This document shows, one piece after another, positions 1 through 64,000 of a stretch of 64,000 bases of DNA. Location of the stretch: assembly GCA_951406725.2 (NCBI GenBank), contig OX597822.1, positions 94,550,001 to 94,614,000 of the forward strand, in the 5' to 3' direction. Below the pieces are notes generated by a model, which was not told the DNA's origin, ran no database searches, and saw nothing but the letters and a program-made list of their open reading frames with translations. The position numbers were made by a program, and so were the translations under genes. This stretch comes from Octopus vulgaris (lineage: Eukaryota). Position 1 is the stretch's first letter; every line of letters begins with the position of its first letter.

Positions 1-39
1 CCCAATAGAAGTCACACCACTCAAATTGGTATTTTCCAC

Positions 40-58
40 TTTTACACATACACACACA

Positions 59-100
<42 letters not shown>

Positions 101-365
101 TACATATACATATATATATATGTACACACATGTAAGCACGTATGCACACTTATATAGCATATGTACATGCACATCTCCAGACATGCATATGTACGTATGA
201 GTGTGTATACAGATAGGTAGATAGAGAGGCAGACAGATAGATAATCTTTTGCTTAAAATATCTTATGGTCAAAAACTTTTGGGTATTGCATAATTCTCCT
301 TCTCTCACTCTCTCTCTCTCTCTTTTCTTATAATTAATTTTGTTCATATGTGTGTACATATTAAC

Positions 366-407
<42 letters not shown>

Positions 408-648
408 TATAGATAGATAGATAAATTCAGATATATATATATATATAAACATTCACAAATATATCTATACCGATCAACATATATACACACACATGTGTGT
501 ATATGTGATTCCCTATTTGCATATGCATAATTGTACTTTAAAATTTATACAACTAGTATGCTTACATTTCACATACATTCGCATATATACTAAAAGTACA
601 CTCCTACACACTCACGCATCCACTTACATATATGTGTGCACACACACA

Positions 649-687
<39 letters not shown>

Positions 688-1202
688 GCACACATGCATA
701 CACTTTCCACGAAATATGGAGGGCACAACAATTCTATATTTATCTTATCTTTATTCATCTAACTTAAAACATCTCAAAATTCTTCCACTTTTTTTTTTTT
801 TTACCCTCTCAAAAAACTATTTTATATCTTCTCTTCGTTTCTTGAATACTAATCAGGCACCAATATAACATTAAATGGAAAAAAAAAAAAAAAAAGAGAA
901 TTTTCTGAACAAGATCAATGAAATCAATAATAAAGAGAAAGACGGAAACTGCTCTGTAAAAATATTATTGAAGTAGTATATCCTTGTAATTTCTGGCTCA
1001 CCTCACAATGTATCCAAATTATATCATGTAACGATGAGCACTCTCAAGAGGATTAAAAATTATAATCGTTGGCTTCAGTTATTTTTAAGTCATTAGGTGA
1101 AAAGTATGCAACACACACACATACACACACACATACACTCACACACACACACACACACACATACACACACACATACATATGCTTACATGTGTATATATAT
1201 AT

Positions 1203-1248
<46 letters not shown>

Positions 1249-1900
1249 GAGTGTATGTGTATATGCACATGCATGTATATATATATATAGATGTACATGT
1301 ATAAACATGCACACACATTCATATATATATGCATTTATTCATATTTATATATACATGCAAATGTATTCATCCCTATTTCATATAAATATGTATGTCTGTG
1401 TGTGTGTGTGTATGTGTGATCATCATCATCATCATCATCGTCGTCATCATCATCATCATCATCATCACCTTTTCATGTCTGTCTTCCATGCTATCGTCTG
1501 TTGGAGTGTTCAGCAAGATCTTCCAAGCCAGGGGACTATGTCAAGCCCCAATATCTGCTTCGACATAGTTTCTAAAGCAATTTCTCAAGCCATTCACTTT
1601 ACAGAGAGTACAGGCTTTTTTTTTTTATGACACCAGCACTAGTGAGGTTACCAAATCCCTCATAAGACAAAACTACTTGATTGAATAAAGATGTAGTTCC
1701 GAGGGATGTGGCTCAACATAAATACATGCAAAAAATAAATTCATATATATATATATAAACATATATATTATATTTATATATAATTACATATACATACATA
1801 CACATGTATATGCATACATATATGTATATATATATATATGTATATGTATGTGTGCATATTTATGTACATGTGTGTGTGTGTGTGTGTGAGTATATGTGTA
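40..1900. repeat. Compound microsatellite field: (TA)n, (CA)n, (TAGA)n, (CAT)n
   Basis: Visible di-, tri- and tetranucleotide runs; they explain the HT/YI/CV-rich ORFs here. Confidence 0.95.
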
Positions 1901-2865
1901 TACCACATAGAGCAAATTATGATGATGATGTATTATTCCATAACATAAACTCTTCCTGTTGCTCAAAACAAGCAGATATAGTAGCAGACTGCTTAATGTG
2001 CCAATACACCAACTTAAAAATCATGTTTAGATCCTGCCATATCCATTTTGTGTGTTGCTTGGGGACAACTCTTTACTTCCAATCGAGTAATTCCGTCTCT
2101 GATCTAATAATTCATATTCAAGCATCACAATTTAACAAGTTCGTAATATCGAATTTTTAATATGTTATTAAGAGATACTTGCAATTATAATAATTATTTA
2201 TAATTATTAATAATTGATCATAATAGTGATTTGGGCTTTAAAATATTTAATTTCTAGACAAAACATTAAATAATTTCATCTCATTTCCAAAACGTATTAA
2301 ACGATATATATGAGAAGTGAACTAAAGAAGGTGGTACAACTGTGAAGAATGTTTCTGATTTGGAGAACTAGTGTTAGAATACTGTTACTATTTCTGAGTT
2401 CTATTTCCAAGACTAAATTGGATATTTTTATATGCTTCTTGTTAAGGCGTGAATAAAAATTTACTTTCTAAATTCTTCAGATAATAGAATTATTATTAGA
2501 TAATACATGAACAGTAAGGTCACCTTGTGATTTTTAGCTGATTTTGTTTTAATTTCAGAATGCTTCCCCACCAAAAAAAAAAGGGAAGGAAAAATAACTT
2601 TAGATAAAGCAAATCATTTAATGAAAATTCTTCATTGTCTAAAAGGTGTGAAATATTCTTAAAACTTCAATAAATTTAATAGCAAAATCATATAGACTTG
2701 AGAAAAAAATAAAATTTCCCAATATCTATATTTCTGTTTTCTCAGCTTATAACATCAATGGAACAATTGTCTGTTAATTTACTAAGAAATAATCAGAGAA
2801 TATACGAGCATCATCTTCCTAGTTAAGTTGATGGAAAATTATTAAAGACTGTACTTTTTCTGTAG

Positions 2866-2887
2866 TCATCATCATCCTCATCATCGT

Positions 2888-2944
<57 letters not shown>

Positions 2945-3200
2945 GTCGTCGTCGTCGTCGTCATCATTGTCATCATCATCATCAATCAACGTCCATTGTC
3001 CATGCTGGCATGGGTTGGACTGTTTGACCGGAACTGGCAAGTCAGAAGACTGCACCATGCTTGACTGTCTGCTTGGAACGGTTTCTTCAGCTGAATGCCC
3101 TTCCTAACACCAACCAATTTACAAAAGTGTACCAAGTGCTTTTTTTATGTGGCACCAGCAGCAGTGGGGTGACCAAACAACTTACAAGACAAGATCCCCT
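2866..3200 (-). mobile_element. Non-autonomous element or fragment sharing the RTE LINE 3' end, with (GAT)n tail
   Basis: (cat)n followed by aacgtcca...ccatgctggcatgggttggac...gcccttcctaacaccaacca, matching the 3' end of the full RTE at 45808-45990. Confidence 0.75.
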
Positions 3201-3504
3201 CAACTGAGAGGAAGCAGTACTGAGGGTGGTGGTTGCTGTTTTCTCATGACTGTTACAAACATTCCTCTGAGCAAAGCAATGCACTGGAGTCATGGCATAC
3301 ACAGCTACACTATACATAGATTATTGCTGGACCCCTAGGACATGGAATCTACTGGCAGCTGCCTTGTGTACCCATGTTTCATGACAGTACTGCCTATATA
3401 TTTGCCAGGTACAAGTATATTGTTACGGGAATATAATTGACACAGCATATATTTAGCAAGGCAGTACTTCTTCGATTTAATTAGAGAATACGTAAATGTT
3501 AGAA

Positions 3505-3812
3505 GGCACATGGCTCAGTGGTTAGGGCATTGGGCTTACAATTGTGAGGCTGTGAGTTTGATTCCTGGACCAGGCTGTGTGTTGTGCTCTTGAGCAAGAC
3601 ACTTTATTTCAAGTTGCTTCAGTTCACTCAGCTGTAGAAATGAGTTGCGAGGTCACGGGTGCCAAGCTGTATCGGCCCTTGCCTTTCCCTTGGACAACAT
3701 TGGTGACATGGAAAGGGGAGGTTGGTATGTATGGGTGATTGCTGGTCTTCCACAAACAACCTTGCTCATATCTATGCCTCAGAGGGGAACTTTCTAGGTG
3801 CAATCCCATGGC
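3505..3812 (+). mobile_element. Diverged tRNA-derived SINE
   Basis: A-box tggctcagtggtt, B-box-like agtttgattcc, CORE-like ttgagcaagacactttattt. Confidence 0.65.
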
Positions 3813-4244
3813 CTTTTGTGAGTGATGGGGGTCATTACATAAATGTAATCTATAACAGAAATATTAACAAACTTAAATATTTATCAAAATTAAGTTTATG
3901 GATAAAATAATATCAAAATATCATGAAAATTCTTGATTTCAAAGGCAAATTACATTGCTTCAAAACAACACAAGGTTTACATATAATATTACTAGTAGAA
4001 ATGAGTTAAGTAGGTAACTTTACACTTCTTGCTTCCACCTGGAACTTATCATGGTAACTCAGGTATGTGAAAAGTAAACAAAACATGTAAACATTTCTTG
4101 CTGGTACATTTTTTCCCTTCAGACTTAGAGTCTAGAACTAGTTTCATGTGGTCCATAGAGAGAAACTCAGGCAGCTTGCTGTTCCTGGCAAAACTGACTG
4201 AAATTCTAGTGACCACTATAGTTCTAGAAATACGAAGTATAATA

Positions 4245-4705
4245 ATCCAACATGTAGTTTATAAACTGTACCAAACATGGAGTTTATAAATTGTGATAAA
4301 CATGTTGTTTACAATCTGTGGTAAACATAGTTTATGAACTGTGCTGAACATATAGTTTATATGTTGTGTTAAACAGTTTATAAGCAGTGGTTAACGTTCA
4401 CCTTATATACTATAGTAAATGTAGTTTATAAACTGTACTGAGCATGTAGTCTATGAACAGTGCTAAACGTATGGTTTATGAACTGTGATAAACATGTACT
4501 TTATGAACTGTGGTAAACATGTAGTTTATAAACAGGCAGTATAGCATATAGTATTACTAGTAGAAATGAGTTAAGTAGGTAACTTTACACTTCTTGCTTC
4601 TACCTGGAACTTAACATATACTTTATGAGCTGTGGTAAACATGTAGTCAATAAACTCTGGTAAACATGTAGTTTATAAACAGGCAGTTATGCTACATGTT
4701 TTATA
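4245..4705. repeat. Degenerate ~25-bp minisatellite (aaacatgtagtttataaactgtggt)
   Basis: More than ten imperfect copies; a ~60-bp segment at 3988-4048 is also duplicated at 4554-4613. Confidence 0.8.
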
Positions 4706-5324
4706 GCTGTGTTCTAAGAGTAAACATCTGAAAGGTTACTAAGTAGTGATTGATTCCATCCGAAAGAACATTTGGAATGGAGGTCATTGACTGGTTCTTG
4801 TGTATTATGTAACAATTGATGTAATCGCTGTATCTCAAAGATATTCTGTACCACACAGTATAATAAGTCAACTGGATGGGCTACGCCAAAAAGAGAAATA
4901 TCAATAATTTAGTGAGTCGATATAAAAGGGAAGGTAAGATTAGCAAGAAACAAAACAAACTAAAAGTATAAGAATTCACAGGCAACTTAGAGGTTATTTA
5001 TAATACAACAAAACATTAGTCAAAATATTGATAGAAAATGGGGGTGTGGGGTGGGGTGGGGTGCGGGTGTGGGGTGGGAGATGGGAGGTGGAGAAGAAGC
5101 AAAGAATTCAAAATGGAGCTAATATGCTAGCATACAAAATTTTTACTGTAGATATCGGTAACGAAATAAATATAAACAAATATCAATTGTTCTTAGGGAC
5201 TGTTTAGTTTAATGGTGAGAGCATTCAGCCAGTATCTGAGGGGTATGGATTCGAGTCCTATAACCACCTGCTGGCAACTTTGTTTTTTGTTTTTTTTTCC
5301 ATCTTATAAAGGTACAATATATAG

Positions 5325-5772
5325 GTAAATGTGTGACTGAGTAGTTAAGGGACTTGCTGCCCAAACATGCAGTCTTGGCCCTTTCTCTGACACTTTGGGC
5401 AAGTGTTTTCTACTTTAGCCCTGGGCTAACCAAAGTCTTGTGAGCAGATTTGGTGGATGGAAAGTGAAAGAAGCTCATCATATATATATATGTAGGTAGG
5501 TAGGTAGGTAGGTAGGTAGGTAGGTAGATAGGTAGGTAGATAGGTAGGTAGATATGTATGTATGGGCCTTTGTGTTTGTGTTTGTCCCTCTTGACAATTG
5601 GTGATGGTTTGTTTATACTCCTGTAACTCAACAGTTTGGCAAAAGGGATCAATAGATTAAATACCAGGCTTAAGAAAAGAATAAATACTGGGGTCAATTT
5701 GTTCACCTAAAACCCTTCAAGCTGGTGCCCCAGCATGGTCGCAGTCTAATGACTGAAACAAGTAAAAAATAA
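5325..5772 (+). mobile_element. Diverged SINE family A with internal (TAGG)n
   Basis: ttgggcaagtgttttctact...ccagcatggtcgcagtctaatgactgaaacaagtaaaa, matching the young copies. Confidence 0.8.
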
Positions 5773-5904
5773 AGGACTTAATTCATTATTTCCAAAAGGA
5801 TATAACAGCATTTAACATATTTCTAGAAATATTCTACTCATTAGTACACAATTAAATTTTCTTATTAATTGTTATTTCTTAATATATTACATATTCCTAA
5901 AGCA

Positions 5905-6112
5905 ATGAACTGGCAAGATCATTAGTATGTCAGGCTAAATGCTTAGCGGTATTTTGCCTGCCTTTATGTTTCAAGTTCAAATTCTGCCAAGGTCACCTTT
6001 ACCTTTCATCCTTTCGGGACTGATAAAATTAGTACCAGTTGAACACTGGGATCAATGTAATTGACTTACTCTGCACACCAAATTGCTGGCCTTGTGCCAA
6101 AATTTGAAACCA
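5905..6112 (+). mobile_element. Diverged SINE family B (Nin/Deu-like central domain)
   Basis: gttcaaattctgccaaggtcacc...ctttcatcctttcggg...agtaccag. Confidence 0.7.
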
Positions 6113-6582
6113 ATGTATTATTTATTTTTAATAATCTTTTCTGCAACATTTTCTTTGATAATAATAAACACCATCTTTAATAAAATACTAATGACTAACT
6201 GAACTAAAATACTCTAAGTAAAACTAGTGAAACAAAAATCTTAGTGACATTATTATACTGCAGCATACTCACATATGCACACATATATGTGTATATATGT
6301 ATACATGTATGTGTATGTGTGTGTGTAATGCTGTATCAAAATTTGTATGTCTTCTCTGACTTTCGACCAAGCCTGGGCTTTTTTGCCTGGGGCAGATCTC
6401 TGAGAAGCCTGACAACATTTAGGACAATAACTATATCAATCCAATCTATCCAGAGAATTGAGTTCTATATCAGATATTTAAAATATATTTTAATATACAA
6501 CTCTTAAACTACAATATGCTCATGTGTGTATGCATGTACAATCACATCGCACACACACACACACATTATATACATGCATATA

Positions 6583-6912
6583 CCGTATTTGATGGCTTAT
6601 AAGATGCACCATTTTTACCCCCGAAATGGCTTTAAAAATCCCCCTATATCCACTGCACTCAACGTAGGCTCAAAACTCATGACTGCTGACCAAAATTATA
6701 CATCAGGGGTCACATAGATGTAGCCTAACTCTATTGGTGAACAATCGCCTGTAGTATGTTTCTATCGAATGTGGATGCAATAAATTGCTTAAAATTACCA
6801 GTAATAACATAAGGTTATACAGGCAGGTGGAGGAATTAAAAACATTTTAGGGGTATTTAATTTTACAGAAGTATAGCCTAGGCTAGGTGCGTCTTATAGG
6901 CCATCAAATACA

Positions 6913-6913
<1 letters not shown>
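6583..6913. mobile_element. MITE, Tc1/mariner superfamily (pogo/Tc2-like TIR)
   Basis: 28-bp TIR ccgtatttgatggcttataagatgcacc versus the reverse complement of ggtgcgtcttataggccatcaaatacag (25/28 match); TA on both sides. Confidence 0.85.
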
Positions 6914-6946
<33 letters not shown>

Positions 6947-7318
6947 ATATATATACATACATATATATATATATAGATATATATAGATATATATGTATGT
7001 ATATATGCATGTATGTATAGATACATACACCTACACAAACACTCATATACACACACATATATAACATAGCTGTATGAATGCATCTGTGTATGTATGAACG
7101 TATGTATGCATACATGTATATATGTATGCATGTATGCTTGCACATTTACATGTCTGTCTGTAATGTATGTGTCTATATGTATATCTCTACAAGTCTGTCA
7201 TGATATACACTGAGTGTCTATGATGATATATATATATATATACACACATACACATATATATATATGTATATCAAAGTATCAAAGTATGCATATATGTATG
7301 TGTATATATATATATGTA

Positions 7319-7417
<99 letters not shown>

Positions 7418-7460
7418 GTATATATATATTATATATACAAGCATATGTATTTGTGTGCAT
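6914..7460. repeat. (TA)n/(TATG)n microsatellite field
   Basis: Direct observation. Confidence 0.95.
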
Positions 7461-7610
7461 AGATACAAATGCAGACACATTCTCATTCTGAAACCCATGT
7501 CTGCATTTGCTTATATATTAACTAATTAATCAGTGTGATGATAACAAACTCTTTAAATACAATGAAAACACCCACTTTCACCCATATATATCTACACACA
7601 CATCATAAAT

Positions 7611-7653
<43 letters not shown>

Positions 7654-8008
7654 ATAAACGTATACACATTCTTATATTCATACAAACACACATGCACACA
7701 AACACCACAAGGTTTACTCATATATTTATATACATATATGAAGAGATTTTTAGCACAGTTTTCCCACTTCACACTTTTAATATTCCATTTCTGATTTATA
7801 AACACCGAAAACTCAAATTTTAAATCTATTGAACACAAATGCAATGATTGGTTTGTTCTTTATTTTTTAGAAATCAATTTATATAACAATATATCTAATA
7901 CCTTACATGTCATTTACCTAGATAAAGACATTTTTCAACTTTTGATCCTTATTTTTGTCTTCTTTTCTTGTATTCTTGATCTTTTTGCTGTTTTAAATAT
8001 TCTTATGC

Positions 8009-8627
<619 letters not shown>

Positions 8628-8997
8628 AGTGCAGCATGGCCGAATGGCCAAGAAGTTTGCCTCTAAACCATGAGGTCACAGTCTCAATTCCAATGTACTG
8701 CAGCTTGGGCAAATGTCATATTTTATTACCTCCAGTCAACTTGATACCTTGTGACTGAAACCGGATAAACAGTAAATGTATACCTCAGGATGTTTGTTCT
8801 GATACTCAACATTCTGAGTTCAAATCCCACTGATATCAATTTTGCTCTACATTCTTTCAGTGCCAGTAAAAAAAGTGCTGATCTAAGACAGTGGCTTGGT
8901 GGTACTATAAGAACATCAGACTGGATACCTTTGCATTATTTATTCCAACTCTTCTCATTTTGAGTTTGAATCTCACCTTGGTTTACTTGGGTGATAG

Positions 8998-9345
8998 GCA
9001 AACACTCACCTCCTTATGAGAGCTCAAAATCTCTCGTGGAAGCGTCATCCAACCAAAATGCAAATATATGGGAAACTACCACCTGTATCATCTCTTGTGA
9101 AAGGTAGGAGAGTCCAGTTTGCTGGACATTGTTGTAGAGCTGAAAACGAGGTAATTTCTACCCTTCTCCTCTGGAAGCCATCTACTCGCAATACCAGAGG
9201 GTGCACACTCTCCTACCCGGATGTAATCTCCAGGGATACAGGCATCCAGCAACAGGATCTCCGTAATGCCATGATGGACCGTGAAGTCAGGCGTAGCATG
9301 GTAAATTCCATTGTCTCTACCACGGTCGAACAATAATGATGATGA
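8998..9345 (+). mobile_element. 5'-truncated RTE-clade LINE of a second family (RT C-terminus)
   Basis: ORF 9016-9336 contains RRVQFAGHCCR...AMMDREV (RTE C-terminal motifs); (tga)n tail; 10-bp TSD tgggtgatag at 8988-8997 and 9346-9355. Confidence 0.85.
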
Positions 9346-9396
9346 TGGGTGATAGACTTAATCTGCCAATTCAACTCCACCATTTGGCACCTTGGA

Positions 9397-9730
9397 TCAT
9401 CATCATCGTCATTGTTTAACATCCACCTTCCATACTGGCATGGGTTGGGTGGGTTGACAGGAGCTGGCCAGGTGGAAGACTGCAGCAGACTTCTGTGTCT
9501 GTTTTGGCAAGGTTTTTTACAGATGGAAGCCCATCCTAACATCAACCACCCAACAGAGTGGACTGAATGCTTTTATGTGGCACAAGCACAGCTGAGGTCA
9601 GTTTTGGCATGGTTTTTACAACTGGATGCCCTTCCAAGCACCAAACACTTTACAATGTGGACTGGATGTTTTTTATGTGGCACCAGCACTGGCAGGGTCA
9701 CCAAATAACTTGCAAGACAAAGATCCTAAG
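9397..9730 (-). mobile_element. RTE 3'-end-related repeat with internal duplication
   Basis: tcatcatc...tttaacatcc...ccatactggcatgggttgg...ggatgcccttcc. Confidence 0.7.
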
Positions 9731-11065
9731 AGAGAGGAGGGGAGAATTGGAGGAGGTGATCTTGTGTCAGATGATGAAAGGTTATAGTGAGACAGAGAGA
9801 CAGAAACAGGTGCCTGTCTCTCATCAGAATCCATTCTGTTGTAAGTATTTGGGTTGGATCTTCACTTTGAAGATACCTTCTTCCTACCATCCTTCCTGTT
9901 TTAGAGGCACTGTGAAGAGTCATGGGCACTGCTTTGTCTCCTGGATAAGAAGATATAAAAACAACATTAAAGGAAAATCCTTAATTCTAGATCATGAGAT
10001 CAAATGCCAGGAGAGAAACTTTATCTTAAGGACAGGATACAATGAATGTTAAGAACATGAACATTACTGCCTCAAGTCTTAGGACTCATAGGGTTGGTTA
10101 CCCAGTTTCTTTGGCATATATGTGACTGAGATCACAACATTACCCTTAAAGGAAATGCTAGCCCATCACAGAATTACTCATTTACAGCTGAGCAGACTGA
10201 GGCAATGTGAAATTAACTGTTTTGCTCAAGAACACGGTGCATTGCCCAGTCCGAGAACTGAAACTACAATCTTGCGGTCATGAATGCAACCCACTAACCA
10301 CAAGGCCAAGTATCTTCACTAGATCATGAGGGATGAATTATAGAACTTCTAGAATTTTAAAAAACCTTTCCCCATATTTATGTCAGTTTTTACACATGAA
10401 TATATATGTGCATGCTTAAATGTGTTCAGCTATTTCAGGGTAATTGAATAGAGCACTGTTTTCTGTTGTCACCAATGCCTAGAGCTGCTGTGAAATATGT
10501 CAGAAAATGACCATGCAATCATCGTCCTTCTGAAATGATTCATACAGAGGAAGCAAATGATTCATGCAGAGGAAGCATGAAATGATTCGTGCAGAGGAAG
10601 CAAAGCAGCATCCCTGATTCGTTTTTGAATCTCAGAAAGTGAAGGCAAGAAGATTTGAAGTTATTCTCAATGTGGAGACCTGGCCTAAACATTGTAACAG
10701 ACTCTACTAAAGGCACACACTGGCCAGGTCATTGTGTTAAACTAAATGATGTATTCAGTCTACCGTATAAGGGAGGCATGGGAAGTTATTTCAGAGAATT
10801 GGGCTGCATGAAACGGGGCTCCTCATCAGGTAGGCCATACTACTTGAAAAAATTCACGGTAATTTTGCAACAGTTTGCCCATGATTGATCTAAGGAGAGG
10901 AATAGTCCCTTTAGCTATCCTCTATACCATATCCATCTACAAAATTTTATGAACAAGGATTTGGTCAAACTGAAGCTATCACAGAATGGGTTATACAGTG
11001 GGATGCTTGATGGAGTTGAAAAAGCAAACTTCTTAAACATACAGCTATATTATTTTCTCTGTTTT

Positions 11066-11720
11066 CTTTTTTTTTTTACCCCTTGCTGGGTCTGGAAGAA
11101 GGGGCAGTGCCATAGCAGGTCCTCATAGATGACTGAGATTAATTTCACTAATGTTTCTTATTTGTTTATCGCCCACAAGAGGCTAAACATAGAGGGGACA
11201 AACAAGGACAGACAAAGGAATTAAGTCGATTACATCGACCCCAGTGCGTAACTGGTACTTAATTTATCGCCCCTGAAAGAATGAAAGGCAAAGTCGACCT
11301 TGGCGGAATTTGAACTCAGAACATAATGGCAGACAAAATACCAGTAAGCATTTTGCCCAGCGTGCTAACATTTCTGCCAGCTTGCCGCCTAATGTTTTTC
11401 TTGAATCTTTGTTAGCCAACATCTGCTGGAAGAACACAAGGAAGGTGGGAATTCCAGTGGACCAAAGTTCTGAGAATGAAGGATTGGGTGTCGTAAATTG
11501 TGCAGAGCCAGGAGTAATATTTGACACTGTCCACTAAATATAAAATTTCACTTATAAATCTCAATTTTTTGGTCACCAACTCCAGCATAGTCTGTGATTG
11601 TGACCGTGGATGTAACTTAAACAGCTGGCAGATCAAATATTGTTTAACTGATTCTATTAAAGTGATTGATTTCTTCCATTGCTTCAGTCTGCCATGGAAG
11701 AAAAAAATTGAACCCATTAT
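11066..11720 (-). mobile_element. Decayed CR1/Jockey-like LINE 3' end, interrupted by a SINE
   Basis: Minus-strand translation QSFILRTLVHWNSHLPCVLPADVG*QRFKKNI resembles the LINE ORF2 C-terminal SF-RT-WNxLP motif; A-rich tail near 11066-11078. Confidence 0.6.
11157..11388 (-). mobile_element. SINE family B (tRNA head plus Nin/Deu-like domain)
   Basis: Reverse complement reads gagttcaaattccgccaaggtcgactttgcctttcat...aagtaccag; TSD ctaatgttt at 11148-11156 and 11389-11397. Confidence 0.9.
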
Positions 11721-11999
11721 TCCTTGATTTCACACACAGTACAGTACATAGACTAACATATAAAAATACCATACTAATAATGCATCATCACAACCGCAGA
11801 AATAAGTGTACATGCAGCTGAGTGGGTAAGAAGCTTGCTTCCTAACTATGTGATCTGTAGTTCAGTCCTGCTGCATGGCACCTTGGGTAAGTCTATTCTA
11901 CTATATTTTTTAAGAGTTAGTTAATAATTTTATTCTCTAAAGCAATTTTGATAAAGTATTTATTTTACCTTTATCCCTGGTAAAGAGAATTGGCCAGCA

Positions 12000-12244
12000 A
12001 GAGTCCTGTGCTGGCACCGTGTAAGAGGCACTTGTGTCAGTCCCACATAGAAAGCAGTCGTGTCAGTGCCACGGAGAAATCACTTGTGCTAGTGGCACAT
12101 TAAAAGCACCTGGCACACACTATAAAGTGGCTGGCATTAAGAAGGGCATCCAGCTGTAGAAACCAAGCCAAATCAGACTGGAACCTGGTGCAGCTTCACT
12201 CAAACTGTTCAACCCATGCCAGCATGGAAAATGGCCAGTAAAGA

Positions 12245-12285
<41 letters not shown>
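12000..12285 (+). mobile_element. RTE 3'-end-related repeat ending in (GAT)n
   Basis: gaagggcatccagctgtagaa...aacccatgccagcatggaa followed by (gat)n. Confidence 0.75.
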
Positions 12286-12286
<1 letters not shown>

Positions 12287-12367
12287 TTTCATCTAATGAA
12301 ACATCTTTAAGCTTCCCCTGGAGTGAAGTTGCAGTCAATCCCCACCTTAGGTTAGGAATCCTGTTAT

Positions 12368-12756
12368 TTTTTGGAAGCACTCCGTCGGTTACGACGACGA
12401 GGGTTCCGGTTGATCCGAATCAACGGAACAGCCTGCTCGTGAAATTAACGTGTAAGTGGCTGAGCACTCCACAGACACGTGTACCCTTAACGTAGTTCTC
12501 GGGGATATTCAGCGTGACACAGAGAGTGACAAGGCCGGCCCTTTGAAATACAGGTACAACAGAAACAGGAAGTAAGAGTGAGAGAAAGTTGTGGTGAAAG
12601 AGTACAGCAGGGATCACCACCATCCCCTGCCGGATCCTCGTGGAGCTTTAGGTGTTTTCGCTCAATAAACACTCACAACGCCCTGTCTGGGAATCGAAAC
12701 CGCGATCCTATGACCGCGAGTCTGCTGCCCAAACCACTGGGCCATTGCGCCTCCAC
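12368..12756 (-). mobile_element. SINE family C (tRNA-derived, OR-like), full length
   Basis: Head ggaggcgcaatggcccagtggtt...ggtttcgattcc; 11-bp TSD aatcctgttat at 12357-12367 and 12757-12767; near-identical to 56008-56388. Confidence 0.9.
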
Positions 12757-12815
12757 AATCCTGTTATACAGCATCACAGATGAACTTTAATGCTAAGAAA
12801 TAGACATGTCTATAA

Positions 12816-13023
12816 CAGGGGTTTTAGGGAGATTTTTTAACCAATTACCCCAAAATATATTTATTTACACCAACGTTACCCCACTTGATTTGAATGGAAG
12901 AATATCATAGATAATAAGAAACAAGTTTTTTTATATAACTTTATGTCTAATGAATCCTCATTACCCACAAGAATTTCATTTTTACCCCTCATAGGATAAT
13001 TTACCCTGGTTTGCCAACCCCTG
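12816..13023. mobile_element. hAT-like MITE
   Basis: Termini caggggtt...aacccctg; 8-bp TSD gtctataa/gtctatag (7/8 match). Confidence 0.75.
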
Positions 13024-13134
13024 GTCTATAGACTATACATAATGTCTATAGAAGGTAATACGGTCGTATGTTAAAGCTTATACTGTATATATGTACATGC
13101 CTGCCTTTGTATGCATGTGCAAGTCTGTCATTCT

Positions 13135-13221
13135 GTGTGCATGTGTGTGTGTGTGTGTGTGTGTGTGCGTGCGTGCGTGCATGCATGCGCGTGTGTGTGT
13201 GCGTGTGTGTGTGTGTGTGCA

Positions 13222-13254
<33 letters not shown>

Positions 13255-13464
13255 GTGTATGCGTGTGTGTGTGTGTATGTGAGTGTGTATGTGTGTGTGT
13301 GTATGCGTGTGTGTGTGTGTATGTGAGTGTGTATGTGTGTGTGTGTGTGTGTATGTGTGTGCGTGCGTGCGTGCATGCATGCGCGTGTGTGTGTGCATGT
13401 GTGTGTGTGTGTGCATGCGTGTGTGTGTGTGTGTATGTGTGTGTGTGTGTGCGCGTGCGTGCGC

Positions 13465-13533
<69 letters not shown>

Positions 13534-13556
13534 CGTGTGTGTGTGTGTGTGTGTGT
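13135..13556. repeat. Compound (TG)n/(CGTG)n microsatellite
   Basis: Direct observation. Confidence 0.97.
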
Positions 13557-13889
13557 CCCCGCATGTCTATGTGTTGATCAGTAAGGGTAGCAGCTTTATT
13601 TCTGAAGTGATTGATTAAAGATGCAACAGAAGAATTGAAAATAAGTTTGATATATTAAATTCTCTTGCTCTCATATTTTCTAATGAGCTTCTCATGTCCT
13701 TTGTGTTTTGGATAATTATATTTCAAGTTTAGTGTAGCTTCGTGCTTTCTATGTCTACCAGACCTCGTCTTCTAAATTATGTGTTAATGTGTTTTTAGCT
13801 GATGTTAGCATTTCTTTGACGTTATACAAGAGAAGCTTCTTGAATTTGTGATTGTTGCTGTGCTTCTCACTGAATATATATATATATGT

Positions 13890-14145
13890 AACAATTGCAG
13901 CGTACAAGGTGTTTGTAAGCCATTTAAGAAACACACAAAAGCCGTTTGATTCACTTCAACATTTAAGACCGCAACCTGTTCACTGACAAAAATCCGTGCT
14001 CAGCACGGATTTTTGTCAGTGAACAGGTTGCGGTCTTAAATCGACAAAAATATTTTGCCAAATTAAACTTAAATGTTGAAGTGAATCGAACGGCTTTTGT
14101 GTGTTTCTTAAATGGCTTACAAACACCTTCCACACTGCAATTGTT
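13890..14145. repeat. Long palindrome with a 40-bp perfect inner hairpin
   Basis: 13961-14000 is the exact reverse complement of 14002-14041; outer arms 13890-13967 and ~14068-14145 are near-complementary. Confidence 0.95.
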
Positions 14146-14200
14146 TTCGTTTCAGCACACAATCTCAAATCAAATCACTTGCTATGCAAGTACATCTCCG

Positions 14201-14247
<47 letters not shown>

Positions 14248-14251
14248 TATG

Positions 14252-14318
<67 letters not shown>

Positions 14319-14584
14319 TTGTTTGTGGGTGTGTGTGTGTGTGTGTATAGAGAAAACCATGGCTATGTGGTTGAGTAGAACACTTCCCAACCAAATGGTT
14401 CCAGGTTCAGTTCCTTCTGCTGTAGCCCCAGGTCTGACTTAAGCTTTGTGAGTGTACATGGTAGGCAGAAACAGTAGATATTATAAGTAGATTTGAAAAC
14501 AATAATGATGAATAAGGACAATGATGATATACAAATATTCATACAAACATGCACGCTCATATACACACACACACGCATGCATGC

Positions 14585-14915
14585 ATGTATGTATGTATGT
14601 ATGTATGTATGTATGTATGTATGTATGTATGTATGTATGTATGTATGTATGTATGTATGTATGTATGTGTGTGTGTGTGTATGTATTTATGTATGTATGT
14701 ATGTATGTATGTATGTATGTATGTATGTATGTATGTATGTATGTATGTATGTATGTATGTATGTATGTATGTATGTATGTATGTATGTGTGTATGTATTT
14801 ATGTATGTATGTATGTATGTATGTATGTATGTATGTATTTATGTATTTATTATGTATGTATGTATGTATGTATGTATGTATGTGTGTATGTATGTGTGTG
14901 TATATGTGTGTGTGT
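14585..14915. repeat. (TATG)n tetranucleotide array
   Basis: Direct observation. Confidence 0.97.
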
Positions 14916-15179
14916 CTGTATGTCATTGTCTGTGTGCTTGCTTACGTTTGCGCTTATCCAAAACAAAAAATCACTGGACTACAACCAGTGAGTTTGTTGT
15001 TTTTTCCCCTTCAACAAATTGTCCGCTGGTTCAGCAATTTCAATAACACTTGCAATGAGAGATTTGTGGGAAACGCTTCAAAGCTTACCAGAGAATAGAA
15101 ACTGAGATATTGTGATATGAATCCTTTTGTCAGAGATATTAGCAAGGTGAGTATAGCGAAATAACTATGTCTGCAGGCA

Positions 15180-15357
15180 TAGGCGTGGCTGTGTGGTAAG
15201 AGGCTTGCTTTCCGACCACATGGTTCTGGGTTCAGTTCCACTGCATCACACCCTTGGGCAAGTGTCTTCTACTTTATCCTTGGGCTGACCACAGCCTTCT
15301 GAGTGGATGATTTGTAGACGGAACCTGAAAGAAGCTCATTGTAAATATATGTTTATA

Positions 15358-15399
<42 letters not shown>

Positions 15400-15626
15400 T
15401 GAGTGTTCGTCCCCCACTCGCCACCATTGCTTGACAACCGATGTTGGTGTGATTGTGTTCTTGTAGCTTAGTGGCTTGGTAAAAGAGATTGATAAGAATA
15501 AATACTAGGCTTACAAAGAATGAGTCCTGGAGTTGATTTGTTTGACTAAAACTCTTGAAGGTAGTGTTCCAGCATGGCCACAGTCAAATGACTGAAATAA
15601 GTAAAAGAATAAAAGAATAAAAGAAT
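15180..15626 (+). mobile_element. SINE family A
   Basis: tggctgtgtggtaag...ggttcagttcc head, CORE-like ttgggcaagtgtcttctact, internal (TG)n, (aaaagaat)n tail. Confidence 0.9.
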
Positions 15627-17373
15627 ATGTAACTAGACAGAAGATGCTGCTCAGCAGAAAGTTTCATCTTTTCTATAACATTTAAACTATAATTAATTAC
15701 ATTTATTACAACAACCACTGCAATGATAATAGCAGTCACTACAATAACAATAACTACAACAACAGCAATAGCAATAAAGACAGATCCTTGATGTGGTTGC
15801 TTGGCCTGTTAGTATTAACACCAAACCTGTCTCACGATTTTGCTCCCACTCTTACCATCTTGAAAGTGAGAAGGTCACATTGGATTGTGCATTCTTAGAT
15901 ATACCAAAATTAGAATGATCAGTGCTGAAATTGCTTCAATCACAGATCTTCTCAGTTAGTACCAACCTGGGGCTAGCAACGGCAAACATGATTTCAGCTG
16001 AGGTTTTATGACAAATTATAATGCTTAGTGATATTTTGGAAAAATTTAGTAGATGTTGAGAGGTAATATTTCCTGTTAGTAACAAAGTTTATTACCAACT
16101 GGTTCTGATTTGATTCTATTTCAATTTTCTCTGAGTAAGACTTACTAGTGCGCTGTAAAATTCCACTAATTACTGTTCTTAATTACAATATTCTTAGATT
16201 TACCATTCCTTCAGCAACAGTTTATGAGGTAGATATATATAATGACTGATATCATAGTCAGAGTGGCATGAAAGATAGCTTGATAGACAGCTAAAGAAAT
16301 TGAATCGGCTTTCTGAAATGGAGATGATGGGAATGTCTGAGGTATTCACTCTCAATCTAGATGCTCAGATAATCTAGTTTTACACAGAATATCATTGTTC
16401 TGAGATTAAATCTTGTCACAGTTAATTTTACTTTTTGTCTCTACAGAGTTGATAAAATAATTTAGTTTGTTCATTTTTCATTCCTGTTTTTTCCATGCTA
16501 GCATGAGTTAGATGAATATTTTATGAAGAAAGTTTGTTTTACAGCTTGATGTACTTCTTGGGCCTTAGTCTCTTTATCAATTTTTCAAGCAAGGAATCTT
16601 TTATTCCACATAACTTCGAAGCCACAAAGCAAGCTGAGAGGATAATTTGTTGACAGAAGAAGCGACAACAAAATGAACATGGATCATGACTTTCATAGAA
16701 ATCAACATAAATGTAAACAAACACACAGAATACACACACACACATTCTACAGAAAATAAAGGAATTCTCAAATGCAGGATGGCTGTGAAGATGGCTTAAA
16801 AAACCAGGTAAATACCCTTTAGAAGATGGAAAAAAAGTGGCCAGCATGCCTCTACAGAGAAACGAATCTTGTACCTCTCAAATTCTGGCTGAGTGCTCTG
16901 TATTATTAGACTAAGAGACTCCTGACAACAAATACCTTCTTTTATAATGCTAAATGATAACTTTTGGAATGTGAGAACATTTTGTAATCAAACTTAGAAC
17001 CACGAAGTGAGTCAATATTCTACAGAAAATAAAGGAATTCTTGAATGTAGGATGGCTGTGAAGACAGATTAGAAAATTTGTTAAAAACCCTTTAGAAGAT
17101 AGAAAAAAAGTGACCAGCAAGCCTGTATATATATCAGAAAGAAGAATGGAGAATTACTTTACACATCTTTACAAATTATTCATTACAGTATTATTCTCAT
17201 TAAATTCCTGTCTGACATGTGTTCTGCTGGATAAGTATCCTCATTGTCCTTTGACATAGCATTTACATTGACTCATTTGCAGCAGATATTCATCCAACAT
17301 AGACATTTCAGCGTGAAAATATTCTTACACCAAGTGAAATGACAGTAGGATCTAATGAAGGACTTATTTAAAC

Positions 17374-17481
17374 AATCACCTGAGGAAGTGCATTTTACAC
17401 CATGAATGGTTGACGATTATTACATAACTTCTCACCAATGTTCTATGAGAATAACAATGTGTCGAAACAATTGTAGTGATT
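17374..17481 (+). ncRNA. Putative type-I hammerhead ribozyme
   Basis: aatcac-CTGAGGA-[long stem II]-GAAAC-aatt-GTA-gtgatt; 6-bp stem I, palindromic ACAATTGT stem III, GUA cleavage triplet. Confidence 0.7.
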
Positions 17482-17669
17482 TTAAATATTAAAATGTTGT
17501 TCATTCCAATTTCTATCATGTATCTATTTATATAAACTCTACTAGTTGTATAGTATTTCTGATGTACACCTAGCAGCTAGAGTTTCGACTGTATGATAAC
17601 GTCAGGAAGACAATAACTGTGGACAAGCTTTGTGAAGTATACTACAAGGTTTTTACCTGAATCTTATTT

Positions 17670-17717
<48 letters not shown>

Positions 17718-18010
17718 AATGAACTCTTTTTCAGTTTCCATCCACCAAATCCATTCACAAGGCTTTTATTGAGCCTGGGGTTATAATAGTATAGTTCAAG
17801 GTACTTCACAGTGAAACTGAACTCAAAACCACATTGTTGAGAAGCAGACTTCTTAACCACCCAGCTATGCCTGCCTTGATAATTTCAATATAAAGGTATC
17901 AAACATTATAAACATGAATTTGAGACAGAAAAGAGATGCAGGTCCACCAATGTGATTGAATGCCAAGCAACCATACTCTGGGGTGTAATTATGAAACTTG
18001 AGGGTACATA

Positions 18011-18181
18011 GGCGCAGGAGTGGCTGTGTGGTAAGTAGCTTGCTAACCAACCACATGGTTCCGGGTTCAGTCCCACTGCGTGGCACCTTGGGCAAGTGTC
18101 TTCTGCTATAGCCCCGGGCCGACCAATGCCTTGTGAGTGGATTTGGTAGACGGAAACTGAAAGAAGCCTGTCGTATATATG

Positions 18182-18216
<35 letters not shown>

Positions 18217-18428
18217 TTGTGTGTCTGTGTTTGTCCCCCTAGCATTGCTTGACAACCGATGCTGGTGTGTTTACGTCCCCGTCTCTTAGCGGTTTGGCAA
18301 AAGAGACCGATAGAATAAGTACTGGGCTTACAAAGAATAAGTCCCGAGGTCGATTTGTTCGACTAAAGGCGGTGCTCCAGCATGGCCGCAGTCAAAATGA
18401 CTGAAACAAGTAAAAGAGTAAAAGAGTA
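18011..18428 (+). mobile_element. Young SINE family A (tRNA head, CORE-like segment, internal (TA)n(TG)n, (gtaaaaga)n tail)
   Basis: Near-identical to copies at 19308, 21468, 23342 and 44142. Confidence 0.93.
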
Positions 18429-18828
18429 ATACCTAGTAGTCATGGTGTCCAGCTCATGATCTTAAATTTGTGGGATCAATTCTTACACTCGACAGTGCAT
18501 TATATCTTTGAGCAAGGGCATTTCATTTCATACTGGCCCAGTCTACTTAACCGTAAATGGATACCAGCCTAGTGCTGATGCAGTCTTCTCTCCTTTCAGC
18601 AGTCACTTCCTGGATGCTCTGCAAGAACAAGGGTGAGAGGTTACAGGAGGGTGCCTGTGTCAGCTTGTTACTTTGTAGGCCTCTAAAACAATTAGCAAAA
18701 GCATGGTACATTCTAAGCTATAGACGCTAACAAGTGCTGAGAAGTTGTACTTAATTGTAGCACAATTGCCTGATGAGCAATGAATACATGGTCTAACCCT
18801 TTTGATATCAGTTTATTTGAGACCACCC

Positions 18829-19239
18829 CTCTTTTACTCTTTTTACTCTTTTACTTGTTTCAGTCATTTGACTGCAGCCATGCTGGAGCACCGCCTTTTA
18901 ATCGAGCAACTCGACCCTGGGACTTATTCTTTGTAAGCCCAGTACTTATTCTATCGGTCTCTTTTGCTGAACCGCTAAGTGACGGGGACATAAACACACC
19001 AGCATCGGTTGTCAAGCAATGCTAGGGGGACAAACACAGACACACAAACACACACGCACACGTATATATATACATATATACAACAGGCTTCTTTCAGTTT
19101 CTGTCTACCAAATCCACTCACAAGGCTTTGGTCGACTCGAGTGTATAGTAGAAGACACTTGCCCAAGGTGCCATGCAGTGGGACTGAACCCGGAACCATC
19201 TGGTTGGTAAGCAAGCTACTTACCACACAGCCACCCCTG
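18829..19239 (-). mobile_element. Young SINE family A
   Basis: Reverse complement of the 18011-18428 element. Confidence 0.93.
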
Positions 19240-19307
19240 GTTCTATATTACAAACTTTCAGTTTTAAAGTGATCTAAATTAAGGCCTTTTGTTTACTTCT
19301 GTTTTCA

Positions 19308-19672
19308 GGCGCAGGAGTGGCTGTGTGGTAAGTAGCTTGCTAACCAACCACACGGTTGCGGGTTCAGTCACACTGCGTGGCATCTTGGGCAAGTGTCTTC
19401 TGCTATAGCCCCGGGCCGACCAATGCCTTGTGAGTGGATTTGGTAGACAGAAACTGAAAGAAGCCTGTCGTATATATGTATATATATGTATATCTGTGTG
19501 TGTTTGTGTGTCTGTGTTTGTCCCCCTAGCATTGCTTGACAACCGATGCTGGTGTGTTTAGGTCCCCGTCACTTAGCGGTTCGGCAAAAAGAGACCGATA
19601 GAATAAGTACTAAAAGGTGGTGCTCCAGCATGGCCGCAGTCAAATGACTGAAACAAGTAAAAGAGTAAAGAG
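19308..19672 (+). mobile_element. Young SINE family A with a small 3' deletion
   Basis: Same sequence as 18011-18428. Confidence 0.93.
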
Positions 19673-20954
19673 AGAGAGAGAGTACCAATATGTAAAGCAT
19701 CCAAAATTTCATGAATTCATTTACTTTGTTTAACCCTTAGGAGGGGACAGGGCTGATCTATCAGCCAAAAAGCCAAATAACGAAGAAGATTGCATTAGTT
19801 CATTCAATTTCCTACCTGAATATATATAGTTTTTCCCTCTCTCTCTCTTTCGGAGAGGCACTGAGCAGCTAAACGCACACATACTCACACGGCAGTAACC
19901 TCCACCTACCGAATTCAATCACAAAGCTCCGGTCGGCTCGGGGCTATAGTGGAAGACACCTACCCAAAGTGCCACGCAGTGGGACTGAACCCGAAACCAT
20001 ATAGCTAGGAAGCAAGCTCCCTAACCACACAGCCATGCCCGCACCTACTTATATATGTAAAGTAATTACTTCATTTCTTATAATGTTTTTTGAAAAATTA
20101 GTGCATGCCCTCTGTAGGGCTGGTGAAAAGGGCTCCATCTTCTTGGCACTTAAACTCTGAATGAGGCTCCATCTCTAAATGGTTAAAAAAAAACTAAAAG
20201 ATATCTCTTAACTTGTTTTTTTGTGACCACTAGTATCACTTCTCTTCAAGCCAAACCCAGTCCAGATCATTTCATTTACATCCTGCAACAATGGTCTCTT
20301 GTTTTCAAGGCCTGTGACAAAAGCAAATGTTATTCATTACCCTATGGTTTTTTGTTTTTCTTTATATATATATATAAAATAGGCCTTTTGGAAATATGAC
20401 AGAGCAACCTGCCTTCAGAGACCACTGGCCACTAATCAGCTTGATTGCTACATTGGAAGTTTCTTTTTTATCCATTAGTGTTTTCATGAATTTTACCTTG
20501 AACTTTTACTCTATCAATATAATAACTCAATCATCGCTCATATGTTATTCACAACCTAATTTCATTCAACACTATTATAATACAAAGATTACCTATTTTA
20601 TGAAAATATAACCACAATTCACAACATTTTCACATCTGATGAACAATACTGCTAAAATCACCAAACACTTTATAAATGCTTGACCTTAACATCCCTCCAT
20701 GTCTTCTGATAATGACTGCACATTTTTTAATGTAGCCAAAACTTTCTGTTCTTGGCTTCCTTCTCAGTGCCAGAAAAATACCTTTCCTGATATGTGTTCT
20801 CTTCCTATGCAAAGCACAAATATACACTACATTGAAGTGCTTTTCTAATCCCAGCCAAAGAAGGAGCTTCTCTCAAGAAGTACAACTTTCCAACAGCAAA
20901 TCACCCTTAAACAACCACTTCTTACTCTCTTATATAACACAGACATAGACACAA

Positions 20955-21372
20955 ACATGGTTGTGGTAAGAAGCTGGCTTCCCAACCACATGGTTCCAGG
21001 TTCATTCCCACAGTGTGGCATCTTGGGCAAGTGTCTTCTACATTAGCTTAGGGCCAACCAAAGCTTTGTGAGTGGATTTGAATTGAAGAAACTGAAATAA
21101 ACTTGTCATATATATATATATATGCATATATGCGTGTGTGTCATTGTGTCTGTGTTTGTCCCCCACCACAAGCTTGACCACTGCTGTTGGTGTGTTTACA
21201 TCCCTATAACTTAGTAGTTCAGCAAAGAGACCAATAGAATAAGTACCGGGTTTAAAGAAAAATAAAATGAGTATTGGTGTTGAGTGATTCTCCTAAAAAA
21301 TTCTTCATGACAGCACCCCAGGATGGCTACAGTCTAATGAGCGAAACAAGTAAAAGATAGAGATTAAAGATA
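20955..21372 (+). mobile_element. Diverged SINE family A
   Basis: Head, CORE-like segment, microsatellite and tail all recognisable. Confidence 0.85.
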
Positions 21373-21467
21373 AAGTAGTCTACGACCGACTGTGTTTCTT
21401 ATAGGGAAGGGATTGTAAAAAAGAAAAGACAAATTACAATGTTTAAAAAATCTGACCAATCAGACCA

Positions 21468-21888
21468 GGCGCAGGAGTGGCTGTGTGGTAAGTAGCTTGT
21501 TTACCAACCGCATGGTTCCGGGTTCAGTCCCACTGCGTGGCACCTTGGGCAAGTGTCTTCTACTATAGCCTTGGGCCGACCAAAGCCTTGTGAGTGGATT
21601 TGGTAGACGGAAACTGAAAGAAGCCCGTCGTATATATGTATATATATATATGAGTGTGTGCATGTATGTTTGTGTGTCTGTGTTTGTCCCCCTAGCATTG
21701 CTTGACAACCAATGCTGGTGTGTTTATGTCCCCATCACTTAGCGGTTCGGCAAAAGAGATCCGATAGAATAAGTACTGGGCTTACAAAGAATAAGTGCCG
21801 GGGTCGAGTTGCTCGATTAAAGGTGGTGCTCCAGCATGACCGCAGTCAAATGACTGAAACAAGTAAAAGAGTAAAAGAGAGTAAGAGT
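21468..21888 (+). mobile_element. Young SINE family A
   Basis: Near-identical to the other copies. Confidence 0.93.
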
Positions 21889-22032
21889 AATCAAGATTTT
21901 GTATAGAAGAGGCTCCAACAACAATTTCATCTTTTGGTGTTCTTCATTCTGAGCTTAACCATCAATATATATATGTTCAGCCCACCCTAGCTACTTAGAG
22001 AGAAGAGATGAGAGGATCAGGAGATGGTGGAC

Positions 22033-22985
22033 AGAAGAAGAAGAAGAAGAAGAAGAAGAAGAAGAAGAAGAAGAAGAAGAAGAAGGAGGAGGAGGAGGAG
22101 GAGGAGGAGGAGGAGAAGAAGGAGGAGGAGGAGGAGGAGGAGGAGGAGGAGGAGGAGGAGAAGGAGAAGGAGGAGGAGGAGAAGGAGAAGAAGAAGGAGA
22201 GGAGGAGGAGGAGGAGGAGAAGAAGGAGAAGGAGAAGGAGGAGGAGGAGGAGAAGGAGAAGAAGAAGGAGGAGGAGGAGGAGGAGGAGGAGGAGGAGAAG
22301 GAGAAGAAGAAGGAGGAGGAGGAGGAGAAGGAGGAGGAGGAGGAGGAGAAGAAGAAGAAGGAGGAGGAGAAGAAGAAGGAGGAGGAGAAGGAGGAAGAGT
22401 AGAAGAAGAAGAAGAAGAAGGAGGAGGAGGAGGAGGAGGAGGACAAGGAGGAAGAGTAGAAGAAGAAGAAGGAGGAGGAGGAGAAGAAGGAGAAGGAGAA
22501 GGAGGAGGAGGAGGAGAAGGAGAAAAAGAAGAAGGAGGAGGAGGAGAAGGAGAAGAAGAAGGAGGAGGAGGAGGAGGAGGAGAAGGAGAAGGAGAAGAAG
22601 AAGGAGGAGGAGGAGGAGAAGGAGGAGTAGGAGGAGGAGAAGAAGAAGAAGGAGGAGGAGAAGAAGAAGGAGGAGGAGAAGGAGGAAGAGTAGAAGAAGA
22701 AGAAGAAGGAGGAGGAGGAGGAGGAGGAGGAGAAGAAGAAGAAGAAGAAGAAGAAGAAGGAGGAGGAGGAGGAGGAGGAGGAGAAGAAGGAGGAGGAGGA
22801 GGAGGAGAAGAAGAAGGAGGAGGAGGAGGAGGAGAAGAAGAAGAAGAAAAAGAAGAAAAAGAAGAAGGAGGAGGAGGAGGAGGAGAAAAAGAAGAAGAAG
22901 GAGGAGGAGGAGGAGGAGGAGGAGAAGAAGAAGTAGAAGAAGAAGAAGAAGAAGAAGAAGAAGAAGAAGAAGAAGAAGAAGAAGC
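22033..22985. repeat. ~950-bp almost pure polypurine (GAA/GGA)n array
   Basis: Direct observation; only a few pyrimidines. Confidence 0.97.
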
Positions 22986-23341
22986 TCACAACCTTATGAC
23001 TGTGAGCAGAATGCCCTAACCATTAAGGCAAAGTTAACCCCAGTTAGATTTGAACTTAGGGTGCAGAGAACAGAAATGATTACCATGGAGAAATATTCCT
23101 CTGACACTCTAATAACTTTGGTAATCAGCTGCATTAGATAAATAATTATGTAACTGTGATTGGAGTCCATGGCTAAAACTGTGACATATCGAATTAGCTC
23201 TGATAACACTTTGATTACTTGTGCCAATCAAAATGCACACATTTTCTCTAACGAGATACAGTTAGGGATGATAACTGAATAAATAGCGAGAAAAATAAAA
23301 TATAAAACATAAACATCGTTGATAATTCGATATGTCACGTA

Positions 23342-23735
23342 GGCGCAGGAGTGGCTGTGTGGTAAGTAGCTTGCTAACCAACCACATGGTTCCGGGTTCA
23401 GTCCCACTGCATGGCATCTTGGGCAAGTGTCTTCCGCTATAGCCCCGGGCCGACCAATGCCTTGTGAGTGGATTTGGTAGACGGAAACTGAAAGAAGCCT
23501 GTCGTATATATGTATATATATATATATGTGTGTCTGTGTTTGTCCCCCTAGCATTGCTTGACAACCGATGCTGATGTGTTTATGTTCCCGTCACTTAGCG
23601 GTTCGGCAAAAGAGACTGATAGAATAAGTACTGGGCTTACAAAGAATAAGTCCCGGGGTCGATTTCCTCGACTAAAGGCGGTGCTCCAGCATGGCCACAG
23701 TCAAATGACTGAAACAAGTAAAAGAGTAAAGAGTA
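23342..23735 (+). mobile_element. Young SINE family A
   Basis: Near-identical to the other copies. Confidence 0.93.
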
Positions 23736-23937
23736 ATAGTAATTGGACATTAGTCATACAAAATTCAATAAATACTTTGCCTTTCATTGTTCCAAGTTTC
23801 AAATATTATCAAAATCTTAGAGACAAATAGAACCATGGAATAAGCGAGGGCAAACAGGGATGGGGGGGGAGAAGGGGACAAGAATGAGTGTTTGTTTATG
23901 TGTTAGGAAGAGAGAATGTTTGTGCACATGCCTGTAT

Positions 23938-23982
<45 letters not shown>

Positions 23983-24014
23983 TAGTATAAGACCAAGGCC
24001 TAGATTCAAGAGTA

Positions 24015-24325
24015 TTAAATCTATTATGTCACATCTACTTGATCTGCTATGACATATCTCTTGGATTGGTTAGTCATATTTGCTAGATATATTATGTCAC
24101 ATATCTGCTACATGTATATCATACCTGCTAGAACTATTACATCATATATAGTAGACCAGTTATATCACTTCTGCTAAGATTGTTATGTCATATCTGCTGA
24201 GTCTGTTGCGTCACATATACTGCAAGAGTTGATGCCATATCTGCAAGATCTGCAATGTCACATCTGCCAGATCTGTTAATTGATATCAGCCAAACCTGTT
24301 ATGCCACATCATCCAGATCTATTGA
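24015..24325. repeat. Degenerate ~23-bp minisatellite (gatctgttatgtcacatctgcta-like)
   Basis: Recurring tatgtcaca/tatctgc motifs. Confidence 0.65.
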
Positions 24326-24361
24326 ACCCTGCTATTTACTAACTGTACAGTAGTAGGTTCA

Positions 24362-24775
24362 TTACTACCCACAAGGAGCTAAGCACAGAGAGGATAAACA
24401 AGGACAGACACACAGATTAAGTCAATTATATCGACCCCAATGCATAACTGATACTTAATTTATCGACCCCGAAAGGATGAAAGGCAAAGTCGACCTCGGT
24501 GGAATTTGAACTCAGAACGTAGCGACAGACGAAATACCTATTTCTATTTCTTTACTACCCACAAGGGGCTAAACACAGAGAGGACAAACAAAGACAGACA
24601 CACAGATTAAGTCGATTATATCGACCCCAGTGCGTAACTGATACTTATTTAATCGACCCTGAATGGATGAAAGGCAAAGTCGACCTCGGCGGAATTTGAA
24701 CTCAGAACATAGCGGCAGACGAAATACCACTAGGCATTTCGCCTGGCGTGCTAATGAGTATGCCAGCTCGCTGCC
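24362..24775 (-). mobile_element. Tandem dimer of SINE family B
   Basis: Two head-to-tail units joined at gaaatacctatttc; the 5' head occurs only once. Confidence 0.88.
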
Positions 24776-24909
24776 TTTCAACAGTTTACATATCATGATT
24801 GCGACTGCTTTACATTCTTTATAAAGTTTCTTAACTATCACTTGCACAATAAATATAGCTCCCTTAATAAGATTCACTAATTATGATAAGTGAAAAGTAA
24901 TTAGTTATA

Positions 24910-25318
24910 CTCTCTTTAGTCTTTACTCTTTTACTTGTTTCAGTCATTTGACTGTGGCCATGGTGGAGCACCGCCTTTAATCGCGCAAATCAACCCCGGG
25001 ACTTATTCTTTGTAAGCCCAGTACTTATTCTATCGGTCTCTTTTGCTGAACCGCTAAGTGACGGGAACGTAAACACACCAGCATCGGTTGTCAAGCAATG
25101 CTAGTGGGACAAACACAGACACACAAACATACACATACACATATATATATATATATATACATATATACGACAGGCTTCTTTCAGTTTCTGTCTACCAAAT
25201 CCACTCACAAGGCATTGATCGTCCCGGGGCTATAGCAGAAGACACTTGCCCAAGATGCCACGCAGTGGGACTGAACCCGGAACCATGTGGCTGGTTAGCA
25301 AGCTACTTACCACACAGC
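24910..25318 (-). mobile_element. Young SINE family A
   Basis: Reverse complement of the family A sequence. Confidence 0.93.
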
Positions 25319-25500
25319 CTTATTTAATTAGTTTTACATTCGTTGTCCTGTTAAAATAAAGTGGTCTTGCTTACTCTCTCTTAATTCTTGGCTATTTAAT
25401 AACCTTGAAAATAGGGACACACTACAACACAGCTGCTTCCGATGAACTGATGTGCCCAATAGAGTAAATGTCGAGAACTAAAAGGGCTGAAAGTAAGTAC

Positions 25501-25668
25501 CTTGGGGCGAAAATGCATTGGCAGCAGCAGTGGTGGCCTTATCATCGTGGTCATCAGCGGCATTACTGCTGTCATCATTATTGGCATTGTTGTTGTCAGT
25601 GTTGGGGACAGTGGCAGAAGTGGTAGTAGTGAGAGCTTCAGTGTCAGTATCTTCTCGTTTTCCAAGCA
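25501..25668 (-). CDS. Candidate internal coding exon (168 nt, phase 1-1) of an unidentified host gene: xLGKREDTDTEALTTTTSATVPNTDNNNANNDDSSNAADDHDDKATTAAANAFSPQ
   Basis: Acceptor tatactttttctaaag, donor CAAG|gtactt, open frame, length divisible by 3, varied codons, unique sequence between two SINEs. Confidence 0.45.
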
Positions 25669-25761
25669 CTTTAGAAAAAGTATATAAGAGGTATTTTATT
25701 GTGGTACTGGCATTAGAGAAGTTACCTTGTACTCAGTTAGGTTACTGAATCTTAACTCCTC

Positions 25762-25915
25762 GTTCTGAGTTCAAATTCCACCGAGGTCGACTTTGCCTTT
25801 CATCCTTTCGGGGTCGATAAATTAAGTATCAGTTACGCACTGGGGTCGATATAATCGACTTAATCTGTGTGTCTGTCCGTGTTTGTCCTCTCTGTGTTTA
25901 GCCCCTTGTGAGTAG
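25762..25915 (+). mobile_element. 5'-truncated SINE family B
   Basis: gttctgagttcaaattccaccgaggtcgactttgcctttcatcc. Confidence 0.85.
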
Positions 25916-27141
25916 TGTTTGTTCAGTCAAGCAACAGGTCTGAAAATGGGAACAGAAGAAGAAGGGATAAGAGTGGAAGTATCAGGAAGTTGGAAACAGA
26001 ACTGGAGGCTGAAAGAGTATGAGAGTAGAAGCAGAGTAATTGGGATGTGAGAGAAGTGAATAGGGTAATAAAGGAGGATTGAAATGGAGATGGAGGAGAA
26101 CAGTGTTAAGGGTGAATGATGGATAGTAGTCACCTGTAAGTTCAGGAAAGAGGGAGTGATGACTGGCAGTACAAAAAGAGTGGTGTTAGGAGGCATCACA
26201 TGCAGCTTTCCTAAGTTTCATAGGAAGAATAATGCAACAAATAGAAGGGAAGAAAGATGGAGAAATGGTAAATCATAGGAGGAGAAAAGGTGTTAGTAGA
26301 ATGTATTGGGTACTGCCTTCTTTACTAATGCAAACAGAATAATACAAAAACAAAAAGGAAGAGAGTAGTGAGAGAGGGAATGAGGGGAAATGACACAAAA
26401 AAAAATGAGTGGTAAGGAGAGTGAGAGATAAGGAATGAGTGACAGGGAAGTTAGCAATTGGGATATGAGTAGGTACCAAAAAAGAATGGGTGGGTCTCAC
26501 ATATGTGAAACCTTACGATATATAAAAACAAACAGTGTTATTTCAAAACATTTCACAGAAGTACAAATTCTAGACTAATGCAGTTATATTAAGGAAAGAT
26601 GGGATAAATGACTATACTGGAAAGTGGGAAACATTATATGGATATTAGTCAGATGTGAAAAATATGTTAAAGTGTAGGTGGCTGAGAAGAAGTAAATTTG
26701 AAGTAGAGACGGTGAAGTGATCGGGGATGCAATAGAGAACACAGCTTAATGGTAGTGCCCTCTTAAGATATGAGCACAGTGTGTAGTTACCAAGAGGCGC
26801 AAGGGGTCTAGGGGCCAATACTTTCCTATGTATGTTGTGGTTAGGATATTCGTCTCACAATCATAAGGTTGTGAGTTCCATTCCTGGCAGTGTGTTGTGT
26901 CATTCAGTCAGACACTTTATATCACATTTCTCCAGTTTGTTCTGCTGGAAAAAATGAGTTATACTCGTAATTCAAAGGGCCAGCTTTGTCACATTCTGTG
27001 TCATGTTAAATCTCGTTAAGGACCATTAGGTTGAGTAAAAAGTAAGCAACGTTTTGTACCATGAAGACTTAGACTTTGTACTGGATTTTTGCAGAGTTTT
27101 GAATTTTTTAAAACATTTTTTTGAAATTGTCTGATAATACA

Positions 27142-27374
27142 TATTTCTTTACTACCCACAAGGGGCTAAACACAGAGAGGACAAACAAGGACAGACAAAC
27201 GAATTAAGTCAATGATATCGACCCCAGTGCGTAACTGGTACTTATTTAATCGACCCCGAAAGGATGAAAGGCAAGGTCGACCTCGGCGGAATTTGAACTC
27301 AGAACGTAGCAGCAGACAAAATACCACTAAGCATTTCGCCCGGCATGCTAACGTTTCTGCCAGCTCGCCACCTT
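27142..27374 (-). mobile_element. SINE family B inserted in the mariner 5' UTR
   Basis: Full unit; TSD ataataca at 27134-27141 and 27375-27382. Confidence 0.9.
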
Positions 27375-27597
27375 ATAATACAGACATAGACTTGACCATA
27401 TGTATCAATAAATTTACATTGATATTTTTTTCACCTTTGTTACAATAATCTGAAATGGAACAGTCAAAGTGCAATATTCCAGCAATTTTGCTATTCAACT
27501 TCAAAAAAGGACGTAAAGCAGCTGAAATTGCTTGCGATATCAACGAAACATTAGATGAGGAAATGACTAGTGAGTGGTCAGCTCAAAAAGGGTTTAA

Positions 27598-27818
27598 CCC
27601 TTTCGTTACTGTATTTATTTTGAGATGCTCTGTGTTTCATTCAATTATTTTAAATATAACAAAGAATTTAGTAAAATAACTTACTTATCATTAAGCTAGT
27701 GTTAGGAACATAAATTGCAACTAAGGTTTGATGAAAGATTTTAATTCAAAACTTATGAAAAAAAAACATTTGTATTACAGGGCCAGAGCCGGTTTTGGCT
27801 GGGTTGGTAACAAAAGGG
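27598..27818. mobile_element. piggyBac-like MITE inserted in the mariner ORF
   Basis: TTAA on both sides (27594-27597, 27819-27822); TIR ccctttcgttac/gtaacaaaaggg; removing it restores GFKLF*SGDLSLED. Confidence 0.88.
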
Positions 27819-28829
27819 TTAAACTATTTTGAAGTGGAGACCTGAGCCTTGAAGATTGTGAGCATAGTGGATGCCCATTTGTCATCAATGACGGTCAATT
27901 AAAAACTGTCATTGAGAAAGATCCATGTAAAACCACTTGAGAACTGGCAAATGAACTTCAATCAGAAAATCAAAAAGCTCCACATGATTTGAATGAAAAT
28001 CAGAAAATGTGCAGATATGAAATTTGCTCATCACTTCTTCTCCATAACCAGACTGATCCATTTCTCAACCATATTGTAACTTGCAATAAAAAGTGGATTC
28101 TGTACAATTATAAAAAAACATTCTTCTCAGTGGTTGGACCAAAATGAAGCACTGAAAACCTTCCCTAAACCTGAGCTCTTCAAAAAGGAGACTACGGTGA
28201 CTGTTTGGTGGTCTACTGCTGGATTCACTCACTGTAACTTCTTAAAACCTGGAAAAACCATTACTGCAGAAACATATGGCCATGAAATTGCCAAAAGGAA
28301 TGAAAATCTGCTACTCCTCCATCCCATTCTTCATGACAATGCTTGACCGCACGTTTCACTAATGACGCTCCAGAAGTTGAGGGAATTTGGCCACGAAATT
28401 CTTCCCCACCCAGTTTATTTCCCAGAACTTTCTGTTACCAACTACCACTTTTTCAAGCACCTTGATGGTTTTCTGCAAGAGAAGGAGTTCAAAAATCAAA
28501 CCCACGTCATCATAACCAACAGAGTACCAGTATCAGTTGCCACTTTTCAGCATACAAGCTGATGTAATATATAAGACAAGATAGATATTTCATTAAAAAA
28601 GTCAATGTTTAAGTCCCACACACTTCCTATAAGTCAACCTCCTTTCTCCTGAATAACCATTCTACCAAATAGCCATTCTCCTGAATAACCAGGAAGAAAG
28701 TTGTGGAAGAAGGAGACCCAAGAAGACAATGGACAAAGTATTGAAGGCCAATCTCAAAATGCTTACCCTTACAAAAGAAATGACAGAGGAACAAGATATG
28801 ACAGAGAACCAATGCAATAGTGTGGGTGC

Positions 28830-29072
28830 TGGTGTTAATTGAAAAGCACTTGTGTTGGTGCCATGTAAAAAGCACTAATGTTGTTGCCACGTAAAAAGTA
28901 CCCAGTACACTCTGTAAAGTGGTTGGTAAAACAGAAGGACATCCAGCAGTAGAAGCCAAACCCAAACAGACTACGAATCCTGGTGTGGCCCCTAGCCTTG
29001 CTTGTTCCTGTCAAGCCATCCAAACTATGCCAGCATGGAAAATAAATGTTAAATGTTGATGATAATGATAAA
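28830..29072 (+). mobile_element. RTE 3'-end-related repeat
   Basis: ggacatccagcagtagaa...atgccagcatggaa...gttaaatgttgatgataatgat. Confidence 0.7.
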
Positions 29073-29762
29073 TGACATCAATATGAACACAAAGTAAGTA
29101 TAAAGAAAACTAACAAGTAATTGAAGGTTTTGCTATATGCCATCGTGGTAAACCTGATGTATAAACATTCAAACATCATCATTATTATTCCAAATCCTGC
29201 TGCATCTCACATAGAGTTTATAGTCCTCCAATGCTGTTTTGGTGTAGAAATTGACCTAGCCTTTTCGGCTCTAAGTTTTTATCAGAAAAATTTGAATTGT
29301 ATGAAATTGCTGGAAAATGTAATACAGGCCACAATGTAATTACCTTGTCTGGGAATCTGTAATACTGTTATGACAGTCTTGTTTAATAGTAAATTAAACA
29401 TTGAGGACAATTGTGATAGAGGGCAACAGGCCTGCCATAAAAATGTGCTTTTGCTATGGAGTCAGTAATAATTTATAAATAAAAGTAGGTGTATCATTGA
29501 AATTTGTTTTTTCCCCACATGATACTAATGCTGGAATGAGTTTCCTGGCTTGAAATTATTAATTCATTTACAAACAATACTATCTGCTAATTCTTATAGA
29601 GGAATATATACATTCAGATCATTTGCAATTTCAGGTTCATGGGAACTTGTTTATCATGCTGAAAAATATAGTAGATATATTAAAGGTGAAATTTGTAGAG
29701 GTGATGGTGGCGAGGATGGAAGTAATTTCACGATTTCAATAATCCCTTTATTAGACATCTAT

Positions 29763-30470
29763 GCATCACCACTATACTATCATCACCACTACTACGACTG
29801 CCACTATCATCTCCACTAACCATGTCACTGCTGCCACCACCATCATTATCATTACCACCACCTCCACCACCGCCACTACTGCCATCGCCATCACCACTAC
29901 CACCACCACCAACAACAACAACAACAGCAACACACCAACGCCACACCAATAACCATACTAGCACAAGCACCAACATCACTGCGACCACCACCCCTACCAC
30001 CATCGCCACCACTACAACCAGCAACACCACTACAACAACCACCTCCACCACCACCTCTACTGCCATTGCTACCACCATGAAAACAACCACCACTACAGTC
30101 ACAACTACTACCACAACAACAGTCACCCCCCACAACCACCATCACCACTACAACCACCACCACCACTACAACAACCACCTCCACCACCACCTCTACTGCC
30201 ATTGCTACCACCATGAAAACAACCACCACAACAGTCACAACTACCACCACAACAACAGTCACCCCCACAACCACCATCACCACTACAACCACCACCACCA
30301 CTACAACAACCACCTCCACCGCCACCTCTACTGCCATTGTTACCACCATGAAAACAACCACCACTACAGTCACAACTACCACCACAACAACAGTCACCCC
30401 CAACAACCACCATCACCACTACAACCACCACCACCACTACAACAACCACCACCACCACCACCACCAATAC
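29763..30470. repeat. (ACC/ACA/ACT)n low-complexity tract with a ~135-bp higher-order repeat x3
   Basis: accaccatgaaaacaacc recurs with its ATG at 30077, 30213 and 30348. Confidence 0.9.
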
Positions 30471-30826
30471 CATATACTCCCTCAATAGATCTCTGATGAC
30501 TTCCAATATGATAACAAGTTAGTGTAAACCTGAAAATACAATTAAGGTGGGGGGAAACTATACACCAATGAAAACAGGAAACTGGCCCTTATGAGCCAGG
30601 TAGGGAGTTGCCAGAATCATTAGCATACCGGTCAAAATGCTTAGCAGTATTTTGTCCGTCTTCATGGTCTAACTTCAAATTCTGTCAAGGTGGAGTTTGC
30701 CCTTCATCCTTTCAGGGTCGATAAAAACGAGTACCATTTATGTACCAGGGCTGATGTAATTGATTTTATCCCCCACTTCTCTAAATTGCTAACCTTGTGC
30801 CAAAATTTGGATCCAATAATATGAGA

Positions 30827-30966
30827 AGCGCAGGAGTGGCTGTGTGGTAAATAGCTTGTTTACCAACCACATGGTTCCGGGTTCAGTCCCACTGCGTGGC
30901 ACCTTGGGCAAGTGTCTTCTACTATAGCCTCGGGCCGACCAAAGCCTTATATGTATATGTATATGT

Positions 30967-31000
<34 letters not shown>

Positions 31001-34000
31001 ATTTATGTGAGCACATATTCTTAATAATTGGTACGACTCTCTGTTTGTCTCTCTCTCTCTCTCATTTTTACTTGATCTGTCCCCCTCTCTCTCTTTTCTC
31101 TCTACTCATCCTCTTTTTCTCTTCTCTTTCCTCTGATTCTTTGGTCTAGTCTTCCACTACCCTCCTATTTCTTTGTCTCGCTCTGCACTCACAGGTCATT
31201 CTTCGACACCCATCCCTTCTCCTCTCTGATTCCTCCTTTCTCTCTCTTTCTCTCTCTTTGTTGCGTTTGTCCCTCCTCTCTCTCTCTCTTCCTTTGCTTC
31301 TCTTTCTTTTCTTTTCCCTCTTCTCTGTCACGTGACTGTTGGCCGAAATCTGCCTTTCAGCCTCTAACCCTCGTTCTGTTAACATCGCTGTTTTCGTCCG
31401 CCACTATAAAGGCTTTTTCCATTGCGCCAGAGAAAAAATTTGTTTGCTTGTTATCAGTCGTAAGACACTGTTGTTTTCACCGTTAATGCTTCTGTATTTC
31501 ATGTTTCTGTATTCCATTATTGTTTTTTGTTTTTTTATATCTGTCCCTTTTGCTGTCCTGGTGTTCGTATGCATTCGATCCTTCTTCCAGGAAATCTACG
31601 CTTCCAGCTTAGTTTTTCTAATGCTCGTTGCTTGGTTTTTCTTGGAGGGCTGGCCGTGATCTAGTAATCTCAAGATTAATCAGCCGAAATTACTACGATG
31701 ATCCGGTTCTTGACTGAAGACTGAGGGTTTCGAATGTCCTGTCCGTGTTTATTGTGTCGTCTTCTAAGAGTTATACGTTCTTGTCCATGTTGTATTTTTC
31801 TACATACCTTAACATATATTCCAGGCGCCCCGTACCCCCCTTAACATTTATGTGAGCACATATTCTTAATAATTGGTACGACTCTCTGTTTGTCTCTCTC
31901 TCTCTCTCATTTTTACTTGATCTGTCCCCCTCTCTCTCTTTTCTCTCTACTCATCCTCTTTTTCTCTTCTCTTTCCTCTGATTCTTTGGTCTAGTCTTCC
32001 ACTACCCTCCTATTTCTTTGTCTCGCTCTGCACTCACAGGTCATTCTTCGACACCCATCCCTTCTCCTCTCTGATTCCTCCTTTCTCTCTCTTCTCTCTC
32101 TTTGTTGCGTTTGTCCCTCTCTCTCTCTCTCTTCCTTTGCTTCTCTTTCTTTTCTTTTCCCTCTTCTCTGTCACGTGACTGTTGGCCGAAATCTGCCTTT
32201 CAGCCTCTGACCCTCGTTCTGTTAACATCGCTGTTTTCGTCCGCCACTATAAAGGCTTTTTCCATTGCGCCAGAGAAAAAATTTGTTTGCTTGTTATCAG
32301 TCGTAAGACACTGTTGTTTTCACCGTTAATGCTTCTGTATTTCATGTTTCTGTATTCCATTATTGTTTTTTGTTTTTTTATATCTGTCCCTTTTGCTGTC
32401 CTGGTGTTCGTATGCATTCGATCCTTCTTCCAGGAAATCTACGCTTCCAGCTTAGTTTTTCTAATGCTCGTTGCTTGGTTTTTCTTGGAGGGCTGGCCGT
32501 GATCTAGTAATCTCAAGATTAATCAGCCGAAATTACTACGATGATCCGGTTCTTGACTGAAGACTGAGGGTTTCGAATGTCCTGTCCGTGTTTATTGTGT
32601 CGTCTTCTAAGAGTTATACGTTCTTGTCCATGTTGTATTTTTCTACATACCTTAACATATATTCCAGGCGCCCCGTACCCCCCTTAACATTTATGTGAGC
32701 ACATATTCTTAATAATTGGTACGACTCTCTGTTTGTCTCTCTCTCTCTCTCATTTTTACTTGATCTGTCCCCCTCTCTCTCTTTTCTCTCTACTCATCCT
32801 CTTTTTCTCTTCTCTTTCCTCTGATTCTTTGGTCTAGTCTTCCACTACCCTCCTATTTCTTTGTCTCGCTCTGCACTCACAGGTCATTCTTCGACACCCA
32901 TCCCTTCTCCTCTCTGATTCCTCCTTTCTCTCTCTTCTCTCTCTTTGTTGCGTTTGTCCCTCCTCTCTCTCTCTCTTCCTTTGCTTCTCTTTCTTTTCTT
33001 TTCCCTCTTCTCTGTCACGTGACTGTTGGCCGAAATCTGCCTTTCAGCCTCTGACCCTCGTTCTGTTAACATCGCTGTTTTCGTCCGCCACTATAAAGGC
33101 TTTTTCCATTGCGCCAGAGAAAAAATTTGTTTGCTTGTTATCAGTCGTAAGACACTGTTGTTTTCACCGTTAATGCTTCTGTATTTCATGTTTCTGTATT
33201 CCATTATTGTTTTTTGTTTTTTTATATCTGTCCCTTTTGCTGTCCTGGTGTTCGTATGCATTCGATCCTTCTTCCAGGAAATCTACGCTTCCAGCTTAGT
33301 TTTTCTAATGCTCGTTGCTTGGTTTTTCTTGGAGGGCTGGCCGTGATCTAGTAATCTCAAGATTAATCAGCCGAAATTACTACGATGATCCGGTTCTTGA
33401 CTGAAGACTGAGGGTTTCGAATGTCCTGTCCGTGTTTATTGTGTCGTCTTCTAAGAGTTATACGTTCTTGTCCATGTTGTATTTTTCTACATACCTTAAC
33501 ATATATTCCAGGCGCCCCGTACCCCCCTTAACATTTATGTGAGCACATATTCTTAATAATTGGTACGACTCTCTGTTTGTCTCTCTCTCTCTCTCTCATT
33601 TTTACTTGATCTGTCCCCCTCTCTCTCTTTTCTCTCTACTCATCCTCTTTTTCTCTTCTCTTTCCTCTGATTCTTTGGTCTAGTCTTCCACTACCCTCCT
33701 ATTTCTTTGTCTCGCTCTGCACTCACAGGTCATTCTTCGACACCCATCCCTTCTCCTCTCTGATTCCTCCTTTCTCTCTCTTCTCTCTCTTTGTTGCGTT
33801 TGTCCCTCCTCTCTCTCTCTCTTCCTTTGCTTCTCTTTCTTTTCTTTTCCCTCTTCTCTGTCACGTGACTGTTGGCCGAAATCTGCCTTTCAGCCTCTGA
33901 CCCTCGTTCTGTTAACATCGCTGTTTTCGTCCGCCACTATAAAGGCTTTTTCCATTGCGCCAGAGAAAAAATTTGTTTGCTTGTTATCAGTCGTAAAGAC

Positions 34001-36264
34001 ACTGTTGTTTTCACCGTTAATGCTTCTGTATTTCATGTTTCTGTATTCCATTATTGTTTTTTGTTTTTTTATATCTGTCCCTTTTGCTGTCCTGGTGTTC
34101 GTATGCATTCGATCCTTCTTCCAGGAAATCTACGCTTCCAGCTTAGTTTTTCTAATGCTCGTTGCTTGGTTTTTCTTGGAGGGCTGGCCGTGATCTAGTA
34201 ATCTCAAGATTAATCAGCCGAAATTACTACGATGATCCGGTTCTTGACTGAAGACTGAGGGTTTCGAATGTCCTGTCCGTGTTTATTGTGTCGTCTTCTA
34301 AGAGTTATACGTTCTTGTCCATGTTGTATTTTTCTACATACCTTAACATATATTCCAGGCGCCCCGTACCCCCCTTAACATTTATGTGAGCACATATTCT
34401 TAATAATTGGTACGACTCTCTGTTTGTCTCTCTCTCTCTCTCATTTTTACTTGATCTGTCCCCCTCTCTCTCTTTTCTCTCTACTCATCCTCTTTTTCTC
34501 TTCTCTTTCCTCTGATTCTTTGGTCTAGTCTTCCACTACCCTCCTATTTCTTTGTCTCGCTCTGCACTCACAGGTCATTCTTCGACACCCATCCCTTCTC
34601 CTCTCTGATTCCTCCTTTCTCTCTCTTCTCTCTCTTTGTTGCGTTTGTCCCTCCTCTCTCTCTCTCTTCCTTTGCTTCTCTTTCTTTTCTTTTCCCTCTT
34701 CTCTGTCACGTGACTGTTGGCCGAAATCTGCCTTTCAGCCTCTGACCCTCGTTCTGTTAACATCGCTGTTTTCGTCCGCCACTATAAAGGCTTTTTCCAT
34801 TGCGCCAGAGAAAAAATTTGTTTGCTTGTTATCAGTCGTAAGACACTGTTGTTTTCACCGTTAATGCTTCTGTATTTCATGTTTCTGTATTCCATTATTG
34901 TTTTTTGTTTTTTTATATCTGTCCCTTTTGCTGTCCTGGTGTTCGTATGCATTCGATCCTTCTTCCAGGAAATCTACGCTTCCAGCTTAGTTTTTCTAAT
35001 GCTCGTTGCTTGGTTTTTCTTGGAGGGCTGGCCGTGATCTAGTAATCTCAAGATTAATCAGCCGAAATTACTACGATGATCCGGTTCTTGACTGAAGACT
35101 GAGGGTTTCGAATGTCCTGTCCGTGTTTATTGTGTCGTCTTCTAAGAGTTATACGTTCTTGTCCATGTTGTATTTTTCTACATACCTTAACATATATTCC
35201 AGGCCCCGTACCCCCTTAACATTTATGTGAGCACATATTCTTAATAATTGGTACGACTCTCTGTTTGTCTCTCTCTCTCTCTCATTTTTACTTGATCTGT
35301 CCCCCTCTCTCTCTTTTCTCTCTACTCATCCTCTTTTTCTCTTCTCTTTCCTCTGATTCTTTGGTCTAGTCTTCCACTACCCTCCTATTTCTTTGTCTCG
35401 CTCTGCACTCACAGGTCATTCTTCGACACCCATCCCTTCTCCTCTCTGATTCCTCCTTTCTCTCTCTTCTCTCTCTTTGTTGCGTTTGTCCCTCCTCTCT
35501 CTCTCTCTTCCTTTGCTTCTCTTTCTTTTCTTTTCCCTCTTCTCTGTCACGTGACTGTTGGCCGAAATCTGCCTTTCAGCCTCTGACCCTCGTTCTGTTA
35601 ACATCGCTGTTTTCGTCCGCCACTATAAAGGCTTTTTCCATTGCGCCAGAGAAAAAATTTGTTTGCTTGTTATCAGTCGTAAGACACTGTTGTTTTCACT
35701 CTCTTCTCTCTCTTTGTTGCGTTTGTCCCTCCTCTCTCTCTCTCTTCCTTTGCTTCTCTTTCTTTTCTTTTCCCTCTTCTCTGTCACGTGACTGTTGGCC
35801 GAAATCTGCCTTTCAGCCTCTGACCCTCGTTCTGTTAACATCGCTGTTTTCGTCCGCCACTATAAAGGCTTTTTCCATTGCGCCAGAGAAAAAATTTGTT
35901 TGCTTGTTATCAGTCGTAAGACACTGTTGTTTTCACCGTTAATGCTTCTGTATTTCATGTTTCTGTATTCCATTATTGTTTTTTGTTTTTTTATATCTGT
36001 CCCTTTTGCTGTCCTGGTGTTCGTATGCATTCGATCCTTCTTCCAGGAAATCTACGCTTCCAGCTTAGTTTTTCTAATGCTCGTTGCTTGGTTTTTCTTG
36101 GAGGGCTGGCCGTGATCTAGTAATCTCAAGATTAATCAGCCGAAATTACTACGATGATCCGGTTCTTGACTGAAGACTGAGGGTTTCGAATGTCCTGTCC
36201 GTGTTTATTGTGTCGTCTTCTAAGAGTTATACGTTCTTGTCCATGTTGTATTTTTCTACATACC

Positions 36265-36304
<40 letters not shown>

Positions 36305-36515
36305 TGTGTGTGTTTGTTGTCACCCTTGCATTGCTTGACAACCGATGCTGGTGTGTTTATGTCTCCGTTAATTAGCGGTTCGGCAAAAGAGACCGATAGA
36401 ATAAGTACTGGGCTTACAAAAGAATAAGTCCCGGGGTCGAGTTGCTTGATTAAAGGCGGTGCACCAGCATGGCCGCAGTCAAAATGACTGAAACAAGTAA
36501 AAAGAGAAAAAAGAG
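30827..36515 (+). mobile_element. SINE family A split by the tandem array (head 30827-30948, tail ~36270-36515)
   Basis: Head and tail are collinear with intact copies; the array lies inside the central (TA)n tract. Confidence 0.8.
31001..36268. repeat. Tandem array of six near-identical ~845-bp units
   Basis: Units start (atttatgtgagcac) at 31001, 31846, 32689, 33533, 34380 and 35221; the last unit has an internal ~237-bp duplication. Confidence 0.97.
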
Positions 36516-36916
36516 AAAATCAAAGAAAAACACATTGTGCTATTTCATTGCAGTCCTTCACAATCTCTGTTTAAATCATGCCAGGGGCCCCATATTTGCT
36601 GTTCATCCTTTCGGGGTTTGGAGAAATAAATAACTAATCTATTCAGCTATATCTTTCCCCACTAAATTTGTCCCTATGTTATAAATCAATCATAATTGGC
36701 ATAGGGTGGAGGACAGGGGCAGAAAATGAAAGATAAACAGAGGCCTTGTTCCAGTATGTCGGGACATCTATTCTTTACAACTGGGTGTAGACTCTGACAT
36801 TTCGACTCAGTAAAAAAGAAAAAAAAAGAGGAAGTATTATCTTTCCGACACAGCTTTGGCAATGTTGATGATTATGCAAATGCATGCAATGAAGTAAAGA
36901 TTAATCTGGACATTAT

Positions 36917-37021
36917 ATGATGATGATGATGATGATGATGATGATAATGATGATGATGACGCTGATATTAGTAGTGGTGGTGGTATTTGTGGTAGTAAAA
37001 CAGTTGTGGTAATAGTCAGGA

Positions 37022-37063
<42 letters not shown>

Positions 37064-37127
37064 CGACGACGATGATATTAGTAGTGGTGGTGGTACTTGT
37101 GGTAGTAAAACAGTTGTGGTAATAGTC

Positions 37128-37158
<31 letters not shown>

Positions 37159-37520
37159 CGATGACGATGATAATGGTGGTAGTGGTGGTGGTGGTGGTGG
37201 TGGTGGTAGTGGTAGTGGTGATAATGATGGTGGTAGTTGCAGCATTGGTGGTGGGGGGATGATGATGGTAATGAGGATGACGATGAGGATACTGATGATA
37301 ATAATAATAATAACAACGATGCTGATGAAGAGGAGAAGGAGGACAATGATAGCAGTGGTGATGGTGGTGGTGGTGGTGGCGGCGGCGGTGGCGGTGGTGG
37401 CAGCGGTGGTGATGGTGGTTGGTGGTGGTGGTGGTTGGCAGTGATGAGGAAGAGTTTCTGAGAGAGATGGGGGACAGAGAAAGGGGGGAGAGAGAGGGGG
37501 AGAGAGAGAGAGAGAGGAGG
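36917..37520. repeat. (GAT)n/(GGT)n/(GA)n low-complexity tract
   Basis: Direct observation. Confidence 0.92.
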
Positions 37521-37721
37521 TAAAGAGGAAAAGTTCTAGCTGTAAGTATACCCTAATTAGAATTCTTAACACAAATTAACATAACTGCATTTCAAATTCT
37601 CTTTCCTTCACCACATCAAACTTTTCATCCTTTGCCTCATCTTCATTACTCTCAGCATCAATTAAAACAACAACAACAGCAATCACTACAACACCAACTG
37701 TAATGGCAGCAACGTCAAGTG

Positions 37722-37882
37722 GGGGCACAATGGCCCAGTGGTTAGGGCAGCGGACTCGCGGTCGGAGGATCGCGGTTTCGATTCCCAGACCGGGTGTTGT
37801 GTGTGTTTATTGAGCGAAAACACCTAAAGCTCCATGAGGCTCTGGCAGGGAGTGATGGCGACTCCTGTTGTACTCTTTCACC
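37722..37882 (+). mobile_element. 3'-truncated SINE family C
   Basis: ggcacaatggcccagtggttagggcagcggactcgcggtc head. Confidence 0.85.
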
Positions 37883-37899
37883 CTGGGCAAAACACTTCA

Positions 37900-38520
37900 T
37901 TTCTCTTAAAAGACTTACACTTTGGCATACATGCACACTAACATTGCACATCTAGCTGAGCAAGCTGGCTTCATTTCTTCACATGTCTTCTTCAATCATG
38001 GCCCATGTTTCACTGCCATGTAGCATAGCTGTCCAAACATAGGTATCATACAATCTACTTTTCACTGTGAGGGGTAGGTCCATTGCTACCAACTCTCTGG
38101 ACTTTGCCCAGCCTGTTCTTATTCTAGTAACTGTGCTTTTAGACCATCCTCCACTACTAACTAGGTCACCTAGGTAATAAAAGCTTTCTACTATTTCTAA
38201 GGATCTACCTGAACATCTGAGGAAGTCTATTTCCTAAACATTCTTGGTGTTTATTGTACCTGCATACCTGCCACTCACAAAAATAACTTTCTCTATAAAC
38301 CTTCCTGTGATACCACTGCACCTCTTATGTGTCTATAGCTTGCACTGAGTACATTGTATGGAATTTCTATCTACACCTTTCCTACATGTGGATCAGGGCC
38401 ATCTCCCTGAAGGGATTAGTAATTTGCCTGCTTTCCTACTTACTTGGACTTTGGTCTTTACTAAATTAACTCAAAGGCCTTTTGATTCCAGACCTTGCTT
38501 CCACATCTGAAATACCTTCT
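37900..38520 (-). pseudogene. Old decayed RTE LINE fragment (RT C-terminus including the zinc-finger region)
   Basis: Collinear with ~46900-47540, e.g. gcccatgtttcactgccatgtagcat and gcacctcttatgtgtc. Confidence 0.8.
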
Positions 38521-38691
38521 CTGCTATCCTATAAAATCTATCATCTCTCTGTTTTTGATGTATAACAAAATATATATATATATATATATAGTTAATCCAA
38601 ACATGAAAACACAAAGAGAAAACACAACAACACGAGGACGTAGAACAAGTATAGTATTATTGGACACTCAGGAAAGAAGGAAAGAAGAAGG

Positions 38692-38726
38692 GTTTAACGT
38701 TTCAAGCGGAGTTCTTCGTCAGAAAC
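38692..38726 (-). ncRNA. Minimal hammerhead-like motif in a short repeat flanked by (TA)n
   Basis: gttt-CTGACGA-agaactccgctt-GAAAC-GTT-aaac; palindromic AACGTT; stem II weakened. Confidence 0.55.
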
Positions 38727-38806
38727 AGGAAAAGGAAAGATCCAAAGAAGGGAAGATGGAGGGAAAAAAATCACCAACAGTACATATGCGGTCAATATAT
38801 ATATAC

Positions 38807-40420
38807 TAATGGGTATCCAAAAGTAACCGGAATAGTTCTCTGTGGACAAACCTATTGTAGTTCAAGCTTCCACTGCTAGAAGCCACTTGATGCAACCCTC
38901 GGGAATCAGTCTGCCAACTGGCGCCATTGTGTGAAGTTGTACTGCCATGTGGTACGTCTTTGTTTTGTAGTGTATCACTTCTGTTCATCAATTTTTGCGA
39001 TGACTGAAACGAAAGAACAGCAAGCTTCTGTGAAATTCTGTTTTCTACTGGGGAAAATGGTAGTCAAACAGTTGTCATGCTTCAAACAGTTTACAAGGAT
39101 GCTGCCATGAGAAAAACACAAGTTTATAAGTGGTTTTCACGCTTTAGGAATGGTCACTTGTCACTTGAAGACCAACCTCCCGGAAGAATGAAAACATCGT
39201 GAAAATTCATGAACAATTGACGAACTGGTTGCTATGACTGGTGTGTCTTGGAGCTCCTGCCAACGAATTTTATATAAATAATAATGAAATTATTGTATAC
39301 AGTGCTCAGGTGCACCACAACTTGTCAGAAAGTGCATATAAAGTGTATGCAGTAATGTACAAATGTCTGGAAAGCGAATAATGTATGAGTCAGATACATG
39401 CTTGTGTGTGTATGGAGGGGAGAAAATCAAGTGTAGTGTTCGTGAATCTCAGAAAGCATGGAAGTTTTGAAGGATGCAGTGCTCCGACAACTAACAACCG
39501 ATGCCGGCAGTTTGTTCCATGCTTCAGCAACTCTCAGCGTGAAAAAATGTTTCCGAAAGTCATGGGAGCTGTGCTGTTTTCTGACTTTGTAAATATGTCC
39601 ATGGGTGGAGTTTGAAAAGGTGCTCAGAGTTATTGTTTGTAAGATGGTTAATAATTTTATGGTTGTCTGCCAAGTCAGCTGCCAGATGTCGGAGTTTCAA
39701 TGTGTCCACGCCCAGGGAAGTAAGGCATTCAAAATATACCTTACTGGCTAACAATCTCAGGAAGCATGGAAGTTTTGAAGGATGCAGTGCTCCGACAACT
39801 AACAACCGATGCCGGCAGTTTGTTCCATGCTTCAGCAACTCCAGAGTGAAAAAATGTTTCCTAAAGTCATGGGAGCTGTGCTGTTTTCTGACTTTGTTAA
39901 TATGTCCACGGGTGTTAGACGGGTGGAGTTTGAAACAGTGCTCAGAGTTATTGTTTGTAAGATGGTTAATAATTTTATAGGTGTCTGCCAAATCAGCTGC
40001 CAGACGTTGGAGTTTCAATGTGTCCATGCCCAGAGAAGTAAGGCGTTCAGAATATGCCTTACTGGCTATCAATCTCAGAAAGCATGGAAGTTTTGAAGGA
40101 TGCAGTGCTCCGACAACTAACAACCGATGCCAGCAGTTTGTTCCATGCTTCAGCAACTCCAGAGTGAAAAAATGTTTCCTAAAGTCATGGGAGCTGTGCT
40201 GTTTTCTGACTTTGGAAATATGTCCATGGGTGCTAGATGGGTGGAGTTTTGAGTGAAGGAATCATGATTGAAAAGAGTTGCAGCAAAATTTGTGTCTCAC
40301 TTGCTCATGAAAGATCAAAAGCAGTCACAACTGCATATTGTGAACTGAAAGAACAGCTGGAAGTTGATTTGAACCTTTTTCTGAAGGTCATTACTGGTGA
40401 TGAAAGCTGGTGCTACAGAA
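38807..40420 (+). mobile_element. Decayed mariner (irritans-like), interrupted by a LINE fragment
   Basis: From ~39000 MTETKEQQASVKFCFLLGK...KTQVYKWFSRFRNGHLSLEDQP; resumes at ~40251 with KRVAAKFV...KVITGDESWCY. Confidence 0.85.
39271..40250 (-). mobile_element. CR1/L2-like LINE 3' fragment with ~300-bp internal tandem duplications
   Basis: YSERLTSLGMDTLKLQRLAADLADTYKII...NTRGH...RKHFFTL motifs; the block gaagcatggaagttttgaaggatgcagtgctcc occurs three times. Confidence 0.85.
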
Positions 40421-40760
40421 TTTGCAGATGTGGAAGAGGTGACGAAAAAAATGATAATTTGTTTATAGTGATCAAATGTTTGTCTTCACATAAGCTCACT
40501 GTACATTACCTGTACAGGTGCACTATGTGCCACATGACAAAATAATGAAGCAACGTGAAATGAAATGCTTTGCCTGGTCTGGGAATCGAACCCACGATCT
40601 CGCAATTGTGAGTGCAACACCCTAACCACTAAGCCATGTGCCTTCATGCACATGCACACACAGCTCTATATCTAACAACCGATGCTGGCAGTTGTAATTA
40701 TGTACATTATTTACATTATTTACATTTGACAGGTATTTGTTCTCATCTTATTTGTTGTTA

Positions 40761-40801
40761 ACACGTTTCGGCTGATATACCCTCCAGCCTTCATCAGGTG
40801 T
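40761..40801 (-). ncRNA. Penelope-associated hammerhead motif, probably damaged
   Basis: acac-CTGATGA-a-GGCTG-gagggtatat-CAGCC-GAAAC-gtgt; perfect core and stem II, but the NUH segment appears to be missing. Confidence 0.65.
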
Positions 40802-40917
40802 ATTGGGTGAAATTTCGAACATGGGTTCTCATTCCTAAGGTATTTTTCAATGCTATTATTATTATTATTATTATTAATTATTAATTATTATTAATTATTA
40901 TTATTATTATTATTCAG

Positions 40918-40989
40918 GTCACTGCCTGGAATCAAACTCGGTATCTTGGGGTTAGTAGCCCGCACTCTTAACCACTATGCCATATGCCC
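40918..40989 (-). mobile_element. tRNA-like module followed by (AAT)n inside the Penelope-like 3' region
   Basis: gggcatatggcatagtggttaagagtgcgggctactaacccc...gagtttgattcc; A and B boxes plus an anticodon-like hairpin. Confidence 0.65.
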
Positions 40990-42316
40990 ATGGGCAATTA
41001 TGGAGTGAATCTGGGGCTTATAAATTTAATATTTTCCTATCCTTCCTTAACACCGGTTCCCATATGCTGTTCATATCTGCACTCAGTCTGCTTAGGAGGT
41101 TGTTGTGTCTCAGTATGTGTTGCTTCTTTTAGTTTTCAGATTTTCCAGTGGTGTTCTCTGTCTATTATTTTAACTTCATCCCACAGAGGGTGGTGGTCTC
41201 CATTTTGCCATATATTATCAGCTATACCCGATTTATCAATATCTCCTCCTGTCCTAGCTTTGTGATGTTCGTCTACCCTTATGAGGGGGCAACATGTTTT
41301 GCCTTTGTATAACCTACCACAGCTGCATGGGAGGGAGCACACACAGTCTTTGGTCATATTTTCTTCTATTCTTGGTTTTACTCGAAGGAGATATTTGCAA
41401 AGTGTTGTATTACTCTTGAATATTGTCCTGATGACATATGGGCTGTATATCTTTTGTGTCTTTTTGGAGAGGCCTTTCACATAGGGGAGACAAATTATGG
41501 ACAGTTTATTGGTTTCATCCTCTCTTTTCTTCATAATTAGAGTGGATAGTACGTTTTTGGGGGTAGTTGTTGCTTAATAGATTGTTATTGAGCTTGATCA
41601 TTTGTTCGTAGTGTGTATCACGATCACTACTTATATTCTTAGCTTGCTGTTTTAGGCACATAGCAATCCCTCTCTTTACACTGTATGGATGGTGGGAATT
41701 GAAGTTGAGCTATTGTCCAGTGAAGGTCAGCTTGCGATATACAGATGTCCTGAATCCATACTTGGTGAGTGTTATTAATATGTCCAGATATAGTGTTATT
41801 AATGTGTCCCGGTATAGTGAGCTGTAGAGGTTCAGCATGTCATCCACTAAGACGCCTTCTTGTGAACATAATCAGTCCATTAGCAGGAAAGTCAACACTG
41901 TATGTGAAGAATTCCACCCACTTCACAGAATTGATCAAGCTGTCCAAAATGGGAGGATCTACATAGACACACATTTCTTTGACCGTATCTTTCTGAAGGT
42001 AGGCCTTTGTGCCAGAAATATAGAGTTTTTAGAAAAGTTTTCTGCATTTCATTTATTATTTTACTCCTGTAGTACAATGCGTCAAGTGAATTGCAATGAT
42101 CTTAAAGTAACATATACTTAAGTACAGTACTGCCCTCAGTTATGTGAAGACATGGTACAACTAGGAGAAAAAAGACCCCAGATATATGGGTCACATTTAG
42201 TAATTTTGTCGATTACCTGCATTTTGTAGCATTGATCAGTCCAAGCTGACCAGAGGCTACACAACAACAAGTACAACAACAACAGAAAGAACAAGCTAGT
42301 AGCATTCATATAAACC

Positions 42317-42356
<40 letters not shown>

Positions 42357-42776
42357 AAAACTCTCCTGATATTTAAAACCTTTTCTATAGAAGCCATTCT
42401 CTAGAGAAACATTTAGAAAATGTCAACCATTTAATACTTAAGTATCCTGTCAATAAAAATGTTTTTATCCACTGAGCTAGAATGGTGGACCACTTTATCT
42501 GGGTTTCTTCTTTCAAATGTAATGTATGCAAAATGTCTAAATGTCTGAGATGAGTTGTTGTTCATGAGATTATTATTTTTTGAACTATTAACCTCATCTT
42601 TAGAGAGGAAACATTTTGTAATATTCATATAGGACCAAACATGATTGTGTGGGTAAGAAGTATTTTTTTCAGTCACCTGGTTTCAAGTTCAGTTCTACCA
42701 TGTAGCACCTTAACTAAGTTATCTTCTATTCCAGCCTCAGGCCAACTAAAGCTTTCTGTGTGAATTTAGGAGATGG

Positions 42777-43068
42777 GAACACCCGTGGACATATTTACAA
42801 AGTCAGAAAACAGCACAGTTCCCATGACTTTAGGAAACATTTTTTCACGCTGAGAGTTCCTGAAGCATGGAACAAACTGTCGGAGCACTGCATCCTTCAA
42901 AATTTCCATGCTTTCTGAGATTCACCAACACTACACCTGATTTTCTTCCCTCCATACACACACAAGCTTGTATCTGATTCATACATTGTTCGCTTTCCAG
43001 ACTTTATACGCACTTTCTGACAAGTTGTGGTGCACCTGAGCACTGTATACAATAATTTCATTATTATA
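42777..43068 (+). mobile_element. CR1/L2-like LINE 3' end, same family as 39271-40250
   Basis: aacacccgtggacatatttacaaagtcagaaaacagcacag...aataatttcattatta. Confidence 0.85.
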
Positions 43069-44141
43069 AGTTCATCATATATATGTGCATAGCAAAGTAT
43101 ATATGCATATATGTATGTATGATTTTTCATTGAGTTTTATTTAAGTTCTTCTTAAAAGTATTCAAACTGGCCACTAACAAAGTGATGAGATTTGAATTAA
43201 GAGAGTTCCCAGTGTTTGTAAATATGTGGTCAAGTTGGTGTGTGTGTGTGTGTTGACATCTTGTGTAATCGTAAACAAGTACCACCATCAAACAAGTGGT
43301 GTCTTTCATTTCCAGTCTTCCATAAAAACATGTCTGGTTATTGGAAAAACATTACCTTACTTAGAAACAGATGAGGGTTTGCAACAGGAAAGGCATCCAG
43401 CTGTAGAAAATTTGCCTCACATGGAAGTGTGGATGTTAAAATGATGTTATGTATGCATGTTAAATTTAAGTTCTTCTTGAGAGAGTTCAAGCCAGTTTTT
43501 ATCAAAGTGATCCAACTTTTTGAATTAAGAGAGTTCCCATGGTGAGTTGGTTGAACTGTCAATGCATACACCCATGTGTATGTAAGTAAGTATGTATGTA
43601 TGTATGTATGTATGTATGTATGTATGTATGTATGTATGTATGTATGTATGTATGTATGGATTTGTGTGTGTTTATGTATGTAAGTGTATATGTATGTATT
43701 TGTCTAGCTCATTGATAGAGTTGATAGAGCATTGTTGAGAATGCTTTGCAGGATTTGTTCCAAGTCTTTGCTCTCTGAGTTCAAATCCTACCACAGCTTA
43801 CTTGGGTGGTAGACATAGTCACCCATCTTATGTGTTCACATTGGCAGAGTCCCTTCTGTTGATAGCATTTGGTCTGTATCTTCTTCGTTCTAGAGTGTGT
43901 GCCATCTAGAGTGGCCCTTCTGTTTGCAGCCCCCAGACCCCAACAAGAACACATATTGCCTACAGCAAACCCAAAATGCCACCCCTTTAAAAGTGCTGCC
44001 CAGAGTGGACTGTCCCTATTGCTCCCACCTAGTTACGCTAGTGCTCCCACTCACCCATCAACTTTGGAGGCCCTGCAAAGGGTCAAATGTCTTACTTTCC
44101 CCTCTTCACTTAAAAAATAGATAAATAAATGAATAAATATA

Positions 44142-44527
44142 GGTGCAGGAGTGGCTGTGAGGTAAGTAGCTTGTTTACCAACCACATGGTTCTGGGTTCA
44201 GTCCCACTGCGTAGCACCTTGGGCAAGTATCTTCCACTATAGCCTCGGGCCGACCAAAGCCTTGTGAGTGGATTTGGTAGATGGAAACTGAAAGAAGCCC
44301 ATCGTATATATGTATATATATATATGTGTGTTTGTGTGTGTCTGTGTTTGTCCCCCTAGCATTGCTTGACAACCGATGCTGGTGTGTTTATGTCCCTGTT
44401 ACTTAGCGGTTCAGCAAAAGAGACCGATAGAATAAGTACTGGACTTACAAAAGAATAAGTCCTGAGGTCGAGTTGCTCGATTAAAGGCGGTGCTCCAGCA
44501 TGGCCACAAGTAAAAGAGTAAAAGAGC
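44142..44527 (+). mobile_element. Young SINE family A
   Basis: Near-identical to the other copies. Confidence 0.92.
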
Positions 44528-45201
44528 AAATAAACAAGCTGTATCACTCAAATTTTAATGGGACTGCTTTATGCCTTGAGTACAATGTTTTAGCACTGGC
44601 AACATATAAACCACTGATCCTCCTCATGGCTGCAAAATCTCCATAGATAATGGCTCCAAACTAATTGAATATTGAGTAAATTATTCATGGATTGCACTTT
44701 CATTAAAATTTATTAGTGTTTGATACTTTATTGAAGTTTATCATCAAGATCAATTTACAGCTTAGAGGCCTTAGTAGCCTACGTAGTTGAAACTTAAATG
44801 TTTTAATTTTGGATAAAGCACAAAATCATTAAATAACATCAAGCCAATAAGGGCACCTTTATAAGGTCGTTAGGCCTGCAAGAAATAGCAGTTAAATCTT
44901 GTCTTTTTAAGTCACATCATATCAATACTTTAACCTCTCAACACCTGGCATAAAGCCACCTCCCTCAATACTACATATCCACTTGGTTGAGGGGTCTCAT
45001 CTTGTAAATTGCCCCAGCATGACCACAGTCAAATGAGTGAAACAAGTAAAATATAATGGTAATGTTAATGGTAGTGACCACACAAGTGTCAATGCCATAA
45101 AAAAGCACCTAAAACACTCTGTGAAGTGATTGGCATTAGAAAGGGCATCCAGCCACAGAAACCATGCCAAAGTAGTTCAATGCAGCCCTCCAGCTTGTCA
45201 A

Positions 45202-45360
45202 GGAAGTTTGTATGGTATTTGTGTATGAGCTGGCAGAAACGTTAGCACGCCGGGCGAAATGCTTTGTGGTATTTCGTCTACCGATACGTTCTGAGTTCAA
45301 ATTCCGCCGAGGTCGACTTTGCCTTTCATCCTTACGGGGTCGATAAAATAAGTACCTGAT
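45202..45360 (+). other. Inverted copy of locus 53127-53281 (SINE B head plus its unique flank), with an 8-bp TSD
   Basis: cttgtcaa at 45194-45201 and 45361-45368; begins with ggaagtttgtatggtatttgtgtat, the reverse complement of 53257-53281. Confidence 0.8.
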
Positions 45361-46095
45361 CTTGTCAATCTGTGCAACCCATGCCAGCATGGAAATCAGG
45401 CATTAGTTTCAAATTTTGGCACAAGGCAGGGATTTAAGGGGAGGGGCTAAGTCAAAAAGATTGACCCCCCCCACCCCAGTGTTCAACTTGTCTCATTTTA
45501 TCGACCCTGAAAGGATGAAAAATAAAGTTGACCTCTGTGGAATTTGAACTTTGACCATAAAGATGTATGAAAGGCTGCTATGCATTTTATTCTTTTATTA
45601 TTTTATTTGTTTCAGCCATGCTGGAGCACTGCCTTTAGTCGAACAAATCGACCCTGCGACTTTTTCTTTGTAAGACTGGTACTTATTCTATCAGTCTCTT
45701 TTGCTGAACTGCTAAGTTACGGAGATGTAAACACACTAATGTTGGTTGTCAAGCGATGGCGGAGGGATAAACACAGACACAAATACATACATACATACAT
45801 ATATATATCATCATCATCATCATCGTCGTTTAACGTCCGTTCTCCATGCTAGCATGGGTTGGACGGTTCGACCGGGGTTCTGGGAAGCCAGAAGGCTGCA
45901 CCAGGCTCCAGTCTAAATTTGGCAATGTTTCTACAGCTGGATGCCCTTCCTAACGCCAACCACTCCGTGAGTGTAGTGGGTGCTTTTTACGTGCCACCTG
46001 CACAGGTGCCAGGCGGGGCTGGCAACGGCCACGGTCAGATTGATGTATTTTATGTGCCACCGGCACGGAAGCCAGTCGAGGCGGTGCTGGCATCA

Positions 46096-46547
46096 GCCAC
46101 GAGTCGGATAGTGCTTTTTACGTACCACCAGACCAGGGATCCTGGCTGGTTCAATTCGATTTCGATTTCGCTTGCCCCAACATGTCTTCACAAGCAAAGG
46201 GGGTTGGCAAGGGTGCCTGTCGTACGGTCGCATTGGAGTATTTTACGTGCCACGGCCACGAGTCGGATAGTGCTTTTTACGTACCATCAGACCAGGGATC
46301 CTGGCTGGTTCAATTCGATTTCGATTTCGCTTGCCCCAACATGTCTTCACAAGCAAAGGGGGTTGGCATGGGTGCCTGTCGTACGGTCGCATTGGAGTAT
46401 TTTACGTGCCACGGCCACGAGTCGAATAGTGCTTTTTACGTACCACCAGGCCAGGGATCCTGGCTGGTTCAATTCGGTTTCGATTTCGATTTCGCTTGCC
46501 CCAACATGTCTTCGCAAGCATGGGGGGTTGGCATGGGTGTCTGTCGT
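46096..46547. repeat. 159-bp tandem repeat (~3 copies) in the RTE 3' UTR
   Basis: gccacgagtcg recurs at 46096, 46255 and 46414. Confidence 0.92.
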
Positions 46548-46630
46548 CGGATGAGGTTCTATATCGACTTCGCTTGCCTCAACCGGTCTTTGTGTCCAAG
46601 GGAGGAAAGGCATTCATAAGTGGGCTGGGC

Positions 46631-49600
46631 TCACTTGTCCTGCCTGGTCTTCTCACGTACAGAATATTTCCAAAGGTCTCGGTCTCTGGTCATTTCCTCA
46701 GTGAGGCCTAAAGTTCGAAGGTCGTGCTTCACCACCTCGTCCCAGGTTTTCCTGGGTCTACCTCTTCCACGGGTTCCCTCAACTGCTAGGGATTGGCACT
46801 TTCTCACACACCTATCTTCATCCATTCTCGCCACATGACCATACCAGCGCAATCGTCTCTCTTGCACACCACAACTGATGCTTCTTAGGTACAACATTTC
46901 TCTCAAGGTGCTAACGCTCTGTCGAGTATGTACACTGACATTACACATCCATCGGAGCATACTGGCTTCATTCCTCACGAGCTTACGCATGTCCTCAGCA
47001 GTCACGGCCCATGTTTCGCTGCCATGTAGCATGGCTGTTCGTACACACGCATCATACAGTCTGCCTTTTACTCTGAGCGAGAGGCCTTTAGTCACCAGCA
47101 GAGGTAAGAGCTCCCTAAACTTTGCCCAGGCTATTCTTATTCTAGCAGTTACACTTTCAGCGCACCCACCCCCACTACTGACTTGGTCACCTAGATAACG
47201 GAAGCTATCAACTACTTCTAGTTTTTCCCCCTGGAAAGTGACGGAAGTTGTTTTCTGCAGATTTTCGGAGGTTAATGCTCCCGAGCATCTGCCACATACA
47301 AAAACTATCTTCCCAGTTAGCCTACCTTTGACATTGCTGCACCTCTTATGTGTCCATAGCTTACACTGGGTACATCTTATAGAGTTTCTACCTACACCTT
47401 TTCTACAGATCGAGCAGGGCCATCTTCCTGAAGATATTTGTGGATTGTCTACCTTTCTACTTATTAGTACTTTGGTTTTAGCTAGGTTGACTCTAAGGCC
47501 CCTTGATTCTAAACCCTCCTTCCACACCTGGAACTTCTCCTCCAGTTCTGATAGTGACTCAGCAATAAGAGCAAGGTCGTCAGCGTAGAGGAGCTCCCAG
47601 GGACAGCCTGTCTTGAATTCCTCCGTAATTGCCTGGAGTACTATGATAAATAGGAGGGGGCTGAGTACTGAACCCTGGTGGACCCCAACCTCTACTTTGA
47701 ATTCTTCTGTGTACATGTTGCCAACCCTAACCTTACTTACGGCATCTCTGTACATGGCTTGCACAGTCCTCACCAGCCATTCATCTATCCCTAGTTTCCT
47801 CATTGACCACCAGATAAGGGATTGGGGGACCCTATCAAAAGCTTTCTCCATGTCAACGAAAGCCAGGTACAGGGGCTTATCTTTGGCTAGGTATTTCTCC
47901 TGCAGCTGCCTTACCAGGAATATAGCATCAGTGGTACTTTTCCCTGGCACGAACCCAAACTGCATCTCATCTAAACTAACTCTCTCTCTAATTAGTTGGG
48001 CTATGACCCTCTCCGTAACCTTCATTACTTGATCCAACAGCTTGATACCTCTGTAATTATTTGTATCTAGGGCATCACCTTTACCTTTGTAGCAGTTGAC
48101 TAGTATGCTGCTGCACCAGTCATTGGGTATGACTCCTTCGTGTATCACCTGGTTGACTATACGGGTGACTAGGTTATAGCCGACACTGCCAGATATTTTG
48201 AGCATCTCTGCAGTAATTCCTGATGGGCCTGGGGCTTTCCCTGTCTTCATGCTTCTAATTGCCTTAGCTACCACGGAACTATCAACTCGGATAGCTGGTC
48301 CCTCTGTAGGGTCAACATTTGGCAGACTCTCTTTATCCCATTCATTTTCCTCATTCAGTAACCTTTCATAGTGGCGTCTCCAAGCTTCTCTCTTTGCATC
48401 CTCATTTAGCGCAAGTGAACCATCCTCCATGCGAACACATTTCTCTCCTACCACATCACGATTCTCTCTCACACACTGTCTTGCAACACGAAATACCTCA
48501 AGTCTTTCATCCTCACGGCGCAGGACATTGGCAAATTTTCTCTTATCTGCTTCCCCTCTGGCTAGATAGACCTGTCTCCTAGCTTCCCTTCTGGCAGTCT
48601 GATACCCTTCCCTGCTACCACCGTTCTTCCAGGCCTTCCAAGCCTGTTTCTTTTGTCTAATAGCCCTGTCAACAATATTGTTCCACCACCACGTTATTTT
48701 GGGTCTTAAGGGGACTTTGCACCAGCCACAGATCTGGTCAGCGGCTTTCAGCAGGTTGTCCCTCAGAAACGTCCAGTTGTCTTCTACCCCATGTGTAGCT
48801 ATACCCCCTTCCACTTCGTCGAAGGCTTCAAGTAACATATCTCTAAATCTCTGTCCATTCGCAGGGGCTTTAAGCTTCCAGACCCTTCTTCTCCATGTTG
48901 GTCGTCTTCTAGTCGCCCTCTTAGTCCTGATCCTAAAGTCACTAACTACCAGTCTATGTTGTGGGGTACATTCTTCGCCTGGGAAGGTTTTGGCATTTTT
49001 AAGCAGCCATCTTTCCCTTTTTCTGGCAAGGATGTAGTCGATTTGGCTAGTATGCCGGCCCGATCGGTAGGTGACCAGGTGGCTTGTTGGTTTCCTGAAG
49101 TTAGTGTTGCAGACCATAAGACTATTCGCATCGCAGAACTCCAGCAGCCTGGTTCCCTCCTCGTTGCGGGAACCATAACCGTAGCCTCCATGTACGCCAT
49201 GGAAGCCCCCAGCATGTCGTCCAACATGCCCATTGAAATCACCAGCCACAAAGAGAAGGTCCCTGTCGTTCGTCGATGAGGTGGTCTGCAGTAGGGTGTC
49301 ATAGAAACTGTCTTTCTGTCCATCGGGTAGCCCTGGCTGAGGGGCATAGGCCGATATAATGGTTGCTAATCTATTATGAAGTACTATTCTAATCTTAAGT
49401 ATTCTGTCACTTACTCTGATTACCTCAACTACTCTATCTATCCATTTCTCAGCGATAAGTATACCCACGCCACCAACCCCGTCAGTGTTCCCTGCCCAGA
49501 AAATCTTGTACCTGTGTTCCTTGCCTGTGAGGACCCTGGCAGATCCTCCTCTCCACCTTATTTCTTGCATACAACATACATCAACACGTCTCCGTTCAAG

Positions 49601-49744
49601 CATCTCGACTATCTCGCCAGACCTACCTTTCAATGTGCCAACGTTGAGGGTGCCCACCCTGAGGGTGTGGGCCTCTGAGACCCTGGGATGAGGGGCCGCA
49701 GTGTTATGTACCTGAAAAGAAAGCTTGCATTTGCCAGATATCAT
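46631..49744 (-). CDS. RTE LINE polyprotein (1037 aa): APE endonuclease, reverse transcriptase and an internal PHD-type zinc finger
   Basis: GTLNV, QEIRW, SAYAP, AGDFNGHVG, IDYIL (APE); KAPGPSG, NYRGIKLL, QFGF, FVDMEKAFD, GVHQGSVLSP, LLYADD, FRYLG (RT); RRLRWYGHVAR; no stop codons. Confidence 0.96.
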   Translation of the reverse strand: MISGKCKLSFQVHNTAAPHPRVSEAHTLRVGTLNVGTLKGRSGEIVEMLERRRVDVCCMQEIRWRGGSARVLTGKEHRYKIFWAGNTDGVGGVGILIAEKWIDRVVEVIRVSDRILKIRIVLHNRLATIISAYAPQPGLPDGQKDSFYDTLLQTTSSTNDRDLLFVAGDFNGHVGRHAGGFHGVHGGYGYGSRNEEGTRLLEFCDANSLMVCNTNFRKPTSHLVTYRSGRHTSQIDYILARKRERWLLKNAKTFPGEECTPQHRLVVSDFRIRTKRATRRRPTWRRRVWKLKAPANGQRFRDMLLEAFDEVEGGIATHGVEDNWTFLRDNLLKAADQICGWCKVPLRPKITWWWNNIVDRAIRQKKQAWKAWKNGGSREGYQTARREARRQVYLARGEADKRKFANVLRREDERLEVFRVARQCVRENRDVVGEKCVRMEDGSLALNEDAKREAWRRHYERLLNEENEWDKESLPNVDPTEGPAIRVDSSVVAKAIRSMKTGKAPGPSGITAEMLKISGSVGYNLVTRIVNQVIHEGVIPNDWCSSILVNCYKGKGDALDTNNYRGIKLLDQVMKVTERVIAQLIRERVSLDEMQFGFVPGKSTTDAIFLVRQLQEKYLAKDKPLYLAFVDMEKAFDRVPQSLIWWSMRKLGIDEWLVRTVQAMYRDAVSKVRVGNMYTEEFKVEVGVHQGSVLSPLLFIIVLQAITEEFKTGCPWELLYADDLALIAESLSELEEKFQVWKEGLESRGLRVNLAKTKVLISRKVDNPQISSGRWPCSICRKGVGRNSIRCTQCKLWTHKRCSNVKGRLTGKIVFVCGRCSGALTSENLQKTTSVTFQGEKLEVVDSFRYLGDQVSSGGGCAESVTARIRIAWAKFRELLPLLVTKGLSLRVKGRLYDACVRTAMLHGSETWAVTAEDMRKLVRNEASMLRWMCNVSVHTRQSVSTLREMLYLRSISCGVQERRLRWYGHVARMDEDRCVRKCQSLAVEGTRGRGRPRKTWDEVVKHDLRTLGLTEEMTRDRDLWKYSVREKTRQDK

Positions 49745-49900
49745 ACTGAGACTCTAGACTACAACCTGCATAAATTTCAAAGTTTTTGCGCTATATGATC
49801 ACAATAAACCCTACATAGGGGGTGAGGGGGGGTCAAGAAAGATAGAAAACAGAAACTTCCGGTTCTGGTGGATGGGTGGGAGGGCGGGGTCACCTCCAAG

Positions 49901-50600
49901 AAACAACAGGTTTTAAGTTAATACGTAGGGAATTTTCTGCGACAGAAATTACTGAACATCTAGAAACTTCGGGGTTCGATTAAAACATAATATAAATAGG
50001 AGAGAGAGGGAGAATATTGTAGTGAATTCTGGGGATGGAATAACAACGGGATGACACTGAAATTAAAGGAGGAATTTAAAATGCATGACAGACAGGAAGC
50101 CATGCATACAAGATGGCGAAATAAATAATAGAGAAACGGGATTTAGAGTTACGAATCAACGCTTAAAAAAATGAATATGAATGACAGGTTGTAAGTTAAA
50201 TTCGCTTAGCTGGTCATTTTTCGAGTCAGTGTTTTGTCAGCAAGATGTAGAATCGAGAAGAGGGACGAGATAACACTGCTTTATAAAGAGTTAGGGATTG
50301 GGGGGGGGTTATCAGGTGGAAGCATGAGGAAAGAGAGAGGGGGGAAGGAAGAGAGAGAGAGAGCTAAGGAACAGCAGGTTTAATTCGTAAGGAATTTTCT
50401 GCAACAGAAATTACTGAACATCTAGAAACTTCGGGGTTCGAGAAGAATGTAATATAAATAAGAGAGAGAGAAAATATTTCGTAGGGAATTTAGGGTATCT
50501 TTGGGGAAAGGAATAACGACGAAGGAACAACAGGTTTTAAGTTAATACGTAGGGAATTTTCTGCAACAGAAATTACTGAACATCTGGAAACTTCGGGGTT
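49901..50600 (-). repeat. Three ~75-bp monomers in the RTE 5' UTR
   Basis: ggaattttctgc(a/g)acagaaattactgaacatct(a/g)gaaacttcggggtt within ~49901-49979, ~50371-50440 and ~50526-50600. Confidence 0.85.
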
Positions 50601-51069
50601 ATATATGTATATACATATATATACATATATATGTATGACAGGCTTCTTTCAGTCTCCGTCTACCAAATCCACTCACACACATGTAAATATATATATATTT
50701 ACATATACATATACACTCAGATACTTACACTTATACATACATAATCATTCTTACACTCATACGTATACACTTATATACATACACACAAATACAGACACAC
50801 AAACATATACATACATACAAACATATATATATATATTAATAAGGATGAGATCGTTATTTAAAATACCGATCTCATCAGGTGGCTAGCATGGGAATAAAAA
50901 CCTCAAAGGTAATAATTAATTATTAAAATTATAACTAAGGGTATTTAAGAGATACTACCACGCTAGAAATAGCAGCCAAAACTTGACTCTGAAACTACAT
51001 TAAATGTTCATACAGCACCAGGAGAGAAGACAAAGAGACAAAATAAACAAGCAAAAAAATTACTGGATA

Positions 51070-51128
51070 ATTCCAGATCCCAGATTTCTGGCTCTGCATA
51101 AGAAATGCTTTTCCTTCATCAGTGGAAT
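51070..51128 (-). ncRNA. Putative type-I hammerhead ribozyme
   Basis: attcca-CTGATGA-aGG-aaaa-GCAT-ttctt-ATGC-agag-CCa-GAAA-TC-tgg-GA-TC-tggaat; 6-bp stem I, 3-bp stem III, AUC cleavage triplet. Confidence 0.72.
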
Positions 51129-51152
51129 ATACGCAGATAGTGCATAAATACA

Positions 51153-51195
<43 letters not shown>

Positions 51196-51263
51196 ACATA
51201 CGAATAGATTGCCAACAGAGGTAAAAGCTCTCTGAATTTTTTCCATCCTATTCTTATTGTGCA

Positions 51264-51316
<53 letters not shown>

Positions 51317-51659
51317 TGGTAACAGGTGGGGGTTGGCGTCAGGAAGGGCATCCGGCCGTAGAAAGCTTGCCACACGCTTAGCGCTGCGTATATGTGCATA
51401 TATATAAAATAAGAAAATGGGGGAATATATTTTAATCAATCAATAATGTTGATGATTGATTAAATTCTATTCTTCCATTTTCTTATTTTGTATTATGAAT
51501 TTGAGGTAAAACATTTTACCCTCGCCCATATAATATAATAAATGAATTAATTGCATTGCAATTCTTAGCATTTATGTATTAGCATTTCTGGGTGTTTTAC
51601 TGGCAGTATATTGGATATATGTTATCCCATAGAGGGTTACACTCACAACCCCTATCTCA

Positions 51660-51664
51660 CTTTG

Positions 51665-51696
<32 letters not shown>

Positions 51697-51850
51697 CACA
51701 ACAGACTTCTTCCAGTTTCCATCTACCAAATCCACTCACAAGGCTTTGGTTGACCCACGGCTATAGTAGAAGACACTTGCCCAAGGTGCCACACAGAGGG
51801 ACTGAACCTGGAATCATGTGGTTGGTAAGCAAGCTACTTACCATGCCTGC
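51660..51850 (-). mobile_element. 5' half of SINE family A
   Basis: ctaccaaatccactcacaaggctttgg...gaagacacttgcccaaggtgcc. Confidence 0.85.
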
Positions 51851-52359
51851 CAGCTTCCTGCCTTATAGAAAACAGATATTAAACAATGAAGATGAAGATG
51901 GTGATAACCCTGCAGTCTCACAAAAAAAGAAAAAATAAGCACACAATACATGACATAATCTGAGATATATTGCATCTTAATAAATGATGGGTTGGTTATA
52001 GCTGAAACCCTTTTGATCACAAATATGCTGTAAACCAGGACTTTCCAAGGGCTAAACAATAACAAGTAAAAAGTATACAAGCCACTGACCATTCTGCTCA
52101 CTGAGAATCTTCATAGACATTAAAAACATGGAATATTGAACTGGAGGCAGGCATGGCCGTGTAGTTAAGTAATTTACATTGTAATAACATTGTTTCAGGT
52201 TCAATCCCACCAGGCAGCACCATATTGAGCCGTGATCTTTTGTCATAGACCCTCAATCCAACCAAAGCCTAGTGAGTGAAACTAACTTGACAGAAACAGT
52301 TTCGAGGTGATAAATGCAACCCTTTTTCCATGCTGGTACAGGTGGGAGAGCATGACAGG

Positions 52360-53432
52360 AACTGGGTCTCGCTTTTCCACAACTTCCATCCACTTTAAGT
52401 GATTGGTACTTCTTCATGCTTCTCTCCTCATCCATTTGCATCACATATCATATGACCAAACTGTCTTAGTCTTCTCTCCTGCATACTGCATCTAATTCCT
52501 CTTTACTTAACTTTTCTTTCAATACACTGGCACTCTGTTGCACATGTGCACTAACATTGCACATCTAGCAGAGCATACCAGCTTCATTTCTCACTAGTTT
52601 CCATGTGTCCCCAGCATTCATGCCTGACTATCATTGTAGCATTGCAGTTCATACACAAATACCTATTTCTTTACTACCCACAAGGGGCTAAACACAGAGG
52701 GGACAAACAAGGACAGACAAACGGATTAAGTCGATTACATCGACCCCAGTGCGTAACTGGTACTTATTTTATCGACCCCGAAAGGATGAAAGGCAAAGTC
52801 GACCTCGGCGGAATTTGAACTCAGAACGTAGCGGCAGACGAAATACTTATTTCTTTACTACCCACAAAGGGCTAAACACAGAGAGGACAAACAAGGACAG
52901 ACAAACGGATTAAGTCGATTATATCGACCCCAGTGCGTAACTGGTACTTATTTAATCGACCCTGAAAGGATGAAAGGCAAAGTTGACCTTGGAGGAATTT
53001 GAACTCAGAACGTAACGGCAGATGAAATACCTATTTCTTTACTACCCACAAGGGGCTAAACACAGAGAGGACAAACAAGGACAGACAAACGGATTAAGTC
53101 GATTATATCGACCCCAGTGCGTAACTGGTACTTATTTTATCGACCCCGAAAGGATGAAAGGCAAAGTCGACCTCGGCGGAATTTGAACTCAGAACGTATC
53201 GGTAGACGAAATACCACAAAGCATTTCACCCGGCGTGCTAACGTTTCTGCTAGCTCATACACAAATACCATACAAACTTCCTTTCAGTTAGACAGAGAGA
53301 GACAGACTTTTGATTGCCAACAGAGGTAAAAGCTCTCTGAATTTTTTCCATCCTATTCTTATTCTAGCTATTACACTTTCAGTATATCTGCGAATAAGGT
53401 CACCAAGGTAGCAGAAATTATCTACTACATCA
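52360..53432 (-). pseudogene. Old RTE LINE fragment split by a SINE trimer
   Basis: Translation VVDNFCYLGDLI...ESVIARIRIGWKKFRELLPLL; collinear with ~46750-47220. Confidence 0.8.
52664..53254 (-). mobile_element. Head-to-tail trimer of SINE family B (184-bp period)
   Basis: Units at 52664, 52848 and 53032; TSD tcatacacaaatacc at 52649-52663 and 53255-53269. Confidence 0.92.
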
Positions 53433-54669
53433 GTTGGTTTAAAACCATCACCTAACCCCCCACCCCTACCCTCACCCATGGGTGCCTTTAGTAGAGTCCA
53501 CTCTGTTGTGAGCATTTGGGTCAGGTCTCAAATCTGAGAAGGACCTTTACACTTCCTCCTTTCTTTCTATCAAGTTTGAAGGAATTGAAACTGTTTTTCG
53601 GGTGTTGCTTTTGCCTCCTCTGTCAAAGTATTTAAACAAAAAAAGACCTCCAAAAAACTAGCAGTGTCAAGAGAGCATTGAGTAAAAAGCCTCATGGTAT
53701 TCATTTTGATTCCCTGTGCTCCGAGTTCAAATCCTGCTGAGGTCAACTTTGCTTTTCATCCCCACTCTCCCAGAGCTAATAAAATAAAATACCTATCAAA
53801 AACAGGGGCCAATCCTCCTCCTCCCCTCCTCCTCCTCCTCCTCCTCACCCTCCTCCTCCTCCTTCCCTCTTCTTCTTCTTCTTCTCCTCCTCAGCCTCCT
53901 CCTCCTCCTCCTCTTTCTTCCTATTTTTCTCTTTTTTCTCCATCCATCTATCCGTCCGTCCATCCATCTGTCCATCCGTCCATCCGTCTGTCTGTCTTTC
54001 TGTCTGTCTTTCTGTCTGTCTTTCTGTCAGTCTATCTGTCAGTCTGTCTGTCTGTCAGCCTACCTCTATCTGTTTGTCTGTCTAATACATTCACACATTC
54101 TCTCTGGAAGAAACTAGCAGACTAAATGTTTCGCAGTATTTGTTCCAGCTCTTTAAGTTCTTAACTTGAAATCCTGTTATGATCTACATAAATAGTGGAC
54201 TCAGTCTGTTACCCAGTTTGGCACCAATACTTGGCATCTTAGATGTCTTTATCAGAATCCACTCTGCTGCAAGCACTCAGGCCAGGTAACCCATTTGAGG
54301 TAACCTTCCTCCTTCTTTCCTGCTAGTCTCAAAAGCCTGTGAAAGAATCATGGGCATTGCTTTCTTTCTTTACTAAAAGATAAATAAATAAATAAGATTA
54401 ATAAAATAGGCATAGGCATGGCTGTGTGGTAAGAATTTTGCTTCCAAACTACGTGGTTCTGGGTTCAGTCCTACCATGTCACACCTTGGGCAATTACCTT
54501 TTACTATAGCCCCAAACCAAGCAAAGCCTTGGGAGTGGATTTGGAAAACAGAAACTGAAAGCGGTCCATTGTTTATATACATGTGTGTGTGTGTGTCTGG
54601 CCACAGTCTTAGGGCTGAAACATGAGAAAGAAAAGAAGAATAAAGAATATATACACACGCATGGAACTA

Positions 54670-55960
54670 TCAGGTCATCCTATAAGTTCTCTCTGATTTT
54701 ACCTTTTTTTAAATTGAATGAAATTTAATAGTATTTTAGAATGTCTAATGGAATTAAAAATTATTTTTATACATTTGTGTACATTCAAACTAATCAAATA
54801 TTATTTTACAGAATAACAGAATTAAAAATTCTTTGATTAAAACCCTTTCTAACATGGAAGTATCCAAAGAGCACTTGAGGTACATAATGCTTCATGAGTA
54901 CAAAAAAGAAAAACTCTGCTGCCGAAGTGACTCGAAACATACACGCAGTTTATGGGAAAGAATGCTTGAATGAAAGAACTTGCAGAAGATGGTTTGCAAA
55001 ATTCAGTAGTGGAAATTTCAGCCTTGATGATGAAGATCGAAAAGGACGTTCAGTTGAGTTTGATGATAAACTACTTGAGGCATTACTTGAAGAAAATCCT
55101 GCATTTTCAGTTGAAGAATTGGAAATAAAGCTTTGTTCAAACAATACAACAGTTCATCGTCATCTTCAACAACTTGGAAAGGTTCCTAAACTTGGAAAAT
55201 GGGTGCCTCATGAATTGTCTGAAAGCAACTGCAAATCCTGAGTTGACATCTGCTCTTCTCTCCATTCTCGTGAACTCATTTCACCCTTTTGTGGATAGAC
55301 TTGTGACTGGTGATGAAAAATAGATCTTCTATCGAAATGTTAAACATTGTAAACAGTGGCTTCATAAAAGGGAAAAAGCTCAACCACAACCGAGAAGGGA
55401 ACTTCATGGGAAAAAAGTTCTTCTCTCTATCTGGTGGGATTGCAAAGGAGTAATTCACTTTGAATTGTTACCACCTAATGCAACAATCAATGTTCAAGTC
55501 TACTGTCAACAATTAGAGCATTTGAACCAAGCTTTGAAGGAAAAACGATCCACTTTAGTGAATCGAAAAGGAGTGATGTTTCATCAGGACAATGCATGAC
55601 CCTGCACTGCAAAGATCACATCAAAGAAGATCGAAGAGTTTGGTTGGGAAAAAATTCCTCATCCACCTTATTCTCCTGACCTTGCTCCTTCAGACTACCA
55701 TTTGTTTCATAGTTTACAGAATCATTTGGGGGAACATAGCTTTCGCAAGCCAGGAGGAGGTCGTAACTGACATTTCAGAGTTCTTCGCTTGGAAACCAAA
55801 AGAGTTTTAGATTGATGGGATTAAAAAGCTTGTAAATAGATGGAAGGAAGTCATAGATAATCAGGGAAAGTACATTGATGATTAAATTTCAATTAAATAT
55901 AACATTTGATCACTTGTTTTTTTTATTCAAAATTCGGACAGAACTTATGGGATGACCTGA
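54670..55960 (+). mobile_element. Full-length (1291 bp) but inactivated mariner DD34D element
   Basis: TIR tcaggtcatcc(t/c)ataagttct at both ends with TA flanks; pseudo-ORF 54854-55885 with WVPHEL, TGDEK, HQDNA and HPPYSPDLAPSDY; frameshifts and stops. Confidence 0.95.
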
Positions 55961-56007
55961 TAGATCACAAGCAGACAAATGTGTGTCTGTGTGTGTGTGA
56001 GTGCAGA

Positions 56008-56388
56008 GGAGGTGCAATGGTCCAGTGGTTAGGGCAGCGGACTCGCGGTCGTAGGATCGCGGTTTTGATTCCCAGACTGGGCATTGTGAGTGTTTATTGA
56101 GCAAAAACACCCAAAGCTCCACGAGGCTCCGGCAGGGATGGTGGTGATTCCTGCTGTACTCTTTCACCACAACTTTCTCTCACTCTTACTTCCTGTTTCT
56201 GTTGTACCCGCATTTCAAAGGGCCGGCCTTGTCACTCTTTGTGTCACACTGAATATCCCCGAGAACTACGTTAAGGGTGCACGTGTCTGTGGAGTGCTCA
56301 GCCACTTACACGTTAATTTCACGAGCAGGCTGTTCCGTTGATCGGATCAACCGGAACCCTCATTGTTGTAACCGCCGGAGTGCTTCCA
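56008..56388 (+). mobile_element. SINE family C, full length
   Basis: Reverse complement of the 12368-12756 element. Confidence 0.9.
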
Positions 56389-57159
56389 CAGCGAGAGAAG
56401 ATGTGTGAGTGTGTATATCTATGTGTGTCTGTCTTTGTGTTTCTATTTGTCTCCCTACCACTGCTTGACAATTCGTGTTGACTTGTCTATATCCCCATAA
56501 CTTAGATGTTTGACAAAAGAGATAAATTGACTAAGCACTAGGCTTTAAGCACTAGGCTTAAAAAAAATAATAAAATAAATGCTGGGATCTATTTGTTCCA
56601 CAAAACTCGTCAAGGTGGTGACCCAGCTTGACCACAGTCTAATAAAAATGAAATAAATAAAAGATAAATTACAAAAGATAAAAAAAAGAAACAAAATCGA
56701 CTGAGAATTGAACAACATTCATGGAATTGTAACACATTGACCAATAAATCAAAGAAGAATTTTCTGGTTATTGCATTTCAAATCTGTTTAATCTTCCCTG
56801 ATTTTATCATAAAGTTTTAATGTTAGTCTTATTTAGAATTTCAAAGTAACACCCACTGATATTCCAAATACAGACAAATACAGACTGACATTTATAATCC
56901 CAACTTTAAACTTCCTTGCTGTCATACCACACCCGTTTTATGCATATGTGAGAATGTGTGTAGGTGGGTGTGTTTGTATTTGTGTGTGTGTGTGTGAAGG
57001 TATGTGTCCGATTGTTTGTAAATGGGCATGTCAGTAGTCTTCTGTCTATCGCATAGTGATGGTACAAGCATGTAAATGAATACATGTCTGCGTGTAGACA
57101 TGAGTGTAGTGAGCTTGTGGGTATGTATGTGTATGTATGTATATGTATGTATATGCATA

Positions 57160-57573
57160 TTCTTTTATTCTTATACTTGTTTTGGTCATTTGACTGTGGC
57201 CATGCTGGAGCACCGCCTTTTAATCGAAGACATCAACCCCAGGACTTCTTCTTTGTAAGCCTGGTACTTATTTTATTGGATTCTTTTGCCAAACTGCTAA
57301 GTTATGGAGACATAAATACACCAGCATTGGTTGTCAAGTGGTGATGGAGTGACGAACACAGAGAAACACATGTACACACAGATACACACACACATACACA
57401 CACACATATACACTACGGGCTTCTTTTAGTTACCATCGACCAAATCTACTCATAAGGTTTTGGTTGGCCTGAAGCTATAGTAGAAGACACTCACTCAAGA
57501 TGCTAGGCAGTGGGACGGAACCCAGAACTATTTAGTTGGGAAGCAAGCTTCTTACCACACAGCCACACCTGCG
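57160..57573 (-). mobile_element. SINE family A, moderately diverged
   Basis: Tail, microsatellite and head recognisable. Confidence 0.88.
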
Positions 57574-57853
57574 TCTCTATATATATATATATATGTATAG
57601 TTAAAAAAAAAGTTCAAAATAGAACAATTCAAACTTTTTTGAGTGGTCCAATAAGAGAGAAAAGAAAGAAAGAATGATTTCTAATAAAGATTCATCATAT
57701 TCATAAAAAACAGCCAGAGCAAGTAATAAGAATATGAAAATAGTAGTTGAAAAATTTCGTTATAGGTATAAATATACCATAAACAATTATAGAAAAATGG
57801 AGGAGAAAAAGATGTTGCATCAAAATTAGATTTAATACAAAATAGGATTCAAT

Positions 57854-57946
57854 ACATACGCGAGTTTCAAAGGACAATACAAATATGCAAGAAAAATTAT
57901 TATCATAATTATAATTAAATTTATGCATTTTCACTCTCATCAGTGT
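57854..57946 (-). ncRNA. Hammerhead-like motif, possibly decayed
   Basis: aca-CTGATGA-gag...atgca...tgcat...cttt-GAAAC-tcgc-GTA-tgt; intact core, short stem I. Confidence 0.5.
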
Positions 57947-58226
57947 GAAGAATTTTTGGAAGGACGTCAAAAAAGGTTTAATAAAATAAAGTAAATTAAA
58001 ATAAGATACAATAAGGGAGAATACAAAAGGAATAATAGGGAAAAAAATCAGATATTTACAAGCAAGAAGTAAAAGGGAAAAAATAACAGTCATAATAATA
58101 ATGAGAGAGACGAAAGAGAAAAAATACAATATTGAACACATACACAAGGTATGTGTTCTGTTGGTATTGACAAATCACAAGAATGATGTTAATGTCTGCC
58201 ACACCTGTAATGGGATCTGATGTGAG

Positions 58227-58338
58227 TTGTCTCACTTGTCTATGACATCCAGGTGTTTTAACACCAGGCGAATTGATGAGAATTGTCTCACTTGTCTATG
58301 ACATCCAGGTGTTTTAACACCAGGCGAATTGATGAGAA
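58227..58338. repeat. Exact ~56-bp tandem duplication
   Basis: ttgtctcacttgtctatgacatccaggtgttttaacaccaggcgaattgatgagaa x2. Confidence 0.9.
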
Positions 58339-59030
58339 TATATCTTCTTAAGCCTATAAATTGCAGCCTGCCCACGAACTGCCAAAACACATACCTTGTA
58401 TATGTGTGCTCAATATTGTTATATCCCTTGGGCTGCTTCTCATTCATATTCAAAAAAAAAATATATATATATATATATTAAATTAGAGATACAACCACTA
58501 TTAGGCAAATCAAACAGTGAAAACCATAAACCAAAACATAGTTACTTTTTAATATAAGATACTTTTTATCTTATATTAAACTTTTTAATACTTTTTGATA
58601 GTTATATATATTTTAAAAAAAAGATAAAAAAATAAAAATAAAAATAAAAATATGTAACAAACACAGACACACAAACATATATATATATACACATATATAC
58701 GATGGGCTTCTTTCAGTTTCCATCTACCAAATCCACTCACGAGGCTTTGGTTGGCCCAAGGCTATAGAAGAAGACACTTGCCCAACGTGCCATGCAGTGG
58801 ACTGAACCCAGAACCATGTGGCTGGAAAGCTAGCTTCTTACCACACAGCCACACCTGTGCCTATATATGTATACATAATAATGATATATTTGTATGTAGG
58901 TGTGTATGTATGCATGCATGTATATAGATGTTAAATTAAGATTATTATTTTAAAGTGAGTTTAAGAATAATGACAGAAATATTTACTGGTAGGGAAGCAA
59001 TACTGGGGACAGTATGAAATTAATTATATA

Positions 59031-59585
59031 AAAGCACGACCTTCGAACTTTAGGTCTCACCAAGGCAATGACTAGTGACCGAGACCTTTGGAAGTATGCT
59101 GTGCGTGAGAAGACCCGGCAGGACAAGTGAGACCATAACCCATGGCCTCTACCTGTGATGTGGCCAGCCCACTTATGCATACTTTACCTTCTTGGGACAC
59201 AAGACTCTGCTTGCGAAGACCTGTTGAGGCAAGTGAAATCGGAATCGAAATCGAAATCGCTCAAAAATCAATGGAAATAGTAGTTGTGATACCAGTGTTA
59301 ATGGCACGTAATAGAACCATCTGAACGTGGCCGTTGCCAGCGCCACCCCGACTGGCCTCCGTGCCAGTGGCACGTATAAAGCACCAACTGATCATGGCTG
59401 TTGCCAGCCTCACTTGGCATGTAAAAAGCACCCACTACGCTCACGGAGTGGTTGGCGTCAGGAAGGGCATCCAGCTGTAGAAACACTGCCAGATCAGACT
59501 GGGCCTGGTGCAGCCGCCTGGCTTCCCAGACCCCAGTCGAACCATCCAACCCATGCTAGCATGGAAAGCAGACGTTAAACGATGT

Positions 59586-59615
<30 letters not shown>
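59031..59615 (+). mobile_element. 5'-truncated copy of the full-length RTE family
   Basis: aagcacgaccttcgaactttagg...gacaagtga (ORF end), 3' UTR and (gat)n tail. Confidence 0.9.
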
Positions 59616-59617
<2 letters not shown>

Positions 59618-60124
59618 CTGACCAGGACTTTTAAATGTTGCCAGACAGATTCTTCATTGAAACTGGTTCAACAAGACAACCAGGTGAAACTTATTAGTCA
59701 AAACATTGTGTGTGTGTGTGTGTGTGTGTGTTTGTGTGTGTGCCTACATGTCTTTCAAACTTTTTTTCTCCAGGTAACATAAAGCCACAGCTACCACAAT
59801 TAGCACCTGTGGCTTTACTATCACCATTTCTTCCATTCTCATCTTTATATTCTTTGTGTTTGTGCACTCACTTCTCTCAAGAAATTTAAGGTTTCAAATC
59901 TCTGAGTACAACCTTTAATGTTCCCTAAACATAAACTCCACCCAAAACCATCACCGACACCATCACCGTCACCATCATCATCACCATCACCATCACCACC
60001 GCCACCACCATCATTCCACTTTCTTTCCACTCATTCCACCCCCCACCCCCCATTTACCCATAACTGACCTATTCTTTACTCCAAACAAAAAGGGAAAGGA
60101 ATGATTCCATTATGAAAAGATAGC

Positions 60125-61270
60125 ATGATGCTGCTGCTGCTGTTGTTGTTGTTGTTGTTGTTGTTGTGGTGGTGGTGGTGGTGGTGGTGATTGTGTGTGT
60201 GTGTGTGTGCGTGTGGTGGTGGGTAATTGTGGTGGTGATGTTGCAGTGGTAGTAGTTGAAGTCGTGGTGATGCTGATGGTAACTGGTAGTAGTGGTATTT
60301 GGTAGTGGTGGTGTTGTGGTGGTGGTGGTGGTGGTGGTTTTGGTAGTGGTTTGACTGTGATGGTGTGGTGGAAGTGGTGATGGTACTGCTACTGCTACTG
60401 GTGTTGGGTGGTGGTGGTGCTAGTGCAGGTGGTACTGGTAGTTCTGCTGCTGCTGCTGCTGCTGGTTGCAGTAGTGGTTCTGCAGCTGCTGCTGATTGTG
60501 GTGGTGGTGATTGTGGTGGTAGTAGTAGTGGAGATGATGCTGATAGTAACTGGTGGTAATGATATTTGGTGGTATTTAGTAGAAGTAAAGAAGGTTGTGG
60601 TGGTGGTGGTGGTGGTGGTATTTAGTAATGATGGGTATTGGCGAAAGTATTAGCGAGGTAGTAGTGATGGCAGCAAGCAGTTGTGTTGTTGTAGTTATTG
60701 TCATTGTTGTGATGGTGGTTGTCATGGTTGGGTAGTATTTGGTGATGGTGGTGGTGGTGGTGGTAGATGTTGGTGATGGTCATGGGCGTGCTGGCAATGT
60801 TGGTCATTGCAGTATTAGTGTTGCTGCTGTTGTCATGTGGTGGTGGTGGTAGCAGCATAGTGGTGATAGTAGTGATGTTGGTGAAGGTTGCAGTATTGAG
60901 GGTAGTGTTGCTGATGGTTGTGGTAGTAATATTGGTGATGTAGTTGGCAGATGTAGTGGTGGAACTGGTGATGCTGTGGCGGCGGCGGTGGTGGTGGTGG
61001 TGATGATGGTGGTGGCGGCGGCAGCAGTGGTAGCTGTGGTGGTGGCAGTGGTGGTGGTGGTGGTGGTGGTGGTGGTGATGGTGGTGGTGGCGGTGGCGGC
61101 AGTGGTAGTTGTGGTGGTGGTTGTGGTGGTGGTGGTTGTGGTAGTGGTGGTGGTGGTTGTGGTGGTGGTGGTGGCAGTGGTAGTTGTGGTGGTGGTTGTG
61201 GTGGTGGTGGTTGTGGTGGTGGTGGTTGTGGTGGTGGTTGTGGTTGTGGTGGTGGTGGTGGTGGTGGTGA
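60125..61270. repeat. (GGT/GTT/GCT)n low-complexity tract
   Basis: Direct observation. Confidence 0.93.
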
Positions 61271-61619
61271 AGAAACTATATGGGGTAGAACGCACCCCAT
61301 ATAATTAGAATATGATACCTTTCTTTGCATTTAACCAAATGCTTTGAACTTCTGATCAACTAGGTGATAGGACTGAAACATATATGTAGGTTCCTTTATT
61401 TCATTTTCTTTTTTCAAGCTTTACAACTTGTATTCAATTTATTTGTACTGTTAGGTTTTTTAAAAAAACTTACATCATTTTATAACATACAAATGAATTA
61501 ATCATACATCCATTTTTTTCTCCATTTTCTTTTTCCTTCAATATATATATTGAATAGTGATGGTGGTGGTGGTGGTGGTGGTGGTGACAAAAACAAAATA
61601 TGTATATATATATATATAT

Positions 61620-62028
<409 letters not shown>

Positions 62029-62194
62029 GTGTATATATACATACATATATATATATATACATGCATATATATACATACATATGTGTGTATATGTGTGTGT
62101 GTGTGTCCTACTACCATTTGACATCTCCAGCAAAAGTGGCTGATAATATAAGTCCTGGGGGTCGATCCATTCGACTAAGAATTCTTCAAGGTAG

Positions 62195-62343
62195 TGCCAA
62201 CCAAAGCCTTTGCAAGTGGATTTGGTAGATGAAAACTAAAAGAAGCCTGACATGTATACATGCATACACACACATATATATATATTATTATATATATATA
62301 TATTTGTATTTATGTAGGTGTGTATGTATACATATATATAGAC

Positions 62344-62390
<47 letters not shown>

Positions 62391-62814
62391 TACATACATA
62401 AATACATACATACATATATATATTTTGTGTGTGTGTGTGTGTCTTTTTGTCTATCTTTGTTCCTTGTCATCGCTTGACAACCAATGTAGGTATGTTTGCA
62501 TTCCTGTAAATTAGCAGCTCAGCAAAACACACCAATAGAATAAGTACTAAGCTTACTAAGAATAAGTCCTGGGGTCGACTTCTTTGACCAAAAATCCTTT
62601 AAGAGGGTGCTCCAGCATAGCTGCAGTCAAATGACTGAAACAAGTAAAAGAATAAAAGAATAGGATTAGCTGTGTGGTAAGAAGCTTCCTTCCCAACCAC
62701 ATTGTTCTGGGTTCAATCCCACTATGTGGCATTTTGGGCAAGTGTCTTTTACTATAGCCTCAGGCCAACCAAAGTTTTGTGAGTGGATTTGGTAGATAGA
62801 AACTGAAAGAAGCC

Positions 62815-62873
<59 letters not shown>

Positions 62874-63085
62874 TATATGAATGCATTTGTGTCTGTGTTT
62901 GTCCCCACCACTATTGCTTGACATCCAATGTTGGTGTATTTATGTCCCTGTAACTTAACGGTTCGGCAAAAGAACTAATAGTAAAAGTACTAGGCTTACA
63001 AAGAATATGTCCTGGGGTCGATTTATTCAACTAAAAGGTAATACTCCAGCATGGTCGGAGTCAAATGATTGAAACAAGTAACAGA
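62195..63085 (+). mobile_element. Two adjacent SINE family A copies with expanded (TA)n
   Basis: Tails at ~62460-62660 and ~62890-63085; head at 62668. Confidence 0.85.
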
Positions 63086-63086
63086 G

Positions 63087-63156
<70 letters not shown>

Positions 63157-63160
63157 TATA

Positions 63161-64000
63161 CAAGGGTTGGACAAAATAATGGAAACACCTAGCGTCATAG
63201 CATCATAATTTTGAAATATCTATAAAACTATCAAAAGCTTGTTAATTTTGATTTTTTTTATTTATTATAAGTGTTGCTTAATGTTTTGTTAAAATTGCTG
63301 TTTCATTTCAGATATCATCAGAAAAAGGTAATTAAAATTCATTAAAATGACAGATCAATCAGACTTCCAAAGAGGTCAAATTGTTGGTGTTCATATGGAA
63401 GGCGCTAGCATAATGATAACAGCCGCAATGTTTGGTGTATCAAGAAGTACTGTCTCGAAAGTAATGACAGCCTAAATAGAGGGAAAAACTTTCTCGTCGA
63501 AGCAAAACTTTGGAAGAAAACCAAAATATTCAGATAGGGACTGTCAGACTCTAAGGCAAATTATTGAAAAGGATCTCAAAAGTACTGCAGAGCTTAATGA
63601 CCACCTCGAGAACCCAATCTCCACAAAAACTGTTTACCAGGAGTTGCACAAAGCCGGATTTCACAGGAGGGTTACAATTAGAAGACCACTACCTTCAAAA
63701 ACAAATGTTGCAAAGCATTTAGAGTGGAGTAGAAACTATATGGGGTAGTCATACCTGTGATGATCTGGGGTGCTATATTTTGGAAATCTGCTGGCCTAAT
63801 GGTTTCCCTTCATGGCAGAATTAATAGTCAAGACTATTTAAGCATTTTATCTGATCAAATTTATCATTTGGTTGTGGAACTATTTCTGGAGGGAAATGCA
63901 ATCTTTCAGGATGATAATGCACCAATTCACACAGCTAAAATTGTTACTGAATGGTGCGAGGAATAGTGAAGTTGAAAATCTTATCTCACCACCACAGTCC
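63161..64000 (+). mobile_element. Decayed Tc1-like DD34E transposon, internally deleted, runs off the window
   Basis: TA-caagggttggacaaaataatggaaacacc terminus; ORF from 63347 MTDQSDFQRGQIVG...FGVSRSTVSK; VMIWGAI and IFQDDNAPIHTAK motifs. Confidence 0.9.

What the first reader, a model, noticed from the sequence alone, without database searches (positions are those of the whole stretch)
31001..36268. Six-unit ~845-bp non-coding tandem array inside a SINE (TA)n tract: candidate retrozyme-like or Penelope-dependent concatemer
Seen: six almost identical units, differing mostly by slippage-type indels and one substitution in unit 1. They are joined by a ~33-nt linker bracketed by ccttaacat, and the linker is absent at the array end. 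The array sits between (TA)n runs that split one SINE A into head and tail. Each unit has a strongly pyrimidine-skewed first half, a GTCACGTGAC palindrome, a TATAAA and a structured 3' module. Known: retrozymes and Penelope pseudo-LTRs occur as tandem concatemers with hammerheads, and metazoan retrozyme monomers are usually much shorter. Inference: a recent single insertion of a multimer made by rolling reverse transcription of a circular RNA, targeted to TA microsatellites.
Basis: partly seen in the sequence, partly recalled or inferred. Interest (0 to 1): 0.75.

Follow-up and report, generated by a model that had tools for sequence, protein, structure and literature searches.

The report
Penelope-type repeat with rewired hammerhead ribozyme
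This array is one of at least 850 young insertions of a protein-free jumping repeat whose every unit carries all the letters of a hammerhead self-cutting RNA in a scrambled order; short copies across the genome begin at the predicted cut, so the RNA likely cuts itself, and long arrays like this one were probably copied round an RNA circle by a Penelope-type enzyme.

Summary
The array is real: six 841-847-bp units, but unit 6 holds an unnoticed 237-bp internal duplication. It is no local satellite. The unit has at least 853 insertions with one fixed 3' end in (TA)n, variable 5' ends, a ~33-nt tail only between units and no ORF, the anatomy of a non-autonomous Penelope-like element. No canonical hammerhead is present. 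Each unit instead holds a complete hammerhead core in S-G-C order, with stem II supplied by an upstream strand. Four helices covary across sister families (93.8% paired, 0/500 shuffles), and the same fold with unrelated letters lies downstream of Naiad reverse transcriptases in this genome. TA-flanked 5' ends jump from 0.6 to 13 per base at the predicted cut. Cleavage, the circle and the helper enzyme are not shown; no intact Naiad was found. I found the fold in no paper searched; the scan noted the same fold earlier on other DNA, including this genome.

The parts
30828..30948 (+). Head of the host SINE-like repeat; about 41 nt normally present before its (TA)n are missing
30949..31001 (.). 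Left (TA)n-type target tract
31002..31846 (+). Unit 1 (845 bp, one private substitution at 31366)
31847..32689 (+). Unit 2 (843 bp)
32690..33533 (+). Unit 3 (844 bp; reference for unit numbering)
33534..34380 (+). Unit 4 (847 bp)
34381..35221 (+). Unit 5 (841 bp)
35222..36268 (+). Unit 6, without tail, ending at the family's fixed 3' end
35457..35936 (+). 237-bp tandem duplication inside unit 6 (unit positions ~241-478 twice)
31327..31410 (+). GTCACGTGAC palindrome (31327) and TATAAA (31405), candidate promoter; CACGTGAC also seen in sister families B and C; promoter function untested; repeated in each unit
31813..31846 (+). ~33-nt tail between units, absent at the array's 3' end (repeated after units 1-5)
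31648..31720 (+). Rearranged hammerhead, unit 1; predicted cut after 31669
32491..32563 (+). Rearranged hammerhead, unit 2; predicted cut after 32512
33335..33407 (+). Rearranged hammerhead, unit 3; predicted cut after 33356 (unit position 667/668)
34182..34254 (+). Rearranged hammerhead, unit 4; predicted cut after 34203
35026..35098 (+). Rearranged hammerhead, unit 5; predicted cut after 35047
36104..36176 (+). Rearranged hammerhead, unit 6; predicted cut after 36125
36269..36301 (.). Right (TA)n target tract
36305..36502 (+). Tail of the host SINE-like repeat

Best explanation
The array is one insertion of a young non-coding repeat family with Penelope-like ends, and each unit carries a hammerhead core wired in S-G-C order with stem II supplied by an upstream strand; the RNA likely cuts itself there, and a Penelope-type RT/GIY-YIG enzyme, probably of Naiad ancestry and not yet identified, likely pastes it into (TA)n. 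Shown: dispersal, fixed 3' end, tail, variable 5' ends, covarying fold, 5'-end pile-up at the predicted cut, same fold behind Naiad RTs. Inferred steps: (1) a tandem copy is transcribed through at least two ribozymes from the TATAAA region; (2) cleavage after unit position 667 releases ~844-nt monomers; (3) the helper nicks (TA)n and primes inside the RNA at the AU-rich site near position 810, leaving the tail off; (4) on linear cut RNA the RT runs off at the cut and gives the abundant ~143-bp copies; (5) on ligated circles it runs on round after round and gives arrays such as this 6.3-unit one (about 55% for the circle given the rest).
For: Dispersal: 1422 candidates, 40 of 40 scored about 100% identical; 853 exact 3' ends followed by TA; 341 internal tail junctions. 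All 25 other loci fetched end at unit position ~810-817 in TA with 5' ends spread over the unit, one with an inverted 5' copy, none joined to an RT ORF. Young intact PLEs in the genome have the same end anatomy. Fold: 93.8% of 650 cells paired, 12 of 25 pairs with two-sided changes, 0/500 shuffles, slid controls 12-47%; descriptor hits the six units and nothing else in the window, 0 hits in 60 shuffled windows; 9237 pattern matches against 3 controls. Unrelated letters, same wiring in Naiad 3' ends (published consensus read by eye; 192 genomic matches; helices counted; downstream of Naiad RT on the same strand). Cut: minus-strand TA-flanked 5' junctions 19 in 620-650, 11 in 649-667, about 156 in 668-679, 39 in 680-710; 45 of 47 loci lacking C667 are true junctions at 668; Naiad family 8 of 8 junctions at or after its own predicted cut (p about 0.002). 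Circle: 43 first-pass against 2 later-pass stops at 668, about 17 expected at equal rate (p about 1e-5); allele C234 is in all six units and otherwise in only two units of one shorter array.
Against: No cleavage, RNA end or circle was observed; only contigs, mostly merely guessed to be RNA, were available. Stem II is not contiguous with CUGAnGA, against the block rule of PMC10085705 (0-1 pair in cis in this family), so activity cannot be taken for granted. No autonomous element sharing this family's sequence was found among the PLE and Naiad loci scanned, and all Naiad RT matches scored were broken or short. Two arrays stop at 668 on a later pass and some arrays have mixed units (L033 one unit of nine, L048, L177, L224), so linear multimers or template switches also occur. 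The stem II compensatory change rests on 3 rows of 26 within the superfamily, and core letters in that alignment were forced by my selection pattern. The pile-up spreads about 10 nt downstream of the cut into an AT-rich stretch where microhomology with TA can add junctions. The first- and later-pass totals are estimates from 100 of 927 listed places.
Confidence: 0.68

Rival explanations
1. Same element and ribozyme, but arrays come from long linear transcripts of donor arrays that escape cleavage altogether, with no circle.
For: Two later-pass stops at the cut and mixed-unit arrays; a fold that sometimes fails for a whole transcript would also give read-through; arrays of 8.8 units exist as possible donors.
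Against: Linear copying can only shorten arrays, and no C234 array longer than this one is in the assembly; equal, independent cleavage at each site predicts about 17 later-pass stops, 2 seen.
Confidence: 0.25
2. The fold is not catalytic: it is a protein-binding or RT-stalling structure, or the 668 boundary is an internal transcription start.
For: Stem II is split from CUGAnGA; only 1 of 9 tested Xenopus retrozyme dimers cleaved in vitro (bioRxiv 10.64898/2026.07.22.740005); no direct RNA data here.
Against: All hammerhead core letters and an NUH triplet with H = C or A in 26 of 26 rows; the boundary falls at the nucleotide predicted by hammerhead analogy in two families with unrelated letters; an RT stalled by structure would be expected to stop at the 3' edge of the fold, where junction density is ten times lower (inference).
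Confidence: 0.15
3. The active core uses the second CGAA that follows CUGAnGA and a short hairpin (a Penelope minimal-hammerhead relic), or takes only G10.1 from the C block after a 1-2-nt bulge.
For: A second CGAA and a two-pair hairpin are kept in families A-D; a G follows A9 after two bases in 22 of 26 rows; a bulge between 9 and 10.1 is typical of Penelope minimal hammerheads (PMC4209133).
Against: The second CGAA is followed by U, not A15.1, in most families and cannot form stem III; the Naiad version has no second CGAA and a 6-bp upstream stem II. The G10.1-from-C-block variant is not excluded.
Confidence: 0.12
4. A short insertion expanded locally by unequal exchange, or the unit number is an assembly artefact.
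For: Private allele shared by all six units would also follow from local expansion; the 237-bp duplication shows some local or assembly rearrangement.
Against: Multi-unit arrays with the same ends occur on many contigs (22 of 72 listed loci have 2-4 modules; up to 8.8 units); units differ by private small changes, which a simple assembly duplication would not give.
Confidence: 0.1

Closest known systems
Animal non-LTR retrozymes (PMC7229834, passages read; bioRxiv 10.64898/2026.07.22.740005, parts 1-3 of 5 read)
   Same: Non-coding head-to-tail units with a hammerhead core in each, dispersed, unit length within 51-972 bp, proposed to derive from PLE pseudo-LTRs and to move through circular RNA.
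   Different: They are defined by a type I (C-G-S) hammerhead; this one has S-G-C order with a split core. Circular RNA is shown for them, not here.
Type-SGC hammerheads, HRIMA-1 and variants (PMC10085705; sections 4, 13, 14, 15 and part 1 of 18 read, supplements not read)
   Same: Order site of cleavage, GAAA, CUGAnGA; short linker from stem I to stem II; complete core; covarying stems I and III.
   Different: There stem II follows CUGAnGA directly (their block rule); here its 5' strand lies upstream of the cleavage strand and an extra helix extends stem III. They came from hairpin-ribozyme contigs and pattern searches of RefSeq, metagenomes and metatranscriptomes; the main text has no octopus or mollusc mention and retrotransposons appear only in a reference. 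They were shown to cleave.
Naiad Penelope-like elements and non-autonomous Chlamys elements such as MRC1 (PMC8557442; passages, section 6, supplement parts 1 and 24 and searches read)
   Same: Partial tandems, 5' truncation, inverted 5' copy, 30-40-bp tail at one end, (TA)n targets, non-autonomous multicopy head-to-tail derivatives; octopus and bobtail squid Naiads are flagged HHR_half_core.
   Different: The paper reports no canonical hammerhead in Naiads and does not describe this fold; this family shares the fold but no detectable sequence with the Naiad copies held, and has no ORF.
Minimal hammerheads of Penelope pseudo-LTRs (PMC4209133, parts 1-2 of 4 read)
   Same: Hammerhead core in the terminal repeat; proposal that cleavage and ligation give circles for more-than-unit reverse transcription.
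   Different: Type I order, no helix III, need dimers, low activity; here helix III is 5-7 bp inside one unit.

Membership tests
Animal non-LTR retrozyme | Non-coding head-to-tail repeats, dispersed | tested here: met
Animal non-LTR retrozyme | Type I (C-G-S) hammerhead in each unit | tested here: not met
   No Rfam ribozyme match; core is in S-G-C order
Animal non-LTR retrozyme | Monomeric circular RNA in vivo | not testable with these tools
   Only contigs available; a self-closing contig fits tandem DNA as well
Non-autonomous Penelope-like element | Partial tandems with fixed 3' end and variable 5' truncation | tested here: met
   25 of 25 other loci; 853 exact 3' ends
Non-autonomous Penelope-like element | 30-40-bp tail at one end only; occasional inverted 5' copy; (TA)n target | tested here: met
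   Tail between units only; inversion in 1 of 25 loci; TA after every 3' end
Non-autonomous Penelope-like element | No ORF of its own | tested here: met
   Longest stop-to-stop frame in the first two units 136 aa, low complexity
Non-autonomous Penelope-like element | 3' similarity to an autonomous partner | tested here: inconclusive
   No sequence match in PLE or Naiad 3' flanks held; same fold downstream of Naiad RTs; searches score only the best candidates
Type-SGC hammerhead | Block order S, G, C with all core letters | tested here: met
Type-SGC hammerhead | Stems I and III with covariation | tested here: met
   4 of 6 and 3 of 5 pairs with two-sided changes; wholly different letters in Naiad
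Type-SGC hammerhead | Stem II strand directly after CUGAnGA | tested here: not met
   0-1 pair in cis (0-2 in Naiad) against 5-6 pairs with the upstream strand
Type-SGC hammerhead | Self-cleavage at the predicted site | not testable with these tools
   Genomic proxy only: 5' junction step at 668

The most novel reading that the evidence does not exclude
A four-strand hammerhead, opened between A9 and G10.1 and outside the six published permutations, is an active ribozyme of cephalopod Naiad retroelements and of a ~9000-copy non-coding superfamily; it makes ~844-nt RNA circles that are copied round and round into the genome, and the genome itself records both the cut site and the rolling.
Probability: 0.45. 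Interest if true: 0.85.

Novelty: new variant of a known kind. Interest (0 to 1): 0.72.

Why it matters
It would add a hammerhead wiring that breaks the published block rule, place a non-circularly permuted ribozyme in an animal genome in thousands of copies, and supply a ribozyme for at least the cephalopod Naiads, a Penelope clade reported to lack one. The junction profile gives a rare in-genome readout of where such an RNA is cut and how it is copied, making the long-proposed link between hammerhead cleavage, RNA circles and Penelope tandem insertions directly testable with one 113-nt construct and one northern blot.

Tried and rejected
Rfam search: no ribozyme family. Simple folding of the module on either strand: not more stable than shuffles. 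Helper search: 50 GIY-YIG loci, 30 loci of a 775-aa family and 45 loci of 1025/1312-aa families, 66 Naiad RT loci: none carries this family's module as its own 3' end; three module hits near Naiad RTs lie upstream and look like separate insertions. The L047 ORF first taken for a Naiad has a C-terminal GIY-YIG relative. An RLE-type retroelement as helper: 0 of 7 held 3' flanks have the core; HERO elements were not tested. Metagenome pattern scan: 119 matches, 1 with both stems, taken as chance. Four nematode, spider and ostracod 'half-core' Naiad ends seen in the supplement did not show the S-G-C order by eye (three look like type I cores with a long stem II); the bobtail squid one did, with a weak stem II; six further Naiad ends showed nothing by eye. 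The 237-bp duplication junction was bridged by no contig in 4 runs: contigs drop rare variants, so this neither confirms nor refutes it. The one raw DNA run gave 2 partial reads in 1934 million letters, unexplained (filtering or another lineage), so junction and empty-site tests in reads failed. No splice joint appeared in RNA contigs. Literature searches found no description of this fold; PMC5785218 was not held and supplements of PMC10085705 and of the bioRxiv preprint were not seen, and could hold related sequences.
Full report
Observation. The array is at the stated place: units start at 31002, 31847, 32690, 33534, 34381 and 35222. Units 1-5 are 841-847 bp and differ by slippage indels and one substitution in unit 1. 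A ~33-nt tail joins the units and is absent at the end (36268), where (TA)n follows. The flanks are head and tail of one SINE-like repeat, with about 41 nt missing before the left TA tract. No frame of coding type is present. Positions below use unit 3 numbering (1 = 32690). The genome is probably an octopus: it holds 192 exact matches to a motif of a published octopus Naiad consensus; this is an inference.

A mobile family. A 531-nt piece gave 1422 candidates; all 40 scored were about 100% identical, on many contigs. I fetched 26 stretches covering 25 other loci, chosen from these top hits and so biased to long copies. All 25 end at position ~810-817 followed by TA, begin at scattered positions, hold 1.7-8.8 units, and none is joined to an RT ORF; one has an inverted 5' copy. 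Exact patterns give 853 3' ends in TA, 341 internal tail junctions and 927 modules. Fixed 3' end, partial tandems, inverted 5' copy, 30-40-bp tail and (TA)n targets are the listed features of Penelope-like elements, and non-autonomous head-to-tail derivatives are known (PMC8557442). Young intact PLEs of 781, 775 and 1312 aa in this genome show fixed 3' ends in TA, the first with partial tandems.

The 3' module. Two weak hits led to sister families B and C, also non-coding and partly tandem. A core pattern has 9237 matches against 3 for the reversed control. Read across families, the module holds every hammerhead core letter in the order: upstream strand GGCUG; helix b; stem III strand, U16.1 and C or A at 17; stem I; 5-nt link; CAGCC, GAA, A15.1, stem III; helix b partner; stem I partner; CUGAnGA. 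On 26 rows (45 distinct modules reduced to 27 at 93% identity; one truncated row and one duplicate of the window dropped, the window added) 93.8% of 650 cells pair, 12 of 25 pairs change on both sides, 0 of 500 shuffles reach this, and slid controls give 12-47%. The core letters and, loosely, the stem II strands were forced by my selection pattern; stems I, III and b were not. Position 17 is C in 23 and A in 3 rows. A descriptor finds the six units and nothing else in the window, and 0 hits in 60 shuffled windows. The loop between stem III and helix b has GGA in 24 of 26 and GA in 24 of 26 rows, which fits a kink-turn (lead from earlier scan notes; consensus recalled); this family's unit has a variant (CUA).

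Relation to known ribozymes. The order is that of type-SGC hammerheads, which cleave in vitro (PMC10085705). That paper assumes CUGAnGA cannot be parted from its stem II strand. Here the bases after A9 give at most 1 pair (2 in Naiad), the upstream strand 5-6. So it works like, but is not filed as, type SGC. The 3' ends of the published Naiad_Ovul consensus and of the record before it, flagged only HHR_half_core or unflagged, show by eye the same four helices with unrelated letters and no second CGAA. In G000 these helices were counted on 30 copies: most keep 6-bp stem II, 5-bp stem III, 6-bp stem I and A17, and the motif lies 0.7-1.4 kb downstream of Naiad RT matches on the same strand at several loci, e.g. 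L506, L510, L519, L526, L528, L534, L540, L570. The bobtail squid Naiad shows the same order with a weak stem II; four nematode, spider and ostracod half-core ends do not (by eye).

Evidence for cutting. If the RNA is cut after C667, copies should begin at 668. Counting minus-strand matches, which the tool lists once per locus, TA-flanked 5' junctions number 19 in 620-650, 11 in 649-667, 167 in 649-679 and 39 in 680-710: 0.6, 0.6, 13 and 1.3 per base. The upstream control also has AT-rich bases, so microhomology alone does not explain the step, though it may widen it. Of 47 loci lacking C667, 45 are true junctions exactly at 668 and 2 are point changes. In the Naiad family all 8 TA-flanked junctions in the 30 nt before GAAA lie at or after its predicted cut. 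A contig from another sample also starts at 33357 behind TA-rich letters.

How arrays arise. Of the 45 exact junctions, 43 are ~143-bp single copies and 2 are multi-unit. From 100 listed places, 28% of modules are later passes, giving about 667 first and 260 later arrivals; equal stopping predicts about 17 later stops, 2 are seen (p about 1e-5; a rough estimate). So copies that pass the cut once usually pass it again: templates fall into cut linear RNAs and a class without a stop, either ligated circles or wholly uncut transcripts. Units within most arrays share a haplotype, and the window's allele C234 occurs in its six units and in two units of one 2.4-unit array only, so no longer donor is in this assembly. 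Against a pure circle model: two later-pass stops and several mixed arrays. The 237-bp duplication lies in the unit that would be copied first and has a short microhomology, which would fit an RT jump, but a later event or an assembly error is not excluded.

Expression and helper. 20 of 24 listed runs hold the unit or part of it, 2 on record as RNA and most only guessed to be RNA; contigs of two such runs cover all 29 bins, and one 874-nt contig closes on itself with the unit period, which fits tandem DNA as well as a circle. Transcription is therefore not shown. No autonomous element with this family's sequence was found; Naiad RT matches were all broken or short (134 of 752 candidates scored), in line with PMC8557442's statement that cephalopod Naiads are remnants. 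The fold points to Naiad ancestry; the live helper may be an unseen Naiad or one of the intact TA-targeting PLE families.

Verdict. The element class (retrozyme-like, Penelope-dependent) is known; the ribozyme wiring is not in any paper my searches reached. After my own tests I found that earlier scan notes report the same fold on other DNA of this and other genomes and separate canonical-hammerhead retrozyme families in this genome; these are unchecked notes, not independent support. New variant of a known kind, interest 0.72.

Noticed in passing
window 46634-49753 (-): Open 1040-aa frame with endonuclease, reverse transcriptase and PHD-finger matches: an apparently intact LINE.
   Followed up: partly
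window 24358-24728, 39445-40249, 46096-46547, 52657-53215: Partial tandem repeats of 190, 318, 159 and 184 bp, 2-3 copies each, two with similar units; possibly other tandemly inserted short retroelements.
   Followed up: no
L087-L102, L398-L427, L458-L472: At least three young PLE families with open RT/GIY-YIG-type frames (781 aa plus a 479-aa upstream frame, 775 aa with many identical copies, 1312 aa) ending in (TA)n.
   Followed up: partly
L568:2389 (+) and L527:3175 (-): Further S-G-C cores: one with a 7-bp stem I from an unknown family, one from another sister family with new compensatory changes.
   Followed up: no
L458, L464, L437 3' ends: The 1025-aa PLE family has a GAAA before a UGAUGA near its 3' end, with a hairpin that does not fit my descriptor.
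   Followed up: partly
window 32695-32700 and sister families (L169, L116): A GT(G/A)AG splice-donor-like motif just after the tail and a CTAAT...TTAG acceptor-like motif before the ribozyme recur in families A-C; no spliced form was seen.
   Followed up: partly
run X23 on window 32980-33700: A raw DNA run with the same species label gave only 2 partial reads in 1934 million letters, although the family has about a thousand copies in this assembly; filtering or absence in another lineage.
   Followed up: no
L033:6602-8090: Inverted 1.7-unit array abutting a 7-unit array, a twin-priming-like junction.
   Followed up: partly
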